From IMG/VR virus record IMGVR_UViG_3300033076_000411, positions 19,233 through 83,232 of that record: a stretch of 64,000 bases of DNA. One strand, given 5' to 3'. Made by a program: the position numbers and the translations under genes. This DNA comes from a virus. Taxonomy: Duplodnaviria; Caudoviricetes. Below the pieces are notes generated by a model that made no database searches, was not told the origin of the DNA, and was given only the letters and a program-made list of their open reading frames with translations. Numbering within the stretch: position 1 is the stretch's first letter; every line of letters begins with the position of its first letter. This document shows positions 1-64,000 of the stretch, piece by piece.

Positions 1-1
1 A

Positions 2-196
2 CTGGAAAGCGTACAAACTTCTCGTTTGAAAAACGCCTTCGAAAAGTATCTACCAGCAGTTTTAGAAGACCGCTCTGTGAAAGCCCGTAAAGTAATCGCA
101 GAATCTGTCACTGAAGTAACTGGGGATAAAACTGTTCCAAGTCAGCCGGAAGATCGCAGTAACGTGATCGACCTCAAGCGTCTGGCAGGGTTATAA
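2..196 (+). CDS. C-terminal fragment of prohead core/scaffold protein (gp22-like position), truncated by window edge
   Basis: Open frame LESVQTSRLKNAFEKYLPAV...VIDLKRLAGL* ending TAA 194-196, directly upstream of the major capsid gene and its RBS (AGGAG). The assignment rests mainly on synteny. Confidence 0.6.
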   Translation: MESVQTSRLKNAFEKYLPAVLEDRSVKARKVIAESVTEVTGDKTVPSQPEDRSNVIDLKRLAGL

Positions 197-216
197 AATT
201 TTTATAGGAGACTTAA

Positions 217-1413
217 ATGTCACAAGAACTATTAGAAAGCCGCTGGGGCGAAACCAAAGAAGCATTGCTTGAAGGTTTAAACGGCTCAAAGCGCAACAGC
301 ATGGGTGTTATCTTAGAAAACACTCGCAAGTACTTGAAAGAAAACGCTTCTGCGGGTTCTACAGCAAGTGGTAACATCGCTACACTTAACCGTGTAATTT
401 TGCCAGTTATCCGTCGTGTAATGCCAACCGTTATTGCTAACGAATTGGTAGGCGTTCAGCCAATGACAGGTCCAGTTGGCCAAATCCACACTCTACGTGT
501 TCGCTATGCAAACTCGTTGACAGACACTTCTGCTGCTGCTACTTCTGTATCAGCCGGTGAAGAAGCATTGTCACCATTCAAGATTGCTACTGCATACTCT
601 ACAGTTCCTGCTGGTACTAACTCTACTAGCAACTACACTGGTGGCAACACTGCTACCATGGAAGGTACTGGCGGTAAGCAAATTTCCGTACAAATCTTGA
701 AGCAAGCCGTTGAAGCTCGCACACGTAAGTTGCAAGCACGTTGGACTTTTGAATCTGCACAAGATGCACAAGCCATGCACGGTATTGACGTAGAAGCAGA
801 AATTATGGCTGCTTTGGCTCAAGAAATTACCGCTGAGATCGACCAAGAAATCCTTCTCAGCCTACGCTCTTTGGCCGCAACTGAGTTTACATACAACCAG
901 GCTACCGTTTCTGGTACTGCTACATTCGTTGGTGACGAACACGCTGCTTTGGCTGTTCTTATCAACCGTGTTGCAAACTTGATCGCACAACGTACACGTC
1001 GTGGCGCAGGTAACTACGCTGTTGTTTCTTCTGCTGCATTGACAGTATTGCAATCTGCAACTACTTCTGCATTTGCTCGTACTACAGAAGGTACATTCGA
1101 AGCACCTACAAACACTAAGTTTGTTGGTACATTGAACGGCTCTATGCGTGTGTTCGTTGACTCTTATGCTGCTGATACAACTCCAGTATTGGTTGGTTAC
1201 AAGGGTTCTAGCGAAGCAGACGCTCCAGCGTTCTACTGCCCATACATCCCATTGATGAGTTCTGGCGTTGTATTGGATCCAACAACATTCGAACCAGTCG
1301 TATCGTTCATGACACGTTATGGCTACATCGAATTGACTAACACTGCGTCATCTTTTGGTAACGCTGGTGACTACGTTGGTGAGATCGCAGTATCTAACTT
1401 GTCTTTCAGTTAA
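217..1413 (+). CDS. gp23: Major capsid protein, T4 gp23-like
   Basis: 398 aa with gp23 hallmark segments GVQPMTGPVGQIHTLR, RKLQARWTFESAQDAQAMHGIDVEAEIMAALAQEITAEIDQEI, FYCPYIPL, TRYG. RBS AGGAG upstream. Confidence 0.97.
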   Translation: MSQELLESRWGETKEALLEGLNGSKRNSMGVILENTRKYLKENASAGSTASGNIATLNRVILPVIRRVMPTVIANELVGVQPMTGPVGQIHTLRVRYANSLTDTSAAATSVSAGEEALSPFKIATAYSTVPAGTNSTSNYTGGNTATMEGTGGKQISVQILKQAVEARTRKLQARWTFESAQDAQAMHGIDVEAEIMAALAQEITAEIDQEILLSLRSLAATEFTYNQATVSGTATFVGDEHAALAVLINRVANLIAQRTRRGAGNYAVVSSAALTVLQSATTSAFARTTEGTFEAPTNTKFVGTLNGSMRVFVDSYAADTTPVLVGYKGSSEADAPAFYCPYIPLMSSGVVLDPTTFEPVVSFMTRYGYIELTNTASSFGNAGDYVGEIAVSNLSFS

Positions 1414-1436
1414 TCCATCCGGATTGCGAAAAACAC

Positions 1437-1461
1437 AAAAAGCACCTTCGGGTGCTTTTTT
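1437..1461 (+). terminator. Rho-independent terminator after the capsid gene
   Basis: aaaaagcacc-TTCG-ggtgcttttt-t: perfect stem, UUCG tetraloop, U tract. Confidence 0.85.
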
Positions 1462-1480
1462 GTTGGCTAAGTATCCTTAT

Positions 1481-2230
1481 ATGGCAATTCGAATCAACTC
1501 TTGGCCTAACCAGCCAACCAAAGTAGCAATCTTTACTGGAATCACTTGCAACCTAGCCTGCACACTTTGTGGGCCTGGTGCAAGTAGTTTATGGCGTTCA
1601 GAATTAGATATGGGCAAGTTCTCCCACGATGAGTATACACTAGAAAAAGATGAGATAATAACAGAAGTTGAAGATTATGATTTTTCTAAATTGGATCACG
1701 TTACCTTTGGTGGCGGCGAGCCGTTGTTAAACAAGTCATCGTTGGAAATTTTTAAAAAATTAAACGATCGTACTGAAATACTATTTCACTCAAACGGTAC
1801 AACATTACCGACTCAAGACTATCTAGATCAGTTTGCTAGATTTGACGATTTTATATTAGTGTTTAGCATTGACGACATAGAAGAACAGTTTGAATTGCTA
1901 CGGTGGCCAGCAAAGTGGAACAAGGTTGTAGAGAACATTCTTTGGTACAGAGAGAATTGCCCGCCTAATGTTAGATTTGCGTTTAACACAGTGGTAAGTC
2001 AACTAAATGATCAGTCGCATACAAGAGTACACAATTGGGTACAGCAACACATTCCTACCAACCGAGCAGGCGTAAACACAGTTTGGTTTACGAATGAAAC
2101 CAACGGATTGTTAAACAGATTAGAAAAAACAGATACTCGTGATCCAGTTAAGTTCCTTGACGAACTTGACGCTCGCCGCGGAACTAACTGGCGCCAAACA
2201 TTCCCTATCTACGCTCAACTGTATTCGTAA
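1481..2230 (+). CDS. Radical SAM domain protein (1 of 4)
   Basis: CNLACTLC (CxxxCxxC) and FGGGEPLLN motifs. Start moved from the ORF track's 1355 to ATG 1481, after the terminator and a TAAGTA box at 1468-1473. Confidence 0.85.
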   Translation: MAIRINSWPNQPTKVAIFTGITCNLACTLCGPGASSLWRSELDMGKFSHDEYTLEKDEIITEVEDYDFSKLDHVTFGGGEPLLNKSSLEIFKKLNDRTEILFHSNGTTLPTQDYLDQFARFDDFILVFSIDDIEEQFELLRWPAKWNKVVENILWYRENCPPNVRFAFNTVVSQLNDQSHTRVHNWVQQHIPTNRAGVNTVWFTNETNGLLNRLEKTDTRDPVKFLDELDARRGTNWRQTFPIYAQLYS

Positions 2231-2793
2231 GGTGTATCATCGTCAAGATAATCAGCATCAATGTGTTCGCCTTTAACGTTATCATATTCTCGGTAATAGG
2301 TCTCGTTGGGCATCAACGCTCTGAACTCTGATCCATACTTTAGCGTGGCAAATGTTGCTTCTTCTTTTTTCAGCAGGTCACAAATCACAAACGTTGAAGT
2401 ACATGCACCTGAGATGTACTTAAACGGAGAATGTTTAAATTCGTTCCTTTTCAATGCTTCATGGATCTGTGTAGCAGGTCTAAACATGATACGAGTAATG
2501 CCCAGTTTCTGATTACGAAGTCTAAACTTATCGTAGATATTCAACTCGCGAAGAGTAGCGCAGTTGTTCTCATCAATGGTGAGAAGAACTTCTTTGAATT
2601 TTAAACTGCCTTTGGTATGGGAATTGTCGGGCGTTTCCTTGGTGCTCCAAGGCATGTTGGCGTCAACATGATCGACATAGAAAGTTTCACCATGTGTTTT
2701 TAAGACCCACATTGGTATGGTCTCGTCCTCTAAGTGCTTTTTGTTAAAGTGGAAGACTACATCTTTACAAGCATATTCGATCTACATTGACAT
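2215..2793 (-). CDS. Hypothetical protein with in-frame amber (TAG) at codon 4; 192 aa if read through, 165 aa if started at ATG 2712
   Basis: Minus strand reads AAGGA-aataaa-ATG TCA ATG TAG ATC GAA TAT GCT TGT AAA GAT GTA GTC TTC CAC TTT AAC AAA AAG CAC TTA GAG GAC GAG ACC ATA CCA ATG TGG GTC..., in frame with the supplied 165-aa ORF. TAG is at 2782-2784. Confidence 0.75.
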
Positions 2794-2813
2794 TTTATTT
2801 CCTTTAAGTTAAA

Positions 2814-2889
2814 TGGTGCGCTAGGTGGGAATCGAACCCACACAAACAGCGGTTTAGAATCGCCTACTCAGCCATTGAGAATCTAGCGC
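2814..2889 (-). tRNA. tRNA with CUA anticodon (amber-suppressor type), encoded 3' CCA
   Basis: Reverse complement GCGCTAG AT TCTC AATGGCT GAGT A GGCGA TTCTAAA CCGCT GTTTGT GTGGG TTCGATT CCCAC CTAGCGC A CCA. It has a 7-bp acceptor stem, D-loop GG, 5-bp T stem with TTCGA, and anticodon loop U-U-C-U-A-A-A. Confidence 0.85.
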
Positions 2890-2897
2890 ATGTCGCT

Positions 2898-2925
2898 ATT
2901 ATATAGCATAACATAAATGTTACAA
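2898..2925 (-). promoter_or_regulatory. Putative sigma70-type promoter driving the tRNA and amber-containing gene
   Basis: Minus strand TTGTAA-16 nt-TATAAT, with the -10 box ending 8 nt before the tRNA 5' end. Confidence 0.55.
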
Positions 2926-3648
2926 TAGATTCTGGGAAAGAAAGTCTATTAGTTTGTCAGAAATTTTTTTGTGTCCTTGCACATTTGGATGGCAGTATCC
3001 AGGCTTGACATATAAATCTAACATTTCTTTGTGTATGTTCCAGTCATCAACTTTTATTTCAGGAATATCATCACTAATAACAACTCCGTTTTTGTTATCA
3101 ATGCTGTGCAATATAATCTGTGCTAAACATTGGTCCTTGGGAAGTATCCATGCAGATGCAGGGGTAAGGTCCTCAATAACAGACGTTTCGACCGTGGTAA
3201 AAATATTGCAGAAATACGGAGTTACTCCTAACTCCTTGCACCAAAGATACAGTAAGTTGATTGTTCGTTCGTAAGTATAGATTCTTTGCGGTTCAGTGTC
3301 AAAAAACTTAAACCACTGGTCTACATAAGGATGCACATAGCGATTGTAATTTTTGCCGGGTATAATTTGATGAGGTATGCCTTGATCATTTAGCAACGAA
3401 ACTCTGTGCGGTGCGCTCAGAAAGAAAAATGCAACGTCGCCGGGAGACATTTCTTTGGATACCTTGGAGAAAATGTGTGGGATAATGTCAGGACCTGATC
3501 CGCACTCGCTTCTGTTAACACATTTTGCGGAGAAAAAATTGCTTACCAAAGTCGGAAAAACAAAATTTAAAATATCTTTACGTGGTACAGTGAGTTCTAA
3601 TTCTGAACCCTGTAGCCAACTATCCCCAAACCAAAAAAACTTTTTCAT
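2920..3648 (-). CDS. SGNH/GDSL-like hydrolase or acyltransferase fold protein
   Basis: N-terminal FGDSWLQG (block I) and C-terminal CHPNVQGH (block V-like). ATG at 3648 preferred over TTG at 3657. Confidence 0.6.
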   Translation of the reverse strand: MKKFFWFGDSWLQGSELELTVPRKDILNFVFPTLVSNFFSAKCVNRSECGSGPDIIPHIFSKVSKEMSPGDVAFFFLSAPHRVSLLNDQGIPHQIIPGKNYNRYVHPYVDQWFKFFDTEPQRIYTYERTINLLYLWCKELGVTPYFCNIFTTVETSVIEDLTPASAWILPKDQCLAQIILHSIDNKNGVVISDDIPEIKVDDWNIHKEMLDLYVKPGYCHPNVQGHKKISDKLIDFLSQNLL

Positions 3649-3709
3649 TGAACTCAATCCGTATTTGTATTATATATGTGTGCCAGTAAACGCAAAGAAA
3701 TTCAACTGA

Positions 3710-4771
3710 CTACAAAGATTGGACCAAATTATAAAGTTCTCTAAACTGTTGCAGGTTAAAATCTCTGAGTTTGTTAAACCCTGCCATGTTTTTAGCATGC
3801 TGGTCTTGTGTGTCTAGCGAAACTTTGTTTTTGATAAGATTAGGAATCTGAGATAGCATAAGATCTACTCGTTGCATATTGTTTGTAATTGTATCAAACG
3901 ACATATCAAATTGCCCTAACGATAAGTCGATTCCAAACGACTCAGACAACCATGTGTTATATCCAGTGGCTCCTAGCATTAAACACGGTACGCCCATTAT
4001 CAGTGGCTTGATAGTTTTTTCGGTTAGATGAAACTCTTGTATTTGCCATCCACGGCCGTAGTACGGATCAGTTTCGTGCTGTATTTCAAAATAAAATTTC
4101 TGGTACAACTCTACAGGTATTAGTTTTGCTGGAATCAACCAAGGGGTTTCATTAAACGTGTTGCCGTCAAAGTAAAAAGTTTTAGGATCGTAGTCAACCA
4201 AATCTAAATTTGGAGCCAATGATTTATCGACTTGTTTGCCGCTGTACTTTACTAGGCTGTTGCTTAGATCAAATGTAGACAGTCGATTGATCATGTGTGA
4301 TCGCAGCCAACTAAGTCGCCCTATTAAACAAAAGAAATCGTATACAGGTTCTCGTTTACTGCTTTGTGCCCAGGTATATTGATGTACAGGGTTAAATGTT
4401 CCTTGTCCGTATTCAAAAATTTCAACAAATCTAGTAAACGTTTTGATAATCTTTAGATCGGGCAGTGCTTTTTTAATTACATCAGGATCAGCATACGACT
4501 CAGTAACCAGTATATAAGATTTTGTTAAGTCGAATACTTTTAAGCCGTCAAATATTTGTTGAAACGTTTCAGTAACAACAATGTTAATGTCTTTCCATGG
4601 TATATAGGTTCGGTGGTCCAGATCATACCAATCAACGGCTAATATATCACCGGATTCATCAGACCAGGTTATCGTGGGGTCAGATTTTATTGCTGCGGAT
4701 AAACCAATAAAGTTTTTTATAGTATCAAGTTCGCCGCGAAGATTACCTGGTCCTAAGGTCTGTATTTGCAT
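3710..4771 (-). CDS. Hypothetical protein, possible glycosyltransferase-like C-terminal domain; ends in TAG
   Basis: 353-aa ORF translationally coupled (TAATG) to the upstream gene. The motif FEIQHET...HLTEKTIKPLIMGVPCLMLG resembles phage GT-B/fucosyltransferase-like proteins. Confidence 0.5.
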   Translation of the reverse strand: MQIQTLGPGNLRGELDTIKNFIGLSAAIKSDPTITWSDESGDILAVDWYDLDHRTYIPWKDINIVVTETFQQIFDGLKVFDLTKSYILVTESYADPDVIKKALPDLKIIKTFTRFVEIFEYGQGTFNPVHQYTWAQSSKREPVYDFFCLIGRLSWLRSHMINRLSTFDLSNSLVKYSGKQVDKSLAPNLDLVDYDPKTFYFDGNTFNETPWLIPAKLIPVELYQKFYFEIQHETDPYYGRGWQIQEFHLTEKTIKPLIMGVPCLMLGATGYNTWLSESFGIDLSLGQFDMSFDTITNNMQRVDLMLSQIPNLIKNKVSLDTQDQHAKNMAGFNKLRDFNLQQFRELYNLVQSL

Positions 4772-5919
4772 TACACTTTAAACCAACTTAAAAACTGTGT
4801 AATTTTCTTGGTAACGCTGGCCCAGTCTCCGCGAACAGGTTGTCTAAACAATCGTGCTTGACTGTACCAAGGACTGTCGTCACGATTTAATAACCAACGC
4901 CAGTCTACTGCAAATTGATTGAGCATAATCCATGTTGGGCGTCCTAGTGCGCCTGCTAAGTGTGCAATTGCAGTATCCACACTGACTACAACATCCAGGT
5001 GCATCATCAGTGCAGCAGTGTCCGAGAAACTGCTAATTGCTCCAGGGTAAGTAGATACTCCAGCAGCAGACAATTCTTCATCTTCTTCGAGAGTACAATC
5101 TACTTGCAAATTAATCCATTCGTACTGTGGGTTATCTTTGATCATTTGCAACATGGTAGCAAACGGCATACCTTTGTGCTGATTGAGCCAGCTATCACGA
5201 CGCCCTGACCACGAAAATCCCACTCGCATTTTGTTTTTCGGTCCTAGTTTTTCTAGCCACTGTTTAACCAGTTCGGGCTGTGCAGTTAGATAACTTTGTG
5301 GTCTGGGAAGGTTTTCAAGGGTAACACCCAGTATACCGGGTATACTCATGATTGGTACCCAGTAATCGAACTCGCCCATGTCTGCTGAATAACTACTGAC
5401 CTGTTCAATAATCGAACTATTAGCAAACATAGGAATTAACCCGTCAGTGACTTGCAGTTTGATCTTGGCACCAGCAACATGTAAATTAAACAAAAATCTC
5501 GAAAATTGAATACAGTCGCCGTGTCCTTGCTCCCCTACAACCAAGATAGTTTTGTCTTTTAAATCTTCGCCGCGCCAACGAGGTTGAGTATATTTGGGTT
5601 CTGTGCCAGCAAGATGCTCGTAGTTCCAGCGAGTTTCGTATGCTGGCCATCCTTGGGCGTAGTTGCCTTGAAGCAAATATGTTACAGCAAGATTGAACTT
5701 TGCTGTGACATTGTTTGGATCTAAATTAGCCGCATGCTGCAAAAACGGAACAGCACGCTCAGGAAACCCACATTCACGCATTACATTGCCATAATTGTTA
5801 AATGCCGCTGCGGAATCAGGATCATTTACAAATGCCAGCGCATAGCATTGTAATGCTCGTTCGGGCTGATTCTCAGCACGTAATTGGTTGCCTTGTTCGA
5901 TTAGTTCATTGGAGTTCAT
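4771..5919 (-). CDS. TPR-repeat protein fused to GT9-like (heptosyltransferase-like) glycosyltransferase domain
   Basis: N-terminal TPRs (AAAFNNYGNVMRECG..A, VTAKFNLAVTYLLQGNYAQGW), EQGHGDCIQFSRF, and DVVVSVDTAIAHLAGALGRPTW. Start set at MNSNEL (5919). Confidence 0.8.
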   Translation of the reverse strand: MNSNELIEQGNQLRAENQPERALQCYALAFVNDPDSAAAFNNYGNVMRECGFPERAVPFLQHAANLDPNNVTAKFNLAVTYLLQGNYAQGWPAYETRWNYEHLAGTEPKYTQPRWRGEDLKDKTILVVGEQGHGDCIQFSRFLFNLHVAGAKIKLQVTDGLIPMFANSSIIEQVSSYSADMGEFDYWVPIMSIPGILGVTLENLPRPQSYLTAQPELVKQWLEKLGPKNKMRVGFSWSGRRDSWLNQHKGMPFATMLQMIKDNPQYEWINLQVDCTLEEDEELSAAGVSTYPGAISSFSDTAALMMHLDVVVSVDTAIAHLAGALGRPTWIMLNQFAVDWRWLLNRDDSPWYSQARLFRQPVRGDWASVTKKITQFLSWFKV

Positions 5920-5923
5920 GGGA

Positions 5924-5967
5924 TATTTACACACCTAGTGACACGTATTTTACATTTTCCATAAATA
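5924..5967. promoter_or_regulatory. Back-to-back T4-like late promoter boxes
   Basis: TAAATA on minus (5924-5929) just upstream of the TPR-GT start, and on plus (5962-5967) upstream of the 6062 gene. Confidence 0.6.
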
Positions 5968-5984
5968 CTAGTTTAAAACTATGT

Positions 5985-6047
5985 ACGCAATAATGCGTCT
6001 TATGCAGCAACCACTGCGTAGCGGCTAGAACCCGCATTGGGCTTCTA
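5985..6047 (+). promoter_or_regulatory. Structured 5' leader (tandem hairpins)
   Basis: acgca-ataa-tgcgt; tatgcag-caacca-ctgcgta; gcgg-ctagaac-ccgc; alternative tagaaccc/gggcttcta next to RBS TAAGGAG. Confidence 0.45.
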
Positions 6048-6061
6048 TAAGGAGAAATCAA

Positions 6062-6889
6062 ATGGGAAGAGCTCTTAAAATTCAAAAAACAAACATCGGT
6101 GCAGGTACAACTGTTACCGGTACAGTTACCGCGTATAACCAAAACGTTTTAACTGACGCAGGTTACCCTAACTTTGGTAGCCTAACTGATCCAGTTTATA
6201 ACTCTGCTGACACATTGAGTGCGACAGACTTCTTGGGCGTTGTAGGCGGTTCACCTGCTACTTCTACTGCTTCAGCAACTTATCCAGAAATTTCTGCATT
6301 GGTTAACATCGAATTAGCAGACGGAACAGATAGTTATACTGCTACAAGTTCATACACTGGTCGCATTATCCGCCAAAAAGGTAGCCACAAGTTCTTGGTT
6401 GCTGCTACAGGCGCAACTATTGCCGATGAATCAATGATCGTAGGTCAAGCATATCAAATCGCTGTACTAGGTACAACTGATTGGCAAGCCTGCGGTGCTG
6501 GCACACAATCTGCTGTTGGCGATATCTTTACTGCTACTGCTGCTGGCGCTGGTACAGGCGAAGTATATGCAGTTGGTCAGTGCGTGTTGTCTAACACTGC
6601 TACTCCTGCTGCTGGTGACATGGCAATTGGCTTCTCTGTAGGCGACAGTTCTGCTGTTTATGCTAGTTACATTACCAACAAGTGGATCCGTGACTGGAAC
6701 GGCATGACTTACGGTAACTACTCAGACAGCAACACTGGTGTTAACGTTCAAACCAGTGAAAACTTCTACCCTGTTAACTTCTTCACTGACGAAGGCACAG
6801 TTACATGGTCTGGCGCTGAAGTTATCGGTGGCTCACAATCACAAAACGGTACACTACAATTGGCTCAAGTCGACAAAGTTACTTCTTAA
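6062..6889 (+). CDS. Hypothetical protein, probably virion structural
   Basis: 275 aa, T/A/G-rich beta-type composition, strong RBS, late box upstream, terminator downstream. Confidence 0.6.
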   Translation: MGRALKIQKTNIGAGTTVTGTVTAYNQNVLTDAGYPNFGSLTDPVYNSADTLSATDFLGVVGGSPATSTASATYPEISALVNIELADGTDSYTATSSYTGRIIRQKGSHKFLVAATGATIADESMIVGQAYQIAVLGTTDWQACGAGTQSAVGDIFTATAAGAGTGEVYAVGQCVLSNTATPAAGDMAIGFSVGDSSAVYASYITNKWIRDWNGMTYGNYSDSNTGVNVQTSENFYPVNFFTDEGTVTWSGAEVIGGSQSQNGTLQLAQVDKVTS

Positions 6890-6906
6890 TTGATTTAACC
6901 CCCGAG

Positions 6907-6937
6907 TCCCCCTAGATAATTACTAGGGGGATTTTTT
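6907..6937 (+). terminator. Rho-independent terminator whose loop contains a late-promoter-like TAATTA
   Basis: tccccctag-ataatta-ctaggggga followed by tttttt and then ATG 6938. Confidence 0.8.
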
Positions 6938-7525
6938 ATGAGCAGAGCATTTGTATTAGGCAACGGTGTTAGCCGGTTATCAGTGGATTTACACACATTA
7001 AAAACGCTGGGCCCTATCTATGGGTGCAACGGCTTGTACAGAGAATTCACGCCTGACGTACTAGTAAGCACAGACAAGCCTATCAGCGAACGAATTCAAA
7101 ACGAAGGCTATTCGTTGAAAAACAAGTTTTATACTCGCCGCCCTTTTCCGGGCCAAGGAGGACTTGCTGTTCCCCAGGAATACTACGGATTTAGTTCAGG
7201 GCCAATTGCTGTGTCGTTGGCAGCATTGGATAAAAATATTGCAATTTACTTGATTGGTTTTGACATGGGCCCAACAGAATTTGGGAAATTTAACAATGTG
7301 TATGCAGATACAGAATTCTATAAAAAAAGTTCTGCAACACCAACATTTACAGGAAACTGGGTACGACAGTTAATTACAGTGGCGAAAAATTTTCCTAAAA
7401 CTAGTTTCTTTCGTGTTTATGGCCCTACAACTGCAAATATTCAGGATTTAAACGGTGTTAAAAACCTTTCCCACATGCCAATGGAAGACTTTCTAAACCG
7501 TATAAATAACACAAAGGACCTGTAA
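6938..7525 (+). CDS. Maf/DUF115-like putative glycosyltransferase domain protein
   Basis: AFVLGNGVSR, IYGCNGLYR, SSGPIAV, IYLIGFDM motifs typical of motility-associated-factor-like domains. Confidence 0.55.
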   Translation: MSRAFVLGNGVSRLSVDLHTLKTLGPIYGCNGLYREFTPDVLVSTDKPISERIQNEGYSLKNKFYTRRPFPGQGGLAVPQEYYGFSSGPIAVSLAALDKNIAIYLIGFDMGPTEFGKFNNVYADTEFYKKSSATPTFTGNWVRQLITVAKNFPKTSFFRVYGPTTANIQDLNGVKNLSHMPMEDFLNRINNTKDL

Positions 7526-9019
7526 ATGACCACCTATAAGCGTGTAGATGGCGACTATGTTATTACAACACTAGGCGTCACTGATATTGTACAAATTGAA
7601 AGTACCACAACTGTTATCACTGGAGATCTAAGTGTTTCCGGTAACGCTACCTTGTTAGGTAACATTTCTGGGGATAAACTGTTTAACGGAACATCCAACG
7701 TTGAAATTGCATCTGCAGGCAGCAACGTTACAATTGGTGTTGGTGGAACTAGTGTAGCAACTTATGCTACCACTGGACATTACGTAACTGGATTAGAGTC
7801 AGTAACTGGGAATATCATTGGTGGCAACATCAATACAGCAGGACTAGTAACTGCAACAGGCAACGTCAACGGCGGTAATATTAACACAGTTGGCAACATT
7901 ATCATCACTAGAGATGCTAGTGTTGGACAACCAACAATTCAATTCTACGACACAGATACCACTGTAACAGACGGCACAGTTTTAGGTGCAGTCGAATGGT
8001 ATACTAGTGACCTAGCACCAAGCGCTCGTGTTACATCATCAATCCGATCGATTGCATCTGGTGTTACCGGTAACGCCAACGTTGAAATTCTAACATCGAC
8101 CAACGGGGCTGCACCTACTCAAAAGGTTGTTGTGTTATCAACAGGCAACGTCGGTATTGCTAACTCTGCACCTTTGCATACATTTGCAGTTACAGGAACA
8201 AGTTATATTAGTGGTAACGTAACAGGCGGTAATGTTATCAGTTTAGGCGCAGTATCATCCGCGGCTAATGTTTCAGCAACTGGCAATGTTATTGGGGGCA
8301 ATATATTAACTGGTGGACTAGCATCAGCAACTGGTAACATAACTGGTGGCAACATCATTAGTTTGGGTGCTGTTTCTGCTGGCGCAGGCGGCGTGTCGGC
8401 AACTGGCAACATTACCGGTGGCAACGTTAACTCTACAGGTATTGTATCAGTAACTGGTAACATCATTGGTGGTAACGTTGTAAGTGCTACTACTGTAAGC
8501 ATGAGCGGAAACGTTAACGGTGCCAACGCTTTGATTACAGGTAACATTACAGGCGCTAACTTGAATATTACTGCTCAAAGCAGTGGTACAGGTATTGGCG
8601 TAGAAAATATTGTTTGGCAACCAACAACAGTGGTATTCAACAGTGCAGTAATGGCAAACGTTGGATCTTTGGGTTTCTTGGCGCTAGCAGGATCTAGTTA
8701 TAAGTTTGAAGCATATATGCCAATACTACCCGATGGGTCAACTACCACTGGATTTAGTACGTATTTTGATGCAGGCACTTGCTACTATACTGTTGAGTTT
8801 CAAACTACACAAACATCTTCGTTCAACACTTCAACTTCAAACGTTTCAGGCACAGCAGCAGCAACAGCAGGCATGACTGGAACTACTCCAAGAACTGCAA
8901 GAATTACAGGCACAATTTATAGTGCAGGCAACGCCAACGTAGCCATACAAGCGCAAACAAGCGCAGCAAATCTTAACATCCAATCAGGGTCATACATGAC
9001 CTACACAAGAATCGGCTAA
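7526..9019 (+). CDS. Tail fibre-like virion protein with SATGN(I/V)xGGN repeats
   Basis: 497 aa with multiple VSATGNITGGN-type repeats and a C-terminal beta-rich globular region. Confidence 0.7.
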   Translation: MTTYKRVDGDYVITTLGVTDIVQIESTTTVITGDLSVSGNATLLGNISGDKLFNGTSNVEIASAGSNVTIGVGGTSVATYATTGHYVTGLESVTGNIIGGNINTAGLVTATGNVNGGNINTVGNIIITRDASVGQPTIQFYDTDTTVTDGTVLGAVEWYTSDLAPSARVTSSIRSIASGVTGNANVEILTSTNGAAPTQKVVVLSTGNVGIANSAPLHTFAVTGTSYISGNVTGGNVISLGAVSSAANVSATGNVIGGNILTGGLASATGNITGGNIISLGAVSAGAGGVSATGNITGGNVNSTGIVSVTGNIIGGNVVSATTVSMSGNVNGANALITGNITGANLNITAQSSGTGIGVENIVWQPTTVVFNSAVMANVGSLGFLALAGSSYKFEAYMPILPDGSTTTGFSTYFDAGTCYYTVEFQTTQTSSFNTSTSNVSGTAAATAGMTGTTPRTARITGTIYSAGNANVAIQAQTSAANLNIQSGSYMTYTRIG

Positions 9020-9032
9020 ACTCCCAATCAAA

Positions 9033-9058
9033 GTCTTTTGGTAAATACACTAGAGGAC
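9033..9058 (+). promoter_or_regulatory. Late box inside an RBS-sequestering hairpin
   Basis: gtcttttggt-aaatac-actagaggac forms a 10-bp stem with G-U pairs. TAAATA is at 9042-9047 and the GAGGA RBS lies in the 3' arm. Confidence 0.55.
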
Positions 9059-9069
9059 CTTGATTATCC

Positions 9070-12000
9070 ATGACACAACAGATCATTGACATTGGTGCAG
9101 CAGCAAACGATGGCACCGGAGAACCGTTACGCGATGCTTTCAACGCTGTAAACGAAAATTTTACAGAAATTTATGCGGCTGGACCCGTTGATAGCAACAT
9201 TGCGATTGCTAACAACACAATTAGCGTAACTAACACCAATGGAAACTTGGTTCTAATGCCAAACGGCATTGGCGTTGTCCAGTCAAACAGTACAATTGTT
9301 CCCAGCATCGACAATGTTTACGACCTCGGTAGCCCAACTTTAAGATTTAACACAGTTAATGCCGGTTACTTTATTGGTAACGGTGCTGGACTTACTGGAG
9401 TTACTGCGGCTAGTGGTCCTTATATTGCCAATGGTACTTCTAACGTTACCGTGGTGTCCAGCGGCGGAAATGTTACAATTGGTATCCAGACAACTAGCAA
9501 TACAGTAGTCTTTGGTCGTTACGATTCTACATTTAAAGGTAACATTCTTCCTGCTTCGAACGTAACATACAATTTAGGTAGCCCAACTTCTGCTTGGAAA
9601 GATTTATATCTATCTAACAGCACTGTTTATCTCAATAACGCTGCTATTTCTGCCAACTCAACAGCATTTACATTTTCTACACCAACCGGTGGAACAATTT
9701 CTCTGCAAGGCAGCGGCACATTAGAACCGTATGGTAATGCAAACGTTGCTACATATCTGCCAACATACACTGGTGCATTGCGCGGCTCGAACGTTAGTGT
9801 TAGTGGTAACGTAACTGGTGCATACATTTTTGGTAACGGTTCTCAACTAACTGGCTTACCTGCAACATATTCTAACGCTGATGTCGCTGCTTATTTGGCC
9901 AGCGGCACAGATTCATCTAACATCATTACAACAGCAGGTGTTTCTGGTGCCACAGTTACAGCCACAGGTAACGTAACTGGCGGCAATATTAGAACGGCTG
10001 GCCAAGTCTCTGCAACTGGTAACATCACTGGTAACTATTTCCTTGGTAATGGTGCATTGCTATCTGGATTACCAGAGACTTATTCTAACGCTAATGTTCA
10101 GGCATACTTGCCAACTTATTCTGGCAATATCGGATCTATTACTGCAACTGGTAACATTCAAGTTGTTAATGGTATCTTCATTGGTAACGGTTCAGGACTA
10201 ACTGGTGTTGTAGCAAGTTCGAACGTGGGCGCAGCAAGTAAACTTTCGAACGGAACAACAGAATTTAATATTCCTATCGCAAATGGAAATGTAGTAGGCA
10301 ATATTGGTGGAGTAACCAACGTTTACGAATTTGGTTCAACTGGAATGACAGTCGCTGGAGACATTTCTGCAACTGGAAATTTAATTGGTAATATTTCTAA
10401 ACCGGGTGCTGGTGCAACTCTAATGATCAATGTAGGTGGCACCAGTGAATGGGAATTCACTGATGTCGGCGATCTAACTGCTCCGGGGAATATTACAACA
10501 GTTGCTAATATCCAAGCCGGTTACTTTATTGGTAACGGTGCTGGCCTTACTGGCTTGCCAGCAGGATATTCAAATTCTGATGTTTCTACATACCTGGCCA
10601 GCGGCACAGATACTGCTAATATTATTACAACTGGTAATGTTCAAGCAACCGCAGTCAAGACAAACTTAATCAACAATACCGGTGGCAATGAAAGAATTAC
10701 AATTGACCCAGACAATACAGCATTGGGTTATATTAAAGTATACGGATTTGAAGACGGCGGCGAAAGAGTAGTAATTTCCAACCAATACACTGGTAGCAAT
10801 GGTATCTATTTCTACACAGAAGGTGGAAACACATTTAGATTTGTTGGCAATCAAATGTTGTTTCCGGACGCAACAACACAGACTACTGCGTTTACTGGTA
10901 GTTTGAGTGGTGCTAACTCGGTTGACATCACAGGCAACGTTACAACAACAGCCAACATCAGTGGTGCTTATATCTTAGGTAACGGTAGCCAACTTACTGG
11001 CTTGCCCGCTGGATATTCTAATGCAGACGTTGCATCATATTTGGCCAGCGGCACAGACACTAGCAATATCATTACATCAGGTAACATCGGCGGCGGCAAT
11101 TTGTCTTTGTCTGGTGATGTCCTTTCTCAAAATATTAGAACAATCGAAGGTACAGTTCACGTAGGTCAAGGTGCAGGCCTAACTAACCAAGGCACATACG
11201 GTATTGCAATGGGACGGTTTGCAGGCTCGCAAAATCAAGGCGGCGCTGGCGTAGCCGTTGGTCAGTTAGCAGGTCAAATTAGCCAAGGTGTTTCTGCTGT
11301 TGCTATTGGTCTTTATGCAGCGGCCAATACTCAAAGTGCTAATGCTGTAGCAGTGGGCACTTATGCTGGTCAACTCTTTCAAGGCGCAGACTCTGTTGCT
11401 ATTGGTAAACTAGCCGGCAATAACACTCAAGGTTCAGACTCTGTTGCGGTTGGCCCAAATGCAGGTGCTGACGCACAAGGTATTGGTGCTATTGCAATAG
11501 GTAGCAGTGCTGGTATAACTTCCCAAGGAAATAGTGCTGTCGCTCTAGGCGCAACTGCTGGTCAAACCAACCAGGCAGATTTTGCTGTGGCAGTTGGTAG
11601 TGGTGCTGCCTACAACGGACAAGGTGCTGGCGCTATTGCTATCGGCGTTGACGCATCTCCTACTAATCAAGGTGATTACAGTATTGCCATTGGTGCCGGT
11701 GTGTCAACCAATGCTGCACAACCAAACAACAGCATTATCATTGACGCTACAGTGAGTTCGTTGCAGGCTACAGGTGCCGGCTTATTTGTTGCCCCAATTC
11801 GCGATGATGTTGCAAATGCAGGCAATCCTATAAGTTATAACACTTCTACTAAAGAATTAACATACTCAAATACAGTCAGCGTTGCAGGTAATGTAACTGG
11901 CGGAAACATCAACACAGTTGGTATTGTTTCGGCTACAGCAAATGTTCGTGGTGGCAACATAAACACAGCAGGTTTGGTAACCGCCGCAGGCAACGTGTAT

Positions 12001-15000
12001 GGTGGTAATATCATCAGTGGTGGTACAATTTCTTCTACTGGTAACATTGTTACAACTGCCAACATCAGCGGTGGCAATTTATCGTTGAGCGGTGTATTTG
12101 GTGCAAGCACTCTTAGCGCCACTGCCAACGTTGATGGCGGTAACTTACGCACACAGGGTGTTGTTAGTGCAGCCGGTAATATTATCACAGATGGTTACTT
12201 TGTTGGTAACTTTGCTGGTAACATTACAGGCAACTTAACAGTCCCTGGATCAAACACACAAGTTCTTTATAACGCTAATGGTAACGCCGGTGCAGTAGCA
12301 GGATTTACATACGCTTCTGACTCCAACACAATGACTGTGTTAGGTACAATTTCTGCACAAGCCAATGTAATTGCTGGCAACGTTAATACTGTTGGACAAG
12401 TTAGTGCTGTAGGCAACATCACCGGTGGTAATCTTAATGTTGCAGGTAATGTTAGCGCAACAGCCAACGTTAATGGCGGAAACATTATTAGTTCTGCGTT
12501 GGTACAAGGTACTGTTGTATCGGCTAGCGGTAATGTTCGTGGCGGCAATCTTGTAACTAGTGGCGAAGTAAGCGCAACTGGTAATATCACAGGTGGTAAC
12601 CTAAGTGGTACAAGTATTGCTGGTACTTTAACAACAGCAGCCCAAACAAACATTACAAGCGTTGGTACATTAGGCAGTTTAACAGTTACAGCAAACGTAG
12701 CCGGTGGTAACTTAACAACTGGCGGACAAGTCAGTGCTACTGGTAATATCACAGGTGGTAACCTAAGTGGTACAAGTATTGTTGGTACTTTAACAACTGC
12801 TGCACAAACCAATATCACAAGTGTTGGTACACTAGGTTCATTAAACGTTACTGGCAACATTGGCGGCGGCAACCTAAATGCCACAGGATTGAGCCTAAGC
12901 GGTAACGTTGTTAGCGCACTTGTATCAGCGGCTAACATCACAACTTCTGCTAACATCAGCGGTCAGTACATTTTAGGTAACGGTGCATTCTTAACTGGTA
13001 TTGCTGCCGGATCGACTTACGGCGATTCTAACGTAACAACATTGCTGGCTGCATTGGGTTCAAATGTAATCAGCGGTACAGGCAATGTTACAACTACAGC
13101 CAACGTTTCTGGTGGTAACTTATTAACTGGTGGTCAAGTAAGTGCAACAGGTAATGTTACAGGTGGCAACATTATAACTGGCGGCGCTGTTTCAGCAACC
13201 GGTAATGTATCTGCAACTGGCAACGTTCAGGCCGGTAACTTGATAACTGGCGGCAACATCTACACCAACACCAACGGTGGTGGTTTGTTGTCTAATACGC
13301 TGACAACATCAACGTATAACATTTACACCCAGAACCCAGGTACTGGCCAGTCAAAGACTGTTAACCTCGGTACTGGGCAAACACTAAGCACATCAACTAC
13401 TCAAATCAATCTTGGTTCGCAGTTTGGTAATTCCAATGTTACAGTATATGGTAATTTTGTTATTGCTAACACAATGACAAGTTTGAGCACTGGTACTGCT
13501 AACTTCTTGGGCAACATTCGTGGGGCTAACTTAAACACAGGTGGTGTAGTAAGTGCAACTGGCAACATCATTGGTGGTAACTTAAATGCTGCGGGATTGA
13601 GTTTGAGTGGCAACATTGTTAGTGCTCTAAACGCTAGCAGCAATATCACCGCAGGCGGTATTATCAGCGCAGTTGGCAACATCAACAGCGGCAATGTAAA
13701 CACAGGTATTGTTAGTGCAACTGGTAACATCAACGTTGGAGGTAGCATTGTTACTGCTGGCGGAGCAGGTAATATCACAGGTGCTAACGTAATTTCTGCT
13801 ACCACACTTTCTGCAAGTGGCAACGTAACAGGTGCAAACGTCAACGGTACTGTAGTATCTGCAACTGGTAACATTGTCGGCGGTAACTTAAACGCTGCGG
13901 GATTGAGCCTGAGTGGCAACGTTGTTAGTGCATTAGTAAGTGCAGCCAATATTACAACCACAGCAAATATTTCGGGCAACTACATTTTAGGTAATGGCGC
14001 ATTGTTGTCTGGATTGGCAACATACGGCAACTCAAATGTTGCAGCATACTTGCCAACTTACACTGGCAATTTAGATTCACTTGCTGGTAATGTAACTACC
14101 ACAGGTAACATTTCAGCCAACTACTACATTGGTAACGGTTCTTTGTTAACTGGTGTTGTTGCCACTGGCATTGGTACTTTAACAAGTTTAAGTGTAACTG
14201 GTAATATTGATGCAGGTAATCTGCGCACAGCAGGACTTGTAACAGCCACAGGTAATGTAACTGGCGGCAATGTTATATCTATTGCAGATGTCTCAGCAGG
14301 CGGTATTGTTTCTGCAACTGGTAACATCACTGGCGGTAATATAAGTACAGCCGGTTTAGTTACTGCAACCGGCAATATCACCGGCGGCAATTTAAACACA
14401 GCAGGTTTGGCATCTGTTACTGGTAACGTTGTTGGTGGAAATTTAATTACTTCTGCATTGGTTCAAGGACAAACAGTAAGTGCCACTGGTAACGTTGTTG
14501 GTGGCAACGTCAACACTGGCGGCGCAATTACTGCAATTGGTAATATCATTGGCGGCAACATCAACACAGTCGGTGATGTATCTGCTGCTACATTGACTAC
14601 AACTGGCAATGCTATTGTTGGTGGTGACTTGATTGTTAACGGCAACATTGCGTATGTAAACGTTTCAACATTGAGTGTTGAAGATCCGATTATTGGTGTT
14701 GGTCGAGGACCAAATGGTGCTCCATTGTCAAGCGACGATGGCAAAGATCGAGGTTTAGATCTTTGGTATTATAACGGAGCAGAAAAACAAGCGTTTATCG
14801 GTTTTGATGATTCAACCGGTAAGATGTTTGCTGCAACTGATGTTGCTATCGTTAGTGAACAAGTTGCAGTTAATTCTTACGGTGCATTTGTAGTTGGTGA
14901 TCTTGAAGGTGCAACAGTTACAGCAACAGGTAATATTCAAGGCGGCAACATCAACAGTGCAGCACTGATTCAAGGTGCAACAGTAAGCGCAACTGGCAAC

Positions 15001-17259
15001 GTCAATGGCGGCAACGTTAATACTACATTGGTTGCTGCAACCACAGTAAGTGCCACTGGCAACGTCGACGGCGGCAACGTTAATACTACATTGGTTGCTG
15101 CAACCACAGTAAGCGCATCAGGTAATATCCGCGGTGCAAACTTTAATACAACTGGATTAATTACAGCAACTGGTAATGTAACAGGTGGCAACATTGAAAC
15201 TCCTGGCTTAATTACTGCGGTTGGAAATATCACAGGTGGCAACCTCAGTACTACATTAGTCACAGCATCTATTGTGAGTGCAACTGGTAACGTCACAGGT
15301 GGCAACCTCACTACAGCAGGTCAAGCATCAGTTGGTGGCAACATCACTGGTGGCAACGTCAACAGTAATGGTGTTGTAACAGCAATTGGCAATGTTGGCG
15401 GCGCAAATGTTAATTCGGGCGGTGCTGTATCTGCAACTGGAAACGTTAATGGTGGCAACATCAACACAGGCGGCTTGGTTTCGGCAACAGGTAATATTAC
15501 AGGTGGTAATGTTAACACAGTATTAGTGGCTGCTACAACACTCAGCGCAACTGCAAACGTAATCGGCGGCAATGTTAATACTGGTGGTTTGGTTTCTGCA
15601 ACTGGCAATATTATTGGTGGTAACTTAAATGCTGCGGGATTGAGTTTGAGTGGCAACGTTGTTAGCGACTTAAACAGCACTGGTAACATTACAACAACCG
15701 GCAATATCAGCGGTGGCAACATCCTAACATCAAATGCTATCAACGCTGGTTCAGTGTTCTCAACCGGACCAGTAAGCGGTGTTGGCAACGTTAACGGTGG
15801 AAATATCAATACAGGTGGTTTGGTTTCTGCAACTGGATCAATTAATGCCGGAACTACTTTATCAGCAGCAGGCAACGTAACTGGTGGAAATATTCGTACC
15901 GCAGGTGTTGTTAGCGCAAGCGGCAACATCTTAACTTCTGCACAGATCAGCGCAACAGGTAATATCACAGGTGGCAATGTTATTGCTACAACGTTTATTG
16001 GTAACTTACAAGGTAACATCAATACTCCGGGCGCAAACAGTCAAGTTATGTTTAACTTGAATGGACAACTTGGTGCTGACTCTGGATTTGTGTATGACTA
16101 TGTTGCTAACGCTCTAACAGTTAGCGGTAAGATTGCTACAAACGAAGGCGGTGACCTAGACATTGCTGGACGTATTAGTGCAGCCGGTAACATTCTAACT
16201 GGCACTGGTAACATTTCAGGTGGAAACATTCTGTCTGGTGCTCTAATTAGTGCAGTTGGTAACATCACTGGCGGCAACTTAAATGCTGCTGGATTGAGTC
16301 TAAGCGGCAACGTTGTAAGTGCATTGAACTTATCGGGCGGCGCAGTTAACACTACTGGCGCTGTCTCTGCTGCTGGCAACGTCACTGGTGGTAATGTAAA
16401 CACAGCAGGTTTAGTAACAGCAACCGGCAACGTCACTGGCGGCAATATTGTCACAGGCGGTGCAGTAAGTGCAGCAGGTGCAGTTTCGGCAACCGGCAAC
16501 GTCACTGGCGGCAATGTAAACACAGGCGGTTTGATTTCTGCAACCGGCAACATCACTGGTGGTAACATCACTACAGCAGGTATATTGTCTGTGGCTGGTA
16601 ACATTTTTGGTGCAACAGATTTGTACATTGGTTCAGGCGCAGCCACAGCCGGATTTACAACATCACCAGTTATCATTGGTAAAGACTCTAGTTTAACATA
16701 TACCCAAATTGGTATTCAAAACGCTTCAGGATTTGGTTCTGCAGACTTTACAGCATACGCAAACAACGGTACTGAGTCTGCGGGATGGGTAGACATGGGC
16801 TTCACTGGCAATACGTTCAGTGACCTAGCATACACAGTAACAGCACCAAATGACGGATACTTGTTTGTTCAAGGTAACGCAAGTTTTGGCGGTAACCTGG
16901 TTATTGCTACAGGTGATACAGGCACTACTAAAGACATTGTGTTTGCAACTGGCGGTTTTGGATCTAGCGATATTAAAGCACGTTTGTACAATGCAACTGG
17001 CCAGTTTAGTGTAACAGGCAATGTTGCAGGCGGCAACATTACAACAGGTGGCGCAGTATCTGCAACCGGAGCAATTTACGGTGCAAGTCTAACCGCAACT
17101 GGTAATATTGTTGGTGGAAACGTTACAACCACCGGCACATTCTCAACCACCGGCAACATCTCTGCCAATAATATCAGTGCTACAACAGGCATAAGTATTA
17201 CTGGAAAAGCAGTAGCAACAGTAGATGATGCAACAGCATTAGCAATAGCATTAGGATAA
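9070..17259 (+). CDS. Giant (2729 aa) baseplate/tail fibre protein
   Basis: N-terminus MTQQIIDIGAAANDGTGEPLRDAFNAVNENF resembles the T4 gp9/gp10 N-terminal baseplate-anchoring segment. It has dozens of SATGNITGGN repeats, a 16-aa beta-roll block and a C-terminal ALAIALG. Confidence 0.85.
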   Translation: MTQQIIDIGAAANDGTGEPLRDAFNAVNENFTEIYAAGPVDSNIAIANNTISVTNTNGNLVLMPNGIGVVQSNSTIVPSIDNVYDLGSPTLRFNTVNAGYFIGNGAGLTGVTAASGPYIANGTSNVTVVSSGGNVTIGIQTTSNTVVFGRYDSTFKGNILPASNVTYNLGSPTSAWKDLYLSNSTVYLNNAAISANSTAFTFSTPTGGTISLQGSGTLEPYGNANVATYLPTYTGALRGSNVSVSGNVTGAYIFGNGSQLTGLPATYSNADVAAYLASGTDSSNIITTAGVSGATVTATGNVTGGNIRTAGQVSATGNITGNYFLGNGALLSGLPETYSNANVQAYLPTYSGNIGSITATGNIQVVNGIFIGNGSGLTGVVASSNVGAASKLSNGTTEFNIPIANGNVVGNIGGVTNVYEFGSTGMTVAGDISATGNLIGNISKPGAGATLMINVGGTSEWEFTDVGDLTAPGNITTVANIQAGYFIGNGAGLTGLPAGYSNSDVSTYLASGTDTANIITTGNVQATAVKTNLINNTGGNERITIDPDNTALGYIKVYGFEDGGERVVISNQYTGSNGIYFYTEGGNTFRFVGNQMLFPDATTQTTAFTGSLSGANSVDITGNVTTTANISGAYILGNGSQLTGLPAGYSNADVASYLASGTDTSNIITSGNIGGGNLSLSGDVLSQNIRTIEGTVHVGQGAGLTNQGTYGIAMGRFAGSQNQGGAGVAVGQLAGQISQGVSAVAIGLYAAANTQSANAVAVGTYAGQLFQGADSVAIGKLAGNNTQGSDSVAVGPNAGADAQGIGAIAIGSSAGITSQGNSAVALGATAGQTNQADFAVAVGSGAAYNGQGAGAIAIGVDASPTNQGDYSIAIGAGVSTNAAQPNNSIIIDATVSSLQATGAGLFVAPIRDDVANAGNPISYNTSTKELTYSNTVSVAGNVTGGNINTVGIVSATANVRGGNINTAGLVTAAGNVYGGNIISGGTISSTGNIVTTANISGGNLSLSGVFGASTLSATANVDGGNLRTQGVVSAAGNIITDGYFVGNFAGNITGNLTVPGSNTQVLYNANGNAGAVAGFTYASDSNTMTVLGTISAQANVIAGNVNTVGQVSAVGNITGGNLNVAGNVSATANVNGGNIISSALVQGTVVSASGNVRGGNLVTSGEVSATGNITGGNLSGTSIAGTLTTAAQTNITSVGTLGSLTVTANVAGGNLTTGGQVSATGNITGGNLSGTSIVGTLTTAAQTNITSVGTLGSLNVTGNIGGGNLNATGLSLSGNVVSALVSAANITTSANISGQYILGNGAFLTGIAAGSTYGDSNVTTLLAALGSNVISGTGNVTTTANVSGGNLLTGGQVSATGNVTGGNIITGGAVSATGNVSATGNVQAGNLITGGNIYTNTNGGGLLSNTLTTSTYNIYTQNPGTGQSKTVNLGTGQTLSTSTTQINLGSQFGNSNVTVYGNFVIANTMTSLSTGTANFLGNIRGANLNTGGVVSATGNIIGGNLNAAGLSLSGNIVSALNASSNITAGGIISAVGNINSGNVNTGIVSATGNINVGGSIVTAGGAGNITGANVISATTLSASGNVTGANVNGTVVSATGNIVGGNLNAAGLSLSGNVVSALVSAANITTTANISGNYILGNGALLSGLATYGNSNVAAYLPTYTGNLDSLAGNVTTTGNISANYYIGNGSLLTGVVATGIGTLTSLSVTGNIDAGNLRTAGLVTATGNVTGGNVISIADVSAGGIVSATGNITGGNISTAGLVTATGNITGGNLNTAGLASVTGNVVGGNLITSALVQGQTVSATGNVVGGNVNTGGAITAIGNIIGGNINTVGDVSAATLTTTGNAIVGGDLIVNGNIAYVNVSTLSVEDPIIGVGRGPNGAPLSSDDGKDRGLDLWYYNGAEKQAFIGFDDSTGKMFAATDVAIVSEQVAVNSYGAFVVGDLEGATVTATGNIQGGNINSAALIQGATVSATGNVNGGNVNTTLVAATTVSATGNVDGGNVNTTLVAATTVSASGNIRGANFNTTGLITATGNVTGGNIETPGLITAVGNITGGNLSTTLVTASIVSATGNVTGGNLTTAGQASVGGNITGGNVNSNGVVTAIGNVGGANVNSGGAVSATGNVNGGNINTGGLVSATGNITGGNVNTVLVAATTLSATANVIGGNVNTGGLVSATGNIIGGNLNAAGLSLSGNVVSDLNSTGNITTTGNISGGNILTSNAINAGSVFSTGPVSGVGNVNGGNINTGGLVSATGSINAGTTLSAAGNVTGGNIRTAGVVSASGNILTSAQISATGNITGGNVIATTFIGNLQGNINTPGANSQVMFNLNGQLGADSGFVYDYVANALTVSGKIATNEGGDLDIAGRISAAGNILTGTGNISGGNILSGALISAVGNITGGNLNAAGLSLSGNVVSALNLSGGAVNTTGAVSAAGNVTGGNVNTAGLVTATGNVTGGNIVTGGAVSAAGAVSATGNVTGGNVNTGGLISATGNITGGNITTAGILSVAGNIFGATDLYIGSGAATAGFTTSPVIIGKDSSLTYTQIGIQNASGFGSADFTAYANNGTESAGWVDMGFTGNTFSDLAYTVTAPNDGYLFVQGNASFGGNLVIATGDTGTTKDIVFATGGFGSSDIKARLYNATGQFSVTGNVAGGNITTGGAVSATGAIYGASLTATGNIVGGNVTTTGTFSTTGNISANNISATTGISITGKAVATVDDATALAIALG
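11158..11712 (+). repeat. About 12 tandem 16-aa repeats A(I/V)GxxAGxxxQGxxA(I/V), YadA-head-like beta-roll
   Basis: AMGRFAGSQNQGGAGV / AVGQLAGQISQGVSAV / AIGLYAAANTQSANAV / AVGTYAGQLFQGADSV / AIGKLAGNNTQGSDSV ... Confidence 0.75.
12577..12781 (+). repeat. In-frame tandem duplication, 162-nt period
   Basis: 43-bp identical stretch actggtaatatcacaggtggtaacctaagtggtacaagtattg at 12577-12619 and 12739-12781, with flanks still similar. Confidence 0.85.
15007..15113 (+). repeat. In-frame tandem duplication, 63-nt period
   Basis: 44-bp identical ggcggcaacgttaatactacattggttgctgcaaccacagtaag at 15007-15050 and 15070-15113. Confidence 0.85.
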
Positions 17260-17262
17260 AAA

Positions 17263-17598
17263 ATGGCAAATACATTTACACGAAAACTCAGCAGAGGCGT
17301 AGGAACCACAGCAACCGCGGTAGGATCATACACTGTGGGTGCCAACACTACTACTGTAGTAGTTGGACTAACAGTTACAAATACTTCCGGCAGTGCTATC
17401 TCTGCCAACGTTTATATAAATGATCAAAGTGCTGCTAACACTTACGTAATTACAAATGCTCCAATTTCTAGTGGTGCTTCGTTGGTACCAATTGGTGGCG
17501 ATCAAAAGATTGTTTTGATCACAGGCGATAAGATTTATGTTCAAAGTAGTGCTGCCAGCAGCATTGATGCAATTTTGAGTATCATGGAAATCACATAA
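17263..17598 (+). CDS. Small fibre-associated beta-sandwich-like protein
   Basis: 111 aa directly after the ALAIALG-ending fibre and coupled (TAATG) to the next fibre gene. Confidence 0.6.
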   Translation: MANTFTRKLSRGVGTTATAVGSYTVGANTTTVVVGLTVTNTSGSAISANVYINDQSAANTYVITNAPISSGASLVPIGGDQKIVLITGDKIYVQSSAASSIDAILSIMEIT

Positions 17599-20500
17599 TG
17601 GCTTATATCGGTATTAATCCTAATACACCGTTGCTTAATACCAGCACTGAATTCTTTAGTGGAAATAGTGCTGCTACTGAGTTTACGTTGAACAGAGCAG
17701 TTTCATCAGCGTCGGATCTTGACGTTATGATCGGCACTACATTGCAGCGTCCGTATACAGATTATACCGCTGGGAACACAACATTGTTGTTCACAAGTGC
17801 TCCAGGCACTGGATCTAATAACATCACTGTTACATATCGTGCTGGTGCTCTAAACTCTCTAGACTTGACAGCCAGCGTTTTTAACTCTGGCACAGAAGGC
17901 AACCCCAGTGTCTACTCATTAGCAGGCGACAACACAGGTATCTACTGGGCTAACTCACAATCGATGAGTGTCACAGTTCAAGGATCGGACCGTGTAGTAT
18001 TCAACGGCAACGCTACTTCGGTTAGTTCAACAACTGGTGCGATTGTTGTTGCAGGTGGAGTTGGCGCAGCAGGCAACGTTAATGTAACTGGAATTATTGC
18101 TACTTCCAACAACACAGAAAGTTCATCAGTTTATAATGGTGCTCTAACTGTGGGCGGCGGAGCAGGCATTGTTGGTAACTTAAACGTTGGCGGAGATATT
18201 ACCTGCGTTGGTGACTTTACAGTTAACGGTATCTTTACTACTACTGGTACAGACTCTCTAGAAGTTAACGATCCGTTTATCTTCTTGGCCAACGCCAACC
18301 CAGGCGACACTTACGATACAGGTGTTGTCTCTCAATACTACGATGGTGCAAATACTCGTTACACTGGTTATTTCCGCGACATCACAGATAACAAATACAA
18401 GTTGTTTGGTAATTTGTTAACAAAACCCAGTACAACAGTTGACACAGGTAATGCAAGTTTCCAACTACAAGATTTAGTCTTAGCCAATCTATCTGCTACT
18501 GGTACAGTTAATGCAGCATACTTGTACGGTGACGGTTCTAATTTAACAGGTATCTCCACAGATACTACACAAATTTTAAATAGCACCAGTAAGGTTATTA
18601 TTCCTTCGGCTAACGGCAACATTGTTGCCAACGTTAACGGTGTTACAATCGCTAACATTTGGTCTAGCGGTATCGCTGTAGTTGGTGGTGTTACTACAAC
18701 AACTACTCTTAGTGCAACCGGTAACGTTGCTGGTGGCAACATCACAACTGCTGGTGCTGTTAGCGCCGCTGGTAACATCGTTACCAGCACAGGCAATGTA
18801 AGTGGCGGCAATATTTTAACTGGCGGTTTAATCCAAGCCACTGCTAACATTGACGGGGGCAACTTACGTACTACTGGGCAAGTATCAGCAGGTGGCAACA
18901 TTCAAGGCGGTAACATTAAAACTGCTGGATTGATTTCGGCAACTGGTGATATCTACGGTACTAACTTTATTGGAACTACTGCTACTGCAACTGCTAACAT
19001 CGACGGTGGTAATATCATCAGCCAAGGTATTGTAACCACAGTTGGCGATATCTTAGGTGGTGGCGCAGTAAGTGCAGTTGGTAACATCACCGGCGGCAAT
19101 GTTAACACAGGTATTTTAAGTTTAACCGGTAACATTCTTGGTGCTATTAACACAGTTTCGAACGTTACAACAACTGGTAACATTGCTGGTGGCAATATAT
19201 TTGCATCGCAATTGTTGCAAGGTGTGACATTGAGTGCGTCAGGCGGAGTTACATTCAGCACCTCTGCACAAGCAATTAATATTGCTACAAGCCAAACAAC
19301 TGGTAATGCAAATATTGGCGGAACAGCACAAACAGGTTTCATTACCGTTGGCCGCTCAACCGCCACACAACCAATCTACATTGGCAACGGTGTCACATCA
19401 TCAGGCAACACCAAAACTCTCAGCATTGGTGAAAATGGTGCAGCAGGGTCTACAACTACTATTGGGATAGGTGCTGCATTAGGCACAGGCTCAGCAACAT
19501 TTAACGCTGCAACTCCTGTAGCAATTGCTAACACCAGCGGTACTGCTCTTAGTGTAGCAGGTAATATCACAGGCGGTAACTTGTCTACATCAGGTAGCGG
19601 TGGCAACATTACAGGTGCCAACGTTGTATCTGCAACAACGTTTAACGGTACCACTATTTCAATGTCGGGTAACATCACAGGCGGTAACGTTATTTCGATT
19701 GCTGCGGTAAGTGCTGTATCCGTAGTAGCAACTGGCAACGTAAACGGTGGCAACCTAATTACCACCGGTGCTATTTCTGCAGGTGGATTAGTTTCTGCAA
19801 CTGGTAACGTAACAGGCGGTAACATCAACACAGCAGGTTTAGTAAGTTCAACAGGTAACGTTACCAACGGCATTGCTAACGTACTTACTGGTAACTTGCT
19901 TGCCACAACATTGGTATCAGGGGCAACACTAACTGGCACAACACTCAGTGCGTCAGGTAACGTTGTTGGTGGTAACTTAAATGCTGCTGGACTGAGCCTA
20001 AGTGGCAACGTTATCTCAGCGTTGAACATGGTTACAGCCATTACTACCACTGCTAACATCACCGGCGGCAACATTTTAACCAGTGGATTAATCAGTGCAA
20101 CTGGTGCAGTTACTGGCAGTCAGTTCAACGGTTCAGGTGCTGGACTTACATCGATTCCGGCAGCAAACGTAACAGGTACATTGAGTGTTAATACCACAGG
20201 CTATGCAGCCACAGTATCTGGTGCAGCCCAGGCAAACATTACTTCAGTTGGTACACTAACAAGTTTAGCAGTTACTGGCGCAGTTACAGCCGGAAGTTTG
20301 AATATTTCAACAGGTACCGCCAACGTTGGTAGTATCACCAATGCTAACGCAACTGGTGTAGGCAATATCGGTAATGCTACTGTGGGCTTTAACACAATAT
20401 TTGCTAAAGCAACATCAGCACAATACGCTGACTTGGCAGAAAATTATGCAGCCGATGCAAAATATGCTCCGGGTACTGTGTTAGAATTTGGTGGTGAATT

Positions 20501-20795
20501 TGAAGTTACTGTTGCTAAACCAGGCAGTGCTCGAGTAGCAGGTGTGGTGTCTACTAACCCAGCGCACGTTATGAATTCAACCCTAGCAGCAGAACACATT
20601 GCTACATTGGCACTAACTGGTCGAGTACCAACAAGCGTAGTAGGAACAGTGCGCAAGGGTGATTTAATGATTCCAGCAGGCAACGGTCAGGCTCAGGCAT
20701 GTGCAACTCCTGTTATTGGATCAGTAATCGGTAAAGCACTTGAAAACTTCGATGGCGAAGCAGGTGTAATTGAAGTTGTAGTCGGTAGACTATAA
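17598..20795 (+). CDS. Tail fibre protein with C-terminal peptidase G2/intramolecular chaperone-like domain
   Basis: 1065 aa with SATGN repeats. The C-terminal YADLAENY...PGTVLEFGG...VAGVVSTNPAHVMN...ALTGRVP...RKGDLM...VIGKALE (from about 20424) fits the autocleaving chaperone domain. Confidence 0.8.
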   Translation: MAYIGINPNTPLLNTSTEFFSGNSAATEFTLNRAVSSASDLDVMIGTTLQRPYTDYTAGNTTLLFTSAPGTGSNNITVTYRAGALNSLDLTASVFNSGTEGNPSVYSLAGDNTGIYWANSQSMSVTVQGSDRVVFNGNATSVSSTTGAIVVAGGVGAAGNVNVTGIIATSNNTESSSVYNGALTVGGGAGIVGNLNVGGDITCVGDFTVNGIFTTTGTDSLEVNDPFIFLANANPGDTYDTGVVSQYYDGANTRYTGYFRDITDNKYKLFGNLLTKPSTTVDTGNASFQLQDLVLANLSATGTVNAAYLYGDGSNLTGISTDTTQILNSTSKVIIPSANGNIVANVNGVTIANIWSSGIAVVGGVTTTTTLSATGNVAGGNITTAGAVSAAGNIVTSTGNVSGGNILTGGLIQATANIDGGNLRTTGQVSAGGNIQGGNIKTAGLISATGDIYGTNFIGTTATATANIDGGNIISQGIVTTVGDILGGGAVSAVGNITGGNVNTGILSLTGNILGAINTVSNVTTTGNIAGGNIFASQLLQGVTLSASGGVTFSTSAQAINIATSQTTGNANIGGTAQTGFITVGRSTATQPIYIGNGVTSSGNTKTLSIGENGAAGSTTTIGIGAALGTGSATFNAATPVAIANTSGTALSVAGNITGGNLSTSGSGGNITGANVVSATTFNGTTISMSGNITGGNVISIAAVSAVSVVATGNVNGGNLITTGAISAGGLVSATGNVTGGNINTAGLVSSTGNVTNGIANVLTGNLLATTLVSGATLTGTTLSASGNVVGGNLNAAGLSLSGNVISALNMVTAITTTANITGGNILTSGLISATGAVTGSQFNGSGAGLTSIPAANVTGTLSVNTTGYAATVSGAAQANITSVGTLTSLAVTGAVTAGSLNISTGTANVGSITNANATGVGNIGNATVGFNTIFAKATSAQYADLAENYAADAKYAPGTVLEFGGEFEVTVAKPGSARVAGVVSTNPAHVMNSTLAAEHIATLALTGRVPTSVVGTVRKGDLMIPAGNGQAQACATPVIGSVIGKALENFDGEAGVIEVVVGRL

Positions 20796-20804
20796 GGATA
20801 AAAA

Positions 20805-21197
20805 ATGGCTTACTTAGGTAACACACCACAAATTGGACAATATAGAAAGATGGATAGCCTATCTTTCAATGGAGTCACACAAACGTTCAACATCACAGTT
20901 GATGGGGTAGCATTTACTCCCCCTACTGCGTATGCAATGATGGTAAGTTTGGACAACGTGATACTGAATCCTGGCGTTGATTTTAGTATTTCGGGTTCAC
21001 AAATAAGTTTCGCGGTGCCCCCAGAAAACTTAACACCATTTTTCGGCTTGCTGTTTGGCGATACGCTATATACTGGCACACCCAGCGATGCTACTGTTAT
21101 AGACAGCAAAATTGCAACAGGAACAATAAGTTACAACAAATTCAGTGTTGACACACAAGCAACATTGACGGCTAATCAAATCATATTTGGAGTTTAA
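20805..21197 (+). CDS. Small virion/fibre-associated protein
   Basis: 130 aa. Its N-terminus (MAYLGNTP...FNGVTQTFNITVDG) parallels that of the 17598 fibre (MAYIGINP...FSGNSAATEFTL). Confidence 0.6.
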   Translation: MAYLGNTPQIGQYRKMDSLSFNGVTQTFNITVDGVAFTPPTAYAMMVSLDNVILNPGVDFSISGSQISFAVPPENLTPFFGLLFGDTLYTGTPSDATVIDSKIATGTISYNKFSVDTQATLTANQIIFGV

Positions 21198-21200
21198 AAG

Positions 21201-24200
21201 ATGGCAAGAGAAAGAATTAATGAATACGTTTTTACACCAGGAACTGCTGGCTTAGGAACGATCAAAGTACAAGGTCGAGTAAATCTCCAAGACTTTTTGG
21301 CCATCTATAATACAACAACTAATCAGTCAATTTATAATTTTGGCGCACCTACTCAAGGTGGTACAGTGAGTTGGGCCGATGGTACAACTGCTGATTTTCC
21401 AGCAGCATACGCAGGTGTTACTACTCTTACACTAGACCTTGACACTAGCACAATGAGCGCCAATGATAAGTTGGCCATCTATATCGAAGGTGAGTATATT
21501 GCCACACAACCTTGGGCGTTTGGCATGGATGCCATTGGCCGCAGCCGTGTTGCAAATCCAGAAGCCCTGATTGACGCTGACTTTGAATATGGCTTACAAA
21601 ATACCAAGTGGCAGAACTTTTCTACAAACAACAACATTCCTGGATTCTTTGAATATACAGGCGCTGACATTTTCCTGGCGACCAACGGTTATGTTTCTTT
21701 CCTTGCTGGCGATGATACTATTTCGTCAAACATTGATACATCTGTAAAACTAAGCAACCCAGGTACTCCTGAATGGGCCACAAATGATTTTGCTTTGCTT
21801 ATTAGTCAAACACAAGGCAACGTAACTCCTTTTGTAACTACCTATGTTTCTACAGCAGTACCTAGTCCGCAAGAACGTACATTTACTGTGGCCAGCACTA
21901 CAGGTATCTCTGCAGACGACAATGTATTATTGTTACCAATTCCCGCTAGTGCAGCGACTACTTTGGCGACAACCATTTCAAGCACAGCAACTACTTCTGT
22001 TGTAGTGGCCAACGCTGCTGGTATTGTTGACGGTAACTATATTACAATCGAAACTGCTACTGCAAACGTATTTGAAGTTATGGCAGTTACCAACGTATCG
22101 GCAAACACACTCACGGTTACACGCCGCACAAACAACACCAACGGTGCTGGCTCAAACATTAACTCAGGCAAGAACGTTTATGTTCTTGGCGAACCAGAAA
22201 TTGCCAAAGTATACGAAGTCACAGACTCAACTACGTTACAATTGCAGCGTGGTTGGTACAACATTCCTAGTGCAAACAGTTTGCCTGTAGGTAGTATTGT
22301 TCAACGATTATCGGGCAACGTTGAACTAGTAGAACATACTTCGGTTAGCACAGCAGTTAACGGTACACAAACTATTAGTCGCAGTGCATTTGGATCAACA
22401 GCATTAACCGCAGCAGGCGCAGGTTCATTAATGGTCCGCATGACTGGTATGTACAATGCTAGCACTAATGCCAACGTTCCGCTAGTTGCAGTTAATGCAC
22501 CCGATCATGGAATCAGTGACGGCGAAGGCGAATATTGTACAGTTCTCAACACTTATAGCAGTAATGCTGAAGGCCTGAACATTGTTAGTAATCTAGGTTA
22601 TAATACCAACAACTTTAGTTACTATCCGCACCGTGATCCAGCCCTAGCATTGGGTTACACACTTAATCAAACAGATACTGTTGTACGTGAAGCATATCCA
22701 TTTGATGGTGCTGACCTTGATATTACTAGTATCACTAGTGATGGTGCTAACCCAAGTACAATTACTGTAACAACAACTTATGCTCACGGCTTGGTACCCG
22801 GAACTCCAATCTTGGCTAACCTAATGTCTGGAACCAACTATGCCTACGGTCTAGGTAGTTTCTTGATCCTCAGTGTACCAAGTACAACTACATTCACATA
22901 CCAAGCAAAAACTGGTGCAGCAGTATCTGGAAGTATTACAGGAACAATCAACGTTCGTTCTAATGCAACATTCTTGCCAAGACCATTTGACGGTGGTGTT
23001 ATCTTAGGCCCAGGCGTTCCTACACACGGCGCAAGTGCTATTCGTCAAACCAAGAAGTACTTCCGTTATCAATCTGGTAAAGGTATCTTGTTTACGTCTG
23101 GTACAATGTTGAAGCCAACATTTGACATTACTACTTTGTCAGCCGATGGAACAGCAGTTAACAGTATCATTACAGTAACCACAGACTTAGAAAACGGTTT
23201 ACAAAAAGGTGCAGTTATCGGTATTTCTGGAGTGAACACAACAGGATATTCAAGATCAGGGTATGTAGTAACCAGTATCATTAGTGATACAAGTTTTACC
23301 GTTCAAGCACAGGTAGAACTCGGTTCTGCTACTCCTGATCTAGCACCTCAGCCTAGAGTAAACACAGAATCCTGGCATGGTAGTTCAATCCGTGCAGGTA
23401 TTTTTGATGATCAGAACGGTATGTTCTGGGAATGTGATGGCACAAACATCAACGTAGTACAACGCAGTTCAACATTCCAGGTTGCTGGATATGTGTCTGT
23501 AGGCGTTGGATCGAACTTGGTTGTAGGTGATACAATTTGCCGATTCCAAGACCAACTCAACAATGGCGACAATGTTGTTATACGCGGCATGACTCATACT
23601 GTGACATCTATCTTAGATCAACAACGTATGACTGTTGTTCCTCCTTATCGCGGCGTTTCTAACCAGAACCGTGTTAAGATGTGTTTGCGCCAAGAAATTC
23701 GCGTACACCAAGAAGATTTCAACATTGATCCACTTGATGGCACTGGACCGAGTGGCTATACTCTCAACCCAAGCAAGATGCAGATGTTGGGTGTAGAATA
23801 CTCATGGTACGGTGCAGGTTATGTACAGTGGATGATCCGTGGCCAAGCCGGTGAGTTTATTATGGCACACCGTCGCCCTAACAACAACTTGAACAATGAA
23901 GCATACTTGCGTTCAGGAAACTTGCCAGCACGTTATGAAGCGATCAACGAAAGTCCAGTTAACAGTTTGGCATCAGCGATCGACGATACTCAAACAACGA
24001 TTACACTAAATGATGCTACAGAGTATCCAAATGCCAGCGTAACATATCCAGCGTTTGTGATGATTGACAGTGAAATTATCAAATATTCAGGCAAGTCGGG
24101 CAACGACTTAACTGGTTGCACTCGTGCTGCAACATTTACTCAGTGGATTGAAGGCGCAAACCGTAGTTTCACTTCTAGTGGAGCAACAAGTCATGCAACC

Positions 24201-25163
24201 AACACTGGTGTTATTTTGATCAGTAACACATGTGCGCCGTTGGTTAATCACTGGGGTTCATCAGTAATCATGGACGGTAATTTTGACGGTGACCAAGGCT
24301 ATCAATTTACATATTCAAGAAACAACTACGGTTTGCCAGCAACAGTTGGTTTAAAACAAGTAGCATTCTGTATGCGTTTAGCACCTAGTGTATCTAACTC
24401 AATTATTGGTGACCTAGGTGAGCGTGACTTGATTAACCGCGCACAGGTTACATTGAACAACATGGTGTTTAACATCACTGCTGGACGTTATCTTGTTGAA
24501 GGTATTTTGAACCCAAGCAACATCGATGCTTCAACAACTAGTTGGACAGGCCTAAACAACCTAGGTGGAGGATTCCAACCTAGTTTCTGTGAATTCTCAA
24601 CTGCTCCTACGTACACCGACCAAACAACAGGCGGCGTAACATCTAGTACTTACGGATCAACTGGCGGCTTCTCAAAGTCAGGTACTAAGATTGTGACAAG
24701 TGGTTCTAAAACTTACGCAGGATTGAGTTTAACCAACGTGTCTAGTTCAGGTTCGGGGGCCAACGTCACAGTTCAATTGACTGCTGCTGGTTCGACTTAT
24801 AACAACAATGACGTACAAATCACTGTTCAGAATCCAGGCACAGGCTACGCTGTTGGCGATACAGTTAAGATTCTTGGAACATCGTTAGGTGGAGCAACAC
24901 CAGCAAACGATTTGAACTTGACTATTGCTGCGATTACAACAGAACTAGTAGGTGGCGAGCGTTTGTTTGCTATCCCAATTTCAACAACTAACTCAGGACA
25001 ACTTGATCTAAGTTCGGTTAAGCAAATTGGTACTAGTGCTATTCCAGGCACTGGGGTATATCCAAATGGTCCAGAAGTACTAGCAATTCAAATTACTGCC
25101 CTGGTAACGTCATCGGCTCCGGTTGGCGAGATACAGTTACAGTATTTCGAAAGCCAGGCTTAA
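21201..25163 (+). CDS. Large virion structural / receptor-binding-like protein
   Basis: 1320 aa with repeated small beta-domains (ITVTTTYAHGL, ITVTTDLENGL) and a lectin-like core (RQTKKYFRYQSGKG, GIFDDQNGMFWE, YSWYGAG). Confidence 0.65.
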   Translation: MARERINEYVFTPGTAGLGTIKVQGRVNLQDFLAIYNTTTNQSIYNFGAPTQGGTVSWADGTTADFPAAYAGVTTLTLDLDTSTMSANDKLAIYIEGEYIATQPWAFGMDAIGRSRVANPEALIDADFEYGLQNTKWQNFSTNNNIPGFFEYTGADIFLATNGYVSFLAGDDTISSNIDTSVKLSNPGTPEWATNDFALLISQTQGNVTPFVTTYVSTAVPSPQERTFTVASTTGISADDNVLLLPIPASAATTLATTISSTATTSVVVANAAGIVDGNYITIETATANVFEVMAVTNVSANTLTVTRRTNNTNGAGSNINSGKNVYVLGEPEIAKVYEVTDSTTLQLQRGWYNIPSANSLPVGSIVQRLSGNVELVEHTSVSTAVNGTQTISRSAFGSTALTAAGAGSLMVRMTGMYNASTNANVPLVAVNAPDHGISDGEGEYCTVLNTYSSNAEGLNIVSNLGYNTNNFSYYPHRDPALALGYTLNQTDTVVREAYPFDGADLDITSITSDGANPSTITVTTTYAHGLVPGTPILANLMSGTNYAYGLGSFLILSVPSTTTFTYQAKTGAAVSGSITGTINVRSNATFLPRPFDGGVILGPGVPTHGASAIRQTKKYFRYQSGKGILFTSGTMLKPTFDITTLSADGTAVNSIITVTTDLENGLQKGAVIGISGVNTTGYSRSGYVVTSIISDTSFTVQAQVELGSATPDLAPQPRVNTESWHGSSIRAGIFDDQNGMFWECDGTNINVVQRSSTFQVAGYVSVGVGSNLVVGDTICRFQDQLNNGDNVVIRGMTHTVTSILDQQRMTVVPPYRGVSNQNRVKMCLRQEIRVHQEDFNIDPLDGTGPSGYTLNPSKMQMLGVEYSWYGAGYVQWMIRGQAGEFIMAHRRPNNNLNNEAYLRSGNLPARYEAINESPVNSLASAIDDTQTTITLNDATEYPNASVTYPAFVMIDSEIIKYSGKSGNDLTGCTRAATFTQWIEGANRSFTSSGATSHATNTGVILISNTCAPLVNHWGSSVIMDGNFDGDQGYQFTYSRNNYGLPATVGLKQVAFCMRLAPSVSNSIIGDLGERDLINRAQVTLNNMVFNITAGRYLVEGILNPSNIDASTTSWTGLNNLGGGFQPSFCEFSTAPTYTDQTTGGVTSSTYGSTGGFSKSGTKIVTSGSKTYAGLSLTNVSSSGSGANVTVQLTAAGSTYNNNDVQITVQNPGTGYAVGDTVKILGTSLGGATPANDLNLTIAAITTELVGGERLFAIPISTTNSGQLDLSSVKQIGTSAIPGTGVYPNGPEVLAIQITALVTSSAPVGEIQLQYFESQA

Positions 25164-25594
25164 CGAACAAGATCCTGCTCAACAAGCAGGATTTTGCTTT
25201 GTACTGCTTCAATGTTTACAGTACTCCAGAGGCCTGGGTGCATAGGACGAGGGAATGTGCCTGAATCGATCCAGGCATATCCTATGTGCTCGTGATTGAG
25301 TGTAGGAACAAACTCGTAGGCCACAATGCATACCCAGGTATGATATTCAAATACACCATCTGAGCCTGTGAATTTTTCTAACGGGATAAGTTTTTTGTAG
25401 GCAGGGAAATAGCCTAGTTCTTCAATGCATTCTCTTTCCATACCACCTAGAAGAGTTTCGCCTTCTTCAATTTTGCCACCCGGTAACCCCCAAGCACCGG
25501 GATGCTTTGGGTCGTTGCGTAGTAGATAAAGATAGCGTCCTGTAGATGCACTACGGAACCAAACGCCAACGGCTTTCAAAGTACGAGTCTCCAT
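25160..25594 (-). CDS. NUDIX hydrolase
   Basis: Nudix box GGKIEEGETLLGGMERECIEELG. Confidence 0.9.
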   Translation of the reverse strand: METRTLKAVGVWFRSASTGRYLYLLRNDPKHPGAWGLPGGKIEEGETLLGGMERECIEELGYFPAYKKLIPLEKFTGSDGVFEYHTWVCIVAYEFVPTLNHEHIGYAWIDSGTFPRPMHPGLWSTVNIEAVQSKILLVEQDLVR

Positions 25595-26958
25595 GTACCA
25601 CCAGGATACACGCCTTGATAACTTTTAATCCATTCTTGGCCAGTCCACAGATATTGTTGTGCGGTTGTTAAGTTAGTAACAAACTGTTCGCCGCCTTGTG
25701 CAGCAGCCAAGAATACAATACGCCAGCAGGTGCCGTCGTATTCAATGATATCATTGGCACTGGCTTCAATTTGACGGCCAAACTCTCCGATCCAAGGCTG
25801 TGCTGAACCTACATCGTCTGTTAGCAAATATCTTTGCCCCAGTGCAGCATTTGGCAAGCCTTGACCAGGTGCGCTAGTCAATGGGTTAATGATAGCATTG
25901 ATAGCAGGTAACGTATTTTGTGGCACAGTATCGACGTCAACATCAAACAACACAAACCGATCATCATTTGGGTCTAGGGCAATGGTACCAATAACTTCAG
26001 TACCGTCGGGCTGTTCAAATCTAAGTTGACTTACTCCTGGGCGTAATACACCATACATGCCAATGATAGCAGGCCACAGTAAATTAGAATCAGGGATGAT
26101 ATCTGTTGGAGTCAGTGATGTATTGCTAGGCTCTTGAATAATATTTTTCTGTTGCAAGCATTGCACTTTGTTGCCAATAAGAACAGTGGCATAGTTATAC
26201 GGTGTAATAACTTGTCTGGTTCCCATTAGCAAGTCGTTGTTGTAAATTGCTTCAGCAGCATCGCCTTGTGAATCGTAGATTGACATAACAACACGTTCAA
26301 CAACACCGAGTTTTTTAACTTTGGCAGGACTTGAAATCCAGATTGGCAAACTAAATTTTAAAGTAGCAACGTCAATTGGATTTTCTGTGCCAACAGGAAC
26401 AGTTCTTGAAGTCCATGTCACAGAATCCAGTTCGCATACAGTTAAACTAGTCCAGTCAATGTAGTTGTCAGTTGATTGAATTTCTAATGCAGGATTAAAC
26501 AGAGTTAGCATTTGTTCCAGTAACTGCATTTTTTGATTTGTGTTGCTGGTCCAAATGTCAAGTGTGATACCTAACTTATATGGCACAGGCATTAGTCGTT
26601 CAATAGTAAATGCATTACCCTGTGTAGTCTCGTAAGTGTCTGTAACAGTATCATAAGCACGTTGACGAACATTCATCTTGCTCACAAAGTACGGCTCTTG
26701 CATACGAGGACGATCATAATCTAAACTACTGACATAAAATGTCATTAATGGAGTTGATGGTAAACTACTTGCTGAGTTGTTTTGAAGAACAGTTTGTGCA
26801 TTGCGACTAGCATCACCATAACGAACAGGCACACGAAGCAATGCAGCATTGTTGACACCATCATTTTCGTTACCGTACTCCACTTGAAAGTTTGACATCA
26901 TTCTAGTGAATTGCAGTAAGAATCTGCGTATTTGCGCATCGTAAAAAAATTGTTGCAT
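25576..26958 (-). CDS. gp15: Tail terminator / sheath stabiliser, T4 gp15-like, with C-terminal extension
   Basis: MQQFFYDAQIRRFLLQF..FSNFQV-like start, RVPVRYG, MPVPYKLGITLDIWT...QLLEQMLTLFNP; adjacent to the gp14-like gene. Confidence 0.75.
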   Translation of the reverse strand: MQQFFYDAQIRRFLLQFTRMMSNFQVEYGNENDGVNNAALLRVPVRYGDASRNAQTVLQNNSASSLPSTPLMTFYVSSLDYDRPRMQEPYFVSKMNVRQRAYDTVTDTYETTQGNAFTIERLMPVPYKLGITLDIWTSNTNQKMQLLEQMLTLFNPALEIQSTDNYIDWTSLTVCELDSVTWTSRTVPVGTENPIDVATLKFSLPIWISSPAKVKKLGVVERVVMSIYDSQGDAAEAIYNNDLLMGTRQVITPYNYATVLIGNKVQCLQQKNIIQEPSNTSLTPTDIIPDSNLLWPAIIGMYGVLRPGVSQLRFEQPDGTEVIGTIALDPNDDRFVLFDVDVDTVPQNTLPAINAIINPLTSAPGQGLPNAALGQRYLLTDDVGSAQPWIGEFGRQIEASANDIIEYDGTCWRIVFLAAAQGGEQFVTNLTTAQQYLWTGQEWIKSYQGVYPGGTWRLVL

Positions 26959-26960
26959 GT

Positions 26961-28499
26961 TTAACTCGATTTCTGTCCAGGTTGTGTAGGCGGATATGGG
27001 TTAGGAGGCAAGTTGCCGTCTTGGTCGCCGTTGTCTGCTTTGGGTTTAAGAATCTGCGACAAACTTTGGCGACTTGGAATGTTGCCCATATCTGTTGTTG
27101 GCACAGTGTATGTATTGTTAACAAAGGACGAGCGTAAAGTATTATTGGTGTTACCATTGTTGAGATCGTTGCGCACTTTGTCCTCTATCTTAATCCAACG
27201 TGCTCCATTGTAACGGAACAAACGATTTGGGAAATAATCTAAACGTAGGCAGTAATCGCCGGACACAGGATTCAACGGGAAAGCAACTCCGGAAGTAGCC
27301 GGCAAGCCGTTTGGCGGGACTCCGTCGCCTGTTAGATAACCTACTGTATAGCCATTGGTTTCTGGGCTAACACTCATGCCGCCTTGTGTTCCGTCCACTG
27401 TGGTAGTTGAGTCTGCGGTAATGCCATTTGGATTAGCAGGGCCGCCTGCGCTGCCAGTATACGGATCCCAAAATTGTCCATTGGATAATGCAACGCCAGC
27501 AGGAACGTTTTGTAAAGCGATCCAGTAATCAGTTCCTACGTTAACTATTGCACCGGTGCTGTAAACAGAATCTTGGTCCCACAAGTTAAACGTTGTTGGC
27601 ACACTAGGTGCTGGAGTAATTGTGGGCACAACATAAAATGGTGTAGTATCGTAGCCAGACAGCGGCACTTCCACGTTTGCTTGTGTGACGATAGCATCGT
27701 TGAGTTGATAATCTTTTTCGCGAGTACCCATTAAATCGCTTTGTGTTGGAGGCGTGTACTCTTCCCAATATGTTGTATTGGTAATATCAATATCTGCAGG
27801 TGTGTTAATCTTGGCTCGATAATATACATCACTTTGATTAACAATGCTTCCGGCAGGGTAGAAGTTCCCATTGTCCCAAATAGTTGAATCAACCATGGGC
27901 TTCTTAAGAACATCTTTGAATTCTTGAGAGTCTGTTAACGGTGTTGCTTTGACACGCCACAAGTGTGGTAACCAAGTTTGTGAAAATCCTTCGCTGGCAA
28001 ATGCTGCATCTTGTACAACATAGTATTTTGGCATAGCCTGCGGAATTGCAGAATTCAATGGATAGTAATCTTTTAAGTTTGGTACTTCTAGCACGTCGCC
28101 GTTCATTAACTTACGACCAAACGTATCAATCATGTCGTTGTAGTGAAACGTAATAAACAAAGTATCATTGTTTAGGAACAAGCCAAATTGCGTTAAATCA
28201 AAGTCAATGTCTTGCTGATTGTAAACACCCCGCATGACATAAATGTCTTGATCGTAAATTCTGTCGCGGTTTTCTAACAACAGCAAGTCTTGGATGTTCA
28301 ACGGATTTAAGTCGTCGTAGATTGGCTGTGTAGCATCTCCGTTGCCTGAAAGTGCAGAGTCCTCGCCACCTGTTTGTGGGCCCATGTATTTGTGGACAAA
28401 GATGTCTAGGCCCCCGACTGTGTACATTTCGGAGATTGTGCGGTCCAAAAACTGGTAATCGCGGGTTCTATTTGGGCGGTAAAGACTTAAACGTGGCAT
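26961..28499 (-). CDS. gp14: Neck/head-completion protein, T4 gp14-like, with two inserted CBM5/12-like modules
   Basis: N-terminal DYQFLDRTISEMYTVGGLDIFVHKY, then QFGLFLNNDTLFITFH and GDVLEVP. Inserts WDNGNFYPAGSIVNQSDVYYRAK and WDQDSVYSTGAIVNVGTDYWIA. Confidence 0.7.
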   Translation of the reverse strand: MPRLSLYRPNRTRDYQFLDRTISEMYTVGGLDIFVHKYMGPQTGGEDSALSGNGDATQPIYDDLNPLNIQDLLLLENRDRIYDQDIYVMRGVYNQQDIDFDLTQFGLFLNNDTLFITFHYNDMIDTFGRKLMNGDVLEVPNLKDYYPLNSAIPQAMPKYYVVQDAAFASEGFSQTWLPHLWRVKATPLTDSQEFKDVLKKPMVDSTIWDNGNFYPAGSIVNQSDVYYRAKINTPADIDITNTTYWEEYTPPTQSDLMGTREKDYQLNDAIVTQANVEVPLSGYDTTPFYVVPTITPAPSVPTTFNLWDQDSVYSTGAIVNVGTDYWIALQNVPAGVALSNGQFWDPYTGSAGGPANPNGITADSTTTVDGTQGGMSVSPETNGYTVGYLTGDGVPPNGLPATSGVAFPLNPVSGDYCLRLDYFPNRLFRYNGARWIKIEDKVRNDLNNGNTNNTLRSSFVNNTYTVPTTDMGNIPSRQSLSQILKPKADNGDQDGNLPPNPYPPTQPGQKSS

Positions 28500-28507
28500 A
28501 GTAGTAC

Positions 28508-28513
28508 TATTTA
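28508..28513 (-). promoter_or_regulatory. Late promoter box for the gp14/gp15/NUDIX unit
   Basis: TAAATA on the minus strand 8 nt upstream of ATG 28499. Confidence 0.55.
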
Positions 28514-28521
28514 GTTACTGG

Positions 28522-28550
28522 TTGACCATAAATTGAGCAAGTGCTATAAT
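28522..28550 (+). promoter_or_regulatory. Sigma70-type early promoter
   Basis: TTGACC-17 nt-TATAAT with extended -10 TGc. Confidence 0.8.
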
Positions 28551-28579
28551 TACACTTGTAACCACGAATTGGAGCCGAT

Positions 28580-29719
28580 ATGAAAGTAGCAAGCAAAGCA
28601 CTCAAACCCCTGAATCCCCGTAGCCCAGACACAAAGTATGTTGGGGACGAGCCTCTTTGGCGCGAGCAACCTACTGAAAATCGTTTTACTGCTCTAAGCC
28701 GTGCGTTTAATTGGTACAACTACTTTTATGGCAAAAAAGAAGCCAAGGACATGATTGCAACTTACTTGGATGCGCACGAACGCACCAAGGATGCAAAACA
28801 AATTCGTGCCCTTTCTGACAGCCAAATCCGCCTAACCACAGGTTGGTTGTGTCGCATGAGCATGATGGGCTTGCAACTCCACGAGCACGAGATTATCAAA
28901 CTAGACAACCTCATTGCTGAACTGTTGGCTATCAAAGAACAAGCCCGAGAAGAAGTCACAGTAGAAGAGGATGCCGCACCCAAAGTCACAATTCAAGATC
29001 GACTTCGCGACAAAGTGGGCGAGTGCATTGGTGAACTTGAGGGCTTGTTTGACGAGTTTATTGTTAACGGTGCAAAACTCAACGCTGACTACAAACCTGT
29101 GAGTCTGATGCGAAGCATGAATATTGCTCCGCAAATGGTATCAATGATCAAAGATCGTTGGGCTAAGAAACTGATTGAGTTTGAAGATGCTGTAGCAGGC
29201 AAAGATCCTGACTTGGCCAAAGCATACGACTACATGAACAAGAACCAACTCAAGCAATGCGTTAAGTTTTGCGAGTTAGTGCTCAGTGACTGTGGCTCTT
29301 ATGTGCAGATCAAGAAAGTGGAACGCAAGCCTCGCAAAGTCAAAGCAGTACCACCAGAAAAGAAAGCAGCCAAGTTTAAAATTTGTGCAGATTTCCCAGA
29401 ACTCAAACTCAAGTCACTGCCAGCGGCACAACTTGTTGACAAGTCAGAGGCATGGTTGTACGACAGTAAGAAGCGCAAACTGATCCACCTAGTGGCGGAC
29501 GAGTATGCCAAAGTGTTTACAGTCAAGAACAATGCTGTGATTGGATTCAGTACCACTGAAACTGTGCAAAAGACGCTTCGCAAACCAGCAGAGCAACTCA
29601 AGCAGATTACCACTGTTGGCAAGCCGGCTGCTCGCAAATACTTCAAGGATATCAAAGCCACTGAAGTAGCATGGAACGCTCGTGGCACAGAGAACTTGGT
29701 GGTGCTCCGAGTCTGGTAA
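28580..29719 (+). CDS. Hypothetical protein, Lys-rich C-terminal domain, early-expressed
   Basis: 379-aa ORF with RBS GGAG behind a sigma70 promoter; no recognisable catalytic motif. Confidence 0.6.
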   Translation: MKVASKALKPLNPRSPDTKYVGDEPLWREQPTENRFTALSRAFNWYNYFYGKKEAKDMIATYLDAHERTKDAKQIRALSDSQIRLTTGWLCRMSMMGLQLHEHEIIKLDNLIAELLAIKEQAREEVTVEEDAAPKVTIQDRLRDKVGECIGELEGLFDEFIVNGAKLNADYKPVSLMRSMNIAPQMVSMIKDRWAKKLIEFEDAVAGKDPDLAKAYDYMNKNQLKQCVKFCELVLSDCGSYVQIKKVERKPRKVKAVPPEKKAAKFKICADFPELKLKSLPAAQLVDKSEAWLYDSKKRKLIHLVADEYAKVFTVKNNAVIGFSTTETVQKTLRKPAEQLKQITTVGKPAARKYFKDIKATEVAWNARGTENLVVLRVW

Positions 29720-29728
29720 ATAGGATCT

Positions 29729-30625
29729 ATGGATCCTATTGCTCGCCCTGTTTTTAATAAAATTGAAGTCTACGTCACAAACGTTTGTAATCTAACTTGC
29801 GATCAGTGCAATAGATTTAATAACTTTGATTTCAAAGGGTGGCAACGCTGGAGTGATCATGCCGAGCAATACAAGCGTTGGGCAGAACTAATAGATCTAA
29901 AGGCCATCACCATAATGGGTGGTGAGCCTTTGCTTAATCCCACTATTGTAGAATGGATACACGGCCTTAACGATGCATTTGGCATTGAAGTACAGGTGCT
30001 AACAAACGGCACCCGCCTTAATCAAGTCAAGGGTTTGTATGACGCCATTGCACATGCTAGACCCCGCAACGGACACAGAAACAGTATTGCTATTAGTTTG
30101 CACAATCTAGCAGACTTAGAACAACTGCAAGCAGACATACACGAATTTCTAGATGGGCCTGTGCAACAAAACACACATCGTCCTGACTTATGGAATGCAG
30201 ACTATCAATACTCAGATCGCAACGGAGTATTCATAAACGTTTATTTTCAAAACAACTTTAATACATCCACTGTTCAAGTAAACGAAGCCGGGCGTTATGT
30301 ATTGTTTGACAATGATCCTGTGCTAGCACACGGTGCATGCACTTACGTTCGTTTTAAGAGTTATCATTTCATCCGAGGAAAACTTTATAAATGCGGTCCT
30401 GCGGCACTCCTGCCTGAGTTTGACGATCAACATACATTTGATATTTCGGACGCAGACCGCAAAATGTTGCACTCTTACAAGCCGTTGACTGTGGATAATT
30501 TTGCTGAATACAAAGAAGAGTTCTTGGAAAGTCTAAACAACCCAATTGATCAGTGTAAGTTCTGTCCTACACATAAAACAAACATAGTGATTGCTCCTGT
30601 GCGCAAAGGCAGCGTTAAACTATAA
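29729..30625 (+). CDS. Radical SAM domain protein (2 of 4)
   Basis: CNLTCDQC, MGGEPLLNP, VLTNG, C-terminal C..C (QCKFCP). TAAATA box at 29717-29722. Confidence 0.85.
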   Translation: MDPIARPVFNKIEVYVTNVCNLTCDQCNRFNNFDFKGWQRWSDHAEQYKRWAELIDLKAITIMGGEPLLNPTIVEWIHGLNDAFGIEVQVLTNGTRLNQVKGLYDAIAHARPRNGHRNSIAISLHNLADLEQLQADIHEFLDGPVQQNTHRPDLWNADYQYSDRNGVFINVYFQNNFNTSTVQVNEAGRYVLFDNDPVLAHGACTYVRFKSYHFIRGKLYKCGPAALLPEFDDQHTFDISDADRKMLHSYKPLTVDNFAEYKEEFLESLNNPIDQCKFCPTHKTNIVIAPVRKGSVKL

Positions 30626-30628
30626 ATA
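30621..30628 (+). promoter_or_regulatory. T4-type late promoter TATAAATA
   Basis: Exact T4 late consensus 17 nt upstream of the gp13-like start. Confidence 0.7.
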
Positions 30629-30645
30629 TAGCAACGGAGTTCCAC

Positions 30646-31407
30646 ATGGCACAAGACACGCTACAACAAGCAAAACAGAATCTAATAGAATATGTAAAGT
30701 TACAAATTGGTGATCAGATCGTTGATTTGGAACTAGACCCTGCACACTACGAAGCAGCATATCAAAAAACTATTGGCACATATCGTCAACGTGCAACCAG
30801 CGCCTATGAAGAAGCGTACATCTTCATGGAGTTGATCAAAGATGAAAACATTTACACTTTGCCCCAAGAAGTAGCCACTGTGCGACAAATTTTCCGTAGA
30901 ACTTTTGGTGACTCCACTGGCCCGTTTGCAAGTAACTTCGATCCGTTTGCTCAAGCAAGTTTGAACGTTTATCTAATGAACTTCAACGTTGCAGGTGGCC
31001 TAGCAACATACGATTTTTACTCACAATATGTTGAACTAGCAGGGCGTATGTTTGGCGCTTACATGAACTACACCTGGAATCCTGTAACCAAAAAACTACA
31101 GTTGATTCGTGATCCAAAAGGCACAGGCGAAAACGTGTTGCTTTGGGTGTACCAACTCAAACCAGAAATTCAATTGCTTGCTGATTATCAAATTGGACAA
31201 TGGATCCGTGACTACATGGTTGCTAACTGCAAAATGATCATTGGCGAAGCACGTGAGAAGTTCCAAAGCATTGCTGGCCCACAAGGTGGCTCAAGTCTAA
31301 ACGGTACTCAAATGAAAACAGAAGCCAAAGCAGACATGGACGCACTGTTACTGCAATTGGTAAACTACGTAGATGGCTCACAACCTCTAACTTGGGTAAT
31401 TGGATAA
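30646..31407 (+). CDS. gp13: Neck / head-tail adaptor protein, T4 gp13-like
   Basis: LIEYVKLQIGDQIVDLELDPAHY, WIRDYMVANCKMIIGEAREKF...GPQGGSSLNGTQM. Confidence 0.8.
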   Translation: MAQDTLQQAKQNLIEYVKLQIGDQIVDLELDPAHYEAAYQKTIGTYRQRATSAYEEAYIFMELIKDENIYTLPQEVATVRQIFRRTFGDSTGPFASNFDPFAQASLNVYLMNFNVAGGLATYDFYSQYVELAGRMFGAYMNYTWNPVTKKLQLIRDPKGTGENVLLWVYQLKPEIQLLADYQIGQWIRDYMVANCKMIIGEAREKFQSIAGPQGGSSLNGTQMKTEAKADMDALLLQLVNYVDGSQPLTWVIG

Positions 31408-31436
31408 TTGACATCATAGTGCATTGATGCTATAAT
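31408..31436 (+). promoter_or_regulatory. Sigma70-type early promoter
   Basis: TTGACA-17 nt-TATAAT with TGc extension. Confidence 0.85.
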
Positions 31437-31442
31437 AGCAAC

Positions 31443-31964
31443 ATGCACCTCATGATCGACTTAGAAGGGCTAGCAACTGGCCCGGATGCTACTATCCTAA
31501 CTATTGCTGCTCAAGCATTTGACCCTTTTGGTCGAGGCTATTACGAGCAATCTTACTATGCCCGAGTTACACTAGAAAGCCAGGAAAATCGAATGATTGA
31601 CGATGGCACAATTGAGTGGTGGGCAACGCAACCTGCTGTTGTGCGGGACGAAGCATTCAACGAAGACGGTCGTATTCCGCTGGACCAAGCCTTGGACGAA
31701 TTAGGGAAACTAATTTGGCACAGTAAAATGATCTGGGCTCAAGGTCCTACATACGACATGAACATTCTTGAGCATGCTTACAAAAGTTATCACAAACCCT
31801 TGCCCTGGAAATACTACATGGTGCGTGACAGCCGCACAGTATTTTCACTGTGGCCCGATCAGCCTATCCCGCCCACAAGTCATCATGCGCTAGAGGACTG
31901 CCGCAGACAAATTGGCATGCTACAAAATACGCTTAAATATCTCAACGTTACGGAGTTAAAATGA
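31443..31964 (+). CDS. 3'-5' exoribonuclease, DEDDh Rv2179c-like
   Basis: HLMIDLEGLAT, IWAQGPTYDMNILE, MVRDSRT, HHALEDC. Confidence 0.85.
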   Translation: MHLMIDLEGLATGPDATILTIAAQAFDPFGRGYYEQSYYARVTLESQENRMIDDGTIEWWATQPAVVRDEAFNEDGRIPLDQALDELGKLIWHSKMIWAQGPTYDMNILEHAYKSYHKPLPWKYYMVRDSRTVFSLWPDQPIPPTSHHALEDCRRQIGMLQNTLKYLNVTELK

Positions 31965-32623
31965 TCATTGGAATTTGTGGACTTATCGGCTCGGGCAAAG
32001 ATACCGCAGCAGATTATCTTGTAAACTTACATCACTTTCGCAGAGAAAGTTTTGCTAACACCCTAAAAGATGCAGTAGCACAAGTGTTTGGCTGGGACAG
32101 AACAATGCTAGAAGGGCGCACAAAACACTCAAGAGAGTGGCGCGAGCAAGTTGATCCATGGTGGGCAGAACGCCTCAAAATGCCTAATTTAACCCCGCGT
32201 TGGGTACTACAGCAATGGGGTACAAATGTCCTAAGAACTGGATTCCACGACGATATTTGGATTGCTAGTTTAGAAAACAAACTACGTAATACCACTGATG
32301 ATGTTGTTATTACTGATTGCAGATTCCCTAACGAAATCAAAGCAATCAAAGCCGCAGGCGGGATTGTTGTGCGTATTAGACGTGGTGATGAACCTGAATG
32401 GTATGATGCTGCTGTGGCATATAATCGTGGACCCAATGGTAATTCCCGTTGGTCGTTGAGCAAAAAGAAACTTGACGAACTAGGGGTTCATGCCAGTGAG
32501 TATAGTTGGATTGGCACTGATTTTGATCAGATCTTAGACAACAATGGAACACTGGACCATTTGTACACACAAGTTATGCATCTGGCTCAAGATCACCTTG
32601 CTTCCAAGGAAGATCACTCTTGA
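31961..32623 (+). CDS. gp1: Deoxynucleoside monophosphate kinase, T4 gp1-like
   Basis: MIIGICGLIGSGKDT P-loop, SFANTLKD, VVITDCRFPNE. Confidence 0.9.
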   Translation: MIIGICGLIGSGKDTAADYLVNLHHFRRESFANTLKDAVAQVFGWDRTMLEGRTKHSREWREQVDPWWAERLKMPNLTPRWVLQQWGTNVLRTGFHDDIWIASLENKLRNTTDDVVITDCRFPNEIKAIKAAGGIVVRIRRGDEPEWYDAAVAYNRGPNGNSRWSLSKKKLDELGVHASEYSWIGTDFDQILDNNGTLDHLYTQVMHLAQDHLASKEDHS

Positions 32624-32921
32624 GCAACTCTTCAACACAGTTTTTACAAACACACTTTAAGTTTTTAGACGCTGTGTTGTTGAGATCACCGTCAACGTGA
32701 TATACTAATATTTGACTTGAGTAGCGTGCCTTAAAACTACACTTGTCACAACTCATCTTTTTCTTAAACCCCGCTGTTTCCCACCGGGGTTTTCTCTTGG
32801 CTATACCTTTGCCTTTGCGTTGGCAAGTCTCGCAGCGTTTGCGATAATGTGCAACACCGTCCTTGTAGTAGTTAACTGCACAAGGACGTTGGTTACATGC
32901 CTGACATATAGGTCTTTTCAT
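32574..32921 (-). CDS. Zn-binding HNH-like endonuclease
   Basis: CxxC pairs (CQAC, CETC, CDKC, CKNC) and LVYHVDGDLNN...NL. Start at MKRPICQAC (32921). Confidence 0.65.
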   Translation of the reverse strand: MKRPICQACNQRPCAVNYYKDGVAHYRKRCETCQRKGKGIAKRKPRWETAGFKKKMSCDKCSFKARYSSQILVYHVDGDLNNTASKNLKCVCKNCVEELLKSDLPWKQGDLEPDA

Positions 32922-32925
32922 GGTA

Positions 32926-32990
32926 TATTTATGGTGGACCTTTGCCAAAGGGCGGCGTAGAGCCACCTTTTTTGAATATACCTATAAATA
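32926..32990. promoter_or_regulatory. Divergent late promoter boxes
   Basis: TAAATA on minus (32926-32931) for the HNH gene; TATAAATA on plus (32983-32990) for the sheath gene. Confidence 0.6.
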
Positions 32991-33015
32991 TCTACAACTT
33001 GAAAAGGAAACCACT

Positions 33016-36000
33016 ATGGCTTTAGTATCACCCGGCGTAGAAGTAACAGTAATTGACGAGAGTCAGTATATCTCTTCTGCTGTCAACACAGTCCCTTATT
33101 TCTTAGTTGCAACTGCACAAAACAAAGTATCAAGCGATGGCGTAACCGTTGCCGCAGGTACTCTTGCAGCCAATGCAAACAAGACATATCTTATCACCAG
33201 TCAGCGAGATTTGGCAGCAACATTTGGCGTGCCGTTCTTCTATCAAACTACAACTGGTACACCTATCAATGGTTACGAACTCAATGAATACGGTTTGCTT
33301 GCTGCTTATTCAGCATTGGGCGTTACTAACCGTGCTTATGTTCAACGTGTTGATATTGACTTAACAGAATTAACTGCTAGTTTGAGCCGTCCACTTGGCA
33401 CTGCTGCAAATGGAACATTCTGGTTAGATACATCTACTACAACATGGGGTATCCAAGAATGGAATCAAACAACTAATACGTTTACTGTTAAAACTCCAAC
33501 AATTATCACTGATTCTGCTTATGTAGTAGATGCAGGCGCAGGCGATTATACACCTCTTGCATCGTTTGGTAGCATCGGTGATTACGCTGTAGTTGCATTG
33601 AGCATAGACAATCCAGGTTACTACAAAAATAGAAACAACGTTTGGGTCGAAATTGGCTCAGATGATTGGAAGTCATCATGGGCAACAATTATTGGTACTG
33701 CTACACCAACCAGTTTAACCATTGGTGCAGACATGTTTATTAACGATTCTCTAGTTACAGTTAGTTCTACAAATACTGTAGCCGGTTTTGCTGCACAAAT
33801 TAACAGTGCAGCGATCACAGGTGTAACCGCAGAAGCAGTCAACGGTAGATTGTTTATTTTTGCTGATTCAACTGCAACAAACGACGGATCAACCAGCACA
33901 GGTGGCGTTGTTGCTATCAACCCTGGTCCAACCAGCGGTGCAGCATTGTTTACAGCACTTGGTCTCACCAGTGGTGAATACGATGCACCACAATATCTCC
34001 CATCGTACAGTTATCAAAGCCCACGTTGGAGAACTACTGACACTAGCCCACGTCCAAGTGGTTCTGTATGGAACAACTTGAGCGTAGCAAACAATGGCGC
34101 AAACATCAAAGTTTCTAAATACAATTCTACTTTGGGTGCTTGGGTTGCTCAAACAACCAACATTTATCAGAACGATACTGCTGCAATTTATGCAATGGAC
34201 CCAACTGGCGGCGGTGCAAATATTCCAGTTGGAACAACATACATGGTGTACAATGCTGCCCCTGCGTATGTTAGTTACCCACACTTTGGTTTTGAATTGT
34301 TGGAAAAAATTGCCATCGGTCAAACTGTAATTACTGGTACAACAACCCCAACAGGCACAGCATTCAACGTAGGCGATAGTTTTAGTATTGTTGCAACGGC
34401 TGCTGGTCAGTCAACTAACAATTCTGGAACTGCTACAATTGGCGGCACAGGTACAGTGGCAGATTTTATCACTGCTGTTTCTGCTGCTGACGTTCCTTAT
34501 GTTACTGCTAGTGTAAACACAGCAGGCAACATTGTAATTACTCACACACAAGGCGGTTCTATTCTTGTTAGAAACGTCACTGGGTCTCCATTGACTACTG
34601 CTGGTTTTGCAGCAGCAACTCCACAAGTTCGTGTTAGTTCAACAGTTAACGGTGGCTTGCTATTGAGTAACTTTGTTACAGCACCTGAGTTTACATATAC
34701 TGCTAGCGACACTGCACCAGATCAAGATCCTGCCGCAGGCCGTCTATGGTACTACAGTACAGTAAGTGATGTAGATATCATGATTCAAAACAACGGTGCT
34801 TGGGTTGGTTATCAAAACGTTTCAAATGATGTTCGTGGTTTTGACTTGCGTAACACAAATGAATCAGGCCCGATCATTGCTGCAACTGCACCAACAACAC
34901 AAAATGACGTTGCTGAATCTCCGTTGCAATACGGCGACTTGTGGATTGATTCTAGTGACCTAGAAAACTATCCAGTGATGTATCGTTGGGAACCAGTGAG
35001 CGGAGTTGACCAGTGGGTGTCAATCAACACCACTGACCAAGTAACAGAAAACGGTATCTTGTTTGCAGATGCACGTTGGGCTCCTAATGGCACTACAGAT
35101 CCTGTAGCAGATCCATTGCCAACTATTGTTAGTTTGTTAACCAGCAACTACTTGGACTTAGATGCACCTAACCCTGCTCTATATCCACAAGGTATGTTGT
35201 TGTGGAACACACGTCGTTCGGGTTACAACGTCAAGAGTTTCCAACCATCTTACTTGACAGAAGCCAATTATCCAGATATCCCAACCTGGGTTACACAGTC
35301 TTATCCTACAGTCTCAAGCACTTGGGTAACAGCCAGTGGCAATAAGACAGACGGTAGCATGTACTCAGGTCGTCTTGCACAACGCAAGATGGTTGTTGCA
35401 GCAATGAAGTCTGGCTTGGATACAAGCACAGCAGCACGTGAAGAACAAAATCAGTTCAACATCATTGCAACTCCTGCATATCCTGAATTGACACCAAATA
35501 TGATTGCACTAAGCAACGAGCGCAACAATACATTGTTTGTTGTTGGTGATACACCAATGCGCTTGGCAGTAGATGGCAACAGTTTGGTTGAATGGGCTAC
35601 AGACAACAACGGTCTTGGCTTGCCAACAGAAGATGGTAACTCTGCTACAAGTAACTATTGTGGCGTGTTCTATCCATCATGCTTGACCAGTGATCTAAGC
35701 GGTAACGCTGTTGTTCAACCACCAAGCCACATGATGGTACGTACAATCTTGCGTTCAGATGCAGTAAGTTACCCATGGTTCGCTCCAGCAGGTACACGCC
35801 GCGGTGTTGTTGATAACGCTGTTGCAATTGGTTATATCGATTCAGCAACTGGCGAATTCCAACAAATTGGTGTAAGCCAAGCAGTTCGCGATATCTTGTA
35901 CGAGCGTAACATTAACCCAATTACCTATATTCCAGGTGTTGGTATTACAAACTTTGGTAACAAGACTTCTAAGGCTGTTACAACAGCATTGGATCGTATC

Positions 36001-36315
36001 AACGTTGCACGTTTGGTTGCATTCATGCGCGGTCGCTTAGAAGAAATTGGTAAGTTGTTCTTGTTTGAACCAAACGATGAACTCACACGTAACGAGATTT
36101 CTGGCTTGTGTACTAGCCTGATGATTGACTTGATTGCTAAACGAGCAATCTATGACTACCTAGTTGTTTGTGACTTGAGTAACAACACTCCTGCTCGTAT
36201 CGATAGAAACGAGTTGTGGGTTGACATTGCTATCGAGCCAGTGAAGGCCGTGGAATTCATCTACATTCCATTGCGTATTAAGAACACTGGTGAGATCTCA
36301 GGAGCAGCAGCCTAA
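33016..36315 (+). CDS. gp18: Contractile tail sheath protein, T4 gp18-like, enlarged (1099 aa)
   Basis: MALVSPGVEVTVIDES start with RBS AAGGA, FGVPFF, C-terminal WFAPAGTRRG, LYERNINPI, LDRINVARL, LFEPNDELTR, IEPVKAVEFIYI. Confidence 0.95.
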   Translation: MALVSPGVEVTVIDESQYISSAVNTVPYFLVATAQNKVSSDGVTVAAGTLAANANKTYLITSQRDLAATFGVPFFYQTTTGTPINGYELNEYGLLAAYSALGVTNRAYVQRVDIDLTELTASLSRPLGTAANGTFWLDTSTTTWGIQEWNQTTNTFTVKTPTIITDSAYVVDAGAGDYTPLASFGSIGDYAVVALSIDNPGYYKNRNNVWVEIGSDDWKSSWATIIGTATPTSLTIGADMFINDSLVTVSSTNTVAGFAAQINSAAITGVTAEAVNGRLFIFADSTATNDGSTSTGGVVAINPGPTSGAALFTALGLTSGEYDAPQYLPSYSYQSPRWRTTDTSPRPSGSVWNNLSVANNGANIKVSKYNSTLGAWVAQTTNIYQNDTAAIYAMDPTGGGANIPVGTTYMVYNAAPAYVSYPHFGFELLEKIAIGQTVITGTTTPTGTAFNVGDSFSIVATAAGQSTNNSGTATIGGTGTVADFITAVSAADVPYVTASVNTAGNIVITHTQGGSILVRNVTGSPLTTAGFAAATPQVRVSSTVNGGLLLSNFVTAPEFTYTASDTAPDQDPAAGRLWYYSTVSDVDIMIQNNGAWVGYQNVSNDVRGFDLRNTNESGPIIAATAPTTQNDVAESPLQYGDLWIDSSDLENYPVMYRWEPVSGVDQWVSINTTDQVTENGILFADARWAPNGTTDPVADPLPTIVSLLTSNYLDLDAPNPALYPQGMLLWNTRRSGYNVKSFQPSYLTEANYPDIPTWVTQSYPTVSSTWVTASGNKTDGSMYSGRLAQRKMVVAAMKSGLDTSTAAREEQNQFNIIATPAYPELTPNMIALSNERNNTLFVVGDTPMRLAVDGNSLVEWATDNNGLGLPTEDGNSATSNYCGVFYPSCLTSDLSGNAVVQPPSHMMVRTILRSDAVSYPWFAPAGTRRGVVDNAVAIGYIDSATGEFQQIGVSQAVRDILYERNINPITYIPGVGITNFGNKTSKAVTTALDRINVARLVAFMRGRLEEIGKLFLFEPNDELTRNEISGLCTSLMIDLIAKRAIYDYLVVCDLSNNTPARIDRNELWVDIAIEPVKAVEFIYIPLRIKNTGEISGAAA

Positions 36316-36321
36316 TAAACT

Positions 36322-36347
36322 GGGGGGTTAATTTTTAACCCTCCATT
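36322..36347 (+). terminator. Hairpin (probable terminator) between sheath and tube genes
   Basis: ggggggttaa-ttt-ttaaccctcc, followed by attt and a TAAATA box at 36353-36358. Confidence 0.55.
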
Positions 36348-36377
36348 TAAGGTAAATAACAATATAGGAGAATTTAA

Positions 36378-37019
36378 ATGTCATCTGCATCATTAAATAA
36401 AATGAGCGTACGGCTCCCAGATAATACAACAGGCCAAGGCCTGTTGATGCCTAAACTCAAGTATCGCTTTAGAGTTACTTTTGTAAACTTTGGCGGGGCA
36501 TCTACACAACCGGCTTCAACAGAATTAACAAAGCAAGTAATGAGTTTCGCAAGACCGAACCCAACGTTCGAAGAAATTTCATTGCCAATTTATAACTCAA
36601 CATTAAAGTTAGCAGGTAAGCACTCATGGCCTGATGTCACTTGCGAACTTCGTGACGACGCAGGCGGCAACGTCAGTCAGTTAGTCGGCTTGCAATTGCA
36701 AAAGCAAATGGACTTCTTGGAACAAGCAAGTGCTGCTTCAGGTCTTGATTATAAGTTTACAACCAAGTGTGAAATTCTTGATGGTGGTAACGGCGCTGCT
36801 GCACCAACAGTTCTTGAAACTTGGGAATTGTATGGCTGCTATCTTAAAAATGCTGACTTCGGCGCTCTTAACTACGGTGAAAGTGCTCCAGTAACCATTA
36901 ACTTGACTATTACATTTGATAACGCTAGTGTTGTTAAATCTGATACTGCTGCTGGTTGGGACTTCGGTAACGCCACACGTAATGCTATAGGAACTGTATC
37001 CGCTACTGGTGCAGCGTAA
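36378..37019 (+). CDS. gp19: Tail tube protein, gp19-like
   Basis: Follows the sheath gene. LMPKLKYRFRVTF, LKLAGKHSWPDVTCELRDD, WELYGCYL...LNYGESAPVTINLTITFDNA. Confidence 0.85.
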   Translation: MSSASLNKMSVRLPDNTTGQGLLMPKLKYRFRVTFVNFGGASTQPASTELTKQVMSFARPNPTFEEISLPIYNSTLKLAGKHSWPDVTCELRDDAGGNVSQLVGLQLQKQMDFLEQASAASGLDYKFTTKCEILDGGNGAAAPTVLETWELYGCYLKNADFGALNYGESAPVTINLTITFDNASVVKSDTAAGWDFGNATRNAIGTVSATGAA

Positions 37020-37025
37020 TAGATA

Positions 37026-38180
37026 ATGTCTAGTTTTGGACAAGACCTTCAAAAAGGTTTCTTTGGCATTGACCAAGGTCTGCGAGACTTTACTCACGCG
37101 AGTAAAGTCTTTCGCACAAATGCATATGAACTTAAACCAAGATTTAAGTTCTTATTCCATGTTTCCTTTACAATAAACGTTCAAGAAATTCCAGCACTCA
37201 AAGGTGCGTTTGGCGACGGTGATGTTAGTAATCTTAGTTTAACAGTTAAGACTATTGACTTACCAAAATACAACATACAAACGGAAACACTAAATCAATA
37301 CAATCGTAAAAGAGTAGTTCAGACAAAACTCAATTATGAGCCCGTGACTATGACTTTTCACGACGATGGCGGGGACATAGTACGTAATATGTGGTATCAA
37401 TACTACAGTTATTACTACAAAGATCCAAGCCAGCGTTATTTAGAACCCAACAACACCAATGGTAGCCTTGGCGCACTTGCTAACCAGCAAACAGGTTTTG
37501 GCTACAACAACAGAGACATTTATAGCGATCAAAGAATCGGCAATGTAAACGACTGGGGTTACATTGGCGAAGCATTCAATGACGGCAACACTGGCCAGTT
37601 CAGCAGCGGCGGCAAGCCACCGTTCTTCCGTGACATTCGCATTTATGGCATGGACCAACACAAATTTGCTGAGTATGTATTGATCAACCCAATTATCAAA
37701 AGTTGGAGTCACGATCAATATGATTATGCTGCGGGCAATGGTATCATGCAAAATACAATGACCATTGATTACGAAACAGTTAAGTATTATTCTGGTGCAA
37801 TCAGTGCTGTACGACCTGATCGCAATGCTAAAGGCTTTGCTGACCCAGCACACTACGACACAACATTGAGCCCATTGGCTCGCGATGGTTCACAAGCAAC
37901 AATCTTTGGACAAGGTGGTGCGTTGGATACTGCTTCGGGTATTTTGGAAGACTTGTCAAGTGGCAGTGTACTTGGTCTCATTGGTGCAGCACAAAAAGCC
38001 GGAACAGCCTACAATACATTTAAAGGCAAAGACCTTAAGAGTATTGCAGTCAGTGACGCAACTGCGCTGGGCAAGAATGCAATTATTACATCGTTGCCTG
38101 GCGCTACACGTTCAGTGGCTAACAAAGTTGATGGATGGATATTCCCTACATCAACTGCACAGAGAAATAACAATCGTTAA
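37026..38180 (+). CDS. Baseplate-tube junction / tube initiator (gp54/gp48-like)
   Basis: Tube-like fold motifs VKTIDLPKYNIQTETLNQYNRKRVVQTKLNYEPVTMTFHDD and MQNTMTIDYE. Confidence 0.65.
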   Translation: MSSFGQDLQKGFFGIDQGLRDFTHASKVFRTNAYELKPRFKFLFHVSFTINVQEIPALKGAFGDGDVSNLSLTVKTIDLPKYNIQTETLNQYNRKRVVQTKLNYEPVTMTFHDDGGDIVRNMWYQYYSYYYKDPSQRYLEPNNTNGSLGALANQQTGFGYNNRDIYSDQRIGNVNDWGYIGEAFNDGNTGQFSSGGKPPFFRDIRIYGMDQHKFAEYVLINPIIKSWSHDQYDYAAGNGIMQNTMTIDYETVKYYSGAISAVRPDRNAKGFADPAHYDTTLSPLARDGSQATIFGQGGALDTASGILEDLSSGSVLGLIGAAQKAGTAYNTFKGKDLKSIAVSDATALGKNAIITSLPGATRSVANKVDGWIFPTSTAQRNNNR

Positions 38181-38182
38181 AC

Positions 38183-38542
38183 ATGTCTACAGTAAATTAT
38201 ACCAACTACAACATTGACCAGACCGTACGAGTATTCGATACGTTCTATAACTATGATGTAAATGTTCCCGCAGCAGAGTACGATGTTGTGCATTCGTATT
38301 TCTTGCAGGAAATGAAAACTAAACAAGCCGCTGGAAACTTTACAGTGAGTTTGTTTAGAGTTGCAGAAGAAACCAACATTCCTGCTTTAACATTGTTGGC
38401 GCAATTCCAGGGACAAGTTGGCATGGGCTTAGACGTACAAATGGCGTACTTCTTAAACCAAATCCGTAGCCGTGCTACATTATTAGGGGTAAGCAATCCA
38501 GTTACTCCTAATTTCTATGCTGCTAGAAACGTGATACAATAA
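38183..38542 (+). CDS. Hypothetical protein
   Basis: 119-aa ORF packed between tail genes and coupled to the next gene. Confidence 0.6.
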   Translation: MSTVNYTNYNIDQTVRVFDTFYNYDVNVPAAEYDVVHSYFLQEMKTKQAAGNFTVSLFRVAEETNIPALTLLAQFQGQVGMGLDVQMAYFLNQIRSRATLLGVSNPVTPNFYAARNVIQ

Positions 38543-38973
38543 TGGCCAAGTGGGCACAAGGCAAATACGACATTATCAACCGCGACAAGTACGTTGGTAA
38601 TGGAACACCCCAATACAGATCTGGGTGGGAATTAAGTTTCATGCGTTTTTGTGACACCAATGATCACATACTGCAATGGGCCAGCGAAAGCATTGCAATT
38701 CCTTATCGTCATCCTCTAACAGGCAAGATGAAGAATTACATCCCGGATTTCTTGATCACTTATCGTACTCGTAATAACACAGTAAAAGCAGAATTGATTG
38801 AAATCAAGCCCAAGGGACAAAGCGTCCTGGAAGAAAAAATGAAAAGCAGGGACCGTGCTGTGATTGCTGTAAACTATGCTAAATGGGATGCTGCTACTAA
38901 ATGGGCTCGCCGCAACGGCTTGGTATTTCGGGTAATTACTGAAGACCAAATGTTCCACAACGGTAAGAAGTAA
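38542..38973 (+). CDS. gp4: Head completion nuclease, T4 gp4-like (TnsA-like PD-(D/E)XK)
   Basis: YRSGWELSFMRFCDTNDHILQWASESIAIPY...YIPDF...LIEIKP. Confidence 0.9.
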   Translation: MAKWAQGKYDIINRDKYVGNGTPQYRSGWELSFMRFCDTNDHILQWASESIAIPYRHPLTGKMKNYIPDFLITYRTRNNTVKAELIEIKPKGQSVLEEKMKSRDRAVIAVNYAKWDAATKWARRNGLVFRVITEDQMFHNGKK

Positions 38974-38988
38974 ACCATAAATATCCGC

Positions 38989-39483
38989 ATGACGCGGAAA
39001 CTAGAAGAACTTTTTGACCTCCCTCCCACTGACGAAGAAGTGGATGCTGCCGTTCCCGAACTCCCACAAAATCGTGAAACGCTGGCAGCAATAGACACAG
39101 CCATAGACAAGATTGACCAAGCCTTGCCAGCAGTCAAGGGCTTAGATGCCTCTGACGAAGAAATGGACGAACTTGCTGGGCTAGCCACAGGCAGTTACAA
39201 AGACCTAATGGATCTTGGCATGCAAGTAGATTCACGATTTGCTGCTGAAATATTCTCCACAGCAGGCACAATGCTTGGGCATGCTATTACAGCAAAAACA
39301 GCAAAATTAAACAAAAAACTAAAAATGATCGACTTGCAGATGAAAAAACTCAAGATGGATCGTGATGGTGCTGGAGCAGAACCCGGGGCAGGAGTAACTG
39401 AAACCGGACATGGAGTAGTTTTAAACCGCAATGACTTGCTTGATCGAATTCTTGGCAAAGACCAAAAGAACGAAAAAGAATAA
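38989..39483 (+). CDS. Putative terminase small subunit (gp16-like)
   Basis: 164 aa, helical and acidic, ending GVVLNRNDLLDRIL; late box at 38978-38983. The assignment is from size and composition only. Confidence 0.4.
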   Translation: MTRKLEELFDLPPTDEEVDAAVPELPQNRETLAAIDTAIDKIDQALPAVKGLDASDEEMDELAGLATGSYKDLMDLGMQVDSRFAAEIFSTAGTMLGHAITAKTAKLNKKLKMIDLQMKKLKMDRDGAGAEPGAGVTETGHGVVLNRNDLLDRILGKDQKNEKE

Positions 39484-39503
39484 ATATAAGACAGGAACCT
39501 GAT

Positions 39504-40112
39504 ATGAAACCATTTGCAAAATACCTAGCCGAAAGCGAACGTACATACAATTATCGCATTAAGATAGTTGGAGATGTAGACGCAGACTTCGCAAAACAGT
39601 TACGTAACAAACTTGATCAATTTGATGTTGTTAAGTTTAGTGACCCCAAGACTACCCCAGTCCGTAAAGAAATCCCAGACTTTCCGGCATTCCCTAATCA
39701 ACCAATGAGCATCATTGATGTTGAGTTTAAGTACCCTGCAGTCGAACCACAAATCAAGCAGTTGGCACAACTATTAGGTATGGATCCAAATCGTATTGTA
39801 ATGAATACAACTCCATACGAGGAAAGTCTAAACATAGAAGCAGGTAAGATTGCTGATCAAAACAAAGATCTGTTGGCAAATACAGATTATCCGGCTCCAG
39901 ACAAAGAACAAAAAGCCCTGAGCAAAGATTATGCAACTGGTCCTTATGAACATGAGGCCTTGCAAAATGCTTATCGCTCAGACTTTACCGTTGCTGGTGG
40001 TAAAACACCTCCTGCAAAGACTACAAATGATTTGCCAATGGGTACCAAGAGCCCCATGACCAACATCAAGCGTCAACCTAAGCCAGCAACTGGCGCACAC
40101 CCAAGAGGATAA
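39504..40112 (+). CDS. Putative internal head protein with CTS-like N-terminus
   Basis: Starts MKPFAKYLAE, similar to the T4 capsid-targeting propeptide MKTYQEFIAE. Late box at 39481-39486. Confidence 0.5.
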   Translation: MKPFAKYLAESERTYNYRIKIVGDVDADFAKQLRNKLDQFDVVKFSDPKTTPVRKEIPDFPAFPNQPMSIIDVEFKYPAVEPQIKQLAQLLGMDPNRIVMNTTPYEESLNIEAGKIADQNKDLLANTDYPAPDKEQKALSKDYATGPYEHEALQNAYRSDFTVAGGKTPPAKTTNDLPMGTKSPMTNIKRQPKPATGAHPRG

Positions 40113-40116
40113 TACA

Positions 40117-42207
40117 ATGACATTTTTTTACAACTTAAACAAAACTCTCGATGCTATTCGTGAGAAGCCTGAACTCAAGCATGGTCAATTGAATGAACGT
40201 GCTAACTCTAAGCCTGTTGAAGAAGGCCTAGGTGATGTAGTCAAGAAAGTTGGCGGTGCAGTTAAGAGTGCTGCTAAGAAAGGTCTTGAGACTCTTGGAC
40301 ATGGGTCAGATGAAGACATGATCCGCGACTTGCAAAAGAAAGCCGGCGTGCCACAAACAGGCAAGAAGCCTGCACAGCCTAAAGAAGGTGTAGACAAAGA
40401 GGCATTTGCTAAGTTAGCACCACCAGAAGATAAGATTACTTTTGCTGACAAGATTGCCGGAGCCAAAAAAGAAGTTGACGAAATGTTGGGCGACGTTGCT
40501 GCTGAAGCAATGAAGAACGCACTCACAGGCGGTCAAAAGAAATTAGACAAGAACAACAACGGCAAGTTAGATGCCAACGACTTTGCTATGCTCCGTAAAG
40601 GTGCTGGCAAAAAAGAAACAGATGAAGGCTCTACTGGCGATTACTCGGCCAAGAAGGCACGTGCTGGTAAAGACATCGGCAAGCCAGGCAAAGCATTTGC
40701 TAAGATTGCCAAAGGTGCCGCAGAACGTTACGGCTCTGAAGAAAGCGGCAAGCGTGTTGCTGGCGCTGTGTTAAACAAACTACGTCACAAAGGCGCTAAC
40801 GAAGGCGAAATGGACGAAGGCTGGGATGACATGCTCAAGGATGTTGAACGTCGTCGTTCAGCAACCAAGAAGGGTGAAATTACTCACGGTCACAAGCATG
40901 ACATTGAGAACACAGGCACAGGTCGTCGTGTAACTCGCCGCACTGATCCTAACACAGGTTATTCAGTTGGCGCTGATGATGACAAGCCAGCAGACGGTGA
41001 AAAGCGCGGACGCGGTCGTCCTAAGAAAGCAGACAAAGCACCAGAGCGTGTAACTGCTAAGGCAACAAAGCACAAAGGTGGTCGCAAGGCTAAAGAAGTT
41101 GATGAAGGTGCAGACGAAGGCATTGATATGGTTAAGTTAGCCAAGGTTATCCAAAGTTGCAAGACTATGGATCAACTAGAAGCCGCTCGTAAAATGGCAC
41201 AAAACTTCTTGCGTAAGCATTCAACTGCCAATGACGGTATGGGCTTCGCAGGCCTTGGTAAAGACTACCGTCGCCGTGATGCTGCTGTTTCTGACATTGC
41301 ACGTAAGAAAGCAGAACTGCAAGGTGGTCAAGAACTTGACGAAAAAGCAGTAAGCAAGAAGCAACAAAAGTTCATGGGCATGGTCCATGCAACACAAAAG
41401 GGCGAAAAAGCCCCTTCAAAAGAAGTTGCTAAAGTTGCCAAGAGTATGAAGAAGAAAGACGCTGAAGACTTTGCTTCTACCAAGCACAAAGGCTTGCCTG
41501 AAAAGAAAAAGCCAGAAGGCAAAAAGAAAGAAAAAACTGAAGAAGCAGGCGGTTCAGGAACACCTACAGCATCAAGCGGTTTCAGTTTTGGACAAGGCAT
41601 TTATGATTCAATGAACCATGAGTTGGAAACAATGATTGCTGAATCAATGAGTGTTAACCTAAGTTCGGACTCTGAAGGTCAAAAGAGCATTACTGTTACT
41701 GCACAAGATGAGGATGCAGTTAAACTAGCAGGATTATTAAAGTCTGCAGGTTTAGGTGGCAGCGACTCTGAAGGCTACGGTGGATCTGGTTATCAATCAG
41801 CATGCGGTTGCGGTACTCCTGACTGCTCATGCGGTGACGAACAAGTTGACGAAAACAGCCCAGATTGGCCTACTAACCAAGAAACAGCACAAGACAATCT
41901 TGGCTATGCCGGCGGTTTGAACAAGCCTAAGTCTACAGGCCAAACAACTGTGCCTGTTATTGCAGGCCAAGAAGAACGCGAAGGCACATACGCAGAAGCA
42001 GAAGAAGATGCTATCAAGCGCATGATGGAAATGGCTGGTATCAAGGAAGGCAAAAAGCCTGACTTCTTGGACGTTGACAAAGACGGCGACAAGAAAGAGC
42101 CTTTCAAGAAGGCTGTTGATGACAAGAAAGAAAAACAAGTAGACGAAGGTATCCTTTCTGCTACTGCTAATCTTTGGTCTGAGTACAAAGGCAAATACGG
42201 AGTTTAA
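40117..42207 (+). CDS. Highly charged modular protein (696 aa); putative protease-processed head core protein with a DUF3008-like segment and EF-hand-like loops
   Basis: Segments separated by (V/L/I/M/T)xE sites. KAVSKKQQKFMGMVHA...FASTKHKGLPEK at about 41341-41505; DKNNNGKLDAND at 40546. Confidence 0.55.
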   Translation: MTFFYNLNKTLDAIREKPELKHGQLNERANSKPVEEGLGDVVKKVGGAVKSAAKKGLETLGHGSDEDMIRDLQKKAGVPQTGKKPAQPKEGVDKEAFAKLAPPEDKITFADKIAGAKKEVDEMLGDVAAEAMKNALTGGQKKLDKNNNGKLDANDFAMLRKGAGKKETDEGSTGDYSAKKARAGKDIGKPGKAFAKIAKGAAERYGSEESGKRVAGAVLNKLRHKGANEGEMDEGWDDMLKDVERRRSATKKGEITHGHKHDIENTGTGRRVTRRTDPNTGYSVGADDDKPADGEKRGRGRPKKADKAPERVTAKATKHKGGRKAKEVDEGADEGIDMVKLAKVIQSCKTMDQLEAARKMAQNFLRKHSTANDGMGFAGLGKDYRRRDAAVSDIARKKAELQGGQELDEKAVSKKQQKFMGMVHATQKGEKAPSKEVAKVAKSMKKKDAEDFASTKHKGLPEKKKPEGKKKEKTEEAGGSGTPTASSGFSFGQGIYDSMNHELETMIAESMSVNLSSDSEGQKSITVTAQDEDAVKLAGLLKSAGLGGSDSEGYGGSGYQSACGCGTPDCSCGDEQVDENSPDWPTNQETAQDNLGYAGGLNKPKSTGQTTVPVIAGQEEREGTYAEAEEDAIKRMMEMAGIKEGKKPDFLDVDKDGDKKEPFKKAVDDKKEKQVDEGILSATANLWSEYKGKYGV

Positions 42208-42208
42208 T

Positions 42209-42379
42209 ATGACTTACAAGCCATACAATGAATCGTTAACAACCCCACCAGTGCAGAACCCACACAGTCCTGCTACTAGTGGGTACAAGCAACAACCAGT
42301 TGATATTCCAGGTGTGTTACATCAAACACGTCAGTTGTTCCAGCCAGTGGTTGCTATTCCACCACAGGATAAGAAATAA
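42209..42379 (+). CDS. 56-aa Pro/Gln-rich small protein (below ORF-track cutoff)
   Basis: MTYKPYNESLTTPPVQNPHSPATSGYKQQPVDIPGVLHQTRQLFQPVVAIPPQDKK*; fills the gap exactly and is coupled TAATG to the next gene. Confidence 0.65.
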   Translation: MTYKPYNESLTTPPVQNPHSPATSGYKQQPVDIPGVLHQTRQLFQPVVAIPPQDKK

Positions 42380-42714
42380 TGGCTGCAATACAAGTTGTAA
42401 ACGCTGTAAGCAATACAGCCTGGACCACAGACAAAGTAGAATTTGCTACTACCAATGCTAACGTGACTTTTCAAGTCAGCGCAGTCCAGTTGACCTACAT
42501 ACAAGCCAATGGCGTCCCAGCAAATGCTACTATGACAACTGATGTTGGCAACATCTATGCTAATGCTATTGTTGTTCCTGGTAACTCTGTTCAACAGTAC
42601 TATGTTGGCGCAGGCAACTACCTTAACATCGTAACTGGTACAGGGTTTAGTGCCACCGCTATTGGTACAGCAACATCTGCTACCGCAGGCGAAAATGGTG
42701 TAGGCAATCAATAA
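42379..42714 (+). CDS. Hypothetical protein, small beta-rich
   Basis: 111-aa ORF coupled on both sides. Confidence 0.6.
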   Translation: MAAIQVVNAVSNTAWTTDKVEFATTNANVTFQVSAVQLTYIQANGVPANATMTTDVGNIYANAIVVPGNSVQQYYVGAGNYLNIVTGTGFSATAIGTATSATAGENGVGNQ

Positions 42715-43085
42715 TGAGAGCACGTGAGTTCTTAGCAGAAAAACAGCAAGGCAAAATACGTCGTGGTTACCATGACGCCACAGTTGGCTTGCATAAGTTT
42801 CGTGACCCGGGCGGATACGATCGCACCTATGAACTCAACCGTGTGATGATGGCCGCAGCATGCGCTGATGGCACCGACGCTCCGGTAGACATGGACCAAG
42901 CCAGTTGGGTTGGCAAATATAACACTGCACAGCCTTACACCAAAGAAGAACACAAAATGCTCAAGCAGGCCTTTAAGGCAGTTGGCAGCGATGTTAAAGA
43001 TCTCAACAACGGAGATCTTGAAAGCAAAGAACATCCGGCAGTTAACTACACAAGCCCAATCAAAGCATTCAAAGGTTACAAATGA
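42714..43085 (+). CDS. Putative internal head protein, paralogue A
   Basis: MRAREFLAE N-terminus; ends TSPIKAFKGYK. Confidence 0.55.
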   Translation: MRAREFLAEKQQGKIRRGYHDATVGLHKFRDPGGYDRTYELNRVMMAAACADGTDAPVDMDQASWVGKYNTAQPYTKEEHKMLKQAFKAVGSDVKDLNNGDLESKEHPAVNYTSPIKAFKGYK

Positions 43086-43465
43086 GAGCCCGCGAATTTA
43101 TAACAGAGCAAAGAGATCTACCGCCTGAAACAAAAGATCCAATGCGTGATACCTATACTATCCCAGGATTAAGCGCAGCAGATCCCTACAAGAGTTATAG
43201 ATTTGGCGTAGCCATTGCTAGAGCACGTTCTGAGTATCGTAAAGATGATGTAAATCCGCACATGCCTGAGTGGTCTGCAGAAACTGCATTTGGCGAACAT
43301 GCTATTGTTGCTGGATTTAACAACAACATTGACAAAATCATTGATGCAGCATTGGCAATGACTGACACCCCCGGCGGCAAACAGTTAGTCAGTACCGCAC
43401 CAAGCGAAGAGCCGACCTTCGTAGATAAAACAAGTCCTATCAAAGGATTCCGAGGATACAAATGA
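43082..43465 (+). CDS. Putative internal head protein, paralogue B
   Basis: MRAREFITE N-terminus; ends TSPIKGFRGYK. Confidence 0.55.
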   Translation: MRAREFITEQRDLPPETKDPMRDTYTIPGLSAADPYKSYRFGVAIARARSEYRKDDVNPHMPEWSAETAFGEHAIVAGFNNNIDKIIDAALAMTDTPGGKQLVSTAPSEEPTFVDKTSPIKGFRGYK

Positions 43466-44277
43466 AAAAAATAATAACAACAATCTTATTTCTCACGGCC
43501 GCTTTTGCAGCCAATGCATGGGACCAACGTGCCCCTCTTCCAGTACAACAATGCCAAGTTCACAGTCCTTATGGCTTTGCTGAAACACAGCGTACAGCCA
43601 GTGCAATTTGCCGCGAAGGCTATCTAGTTGCTTATGATGCTCCTGTTAAGATTCCAGTGTACGTAGCGTATACACTGCAACCTCAAAATGCTTTGGGCTG
43701 CTTTCCCAGAACAAACGCCTTTGTGGCAGACCAGTCTGTGCCGGGAGGTGCGAGACCTGACGATTATGCTGGAACAGGATACGATAAGGGACACGCTGCG
43801 CCTGACGGTGACTTATCATACAATCAAATGGTAGAGTATGAAAGTTTTTTAATGACAAACATGTATCCTCAGCATGGCAGTCTAAACCGTGGAATTTGGA
43901 AATTACTGGAAACTTCAGTACGTGGCTGGGCAGTTCAACAGAACCAAAGTTATACCATATACGTTGGCGCTATGTATGGCGCTGGTGATGAATCATTTAA
44001 AGGTATCATTGTCCCGCATGCTTACTACAAGATTGTAATCAACAACCAAACCGGTGCAGTAGCAGGTTGGAGATTCCCTCATACCAAGCCGTATGTTAAC
44101 CTGGGCAATGACTTAACCAAGTTTCGTTTACCTATAAGTCAGATTCAAACTGAAGCAGGTGTGCGCTTTAAGTTTCCTGGAAATGCTCGTGAATTAAATC
44201 CTGGGCAAGAATGGCCAGTAGACTTTGGTGCGCTAACAAATGCTAAACGTGCTAAGTGCAAGGGTGCAGCAGAATAA
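43462..44277 (+). CDS. DNA/RNA non-specific endonuclease (NucA/EndoG family) with Sec-type signal peptide
   Basis: YDKGHAAP, ESFLMTNMYPQHGSLNRGIWKLLE, VPHAYYKIV; N-terminus MKKIITTILFLTAAFAANA. Confidence 0.88.
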   Translation: MKKIITTILFLTAAFAANAWDQRAPLPVQQCQVHSPYGFAETQRTASAICREGYLVAYDAPVKIPVYVAYTLQPQNALGCFPRTNAFVADQSVPGGARPDDYAGTGYDKGHAAPDGDLSYNQMVEYESFLMTNMYPQHGSLNRGIWKLLETSVRGWAVQQNQSYTIYVGAMYGAGDESFKGIIVPHAYYKIVINNQTGAVAGWRFPHTKPYVNLGNDLTKFRLPISQIQTEAGVRFKFPGNARELNPGQEWPVDFGALTNAKRAKCKGAAE

Positions 44278-44291
44278 TAGCACCTACAAAA

Positions 44292-44316
44292 CGGACATGT
44301 AAATAACGCATGTCCG
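44292..44316 (+). promoter_or_regulatory. Late box in the loop of a hairpin that buries the start codon
   Basis: cggacatg-taaataacg-catgtccg, a perfect 8-bp stem. ATG 44310 is in the 3' arm. Confidence 0.6.
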
Positions 44317-45452
44317 ATTTCTTTTGTGCTGCGCCATGGCGTGGCTTACATATCAATCCCAGAGGCGATGTTAAAACTTGCTGTGCAGGCAATCCTAACA
44401 TGCTGGGCAATTTAAACTCACAAAGCATTGTTGAAATCCTAAACTCCGATCTAATGGGAGAGATTCGTGCTAGTCTAGCACAAGGTAAGCCTCACGAGTA
44501 TTGTTCTAACTGTGTGCGAGCAGAACGCTTTGGCGCAGACTCAGAACGCCAATGGCATAACAACGTCAACGAAAACTTTGATTATACAACAGCAGGTAGC
44601 AAGTACCATTATCCTGTTATTGTTGATGTACGCTGGAATACGACATGTAATCTAAGTTGCAACTACTGTGGCGAATCGTGCAGTTCAAAGTGGGCCGGGA
44701 TCAAAGGAATTCCTTTCAAGTCAGGCGCAAGACCGTACTACGATGATGTATGTGATTTCATTGAACAGCACCACGAACACATACACGAAGTGGCACTAGT
44801 AGGCGGTGAGCCGTTGTTGCTACCAGAGAACAATCGATTGCTAGATGTTATCCCCGAAGATGCGATTGTTACCTTGATAACAAACTTGAACGTTGAATTA
44901 GAATCAAACAAGATATTCCAAAAACTTGCAACACGCAATCGAGTAGGCTGGTCAATGAGTTTTGACAACACAGGCCAGCGCCTTGAATACGTGCGACACG
45001 GAGCAAGTTGGGATACTATACAACATAACTTAAAACTTGTTAAAGGCCTAATGAAGGAACAAGGTCATTGGGGCGGCATTCACGCTGTGTACAACATTTA
45101 CAATGCTACACGTATATGCGAACTACGACAGTTTGCAGAAGACACAGGTACAACAGTGCTATGGCAAAATTTGTTCCAGCCCGAGTACTTAGATCCTTTC
45201 TTGCATGGCCCAGAAGTTGCTGCTGAAGCAATTGCTGAGATTGAAAGATTTTATGCACTGGGAATCGCTACCCCTGCTGAGCAGTCATTCTTTGACAATG
45301 CGTTGAATATGTACAAAGCAGTCAAAGAGGCCAAGCCTGGGATAGAACAAAAATTCCAGGATCATATTTTCCTTAACGAAACTAAGTATCATACAGATAA
45401 ACAAGGGCAGTTTAAAACATTGTGGCCTGAGTTAGAGAGATTAACAAAATGA
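44310..45452 (+). CDS. Radical SAM protein with N-terminal SPASM/twitch-like Cys domain (3 of 4)
   Basis: FCAAPW...GDVKTCC...GNL...CSNC precedes CNLSCNYC and LVGGEPLL. Confidence 0.88.
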   Translation: MSDFFCAAPWRGLHINPRGDVKTCCAGNPNMLGNLNSQSIVEILNSDLMGEIRASLAQGKPHEYCSNCVRAERFGADSERQWHNNVNENFDYTTAGSKYHYPVIVDVRWNTTCNLSCNYCGESCSSKWAGIKGIPFKSGARPYYDDVCDFIEQHHEHIHEVALVGGEPLLLPENNRLLDVIPEDAIVTLITNLNVELESNKIFQKLATRNRVGWSMSFDNTGQRLEYVRHGASWDTIQHNLKLVKGLMKEQGHWGGIHAVYNIYNATRICELRQFAEDTGTTVLWQNLFQPEYLDPFLHGPEVAAEAIAEIERFYALGIATPAEQSFFDNALNMYKAVKEAKPGIEQKFQDHIFLNETKYHTDKQGQFKTLWPELERLTK

Positions 45453-47038
45453 GTATTAAACCAGGAATGGATACTGTGCTGGTCAAAGCGCCGCACCGTA
45501 GAGAAACATATACACAACAAGAACTAGAAGAGTTTGCAAAGTGTGCTGACCCTATCACAGGGCCCATGTACTTCATGGACCATTTCTTTTACATTCAGCA
45601 TCCTGTTAAAGGCAAGATGTTGTATCATCCTTTTGAATATCAAAAGAGACTAATTGAGAACTATCATTTGAATCGTTTCTCAATTTCGTTGATGCCACGA
45701 CAAACAGGTAAGTCAACTTCTGCTGCTGGATACTTGCTTTGGTATGCTATGTTTGTTCCTGACGCAACTATTCTAGTTGCTGCGCACAAGTACTTGGGTG
45801 CGCAGGAAATTATGCAACGTATTCGTTATGCATACGAACTATGCCCTAATCACATTAGAGCAGGTGCAACCAGTTACAACAAAGGATCGTTAGAGTTTGA
45901 CAACGGATCACGTATTGTGTCACAGACCACAACTGAAAACACCGGACGTGGTATGTCTATTACACTACTATACCTAGACGAATTTGCGTTCGTCCGTCCT
46001 ACAATTGCCACTGAGTTCTGGACTTCTATTACACCTACACTGAGTACTGGTGGTAAAGCGATTATTACATCGACCCCCAACTCGGACGAAGATCAATTTG
46101 CGTTGATTTGGAAAGGTGCCAACAAAACAGAAGATGAGTTTGGAAACCCAAGACCAGGCGGCTTAGGCATAAACGGTTTCAAAGCATATCGTGCATACTG
46201 GCGCGAACACCCAGATCGCGATGACAAGTGGGCAGACGAACAACGAGCGCAACTAGGTGAAGAACGTTTCCGTAGGGAAATGGACTGCGAGTTCGTTATC
46301 AATGACGAAACGCTGATTAGTCCTATCAAACTACTAGAAATGGATGGAGCGGAACCTATTACCAAGACTGGACAAGTTCGTTGGTACAAACCAATAAACA
46401 AAGATAAGATTTACATTGTTGCGCTGGATCCTAGTTTGGGCACTGGTGGAGATCCTGCGGCCATACAAGTATTTGAAGCAGACACAACAGAACAGGTTGC
46501 GGAATGGAAGCACAACAAAACTGACGTTCCTACACAAGTTAGGATCATGGCAGACATAATCAAGCACATAAACGATACACTCAAAGACAGCAAACGCATT
46601 TATTACAGCGTAGAAAACAACACACTCGGTGAAGCAGCCCTAATCTCTATCAATGAATACGGGGAAGAAAATATCCCGGGCTATTTCCTGAGCGACAATA
46701 CTACAGTGGCAGGAACAGGACGTAGATTCCGCAAAGGATTTAATACTACAAACAAAGCCAAACTAACTGCATGTAACAAGTTTAAGATTCTAGTAGAATC
46801 TGGGCGTATGAAAATCTACTCAAAACCCCTGATATCGGAACTCAAGAACTTTGTGGCAAATGGCACAAATAGTTATTCTGCTAAACCTGGGGAAACAGAC
46901 GATCTTGTGATGGCTAGTCTGCTGGTTTGCCGCATGCTAATGCTGCTACAAACTTACCATTCTGACTTGGATGCGCACCTAAAAGACCACTCAGACAACA
47001 TCATTGAACCTATGCCGTTCATTTCTATTATGCGCTAA
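45449..47038 (+). CDS. gp17: Terminase large subunit, T4 gp17-like
   Basis: Walker A MPRQTGKS, Walker B LYLDEFAF, ITSTPN, RFRREMDCEF, nuclease ALDPS and DDLVMA. Confidence 0.95.
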   Translation: MSIKPGMDTVLVKAPHRRETYTQQELEEFAKCADPITGPMYFMDHFFYIQHPVKGKMLYHPFEYQKRLIENYHLNRFSISLMPRQTGKSTSAAGYLLWYAMFVPDATILVAAHKYLGAQEIMQRIRYAYELCPNHIRAGATSYNKGSLEFDNGSRIVSQTTTENTGRGMSITLLYLDEFAFVRPTIATEFWTSITPTLSTGGKAIITSTPNSDEDQFALIWKGANKTEDEFGNPRPGGLGINGFKAYRAYWREHPDRDDKWADEQRAQLGEERFRREMDCEFVINDETLISPIKLLEMDGAEPITKTGQVRWYKPINKDKIYIVALDPSLGTGGDPAAIQVFEADTTEQVAEWKHNKTDVPTQVRIMADIIKHINDTLKDSKRIYYSVENNTLGEAALISINEYGEENIPGYFLSDNTTVAGTGRRFRKGFNTTNKAKLTACNKFKILVESGRMKIYSKPLISELKNFVANGTNSYSAKPGETDDLVMASLLVCRMLMLLQTYHSDLDAHLKDHSDNIIEPMPFISIMR

Positions 47039-47048
47039 ATACACAACC

Positions 47049-49061
47049 ATGGCTATAGAAAATAACATTGCTTCACAATTAAACGACCTGCTGGTCACAC
47101 AAGATTTCCACCCCGAAATGTTGGATAAAAACGGACGCCCATGCAACGCAGACGATGCAAAAACGTTTAGTTTTGATTACGTTTCTAGTTCGGGCAAGAA
47201 CTATGGCACAATGGTTATTGTGTTGGGCAACGACAACGAAATGCAAGTTATGTACGGCGACAACTTGGGCCGCACAATGGAAGGATCTGACAAAGAAGAC
47301 TTCTTTAACTTTACCCAACAACTACACAAGTTTGCTACTCGTAACTTCTGGAACTATACTCCACAAGATTTAAGCAAACTCCGACACGTACAGGCAGGTA
47401 TTGCTGCTATTCAAGAAGGCTTGTTTGAAGGCTACTATGGTAACCGCAGAGTAAGTTACTCCGGAGAGCCGACATCAGCACGCCTAATGATCAAACACAA
47501 TCAATCACTGGGCGAAAACGATGCACGTTTCCGTCATGTGGAAAGTATTTTTATTGAAACTGCTGATCAAGAGCGTTTCAAATTACCGTTTACAAATCTA
47601 TCTGGTGCTAGAGCCATGTTAGAGCATGTAAAGCAAGGTGGCAAGCCCTACGATGTTCGTGGCAACCACATTTGCGAAATGGTTACAGAACTCAAAGTGC
47701 TTAACCGTTTTAATCGCGCCAGCAAAGGGCGTGTGTCAGAAGGTGTAACAAAAGAACTAGTGGAAGGCGCACAAGCCTACTACAAAACTCTGCGTGAAAG
47801 CCTCAAGCACCTAGGCACAAGCCGTGGGTATACGAACTATTTTGAAACCTGGACTCCGCTAGAAGTTACAGAGCAAGATAAACTAGTTGAAGACATCAAA
47901 ACTCTATTTGTTGAACAAACAATAGATACTAGAATTGAAGCCGCACTACCCCTGCTGGCTAGAATACAACAAGGAAACGCTATGAAAGAAGCACAAATTT
48001 TTGAAAGTTGGATCAACAACTTAGTAGAAGGTACTTGGAGTTTACCAGATACTCCTGAGCAACAAGAAAAACTCAAAGAATTAATGAGCCAGCCATTGTC
48101 TGCCGGCCCAGACGGTACAAACGCAACAGAACAACTGTATGATATCGTTGGCGACGATCAATTGTTCGATGCTATCACGGCTGTAGCCGAACGTGATCCA
48201 GATGCAAACATTTGGGACGACGAAGGTGTGCAACGTCGTTTAGAAGACCTAGGCATCTATGTTGTTAACCCAACTGAAGGTGACGAAGTTGCGCCAGTTC
48301 CTGACACACAAGACACTGGCGTCCCAGACGGCGGCGAAATTGCTCCGCAAGGCACAGTACCTCCTGTACAAGAAGACATTGCTGCCCTAGAAGAAAGTCT
48401 TCGCAGCATGCTCAAACATGCAGGCGTTGCAGTCACAGAAGCACGTATGCTAGACGAAGGCGGTGAAGCACTCAATCATATCTTGGATCGCTTCAAGCAC
48501 GAAGTTCGTAATTTTGAGCAAGGCAGCGAATTAGATTCTGATTTGTACGATGCATTGTTTGATTACTACTCTGGCACAGGCGAAATGCCTTACGGTGTTG
48601 CCAAAGCCCGCACAGGCGATCCATTCAATTGGGTCAGCGATAAATTAGGACAACATTTAGGTGTAAATGAAGCAGACAACATCGCTGCGTTTGAAGCACC
48701 ATTAGACGAGTTTATTGGTATGCCAGCAATTGGTGAAGGACCAGCAGTTGATGCATACATGTCAGGAAAGAGTCCGGCTATTGCACACTTTGCTGATCAA
48801 TTAGACCACGAAGTACACGAAGGTAGTTGCAACGCAACCATGGAGGGCGAGTACTGCCCAGAACACGGTTTGGCAGAGTGCGGCACAACAGCAGGCGGAA
48901 TGGCTCCTGTTGTAATGGGAGAAGAAGGTCAACAAGCCTTTGTTAATAAGAATCACGACGATGCTATTAACTACAACGGCGCAGTTACTGGTTCTTACTA
49001 CGAGTCCAAAGACGGCGATGCTATGCTAGCCAGAATAAAATCGCTGGCTTTGATCAAGTAA
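47049..49061 (+). CDS. Hypothetical acidic protein (670 aa), possibly head-associated and processed
   Basis: Start MAIENN at 47049 after TAAATA (47036-47041). Many xxE(G/A) boundaries in the C-terminal half. Confidence 0.55.
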   Translation: MAIENNIASQLNDLLVTQDFHPEMLDKNGRPCNADDAKTFSFDYVSSSGKNYGTMVIVLGNDNEMQVMYGDNLGRTMEGSDKEDFFNFTQQLHKFATRNFWNYTPQDLSKLRHVQAGIAAIQEGLFEGYYGNRRVSYSGEPTSARLMIKHNQSLGENDARFRHVESIFIETADQERFKLPFTNLSGARAMLEHVKQGGKPYDVRGNHICEMVTELKVLNRFNRASKGRVSEGVTKELVEGAQAYYKTLRESLKHLGTSRGYTNYFETWTPLEVTEQDKLVEDIKTLFVEQTIDTRIEAALPLLARIQQGNAMKEAQIFESWINNLVEGTWSLPDTPEQQEKLKELMSQPLSAGPDGTNATEQLYDIVGDDQLFDAITAVAERDPDANIWDDEGVQRRLEDLGIYVVNPTEGDEVAPVPDTQDTGVPDGGEIAPQGTVPPVQEDIAALEESLRSMLKHAGVAVTEARMLDEGGEALNHILDRFKHEVRNFEQGSELDSDLYDALFDYYSGTGEMPYGVAKARTGDPFNWVSDKLGQHLGVNEADNIAAFEAPLDEFIGMPAIGEGPAVDAYMSGKSPAIAHFADQLDHEVHEGSCNATMEGEYCPEHGLAECGTTAGGMAPVVMGEEGQQAFVNKNHDDAINYNGAVTGSYYESKDGDAMLARIKSLALIK

Positions 49062-49063
49062 CA

Positions 49064-49247
49064 TAAATAAAACATGAAAGAAGTGTGCGTAGTGGCGCAC
49101 ACTTCCGTAAACAACTAGTTAGGCAAAATTCTCTACCGTAAAGGTAGGAACACACAGACAGGCTGTGTTAAAATAACCTTGTAGGCAGCATTTAAGATAA
49201 TCTTAAATTTTAAAATCATATTAACACGCATAGAAAGGCAACACAAT
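49064..49247 (+). promoter_or_regulatory. Long structured 5' leader of the ssb gene
   Basis: TAAATA at 49064, then hairpins at 49081-49104 (9 bp), 49133-49147, 49152-49168 and 49190-49208, then an A/T-rich stretch to the RBS. Confidence 0.55.
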
Positions 49248-50240
49248 ATGGCATCATTAGCAGAAATCCGAGCACGTTTACAAGCGGCAGAAGGTAACAA
49301 AGGCGGGCAATCCGCAGGTGGCGGCGATAAATCAATTTACCCCCACTGGAACATGGAAGAAGGCCAATCGGCTACATTACGCTTCCTCCCAGACGGCAAT
49401 ACAAAGAATACATTTTTCTGGCAAGAACGAGCAATGATTCGTTTACCATTCAACGGCATCAAAGGCGAAATGGATTCCAAGCAAGTTATGGTTCAAGTAC
49501 CTTGCGTTGAGATGTGGGGCGATGCTTGCCCAATCTTGGCAGAAGTGCGCACCTGGTTCAAGGACAAGAGCCTTGAAGAAATGGGTCGCAAATACTGGAA
49601 GAAGCGTTCATACATCTTCCAAGGTTTCGTTCGCGAAAACCCAATTGGTGACGACAAAACACCAGACAATCCAATCCGTAAGTTTATCATTGGCCCACAG
49701 TTGTTTGCAACTATCAAAGGCGCTTTAATGGATCCAGAACTGGAAGAATTGCCAACAGACATGTTGCGCGGGTTGGACTTCCGTATCAGCAAAACATCAA
49801 AAGGTGGCTTCGCTGACTACAGCACATCTAAGTGGGCTCGTAAAGAATCTGCACTCACAGAAGCAGAACAAGCCGCAGTTGACACACATGGTTTGTACGA
49901 CTTGAGCACATTCTTGCCAAAGCGTCCTGGCGAAGTTGAGTTGAAAGTTATCAAAGAGATGTTTGAAGCATCTGTTGATGGTCAACCGTACGACACAGAA
50001 CGTTGGGGCCAATACTTCCGTCCAGCAGGTGTTAACGCACCTGGCGGCGCAAGTGGCGATGCAGAAACTCCTGCTTCTACTCCCGCTCCGGTAGCAAAGG
50101 CAGCACCTGCTCCAGTAGCAGAAACTCCTGCTTGGGAAGACGAACCAGCAGAAGCATCGGCACCAGTTGCTAAACCAGCGGCTACTACACAAAAAGCAGA
50201 AGACATCTTGGCTATGATTCGTAGCCGTCAACAGAAGTAA
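49248..50240 (+). CDS. gp32: Single-stranded DNA-binding protein, T4 gp32-like
   Basis: LRFLPDG, VPCVEMWGDACPI, RKYWKKRSY, GLDFRISK...GGFADYSTSKW, acidic/Ala-Pro tail. Confidence 0.9.
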   Translation: MASLAEIRARLQAAEGNKGGQSAGGGDKSIYPHWNMEEGQSATLRFLPDGNTKNTFFWQERAMIRLPFNGIKGEMDSKQVMVQVPCVEMWGDACPILAEVRTWFKDKSLEEMGRKYWKKRSYIFQGFVRENPIGDDKTPDNPIRKFIIGPQLFATIKGALMDPELEELPTDMLRGLDFRISKTSKGGFADYSTSKWARKESALTEAEQAAVDTHGLYDLSTFLPKRPGEVELKVIKEMFEASVDGQPYDTERWGQYFRPAGVNAPGGASGDAETPASTPAPVAKAAPAPVAETPAWEDEPAEASAPVAKPAATTQKAEDILAMIRSRQQK

Positions 50241-50250
50241 TAAGCAATTA

Positions 50251-50278
50251 CACACGGGGCAACCCGTGTGTTCCTTTC
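50251..50278 (+). terminator. Hairpin with GCAA tetraloop after ssb
   Basis: cacacggg-gcaa-cccgtgtg followed by ttccttt. Confidence 0.65.
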
Positions 50279-50296
50279 TCTATACATAGGTGATCT

Positions 50297-51352
50297 ATGG
50301 GTAAACCATTTGACGTATCAAAGTTCCGCAAGGAAATTACAAAAAGCATTGACGGCCTTTCAATCGGCTTCAACGATCCAACAGACTGGATCTCTACAGG
50401 CAACTATGCCTTGAACTATTTGATCAGCGGCGACTTTAACCGTGGTATTCCACTGGGTAAAGTAACTGTGTTCGCTGGCGATTCTGGCGCAGGTAAATCG
50501 TATATCTGTTCCGGCAACATTGTTAAACACGCACAAGAACAAGGCATCTTTGTTGTGTTAGTTGACTCAGAAAACGCCCTTGACGAAGACTGGCTCAAAG
50601 CACTAGGCGTTGACACAAGTGAAAGCAAATTGCTGAAGTTAAGCATGGCCATGATTGATGACGTTGCTAAAACAATCTCTACATTCATGAGTGACTACAA
50701 AGCACTAGCAGAAGCAGATCGCCCAAAGGTATTGTTTGTTATTGACTCCCTGGGTATGTTGTTGACCCCAACTGACATTAACCAATTTGATGCAGGCGAC
50801 TTAAAAGGCGACTTAGGTCGCAAGCCCAAAGCACTTACAGCACTGGTTCGTAACTGTGTAAACATGTTTGGCGCATACAACGTTGGTTTGGTTGCTACTA
50901 ACCACACATACGCATCACAGGATATGTTTGACCCTGACGATAAAATCAGTGGCGGTCAAGGTTTCATTTACGCCAGTTCGATTGTTGTTGCTATGAAGAA
51001 ACTCAAACTCAAAGAGGACGAGGACGGCAACAAAGTTTCGGACGTTAACGGTATCCGTGCCGCATGTAAGATCATGAAAACACGTTATGCCAAACCATTT
51101 GAAGGTGTGCAAGTTAAGATTCCTTATACAACAGGTATGAGCCCATACTCTGGTCTTGTTGACCTGATTGAGAAAAAGGAAATGCTCAAGCGTGAAGGCA
51201 ACAGTTTGGTGTTCACACTCAGTGATGGTGAGATTATCAAGAAGTTCCGCAAGGCCTGGGAAAAGAATGACGAAGGCTGTCTCGACAAAGTTATGGAAGA
51301 TTTCAAAAATCAGAAAGAAGAGGTAACTACTGTTGAGGAGGACACTGAATAA
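50297..51352 (+). CDS. uvsX: RecA-like recombinase UvsX
   Basis: GDSGAGKS, VDSENA, VIDSLG, NHTY, SGGQGFIYASSIV, KTRYAKPF. Confidence 0.93.
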   Translation: MGKPFDVSKFRKEITKSIDGLSIGFNDPTDWISTGNYALNYLISGDFNRGIPLGKVTVFAGDSGAGKSYICSGNIVKHAQEQGIFVVLVDSENALDEDWLKALGVDTSESKLLKLSMAMIDDVAKTISTFMSDYKALAEADRPKVLFVIDSLGMLLTPTDINQFDAGDLKGDLGRKPKALTALVRNCVNMFGAYNVGLVATNHTYASQDMFDPDDKISGGQGFIYASSIVVAMKKLKLKEDEDGNKVSDVNGIRAACKIMKTRYAKPFEGVQVKIPYTTGMSPYSGLVDLIEKKEMLKREGNSLVFTLSDGEIIKKFRKAWEKNDEGCLDKVMEDFKNQKEEVTTVEEDTE

Positions 51353-51624
51353 TGAGTGAACATTTAGCAGCAGAAATTTGGGGCGAACTCAAACGTTATG
51401 TAAACACAGTTGATCGCGCCGAAGCCGCAGAAACTGTGATTCAAATCTTGATGGATAACGATTCGGACGTTGATGATATCCGTGATGCGTTTAAAGGCGA
51501 CTCGGATATCAAACGTGCTCTAACTACATATCTTGACAACGACAAAGATTATGAAGCAGAGGACGAGGACGAAGACGAGCCAGAAGACGAAGATTACAAC
51601 GAAGATGACGACTGGGAAAACTAA
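51352..51624 (+). CDS. Small hypothetical protein with very acidic tail
   Basis: 90 aa ending EAEDEDEDEPEDEDYNEDDDWEN; coupled on both sides. Confidence 0.65.
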   Translation: MSEHLAAEIWGELKRYVNTVDRAEAAETVIQILMDNDSDVDDIRDAFKGDSDIKRALTTYLDNDKDYEAEDEDEDEPEDEDYNEDDDWEN

Positions 51625-52805
51625 TGAACGACAATGAACGTAGTTACTATTGTTCAATGAAGTTTAAGTTTCTCAAGATCGATTTAGAATCTAATACAAC
51701 TTACAATTGTCATGCGGCATCGCCGCATGCAATTGATTTTACGTATCTAGATAAAAATCCTGGCCAACTTTTTAACATACCGATAAATGTTGCTGAACGG
51801 CAACAAATGCTCAACAATCAACGGAATCGCAGTTGTGAGCAAAATTGTTGGACAGCCGAAGATAGGGGTGCAACTAGCCCACGTATAGTTCAATTTGGCA
51901 CTGAAAAAACACACACTGATGTGTTTGCGCCACCAGAAGAAATTGACTTAACGTTAGGCAGTGATTGTAACCTTACATGTAGTTACTGTTGCAAAGAATT
52001 CAGCAACGGCTGGAGAAGAGATCTAATCAAAGACGGTGATTATACCATAACTGATGCACCAGACGATAGGTATACTATTACACCTAGAGATCGCATGTTG
52101 GTGAACATAAAACAGTCTACGCTGAAGCAATCGAAACGTTACCAACAACTACTGGAAGAGATCACATTCTGTGCACCTAACTTAAAAAAATTAGTTGTAA
52201 CCGGCGGCGAGCCACTGTTAGATAATCATCTACTTGGTATATTAGAAAACCTGCCAGTTTCAAACACAACAGAGATTAGAATTTACACAGGGCTTGGTGT
52301 ATCAAATACTCGTTTTAACAAAATCCTAGACCAGTTAGCAGGTATCCCCAATTTGATCTTATTCATAAGTGCAGAGAACACGCACAAATACCTAGAGTTC
52401 AATAGGTACGGCAACAAGTGGGACGAGTATCTGGACAAAATTCAACAGATCAAAAAACGAAACATACGACATATCTTTCAAAGCACGTTGTCTAATCTAA
52501 CGTTGTTTGGATTTACAGAATTCTATAAAATGTTTGGCGATAACACCACTAGAGTCTTGTTTGCATACCAACCTAGATTTATGGCACCCAATGTACTAGA
52601 CCAACAAAGTAAACAATACCTTGCAGAACAATTTCAAAGTTTGCCAGTGGACTTACGCGATAGATTGATTAAGAGTATGCAAGAGCCTGCTGGCGAGAAA
52701 GACAGAACAAATATGTGTGAATTTTTGAAACAATTTGTACAGCGTCGTGGCGATTTAGATATTAACATATATCCTAAGTCGTTTTTAGAATGGTTAGGAG
52801 TATAA
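51624..52805 (+). CDS. Radical SAM protein with N-terminal Cys/His domain (4 of 4)
   Basis: YYC...YNCH...CEQNCW before CNLTCSYC and VTGGEPLL. Confidence 0.87.
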   Translation: MNDNERSYYCSMKFKFLKIDLESNTTYNCHAASPHAIDFTYLDKNPGQLFNIPINVAERQQMLNNQRNRSCEQNCWTAEDRGATSPRIVQFGTEKTHTDVFAPPEEIDLTLGSDCNLTCSYCCKEFSNGWRRDLIKDGDYTITDAPDDRYTITPRDRMLVNIKQSTLKQSKRYQQLLEEITFCAPNLKKLVVTGGEPLLDNHLLGILENLPVSNTTEIRIYTGLGVSNTRFNKILDQLAGIPNLILFISAENTHKYLEFNRYGNKWDEYLDKIQQIKKRNIRHIFQSTLSNLTLFGFTEFYKMFGDNTTRVLFAYQPRFMAPNVLDQQSKQYLAEQFQSLPVDLRDRLIKSMQEPAGEKDRTNMCEFLKQFVQRRGDLDINIYPKSFLEWLGV

Positions 52806-52806
52806 T

Positions 52807-53259
52807 ATGTGGTATAGTCGCGTTGTTGCAGACCTTGGCGCTATTCCAGACTTCATTGCTCACTATGAACGTGAACTAGATGAAGCCCGGAAAGAATGCA
52901 AAATTGGAGGCCTGATTGAACGAGCAATCAAAGAACTACCAGGTAACACAGAACATCGCTTTAATCAACTGCAAGAGATTGAAGCAGTGCTTAACTACCT
53001 TAACATTCAGTTACGTAAGATTCGACGCAAACATTTCCAAAAATACTTAGAAGGTTATGCTCGTGCGCTAACTAGTAGGGATGCTGAAAAATACGTTGAT
53101 GGCGAAGACGAAGTCATTGACTATGAAACTATTATCAACGAAGTAGCATACTTGCGTAATCGTTGGCTAGGTATCATGAAAGGCTTAGATACCAAGCAAT
53201 GGCAAATGGGCCATGTGGTCCGCTTGCGCACAGCAGGCATGGAAGACATTCAAGTTTAA
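52807..53259 (+). CDS. uvsY: Recombination mediator, UvsY-like
   Basis: 150-aa helical protein with LTSRDAEKYVDGEDEV and LDTKQWQMGHVVRLRTAG, near uvsX. Confidence 0.75.
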   Translation: MWYSRVVADLGAIPDFIAHYERELDEARKECKIGGLIERAIKELPGNTEHRFNQLQEIEAVLNYLNIQLRKIRRKHFQKYLEGYARALTSRDAEKYVDGEDEVIDYETIINEVAYLRNRWLGIMKGLDTKQWQMGHVVRLRTAGMEDIQV

Positions 53260-53266
53260 GGAAAAT

Positions 53267-54367
53267 ATGAGTTATTTGTTTACGAGTGAGTCAGTGTCAG
53301 AAGGACACCCGGACAAAGTTGCAGACGCTATTAGCGATGCAATTTTAGATTTAGTTATGGAAAAACGTGATCCAGCATTGCGTTGTGCATGTGAAACCTT
53401 GGTAACAACAAACATGGTTACTGTTGCAGGCGAGTACAAAGGTGTGTTGGATAAAGCACAAGTAGAGTCCACCATTCGTGAGACTATTAAAAACATCGGC
53501 TACGAACAATCTGGATTTGACTGGCGAACTGTAAAAATTTACAATGAGTTACATGGACAGTCAGCAGACATTGCCCTGGGCACTGATAACTTTGGTGCAG
53601 GCGACCAAGGTTTAATGTTTGGGTATGCATGCAACGAAACTGACAACTATATGCCTAGTGCAATTTACTGGAGCCATAAAATTGTTGAAGAACTAGCACG
53701 CCTTCGCAAAGGTGGCGGCATGACCTGGCTTGGCCCAGACGCTAAAAGTCAAGTAACTTTTGAATACAACGACGACGGCACCCCCAAGCGTATTGCCAAA
53801 GTTGTTTGTTCAACACAACACCGCGAAGACATACCAATTGCAAACGTTCGTAGTTCAGTTGAGTATGCTATTCGCACAGTGCTACCCAAGGAGTATGTGG
53901 ATGCAGGAACTGAGTTTTATATTAATCCTACTGGCCGTTTTGTCATTGGGGGCCCTGATGGTGATTGCGGTCTTACTGGCCGTAAGATCATTGTTGATAC
54001 TTATGGTGGCTACAGTCCTCACGGTGGGGGTGCTTTTAGTGGAAAAGATCCTACTAAGGTGGATCGATCGGCAGCGTATATGATGCGCTACATTGCCAAA
54101 AACATTGTTGCAAGCGGTGCTGCACCTTGGGCAACTTGCCAAATCAGTTACGCTATTGGTATGAAAGACCCAATGAGTTTCTATATTGAAACACAAGATA
54201 CAGAACTAAGTCGTAATCTTACATATCGTGTACAGGAACTTGTAGACTTAACACCAAAGGGTATCATTGAACGTTTTGATTTGTTCCGTCCTATTTACAG
54301 TTCAACTACCAACTATGGACACTTCGGCAAAGCAGACTTGCCTTGGGAAAAACTAGACCTGTTCTAA
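53267..54367 (+). CDS. metK: S-adenosylmethionine synthetase
   Basis: FTSESVSEGHPDK, GAGDQG, GLTGRKIIVDTYGG, GGGAFSGKDPTKVDRSAAY; RBS AAGGA. Confidence 0.97.
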   Translation: MSYLFTSESVSEGHPDKVADAISDAILDLVMEKRDPALRCACETLVTTNMVTVAGEYKGVLDKAQVESTIRETIKNIGYEQSGFDWRTVKIYNELHGQSADIALGTDNFGAGDQGLMFGYACNETDNYMPSAIYWSHKIVEELARLRKGGGMTWLGPDAKSQVTFEYNDDGTPKRIAKVVCSTQHREDIPIANVRSSVEYAIRTVLPKEYVDAGTEFYINPTGRFVIGGPDGDCGLTGRKIIVDTYGGYSPHGGGAFSGKDPTKVDRSAAYMMRYIAKNIVASGAAPWATCQISYAIGMKDPMSFYIETQDTELSRNLTYRVQELVDLTPKGIIERFDLFRPIYSSTTNYGHFGKADLPWEKLDLF

Positions 54368-54386
54368 ACTACCTGTAAATACTGGT

Positions 54387-55145
54387 ATGAAAACAGTTGT
54401 AATTGTCACCGGTGGGTTTGACCCCATTCATTCTGGACACATCGCTTACTTTCGCGAAGCAGCGAAACTAGGCGATGAACTCATTGTAGGATTAAATTCT
54501 GATGCCTGGCTTACACGTAAAAAAGGCAAGCCCTTTATGTCTTGGAAGGAACGTTGGGGCATCTTGCATGAACTATGGATGGTCACAGATGTAATAGAGT
54601 TTGATGATTCGGATGGTTCAAGCATTGACGCTATTCGCAAAGTCAAAGAACAATGGCCCGAACACAAAATTATCTTTGCCAATGGCGGAGATAGAACAGC
54701 AGAGAACATTCCAGAAATGGTGTTTGATGATGTAGAGTTTGTTTTTGGGGTAGGTGGCGAAGACAAGAAAAACTCCAGTAGTTGGATTCTCGAGGATTGG
54801 AAAAAGCCTAGAACTGAACGTGCCTGGGGATATTATCGTGTGCTACACGAAGTAGGTCCAAGCACCAAACTCAAAGAACTCACTGTAAATCCTAAAACTT
54901 GTTTAAGCATGCAAAGACACGAGAAACGTGCAGAGTTCTGGTTTGTAGCCGAAGGCGAAGCAGCGGTCTATAGTTTAGACAACTCAAGTGATCAGGAACT
55001 GGTAGGCATATTCAAACAGCATGACAATATTTTTATCAAGCAAAACGAATGGCATCAGTTGTGCAACGAAACAGACAAGCCACTGAAATTAATTGAAATT
55101 CAGTATGGTGAAGATTGTGTCGAAGAGGACATAGAGCGCCGATGA
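54387..55145 (+). CDS. Cytidylyltransferase (HIGH family) fused to a mannose-6-phosphate isomerase type II-like cupin
   Basis: GGFDPIHSGH, FANGGDR, KKNSSS, then RAWGYY...LSMQRHEKRAEFWFV...WHQL...LIEIQYG. Confidence 0.85.
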   Translation: MKTVVIVTGGFDPIHSGHIAYFREAAKLGDELIVGLNSDAWLTRKKGKPFMSWKERWGILHELWMVTDVIEFDDSDGSSIDAIRKVKEQWPEHKIIFANGGDRTAENIPEMVFDDVEFVFGVGGEDKKNSSSWILEDWKKPRTERAWGYYRVLHEVGPSTKLKELTVNPKTCLSMQRHEKRAEFWFVAEGEAAVYSLDNSSDQELVGIFKQHDNIFIKQNEWHQLCNETDKPLKLIEIQYGEDCVEEDIERR

Positions 55146-55822
55146 AACCAATTCCAATTTTTATTGGCTACGACCCCAGAGAAGCCGTAGCATATCATAC
55201 TTGTGTTAACTCAATCATACGACAGGCATCAAAACCTGTGGCTATCATTCCACTTGCGTTAAACTTGTTTGAAGATTACAAAGAAACACACACTGATGGA
55301 TCTAACCACTTTATCTACAGTCGTTTCCTTGTGCCACATCTAATGAACTTTGAAGGCTGGGCAATTTTCATTGACGGAGACATGATCGTTCGAGACGACA
55401 TTGTAAAACTATGGGAACAGCGCAACGAATACAAAGATGTCATGGTAGTCAAGCACGATTACAAAACCAAGATGACAGAGAAGTACTTAGGTGCAAAGAA
55501 TGAAAATTACCCGAGAAAAAATTGGAGTAGTGTTATTCTATGGAATTGCAGCAGTTATCCTAATAGGAAACTTACTCCTGATTTTATCCAGCGATCTACC
55601 GGCGCAGAACTTCATCGCTTTACCTGGATAGATGATGAGCGAGTCGGTGAGTTGCCGAAAGAGTGGAACTGGTTGCCCGATGAATACGGCCCAAATCCAG
55701 ATGCTAAGTTACTGCATTACACCCTCGGCACGCCTTGCTTTCACGAGTTTGCCACAACACCACAAGGTGAAGAGTGGCATCGCGAGCACATGCTTGCAGA
55801 TTATTGCCAACAACGTACATGA
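55142..55822 (+). CDS. Glycosyltransferase (GT8-like, GT-A)
   Basis: IFIGYDPRE, SRFLVP, AIFIDGDM, RKNWSSVILWN, WNWL, LLHYTLGTP. Start MKPIP at 55142. Confidence 0.8.
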   Translation: MKPIPIFIGYDPREAVAYHTCVNSIIRQASKPVAIIPLALNLFEDYKETHTDGSNHFIYSRFLVPHLMNFEGWAIFIDGDMIVRDDIVKLWEQRNEYKDVMVVKHDYKTKMTEKYLGAKNENYPRKNWSSVILWNCSSYPNRKLTPDFIQRSTGAELHRFTWIDDERVGELPKEWNWLPDEYGPNPDAKLLHYTLGTPCFHEFATTPQGEEWHREHMLADYCQQRT

Positions 55823-56793
55823 ACGAAGATGATGAATTAGCACCGCTGCCGGTGCACACGTTAGACTCTGTGCCTCCCGAAATGACAGAGTTATTTTACA
55901 ACATATTGAAATATCGCTCTGACCCTGCAGGCGATTACTACAACATTACTGAAAACAAATTAATGGAATCGATTAGAAATTTAAAACAAAACAATGTGTA
56001 TGCAGTTGGCATCGAACCAGGCGATTCAAAATACAAGGAAAAAGGTCATATGTACGATCCTATATTGCAGAGTTTTGTTCAAGGAGCAGGCGGACAGATT
56101 AGTTACTGGGATAAAATAGCATCGTCAATGGTTCCTGTTGTATTGCGCGGTATTACAAAACGCAAAGAGATTGATGCATGCAGAGCAGCCGGCAGAGATT
56201 TTTATTATATTGACACTGGCTACTTTGGCAATGGCAAAAAGAAAACATATCATCGCATTACCAAAAACGATGTGCAACAGTTTGGAGAAATCATTGATCG
56301 CCCCAGTGACCGCTTGGAAAAAACAGGTGTTACATTTAATAAATTTCGCAAGGACGGCAGCAAAATTTTATTAGCGCCTCCAAGTCAAAAATTGTTGAAC
56401 ATGTATGGGATTGATCTTGAGTCTTGGCTAGCAAATGTTCAACAAGAAATTAAACAACACACTGATAGAGAAGTGGTTATAAGACTCAAACAAGGTCGTT
56501 CAGTTAGACAATCAACTGATACTATGCAAATGGCTCTGGCAGATGATGTGTATTGCTTGGTTACATTCTCTAGTATTGCGGCTGGAGAAGCATTGTTATG
56601 CGGCAAACCGGCTATTACACTGGGACCAAATGCAGCAGGCGCATTATGTAGTCACAGTATAGATGCTATTGAAAATCTCAAGATTCCCACTGTTGACGAA
56701 GTCCGTGCTTGGGCTAGACATTTGAGTTATTGTCAGTTCACGGAACCTGAAATGCGTGACGGTACAGCATGGCGGATTTTAAATGGCGATTGA
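55819..56793 (+). CDS. KpsS/capsule-synthesis-like GT-B protein (paralogue 1)
   Basis: YYIDTGYFGN, ILLAPPS, VVIRLKQ, LVTFSSIAAGEALLCGKP. Confidence 0.55.
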   Translation: MNEDDELAPLPVHTLDSVPPEMTELFYNILKYRSDPAGDYYNITENKLMESIRNLKQNNVYAVGIEPGDSKYKEKGHMYDPILQSFVQGAGGQISYWDKIASSMVPVVLRGITKRKEIDACRAAGRDFYYIDTGYFGNGKKKTYHRITKNDVQQFGEIIDRPSDRLEKTGVTFNKFRKDGSKILLAPPSQKLLNMYGIDLESWLANVQQEIKQHTDREVVIRLKQGRSVRQSTDTMQMALADDVYCLVTFSSIAAGEALLCGKPAITLGPNAAGALCSHSIDAIENLKIPTVDEVRAWARHLSYCQFTEPEMRDGTAWRILNGD

Positions 56794-57697
56794 TGTAGTT
56801 GTTTATGTTTCTAGTGTAGCAAACGCACACAAGTTTCCTCGCAAGACTGCTTGCTTGGAAAACTTTGCAAAAGGTGTGCAAGCATTAGGTGCAAATGTAA
56901 TAGTGGAACGCAGTTACAAGTATACACCTAGTCGCTTGGCAGTTATTTTAGGATGGGCAACTACAAACGTTGGTGGACAAAATATTACTTTACGTAAACA
57001 GATCATCTCTGAACAGCAGCGCAGGGGATTTAAAACAATGTGCATTGATGCTAGTTGTTTCAAATACTTGGATGACAGCGGTACATACCTCCGCTACAGT
57101 TTAGGCGGACCATTTTACGACCGCGCTGAGTACGGAAATAAAAACAGCACACCTGATAAATGGAACGAGATTCAACAACGTCTAGGCATCAATATGAAAC
57201 CATCTGTAAAAAGAGATGGGAATATTTTAATATGCATGCAACGTGATGGCGGATTTGCAATGAAAGCACTAGATCCACTGGTGTGGCTGGAAAATAAGAT
57301 TGCAGAAATTAGGCGATATACCACGCGACCTATTATTGTTCGTCCGCACCCGGGAAAATTTGATATGTCTCATTTTACTAGGTTCGATGATCCTAGAAAA
57401 AATGTTTCAGTGATACACCCTGAACAATCTAAATTAATTGATAACCTACAAACAGCACACTCAGCAGTATTCTTTAATAGTTCTGCAAGTGTAGCAGCAG
57501 TACTAGAAGGTGTACCTGTGTTTGTTGATGATCCTAGTGCAGTGACCTGGGCAGTTTCTCAGCATTCTGTGTCAGAGATTGAAACACCCAAAGTATTTGA
57601 TCGAACACAGTGGATCAATGATTTGGCCACTGCACACTGGAGTGATGCTGACGGATCTAGTGGTAAGATCTATCAGCACTTCTTGCCTTATTTGTGA
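56783..57697 (+). CDS. KpsS/capsule-synthesis-like GT-B protein (paralogue 2)
   Basis: ILICMQ, IIVRPHPG, AVFFNSSASVAAVLEGVPVF. Confidence 0.55.
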   Translation: MAIDVVVYVSSVANAHKFPRKTACLENFAKGVQALGANVIVERSYKYTPSRLAVILGWATTNVGGQNITLRKQIISEQQRRGFKTMCIDASCFKYLDDSGTYLRYSLGGPFYDRAEYGNKNSTPDKWNEIQQRLGINMKPSVKRDGNILICMQRDGGFAMKALDPLVWLENKIAEIRRYTTRPIIVRPHPGKFDMSHFTRFDDPRKNVSVIHPEQSKLIDNLQTAHSAVFFNSSASVAAVLEGVPVFVDDPSAVTWAVSQHSVSEIETPKVFDRTQWINDLATAHWSDADGSSGKIYQHFLPYL

Positions 57698-58245
57698 ACA
57701 ATGATATCGTAGTTGTGGCCTTTGACCCAGGGCCATTTATCAGTTTTGTCAAATACGCTGATCTCTTCCCACACAATCTTAACACCCATTTCGGCCTCTA
57801 CTTTGGCTCGCCACCATTCAGGTAGTTCTACAATCAAGTGAGCATTGCGCCCGTCGGGTAATTTTTTCTTAGCAGGATAACAAGCAATTCTAAAGAATCC
57901 GCATCGTTCTATTTTGCTGCCAATCATACGCAAAGTGTTGTCTAGGTGCGCAGGTTCGACATGTTCTAGTGCGTCTGTGCTAACAACAGCGTCAAAGGTT
58001 CTGTTTGGTAAAATCTCAAAGTCTGGGTTTCCTGGGTCGTAACCTTGTGTAAAAATCTCTGGATGTAAGTCGTTGATGCCTGCAATTAGTGCGCCCTTGC
58101 CGCAGCCAAAGTCTAGCACACTTGTGGGCTTGTATTCTTTGATAAATTTTTCTACGATTTTGTAAGCCTTGGCGCCATTGTTAAATTTGCCACGGCTATG
58201 CATGCGGTTAAGTTGTTCTTGATATTCTCGATCAATTAGTGTCAT
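57688..58245 (-). CDS. Class I SAM-dependent methyltransferase
   Basis: SVLDFGCGKG, FDAVVSTDALEHV. Start MTLID at 58245. Confidence 0.88.
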   Translation of the reverse strand: MTLIDREYQEQLNRMHSRGKFNNGAKAYKIVEKFIKEYKPTSVLDFGCGKGALIAGINDLHPEIFTQGYDPGNPDFEILPNRTFDAVVSTDALEHVEPAHLDNTLRMIGSKIERCGFFRIACYPAKKKLPDGRNAHLIVELPEWWRAKVEAEMGVKIVWEEISVFDKTDKWPWVKGHNYDIIVHK

Positions 58246-58823
58246 TCTTGTATCCAATCTGGGGTGTAAGGCTTTCCACGAAACCACCAGTACAGTTTAG
58301 AACCGGTCCAATCCTTGAATTGTTCTCGATACCATTCTTCAGTTCTGTTCGCAGTAAAGTATTTTGACTCGTGTATTTGTTTTTTACCTTTTGGTTGTAT
58401 ATTATGTAGTCCGATAAAACAAGCCTTACTAGTATGGCTCATCAAAAGTTCTTTAACCCATTGCAAATCGTCATCGGGGACGTATGTAAGAACTTGTGTG
58501 CAAATAACAATATCAAACTTTTGGTCTGCTGGCGGCAATACATTAACTTCGGGCAGGCAAGGGTCATACCTGTATACTGAATCTAGTTCTAAATATTGTT
58601 TGAACGTCTGTTCTATAGTGCTAGGCCAGAAACATGTTGACTGGGACCATTGTGTGCCCTTGCCACAGCCGTAGTCTAACAGCGTTTTGCATTGATGTTT
58701 AACTACTACATCTTTGATAGGACGATTATAACGCCAAGCATCTTTGCCATCCCAACTTTTGTTTTCTGCTTGGAATTGTGCGCCACGTTTAACAGATTCA
58801 TTGTAATATTCGCTTACTGCCAT
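58242..58823 (-). CDS. Class I SAM-dependent methyltransferase
   Basis: TLLDYGCGKG, YDP, FDIVICTQVL. Start MAVSE at 58823. Confidence 0.85.
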   Translation of the reverse strand: MAVSEYYNESVKRGAQFQAENKSWDGKDAWRYNRPIKDVVVKHQCKTLLDYGCGKGTQWSQSTCFWPSTIEQTFKQYLELDSVYRYDPCLPEVNVLPPADQKFDIVICTQVLTYVPDDDLQWVKELLMSHTSKACFIGLHNIQPKGKKQIHESKYFTANRTEEWYREQFKDWTGSKLYWWFRGKPYTPDWIQE

Positions 58824-59461
58824 CCCATGATCCAATCATCTTTGACTTGATCTAACTTGATCATTCCCCACGACTGTAGCAATTCAATGGCAGCAAATTG
58901 ACCGTATTCTTTGCTGTATGCATCATGCGGCTTTTGTTCAATAACTACGACAGGTCTGCATCGGCGTATAGTTTGTTCTGCACCTTGCAGCACACGATAC
59001 TCAAATCCTTCGCAGTCGATTTTCATGTAATCTACAACAGACAATTCTAAACTGTCCAACTTGACAATTTTGATATCGCCATTGACGCTGTTTGGATCTA
59101 CGTGCGTGTGCCCAGTGTTGCCTTCGGTGATGATCATTCGGATCATACCTTCTTGGTCACCTAGAGCAATTGGCTTAACTTCTAAGTTCTTGACAAACAC
59201 ATTGCGTTCTAAACACTCTCTAAACATGGCAACAGGCTCAAATGCAACAACTTGCGTAAAGTGTTTTACAAGATCGCGACTCCATAAACCCACATTAGCA
59301 CCAATGTCTAGCGCAACACGCTTTTGTTTAACATAACCTAGGCTACGATTTCTAACTTGATATTGGTATTCTTTAGGTCCACCCTTGCTTACGCTTTTGG
59401 CCAGCATCTTTGGGAAATGATCTTCGGTGTCGGGGAACCACCAACCGTGGCTTTCAAACAT
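58814..59461 (-). CDS. FkbM-family methyltransferase
   Basis: ALDIGANVGLW, VAFEP, MKIDCEGFEYRVLQGA. Confidence 0.9.
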   Translation of the reverse strand: MFESHGWWFPDTEDHFPKMLAKSVSKGGPKEYQYQVRNRSLGYVKQKRVALDIGANVGLWSRDLVKHFTQVVAFEPVAMFRECLERNVFVKNLEVKPIALGDQEGMIRMIITEGNTGHTHVDPNSVNGDIKIVKLDSLELSVVDYMKIDCEGFEYRVLQGAEQTIRRCRPVVVIEQKPHDAYSKEYGQFAAIELLQSWGMIKLDQVKDDWIMGWQ

Positions 59462-60254
59462 TGTATGTCTCCTGTAGTATTCTTGTTGCGGTCCCGTTGG
59501 CTAATTCTGTGTTATGAAATTGACCGTATGCTAAATGACATGCCCATGCATATCGTTCGTCGTTGGTAGGAAATCGCGGATTGTCTATATATGCCAAATC
59601 TGTGTTGGCCACAGGAATAGCAGCATTGCTAGGAGCAAGTGCAAATGCAGGCACACCAGCAATGATACTTTCAGTGGCAGCAATTGAGTTAAACGTTACA
59701 ACAGCATGCACATCATCCAGTGCAGATTCTAAACTGTTGTTGACTCGTTTTTGTCTATTGGGATCTCGTTGGCGCAAAACAACAGGACGATCTGTGTGCT
59801 GTTTTATAGTGGCTATGGTTGATTCGATCCATTGTTCTAATTCTATGTTATAAAATGCACAAGGCTTTGCATCGGGTGCAGCAATTAATATTTTGCTGCC
59901 GTGACGCCTGGGTTGTAGTTTAATACCCAACCGTTCCCAGCGATCCGGGGGACGAGTAATGATATCTCCGTGCTGCAAATTGTTATGCACAACTCGGTGC
60001 CAGTATTTCCAGCCATGTGGGTTTGATTGACTTATGCGATTGCCCACATAACCAGAGTCTACATAAAAGAATGGTCGTTGTTCTGCCCAGCAACGTTTGA
60101 TTATCTTGTGCTTCATAATACCACGCACAACCAACGGCGCAGAACTGTTTTCATACTGCCATGTTTCTAAGCAAGTAGGCTGGGTGTCTGAACCACGAGC
60201 GAACATTTCGATATACTCGTCGCAGTTGTTTTTGTTGAGGAAAATCCAGTTCAT
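59454..60254 (-). CDS. KpsS/capsule-synthesis-like GT-B protein (paralogue 3)
   Basis: FYVDSGYVGN, ILIAAP, VVLRQR, AVVTFNSIAATESIIAGVP. Confidence 0.55.
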   Translation of the reverse strand: MNWIFLNKNNCDEYIEMFARGSDTQPTCLETWQYENSSAPLVVRGIMKHKIIKRCWAEQRPFFYVDSGYVGNRISQSNPHGWKYWHRVVHNNLQHGDIITRPPDRWERLGIKLQPRRHGSKILIAAPDAKPCAFYNIELEQWIESTIATIKQHTDRPVVLRQRDPNRQKRVNNSLESALDDVHAVVTFNSIAATESIIAGVPAFALAPSNAAIPVANTDLAYIDNPRFPTNDERYAWACHLAYGQFHNTELANGTATRILQETYNV

Positions 60255-61054
60255 GCCCAGTATGTTTCTGTGCGTTTTACTTTTAAGTCGTTGGCCAAAC
60301 TACGTCCTGTGTTTTTACGACTGCCTTTGAGGTGATCTAGGTATGCACCCCATTCTGAGTTAATAAGAGGATGACCTTCGCCTGTGATTAAATGACTAGA
60401 CCAATCATACTGATTTAACTTGTGGTTGTTACGAACAGCATCAAACACAAAACTATCATGCCACTCTACCAAATTGAAGATACCGTTTTCTGCTTCATCA
60501 TACATGCGTTGAAAATCCCAAAGGAACTGTTTCATGATAGCATGTTTCATGTTCATAGCATACAATCCACATTCGGTGTATTTGCCTCGGCGTCCTAAAA
60601 AGCATAGGTCATGCACATTAGGACACAGTTTATCTAATACATCTACAGTAACAGGGCTATGACATACCATGTCGGCATCCATCCACAATAGCCAATCTGT
60701 TTCGACATTTTTAGCACAGTGAAATATTGAATATACTTTGTGTGCAAAACGCACCGCGTCCCACTTAAATCCTTTGCCAGAGTCTTTGCGTTGAGATCTT
60801 ATTGGATCGGCGCTTACATCACCGTTTGCTTTGGGTACTCCACGCCATTTATTTTTAAATGCCACAAGTTCTGAACTGACTACTTCTAAATCATGCACAG
60901 TCAAGTTAGGCGCAGACTCATCAACAGCGCAACCTTCTGCATATACAACCAATTGAACATCTGTTGGCCAATTTTGTAAAAAGGTTTGAATCATTCGCTT
61001 GCCGTATTTCTCGTAACCGGCAGCATTAAACGTGGTAACTACAGTATATTTCAT
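60251..61054 (-). CDS. Glycosyltransferase-like protein (GT-A, DXD)
   Basis: RFAHKVYSI, LLWMDADM, ECGLY, WHDSFVFD, LDHLKG. Confidence 0.65.
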   Translation of the reverse strand: MKYTVVTTFNAAGYEKYGKRMIQTFLQNWPTDVQLVVYAEGCAVDESAPNLTVHDLEVVSSELVAFKNKWRGVPKANGDVSADPIRSQRKDSGKGFKWDAVRFAHKVYSIFHCAKNVETDWLLWMDADMVCHSPVTVDVLDKLCPNVHDLCFLGRRGKYTECGLYAMNMKHAIMKQFLWDFQRMYDEAENGIFNLVEWHDSFVFDAVRNNHKLNQYDWSSHLITGEGHPLINSEWGAYLDHLKGSRKNTGRSLANDLKVKRTETYWA

Positions 61055-61059
61055 CGAGA

Positions 61060-61065
61060 TATTTA
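61060..61065 (-). promoter_or_regulatory. Late box for the minus-strand GT/methyltransferase block
   Basis: TAAATA 5 nt upstream of ATG 61054. Confidence 0.5.
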
Positions 61066-61920
61066 GTGATCAAAAACATAGCCTATTTTCCTTTGCAGTG
61101 TGCTAATAACAGTCGTCCTGTTATGGGAGCAATACTAGATTGCTTGCAAGCATCAGGAATTCAAACACAAGAAAATTCAATGACGTCAGATGCTGCTATA
61201 ATTTGGTCAGTGCTTTGGAACGGTCGCATGGCACCAAACAAACAAGTGTATGAGCATTACAGATCACAGGGCAAACCAGTTATTGTTGTGGAAATTGGTG
61301 CGCTATATCGCGGAGAAACTTGGAAAGTATCTGTTAACAATGTTACTGCACAAGGGTATTATGGACATTTAACTAATTTGGATTTTGACAGGCCTAGAAA
61401 ATTAAAGATAAGTCTAGCAACGCAGGTACAACCAAAGCCAAACATTGTTATTGCAATGCAACATACAAAGAGTTTGCAAGTAGCAAACATTCCCGACATG
61501 TCTGCTTGGTTAACAACTACCATTGGTATTTTACGCAACAACACAGATCGTCCCATTACAATACGCCCGCACCCAAGATGTAAAATGCCTTTGCCTCCAC
61601 TGCCGCCAGGTGTATCAATTGAAGCGCCGCGCCCAGTTGCAAACACATATGACAGTTTTGATATGCACTTTGATTGTCATGCTGTTGTTAACTATAATTC
61701 GGGTCCAGGCATACAAGCGGCCATTGCTGGTGTACGTCCTATTGTAGATAACACTAGCCTGGCATATCCAGTTGGCGTGGGATTTGCAGACATTGAACAA
61801 CCTTATACTATAAACAGAGATTTGTGGCTAACGCAAATATGTCACACAGAATACACAGTAGAAGAACTAAGAAGAGGAACATGGCTAAAAAGGATAGATT
61901 CCGCGTTAGCGGTAAAATAG
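61066..61920 (+). CDS. KpsS/capsule-synthesis-like GT-B protein (paralogue 4); ends in TAG
   Basis: GTG start, VVEIGAL, ITIRPHP, AVVNYNSGPGIQAAIAGV. Confidence 0.55.
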   Translation: MIKNIAYFPLQCANNSRPVMGAILDCLQASGIQTQENSMTSDAAIIWSVLWNGRMAPNKQVYEHYRSQGKPVIVVEIGALYRGETWKVSVNNVTAQGYYGHLTNLDFDRPRKLKISLATQVQPKPNIVIAMQHTKSLQVANIPDMSAWLTTTIGILRNNTDRPITIRPHPRCKMPLPPLPPGVSIEAPRPVANTYDSFDMHFDCHAVVNYNSGPGIQAAIAGVRPIVDNTSLAYPVGVGFADIEQPYTINRDLWLTQICHTEYTVEELRRGTWLKRIDSALAVK

Positions 61921-62621
61921 ATTGTGCTTGCGTTATACACGGAACCGGTTATGACTGGGTGTATGTTGAACGGCTTTATAACATGTTGTCCAAGAACATT
62001 CCGCAAGGAATTAACTTTCATGTTTACACAGAACATGACCGTTCAGTGCCGCCGCATATGATCAAACACTGTCTTGAAACTTGGCCAGGTATCAGCGGAC
62101 CCAAGAAGTCCTGGTGGTATAAAATGCATTTGTTTAACCCTGAACATCATCAAGGTAATTTGTTGTATTTTGATCTTGATACAGTAATAGTTCGCGACCT
62201 TGGCTGGATAACACAATTGCCCACAAACTACTTTTGGGGCATTAGAGATTTTAGATATTTGCAAAGAGCAACGTACCAATGCATTAATTCAAGTGTGATG
62301 TGGTTTAATGTGTCGGAGTTTTCGTATGTGTGGGATCAGTTTTTAAAAGACGGTGTAGACATTGTAACCAAGAGATTCCAAGGCGATCAGGATTACATTA
62401 CAAAAGCAATTGACATTAACAAACGCAGACACTTTGATGACAAGTATTTTGAAAGTTATCGCTGGCAATGCTTAGATGGCGGCTATGACTTCCAATACCG
62501 CAAACATCGTGCCTTGAACACAGGGGTAAAAATTGCCCCCGATACTGCTGTAGTAGTGTTCCACGGCAACCCTAAGCCACACCAACTTTCGGACCCAGAA
62601 ATTGTAAAACTTTGGGTTTAA
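61881..62621 (+). CDS. Glycosyltransferase (GT8-like, GT-A)
   Basis: WWYKMHLF, LYFDLDTVI, INSSVMWF, GDQDYI, VFHGNPKP. RBS GAGGA before ATG 61881. Confidence 0.78.
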   Translation: MAKKDRFRVSGKIDCACVIHGTGYDWVYVERLYNMLSKNIPQGINFHVYTEHDRSVPPHMIKHCLETWPGISGPKKSWWYKMHLFNPEHHQGNLLYFDLDTVIVRDLGWITQLPTNYFWGIRDFRYLQRATYQCINSSVMWFNVSEFSYVWDQFLKDGVDIVTKRFQGDQDYITKAIDINKRRHFDDKYFESYRWQCLDGGYDFQYRKHRALNTGVKIAPDTAVVVFHGNPKPHQLSDPEIVKLWV

Positions 62622-62627
62622 CTTTTT

Positions 62628-62846
62628 CGGTTGACCAATAATTCCCAATTTGCTATAATAATGGCATAGTAAGCAAAAGGGTCAAATGCAATACACACTG
62701 ATTACAAGTAATGGTAAAGTATTAACTTTTTCTGTTGAGGCTTGTGCCCTGCAATTTCAAGCAGCATACGGTGGTGTTGTTTTTACACAACAAGTGTTGG
62801 AAACTGCTGAAACGGTTGACCAATAATTCCCAATTTGCTATAATAA
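62628..62846 (+). repeat. Exact 34-bp direct repeat, each copy a sigma70 early promoter, bracketing a mini-gene
   Basis: cggTTGACCaataattcccaatttgcTATAATaa at 62628-62661 and 62813-62846. Confidence 0.9.
62686..62826 (+). CDS. 46-aa early mini-protein (below ORF-track cutoff)
   Basis: MQYTLITSNGKVLTFSVEACALQFQAAYGGVVFTQQVLETAETVDQ*; RBS AAGGG; its stop lies inside the second promoter copy. Confidence 0.65.
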   Translation: MQYTLITSNGKVLTFSVEACALQFQAAYGGVVFTQQVLETAETVDQ

Positions 62847-62875
62847 CATTTTAACGCACAAAACAGGAGCCAACC

Positions 62876-63901
62876 ATGAGTGCAATTCGTATCCTCAACG
62901 GTACCTACCGTAACAAGTCTATCCAAAACCAAGAGTTTGTTCTTGTTAGTGGTTTTCAATCTGGTGCCCGCGGTAACTTTGTTACTGTTAAAAACGGCGG
63001 CGCTTTCCCTAACTGCCCTGAAACGATTCGTGTAAGTGTTGACAATATTGCCGACATCGAGTATACTAACGGCATGCCTACAGACAACACCGTAAAATTT
63101 GAGCAGCCTGCAATCGTCGAAACTGACGAGCAAGCAATGGATCGTATCCGCGAGCGTTTTGAAATCCTGCACGAGATGACCAAGGCCACTGTGTCAGGAG
63201 ACATTCGTGCTATGATTGTGTCTGGCCCTCCTGGTGTTGGTAAATCTTTTGGTGTGGAGCAAGAAATTGACAAAGCAACTATGTTCGACAAACTTGCAGG
63301 CAAGCGACTACGTGCAGAAGTGGTTAAAGGCTCAGCAACCCCAATCGGTCTTTATCAAACGCTGTACAAGTATTCTGATCCAAATTGTGTCGTGGTTTTC
63401 GACGACTGTGACAGTATTCTACTTGATGACGTATCCCTCAACCTCCTTAAAGGTGCGTTGGACTCAGGTAAAAAGCGTAAGATCTCCTGGTTGTCTGAAT
63501 CGAGTACTCTGCGCCGCGAAGGCATCCCTGACAGTTTCGAGTTCAAAGGTTCAGTTATCTTTATTACGAACTTGAAGTTTGATGGCATGAAGAGCCAAAA
63601 GTTGCGTGATCACTTGGATGCTTTGCAATCACGTTGTCACTATCTGGACTTGACGCTGAACACCATGCGTGATCGACTGTTGCGCATTCGTCAAATTGCC
63701 AAAGACGGCGAGTTGTTTGCAGACTATGAGTTTGATACTGGTGTGCAAGACGAGATTATTGAGTTTATGAACGACAACAAGGATCGTCTGCGTGAAGTAT
63801 CGTTGCGCATGGCAATCAAGATTGCAGACCTGCGTAAGATGTCGGTTATGAACTGGAAGCGTCTGGCAGAGACTACTTGTATGAAACCCGCAGGTGTGTA
63901 A
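62876..63901 (+). CDS. P-loop (AAA-like) ATPase with N-terminal extra domain, early-expressed
   Basis: Walker A GPPGVGKS, Walker B VVVFDDCD, VIFITN, ALQSR; RBS AGGAG. Confidence 0.8.
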   Translation: MSAIRILNGTYRNKSIQNQEFVLVSGFQSGARGNFVTVKNGGAFPNCPETIRVSVDNIADIEYTNGMPTDNTVKFEQPAIVETDEQAMDRIRERFEILHEMTKATVSGDIRAMIVSGPPGVGKSFGVEQEIDKATMFDKLAGKRLRAEVVKGSATPIGLYQTLYKYSDPNCVVVFDDCDSILLDDVSLNLLKGALDSGKKRKISWLSESSTLRREGIPDSFEFKGSVIFITNLKFDGMKSQKLRDHLDALQSRCHYLDLTLNTMRDRLLRIRQIAKDGELFADYEFDTGVQDEIIEFMNDNKDRLREVSLRMAIKIADLRKMSVMNWKRLAETTCMKPAGV

Positions 63902-63902
63902 T

Positions 63903-63992
63903 ATGGCAGGATGGCTAGGCTTCTGGTTTTTGTTGTTTACTGGACACTGGTTCCTAGCCATCATAGTTTTGTTAGTTTTAGCAGGAGATTGA
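63903..63992 (+). CDS. 29-aa hydrophobic micro-membrane peptide
   Basis: MAGWLGFWFLLFTGHWFLAIIVLLVLAGD*; starts 1 nt after the ATPase stop and contains the AGGAG RBS of a gene beginning at 63994. Confidence 0.45.
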   Translation: MAGWLGFWFLLFTGHWFLAIIVLLVLAGD

Positions 63993-64000
63993 TATGTTTG

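What the first reader, a model, noticed from the sequence alone, without database searches (positions are those of the whole stretch)
2215..2925. Suppressor-gated gene: amber tRNA(CUA) co-transcribed with a gene carrying TAG at codon 4
Seen: on the minus strand a TTGTAA-16-TATAAT box precedes a CUA-anticodon tRNA (2889-2814). Twenty nt after its CCA is AAGGA-6 nt-ATG (2793), then TCA ATG TAG (2784-2782) and 23 more sense codons (IEYACKDVVFHFNKKHLEDETIP) in frame with the 165-aa ORF. The internal ATG 2712 has only a GAGGA 13 nt away. I found no other TAG-interrupted gene in the window. Known: phage suppressor tRNAs are usually linked to genome-wide stop-codon reassignment. Inference: here the tRNA serves one adjacent gene, so full-length protein would be made only after the tRNA is processed and charged. 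That could act as a delay timer, a host-specificity gate (needing a compatible synthetase) or a dosage limiter. The ORF track misses this.
Basis: partly seen in the sequence, partly recalled or inferred. Interest (0 to 1): 0.92.

Follow-up and report, generated by a model that had tools for sequence, protein, structure and literature searches.

The report
Suppressor-tRNA-gated gene in jumbo phage
A large standard-code phage carries its own UAG-reading tRNA next to a gene that keeps a UAG stop just after its start in over 130 related phage contigs, so the protein can apparently be made only when that tRNA reads the stop, which gives the "orphan" suppressor tRNAs of big phages a target.

Summary
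The tRNA(CUA) at 2889-2814 (-) is a real elongator-type tRNA: 17 of 20 stem pairs covary across 47 relatives. Twenty nt downstream lie AAGGA, ATG-TCA-ATG, TAG (2784-2782) and 188 in-frame codons.

The TAG is not a private mutation or an assembly error. All 79 loci found through the protein, and 133 of 139 loci in total, carry TAG (never TAA or TGA) at this position after an SD-ATG leader of 1-8 variable codons. Third-codon-position variation shows that the stretch after the TAG is translated. Every sufficiently long record also holds a tRNA(CUA), usually upstream on the same strand behind its own sigma70-type promoter.

TAG still ends 6-7% of ordinary genes, and no other gated gene turned up in this record or in a complete 364-kb relative.

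The N-terminal domain is new, has a WW-like motif, and is tied to PTH2 peptidyl-tRNA hydrolases by fusion and by neighbourhood. PTH2 genes in other phages carry the same leader-stop gate: TAG in Phosso, which has tRNA-CUA, and TGA in Atu_ph07, which has tRNA-UCA.

No paper describing this was found. Earlier notes of this scan report the same design on other DNA. Nothing here is experimental, and the inserted amino acid and the protein's function are unknown.

The parts
2898..2925 (-). sigma70-type promoter (TTGTAA, 16 nt, TATAAT). The -10 hexamer ends 8 nt before tRNA base 1.
   Evidence: 10 of 12 matches; 33 of 46 distinct relatives have a -10 hexamer with at least 5 of 6 matches, in most of them ending 8 nt from the tRNA; 23 of these also have a -35 with at least 4 of 6 matches.
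2814..2889 (-). Amber suppressor tRNA: anticodon CUA, class I, G1:C72 C2:G71 G3:C70, discriminator A73, encoded CCA.
   Evidence: 95.8% of cells paired, 17 of 20 pairs with compensatory changes, 0 of 500 shuffles as good.
2800..2804 (-). Shine-Dalgarno AAGGA, 6 nt before the leader ATG and 9 nt after the tRNA's CCA.
   Evidence: SD-like purine runs lie before the leader ATG in relatives.
2785..2793 (-). Leader codons ATG-TCA-ATG (Met-Ser-Met). In relatives the leader varies in length (1-8 codons after ATG) and in sequence.
2782..2784 (-). In-frame TAG (codon 4), the gate. It is followed by A.
   Evidence: TAG in 79 of 79 loci and in 133 of 139 loci. The next base is A in 63 of 63 close relatives.
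2539..2781 (-). N-terminal beta domain (residues 5-85) with a WW-like motif, a PTH2-associated domain. The conserved M28 (ATG 2712-2710) lies inside it.
   Evidence: AF2 pLDDT 89. No significant fold match. Weak WW similarity. Fusions to PTH2. Third-position variation shows translation.
2215..2538 (-). C-terminal alpha/beta domain (residues 86-192) and the TGA stop. It has a ferredoxin-like arrangement; function unknown.
   Evidence: AF2 model, mean pLDDT 85. Best VIA-align Z is 5.0, to ACT/RRM-like domains. No Pfam or PHROG family.

Best explanation
This is a lock-and-key translational gate. Host RNA polymerase transcribes the phage tRNA(CUA) from its own sigma70-type promoter, and in this window the downstream gene sits on the same transcript (inferred). 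Ribosomes start at the SD-ATG and after two more codons meet UAG. Without the charged suppressor, release factor 1 ends translation after a tripeptide and no protein is made. With it, UAG is decoded and the 192-aa protein is produced (inferred from comparative data, not shown experimentally). Placing the stop directly before the first conserved residue makes the gate all-or-none at almost no cost. TAG-less relatives put their ATG start at exactly this codon. The gated protein has a novel WW-like beta domain that elsewhere is fused to, or encoded beside, PTH2 peptidyl-tRNA hydrolase. It therefore most likely acts on ribosomes or peptidyl-tRNA. Its output would then be tied to how much stop-codon read-through the phage tRNA is causing, a sensor or feed-forward logic like the in-frame UGA of prfB. 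This last step is speculative.
For: TAG, never TAA, TGA or a sense codon, is at the homologous codon in 79 of 79 protein-first loci and in 133 of 139 loci overall, across branch lengths above 0.5 changes per site. The stretch after the TAG shows third-position variation and amino-acid conservation, and folds as a strand of the domain at pLDDT about 90. tRNA(CUA) lies in the 2.5-kb flank in 57 of 79 loci, on the same strand. It lies elsewhere in all 13 longer records that lacked it in the flank, and in both genomes that are at least 90% complete. The tRNA shows strong covariation and an invariant acceptor end, and a conserved promoter. In the cultured Rhizobium phage RHph_I1_18, an unannotated homologue reads MSEFM-TAG-NESC and tRNA(cta) follows 12 nt after its stop. 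The codon after the stop can be ATT, ATC, ATA, AAC, AAA or GTA, so it is not a start codon. The parallel gate on PTH2 genes matches the phage's suppressor: Phosso has TAG and tRNA-CUA, Atu_ph07 has TGA and tRNA-UCA, and neither has an in-frame canonical start before the conserved PTH2 N-terminus (PMC6102473). In 1.09 Mb around CUA tRNAs, the stringent gate pattern occurs with TAG 22 times, TGA 6 times and TAA 0 times.
Against: There is no experimental evidence that the tRNA is expressed or charged, or that it suppresses. The amino acid inserted is unknown. TAG also terminates 5 of 74 and 24 of 394 ordinary ORFs, without back-up stops or any +4 bias, so an efficient suppressor should be costly. 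Four aquatic contigs have TAG-less homologues next to a family-type tRNA (L165, L194, L200, L218). One complete genome has the tRNA but not this gene (G029). So the tRNA is not strictly tied to this gene. The protein's function is unknown, so the purpose of the gate is conjecture.
Confidence: 0.8

Rival explanations
1. Mini-ORF coupling. The SD-ATG-x-TAG is a tiny upstream ORF. Ribosomes terminate at UAG and re-initiate at the next codon (AUU here, a weak start as in infC). The tRNA(CUA) has an unrelated job.
For: The codon after the TAG is ATT, ATC or ATA in all 63 close relatives. TAG-less relatives start with ATG at exactly the TAG position, so the functional protein begins there.
Against: It does not explain why the stop is TAG and never the commoner TAA or TGA, although synonymous sites are saturated. 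It does not explain the co-occurrence and linkage with tRNA(CUA). More distant members have AAC, AAA/AAG or GTA after the TAG, and the gated PTH2 genes have GTT, GTA or AAC, none of which is a start codon. The stop type switches to TGA in the phage whose suppressor is UCA.
Confidence: 0.07
2. The TAG is a true stop. The real product is the 165-aa protein from Met28 (the ORF-track version), and the upstream conservation reflects something other than coding.
For: M28 is invariant, and many gene callers start there.
Against: The 23 codons between the TAG and M28 show amino-acid-level conservation with free third positions. They form the first long strand of the predicted domain at pLDDT about 90. 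TAG-less homologues and PTH2 fusions include this stretch. The GAGGA before M28 is not conserved. M28 is also conserved in proteins where it is far from any start.
Confidence: 0.04
3. The UAG encodes a special, possibly non-standard, residue at the mature N-terminus. The tRNA would be charged or modified by a dedicated route, Pyl/Sec-like, so the residue matters and not only the gate.
For: The TAG position is fixed directly before the first conserved residue. The acceptor end is invariant (G1:C72, C2:G71, A73), which suggests a specific charging enzyme. ARAGORN labels it tRNA-Pyl, but only by its anticodon.
Against: The tRNA has canonical GG and GTTCGA loops and a 5-6-nt variable loop, unlike tRNA-Pyl. 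No conserved neighbouring enzyme gene exists. TAG-less relatives simply have the initiator Met at this position. Unrelated proteins (PTH2, HD-like) carry the same N-terminal gate.
Confidence: 0.05
4. Partial genome-wide recoding (code-15-like), with this gene as one visible example. Other TAG-containing genes would lie in the 76% of the genome that is missing from the record.
For: The record is only 24% complete. Gene callers picked TAG=Q for many short contigs.
Against: A complete 364-kb relative has 24 TAG terminators and no other convincing in-frame TAG; the one further candidate is an antisense-looking frame.
Confidence: 0.03

Closest known systems
Stop-codon-recoded phages with their own suppressor tRNAs (TAG=Gln 'code 15', TGA=Trp 'code 4'; crAss-like, Lak and other gut phages; bioRxiv 10.1101/2021.08.26.457843, PMC7886860)
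   Same: A phage-encoded tRNA(CUA) decodes in-frame UAG in phage genes while the host uses the standard code. Read-through is proposed to regulate expression.
   Different: In those phages, tens to hundreds of in-frame stops are spread through late and lytic genes, and the codon is dropped as a terminator. Here there is one codon in one gene, always at the extreme N-terminus after a throw-away leader. TAG stays an ordinary terminator.
'Orphan' suppressor tRNAs of standard-code jumbo phages (XacN1 tRNA-CUA, PMC5852040; Atu_ph07 tRNA-UCA, PMC6102473)
   Same: The same kind of phage and the same kind of tRNA. The capsid protein of this window is 62-66% identical to those of Phosso, PA5oct, a Vibrio jumbo phage and jumbo Erwinia phages.
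   Different: Those papers found no target (XacN1) or only guessed at read-through of gene ends (Atu_ph07). Here a specific, conserved target is identified. In Atu_ph07 a leader-TGA gate before PTH2 is seen. XacN1's own PTH2 has a normal start.
prfB (RF2) autoregulation through an early in-frame UGA (textbook knowledge, not tested here)
   Same: An early in-frame stop makes the yield of a translation factor depend on how that stop codon is being decoded.
   Different: prfB is passed by a +1 frameshift and senses the release factor. Here the stop would be passed in frame by a dedicated tRNA. That the gated protein feeds back on decoding is only conjecture.
Laboratory amber-mutant and suppressor conditional systems (T4 and lambda amber mutants on supD/E/F hosts; orthogonal tRNA gates in synthetic biology)
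   Same: The same logic: the gene is expressed only where a tRNA(CUA) is active.
   Different: This one is natural, carried by the phage itself, and kept by selection across deep divergence.
Lambda bar minigenes (very short ORFs that cause peptidyl-tRNA drop-off, toxic when Pth is limiting; recalled knowledge)
   Same: SD-ATG-1 to 8 codons-stop has the anatomy of a minigene, and the module is linked to peptidyl-tRNA hydrolase genes.
   Different: Here a conserved protein continues in frame after the stop. No drop-off role was tested.

Membership tests
Elongator tRNA acting as amber suppressor | Cloverleaf supported by covariation; score above the Rfam cut-off | tested here: met
   RF00005 40.1 bits against 29. 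17 of 20 pairs compensatory, 95.8% paired.
Elongator tRNA acting as amber suppressor | Anticodon CUA in a 7-nt loop with U33 and a purine at 37 | tested here: met
   The loop is YU-CUA-AA in all 47 aligned members.
Elongator tRNA acting as amber suppressor | It is aminoacylated and inserts an amino acid at UAG | not testable with these tools
   Comparative inference only. The identity is unknown. After the suppressors themselves, the next-best matches of the tRNA model are tRNA-Lys(CUU/UUU) and tRNA-Met.
tRNA-Pyl (ARAGORN's label) | Atypical core: 3-nt variable loop, no G18G19 or T-psi-C consensus, long anticodon stem | tested here: not met
   GG in the D loop, GGTTCGA T loop, 5-6-nt variable loop.
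Bacterial initiator tRNA (UAG used as a start codon) | 1:72 mismatch and three G:C pairs at the base of the anticodon stem | tested here: not met
   G1:C72 is paired in 47 of 47. The anticodon stem has no 3-GC run, and 31:39 is often mismatched.
Genome-wide TAG-reassigned (code 15) phage | Many genes with in-frame TAG; TAG abandoned as a terminator | tested here: not met
   TAG ends 5 of 74 ORFs here and 24 of 394 in a complete relative. Only this gene is interrupted.
PTH2 peptidyl-tRNA hydrolase (PF01981) | Match to the family profile | tested here: not met
   The window protein has no Pfam hit. A profile-profile comparison with a PTH2 alignment matched only the WW-like domain carried by the fusion proteins. 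The protein is an associate of PTH2, not a member.
WW domain (PF00397) | Profile match, with two Trp 20-22 residues apart flanking a three-stranded sheet | tested here: inconclusive
   W29 and W49 and the G-x-x-[FY]-Y-V-N-H motif are present. The profile of the family hits WW-repeat proteins at 1e-5 to 3e-4 and NEDD4/Itch WW domains only at E 0.1-0.4. None of the 44 members matches Pfam WW.
prfB-like autoregulatory stop | Early in-frame stop in a gene whose product changes the decoding of that stop | not testable with these tools
   The early stop is present. The product's activity is unknown, and its only functional link is to PTH2.

The most novel reading that the evidence does not exclude
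Standard-code jumbo phages carry a small 'suppressor regulon'. A dedicated tRNA(CUA) (or UCA) unlocks a handful of translation-related genes, each locked by a stop codon placed right after a throw-away leader. These are the WW-like PTH2-partner protein, PTH2 or PTH2-like hydrolases, and an HD-like enzyme. The circuit would measure stop-codon read-through and adjust peptidyl-tRNA or ribosome-rescue capacity to match it. This would explain the orphan suppressor tRNAs of large phages and provide a natural orthogonal translational switch.
Probability: 0.45. Interest if true: 0.88.

Novelty: new variant of a known kind. Interest (0 to 1): 0.8.

Why it matters
Suppressor tRNAs in phages that otherwise use the standard code have been a puzzle. 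The XacN1 authors looked for targets and found none (PMC5852040). This locus supplies a concrete, conserved and testable target: one UAG at the very start of one gene, kept in over 130 contigs and in a cultured Rhizobium phage. It also points to a wider rule, because PTH2 genes are gated by TAG or TGA according to the phage's suppressor.

If confirmed, it would be a natural gene-specific translational lock built from a tRNA and a single codon. It would be a new way for a virus to couple expression of translation-related factors to its own manipulation of termination. It would also offer ready-made orthogonal switch parts.

There is a practical lesson for annotation as well. Standard ORF callers truncate these genes to Met28 or miss them, and multi-code callers wrongly label the contigs as code 15.

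Tried and rejected
- **Protein function by sequence.** Pfam and PHROGs gave nothing for the protein.
- **Protein function by fold.** Foldseek and VIA-align were run on the full model and on the N-domain. The best Z was 5.0 (ACT/RRM-like) for the C-domain and 3.7 (assorted OB-like barrels) for the N-domain, neither informative.
- **C-domain as a divergent PTH2.** There was no profile-profile signal.
- **Conserved gene neighbourhood.** None was found beyond the tRNA. The neighbours are a mixed set: AhpC, CMD, AAA ATPase, zinc ribbon, GDSL and an OMP barrel.
- **Q as the inserted residue.** Rejected, because the Q in database proteins comes from TAG=Q gene calling.
- **UAG as a start codon read by an initiator-type tRNA.** Rejected on tRNA features.
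- **Selection against read-through at genuine TAG terminators.** No +4-base bias and no back-up stops were found.
- **A conserved internal SD for Met28.** Absent.
- **A second gated candidate in G009 at 6604.** It looks like an antisense frame.
- **RGPP-type arrest leaders reported in earlier notes.** None was found near the module in G000 or G009.
- **PTH2 in XacN1, Xoo-sp13, RHph_I1_18, phiM12 and Baka.** All have ordinary starts, so the gate is lineage-specific.
- **A wasted scan.** The first DNA-pattern scan used a wrong spacer.
- **Literature.** Five searches found no description of this arrangement.
Full report
**1. What is in the window**

On the minus strand the following elements lie in order:
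- TTGTAA (2925-2920), a 16-nt spacer, and TATAAT (2903-2898).
- Eight nt later, a 76-nt tRNA (2889-2814) with anticodon CUA and an encoded CCA.
- Nine nt later, AAGGA (2804-2800), then 6 nt, then ATG (2793), TCA, ATG, and TAG (2784-2782).
- 188 sense codons that end at TGA (2217-2215).

ARAGORN calls the tRNA (the 'Pyl' label reflects only the anticodon). Rfam's tRNA model scores 40.1 bits against a cut-off of 29. The promoter-like site matches 10 of 12 positions. The standard ORF track starts the gene at ATG 2712, giving 165 aa.

The window comes from an IMG/VR virus record of 83,232 bp, estimated 24% complete, with this as its only tRNA. It has a T4-type gp23 capsid gene. That capsid protein is 62-66% identical to those of jumbo phages such as Phosso, PA5oct, a Vibrio jumbo phage and jumbo Erwinia phages.

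**2. The TAG is conserved**

A search with the read-through product found 1,400 relatives, most 190-192 aa long and covering the N-terminal extension. They show 'Q' at the TAG position, but the two that were looked up translate only 'with_TAG=Q'. That Q is a gene-caller artefact.

Eighty IMG/VR loci were fetched with the family alignment. In all 78 that contain the N-terminus, and in the window, there is a TAG 24 codons before the MWVLK motif (25 codons in four loci). It sits directly before I-E-[YF] and after an SD, an ATG, and 1-8 codons of variable sequence.

In 63 distinct contexts the three bases T, A and G are invariant. The third codon positions downstream vary freely, for example C22/G33, C32/T31 and A29/G28, while the amino acids are conserved. 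The stretch between the TAG and Met28 is therefore translated in this frame. In the AlphaFold model it forms the first long strand of the domain (pLDDT about 90).

The Glu codon that creates the 'GAGGA' before Met28 in this window is GAA in 57 of 63 relatives. There is therefore no conserved internal ribosome-binding site.

**3. The tRNA goes with the gene**

- Fifty-seven of the 79 loci have a tRNA(CUA) within the 2.5-kb flank. All are on the gene's strand, and all but one are upstream, at distances of 26 to 2,415 nt.
- A covariance model of the tRNA was used on the 22 records that lacked it in the flank. All 13 longer ones hold a CUA tRNA elsewhere. This includes both genomes that are at least 90% complete (331 and 364 kb).
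- The nine records without it are fragments. Seven are 8-16 kb long. In the other two the gene lies at the contig edge.
- The 47 aligned tRNAs keep 95.8% of stem cells paired, and 17 of 20 pairs show compensatory changes (0 of 500 shuffles as good).
- G1:C72, C2:G71, A73, CCA and the CUA anticodon with its neighbouring bases (U33, A37) are invariant, and G3:C70 and A38 nearly so.
- It has canonical D and T loops, so it is not tRNA-Pyl. Its paired 1:72 and the lack of a 3-GC anticodon stem show that it is not an initiator.
- In 33 of 46 distinct upstream regions a TATAAT-like hexamer is present, in most ending 8 nt before tRNA base 1. It often has TTGACA 16-17 nt further up. This suggests transcription by host sigma70 polymerase that starts almost at the mature 5' end.

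**4. The genome is not recoded**

- Among 74 long non-overlapping ORFs of this record, 51 end in TAA, 18 in TGA and 5 in TAG. One TAG-ended gene is at window 3710-4771.
- In the complete 364-kb relative the counts are 234, 136 and 24.
- The pattern SD-ATG, 12 or fewer codons, stop, then a long open frame occurs with TAG only at this gene in the record.
- In the complete relative it occurs at this gene and at one antisense-looking frame.
- Frames split by a single TAG are rarer than frames split by TAA or TGA.
- TAG terminators show no +4 bias and no nearby back-up stop. Efficient suppression should therefore have a cost, which is a point against the model or an argument for modest efficiency.

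**5. Reach of the module, and exceptions**

*A cultured carrier.* Rhizobium phage RHph_I1_18 has an unannotated 82-aa homologue that reads MSEFM-TAG-NESC. An annotated tRNA(cta) begins 12 nt after its stop.

*A tRNA-first scan.* A scan of IMG/VR for the tRNA returned 120 stretches, 92 of them with a CUA tRNA by ARAGORN.
- Thirty-eight hold the gene with its TAG and four hold TAG-less versions.
- In the TAG-less versions the ATG start sits at or next to the TAG position (M-IELxCDD, MEM-VCKE, MTT-EIACKD). Many more distant database members also begin M-IEL or M-VEI.
- More divergent gated members have AAC, AAA/AAG or GTA after the TAG, so the following codon is not a start codon.

*Totals.* Over all fetched loci, 133 of 139 are gated. 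On a tree the six ungated ones are scattered, needing at least 2-4 changes of state, so the TAG has been held through deep divergence.

*A carrier of the tRNA without the gene.* One complete genome (G029, 332 kb) has a family-type tRNA but not this gene.

**6. What the protein is**

Pfam, PHROGs and the Atlas give no hit. The model has an N-terminal beta domain and a ferredoxin-like C-terminal domain. Fold searches give only Z of 5 or less.

The N-domain carries a WW-like motif (W-x4-G-x2-[FY]-Y-V-N-H-x6-W).
- Its profile hits WW-repeat proteins at 1e-5 to 3e-4, and NEDD4/Itch WW domains at E of 0.1-0.4.
- No member matches Pfam WW.

The informative link is to PTH2 peptidyl-tRNA hydrolase:
- Several proteins fuse PTH2 to this domain. 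P0181 has PF01981 at 1.6e-7 over residues 2-88 and the domain at 107-176. P0213, P0199, P0254 and P0188 look alike by motif.
- In Phosso and Atu_ph07 the order is PTH2, a small gene, then the domain protein, with overlapping stop and start codons.
- In L200 and L204 a PTH2-like gene is adjacent.

**7. The same gate on other genes**

PTH2 or PTH2-like genes near CUA tRNAs carry SD-ATG, 1-7 further codons, and TAG. The next codon is GTT, GTA, ATT, ATA or AAC (GTG once). This is seen in L195, L250, L185, L200, L230, L199, L229 and L147.

Phosso has MKY-TAG before PTH2, and Atu_ph07 has MIGEHF-TGA. In both, no in-frame ATG, GTG or TTG lies between the stop and the Met inside the conserved R-x-D-L-x-M-x-x-G-K motif. 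The annotated starts cut off the first 12 positions of the Pfam profile. Phosso carries a tRNA(CUA). Atu_ph07's only suppressor is UCA (PMC6102473). So the type of stop follows the anticodon.

An HD-like gene directly after gated PTH2-like genes is gated as well (L230, L185).

A stringent scan of the 1.09 Mb around CUA tRNAs finds the gate pattern with TAG 22 times, TGA 6 times (junk-looking frames) and TAA 0 times.

XacN1, Xoo-sp13, RHph_I1_18, phiM12 and Baka have PTH2 genes with normal starts.

**8. Interpretation**

Shown by sequence comparison:
- A conserved UAG at the start of a translated, conserved gene.
- A conserved, well-formed tRNA(CUA) with its own promoter that travels with it.
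- Ordinary use of TAG elsewhere in the genome.
- Parallel gates on functionally linked genes, with the stop matching the anticodon.

Inferred:
- The tRNA is charged and decodes the UAG, so the protein appears only when the suppressor is active.

Conjecture:
- The purpose of the gate. I favour a read-through sensor or feed-forward coupling of a PTH2-linked ribosome or peptidyl-tRNA factor to suppressor activity, by analogy with prfB. A timer, a host-compatibility gate or an 'addiction' that keeps the tRNA are equally untested.

The rivals are re-initiation after a mini-ORF, a true stop with a Met28 start, a special amino acid, and hidden genome-wide recoding. Each is disfavoured by specific results given in the rival section.

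**9. Prior knowledge**

Five full-text searches found no description of a gene-specific N-terminal stop gate paired with a phage suppressor tRNA. The XacN1 paper states that targets of its CUA suppressors could not be identified. The Atu_ph07 paper lists the UCA suppressor and the Pth genes without connecting them.

Earlier notes of this scan describe the same design on other genomes. I read the fuller notes only after finding the PTH2 and HD gates myself. They agree with what I tested here, but they are unchecked AI notes and do not count as independent evidence.

Noticed in passing
window 5983-6064 (+): A full-length match to the Rfam 'freshwater-2' RNA motif (72.8 bits against 49.9). It ends in AAGGAGAAAUCAAAUG, that is, directly on the SD and start codon of a downstream ORF. 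This fits a cis-regulatory leader and a freshwater origin.
   Followed up: no
L083:1929-2381 (Atu_ph07, MF403008) and L084:1884-2381 (Phosso, PV764938): The PTH2 genes of two cultured jumbo phages are annotated from an internal Met. The conserved N-terminus lies behind a leader plus a stop (MIGEHF-TGA in Atu_ph07, MKY-TAG in Phosso). The stop matches each phage's suppressor tRNA (UCA and CUA respectively).
   Followed up: yes
L195:4548-5006, L250:1970-2308, L185:897-1253, L200:6274-6645, L230:2864-3193, L199:3-455, L229:787-1188, L147:5389-5763: PTH2 or PTH2-like genes in IMG/VR contigs that carry CUA tRNAs. Each has SD-ATG, 1-7 further codons and TAG before the conserved domain.
   Followed up: partly
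L230:3202-3795 (+) and L185:60-596 (-): A third gated family: an HD-like protein (YHIYHDCGK motif; Pfam HD only at E 0.016). Each copy has its own ATG-x-TAG leader and lies directly after the gated PTH2-like gene.
   Followed up: partly
L174:7209-7901 (-): An HNH/NUMOD3 homing-endonuclease gene reads MYLQNKYTK-TAG-YNNII, with its HNH motif upstream of the first canonical start, in a contig with a family-type tRNA(CUA). It is either a decaying selfish gene or another read-through target.
   Followed up: no
G000:C1:1723-3651 (outside the window, upstream): A 300-aa ORF and the following 338-aa ORF (gp55-like and gp47-like by my reading of the sequences; no family search run) lie in the same frame, separated only by TAG-TAT-ACT-AGA-TAG. 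Two read-through events would fuse them, so this is a place to look for the side effects of suppression.
   Followed up: partly
window about 37154 (-): An SD-ATG-GAA-TAA mini-ORF lies directly in frame before a 137-codon open frame whose first canonical start is 19 codons in. It is the only TAA example of the gate-like pattern in the record and is probably chance.
   Followed up: no
L267:1285-1563 (Xoo-sp13, MN047793): The annotated PTH2 CDS (92 aa) is truncated. An AAGGAG-ATG start about 30 codons upstream gives the full domain. This is a plain misannotation, not a gate.
   Followed up: yes
window 1355-2230 (+): A radical-SAM gene (Pfam 1.3e-15) converges on the gated gene, and their 3' ends overlap by about 16 nt. 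Its long TTG-start ORF also overlaps the end of the capsid gene, so the real start is probably further downstream.
   Followed up: no
L086 (Phosso 446731-446806) and L087 (Atu_ph07 430713-430787): The suppressor tRNAs of these two phages have acceptor stems (GCTTCCA and GGGAGTG) unlike the GCG...CGC family of the aquatic phages. Suppressors of different origin therefore serve similar gates.
   Followed up: partly
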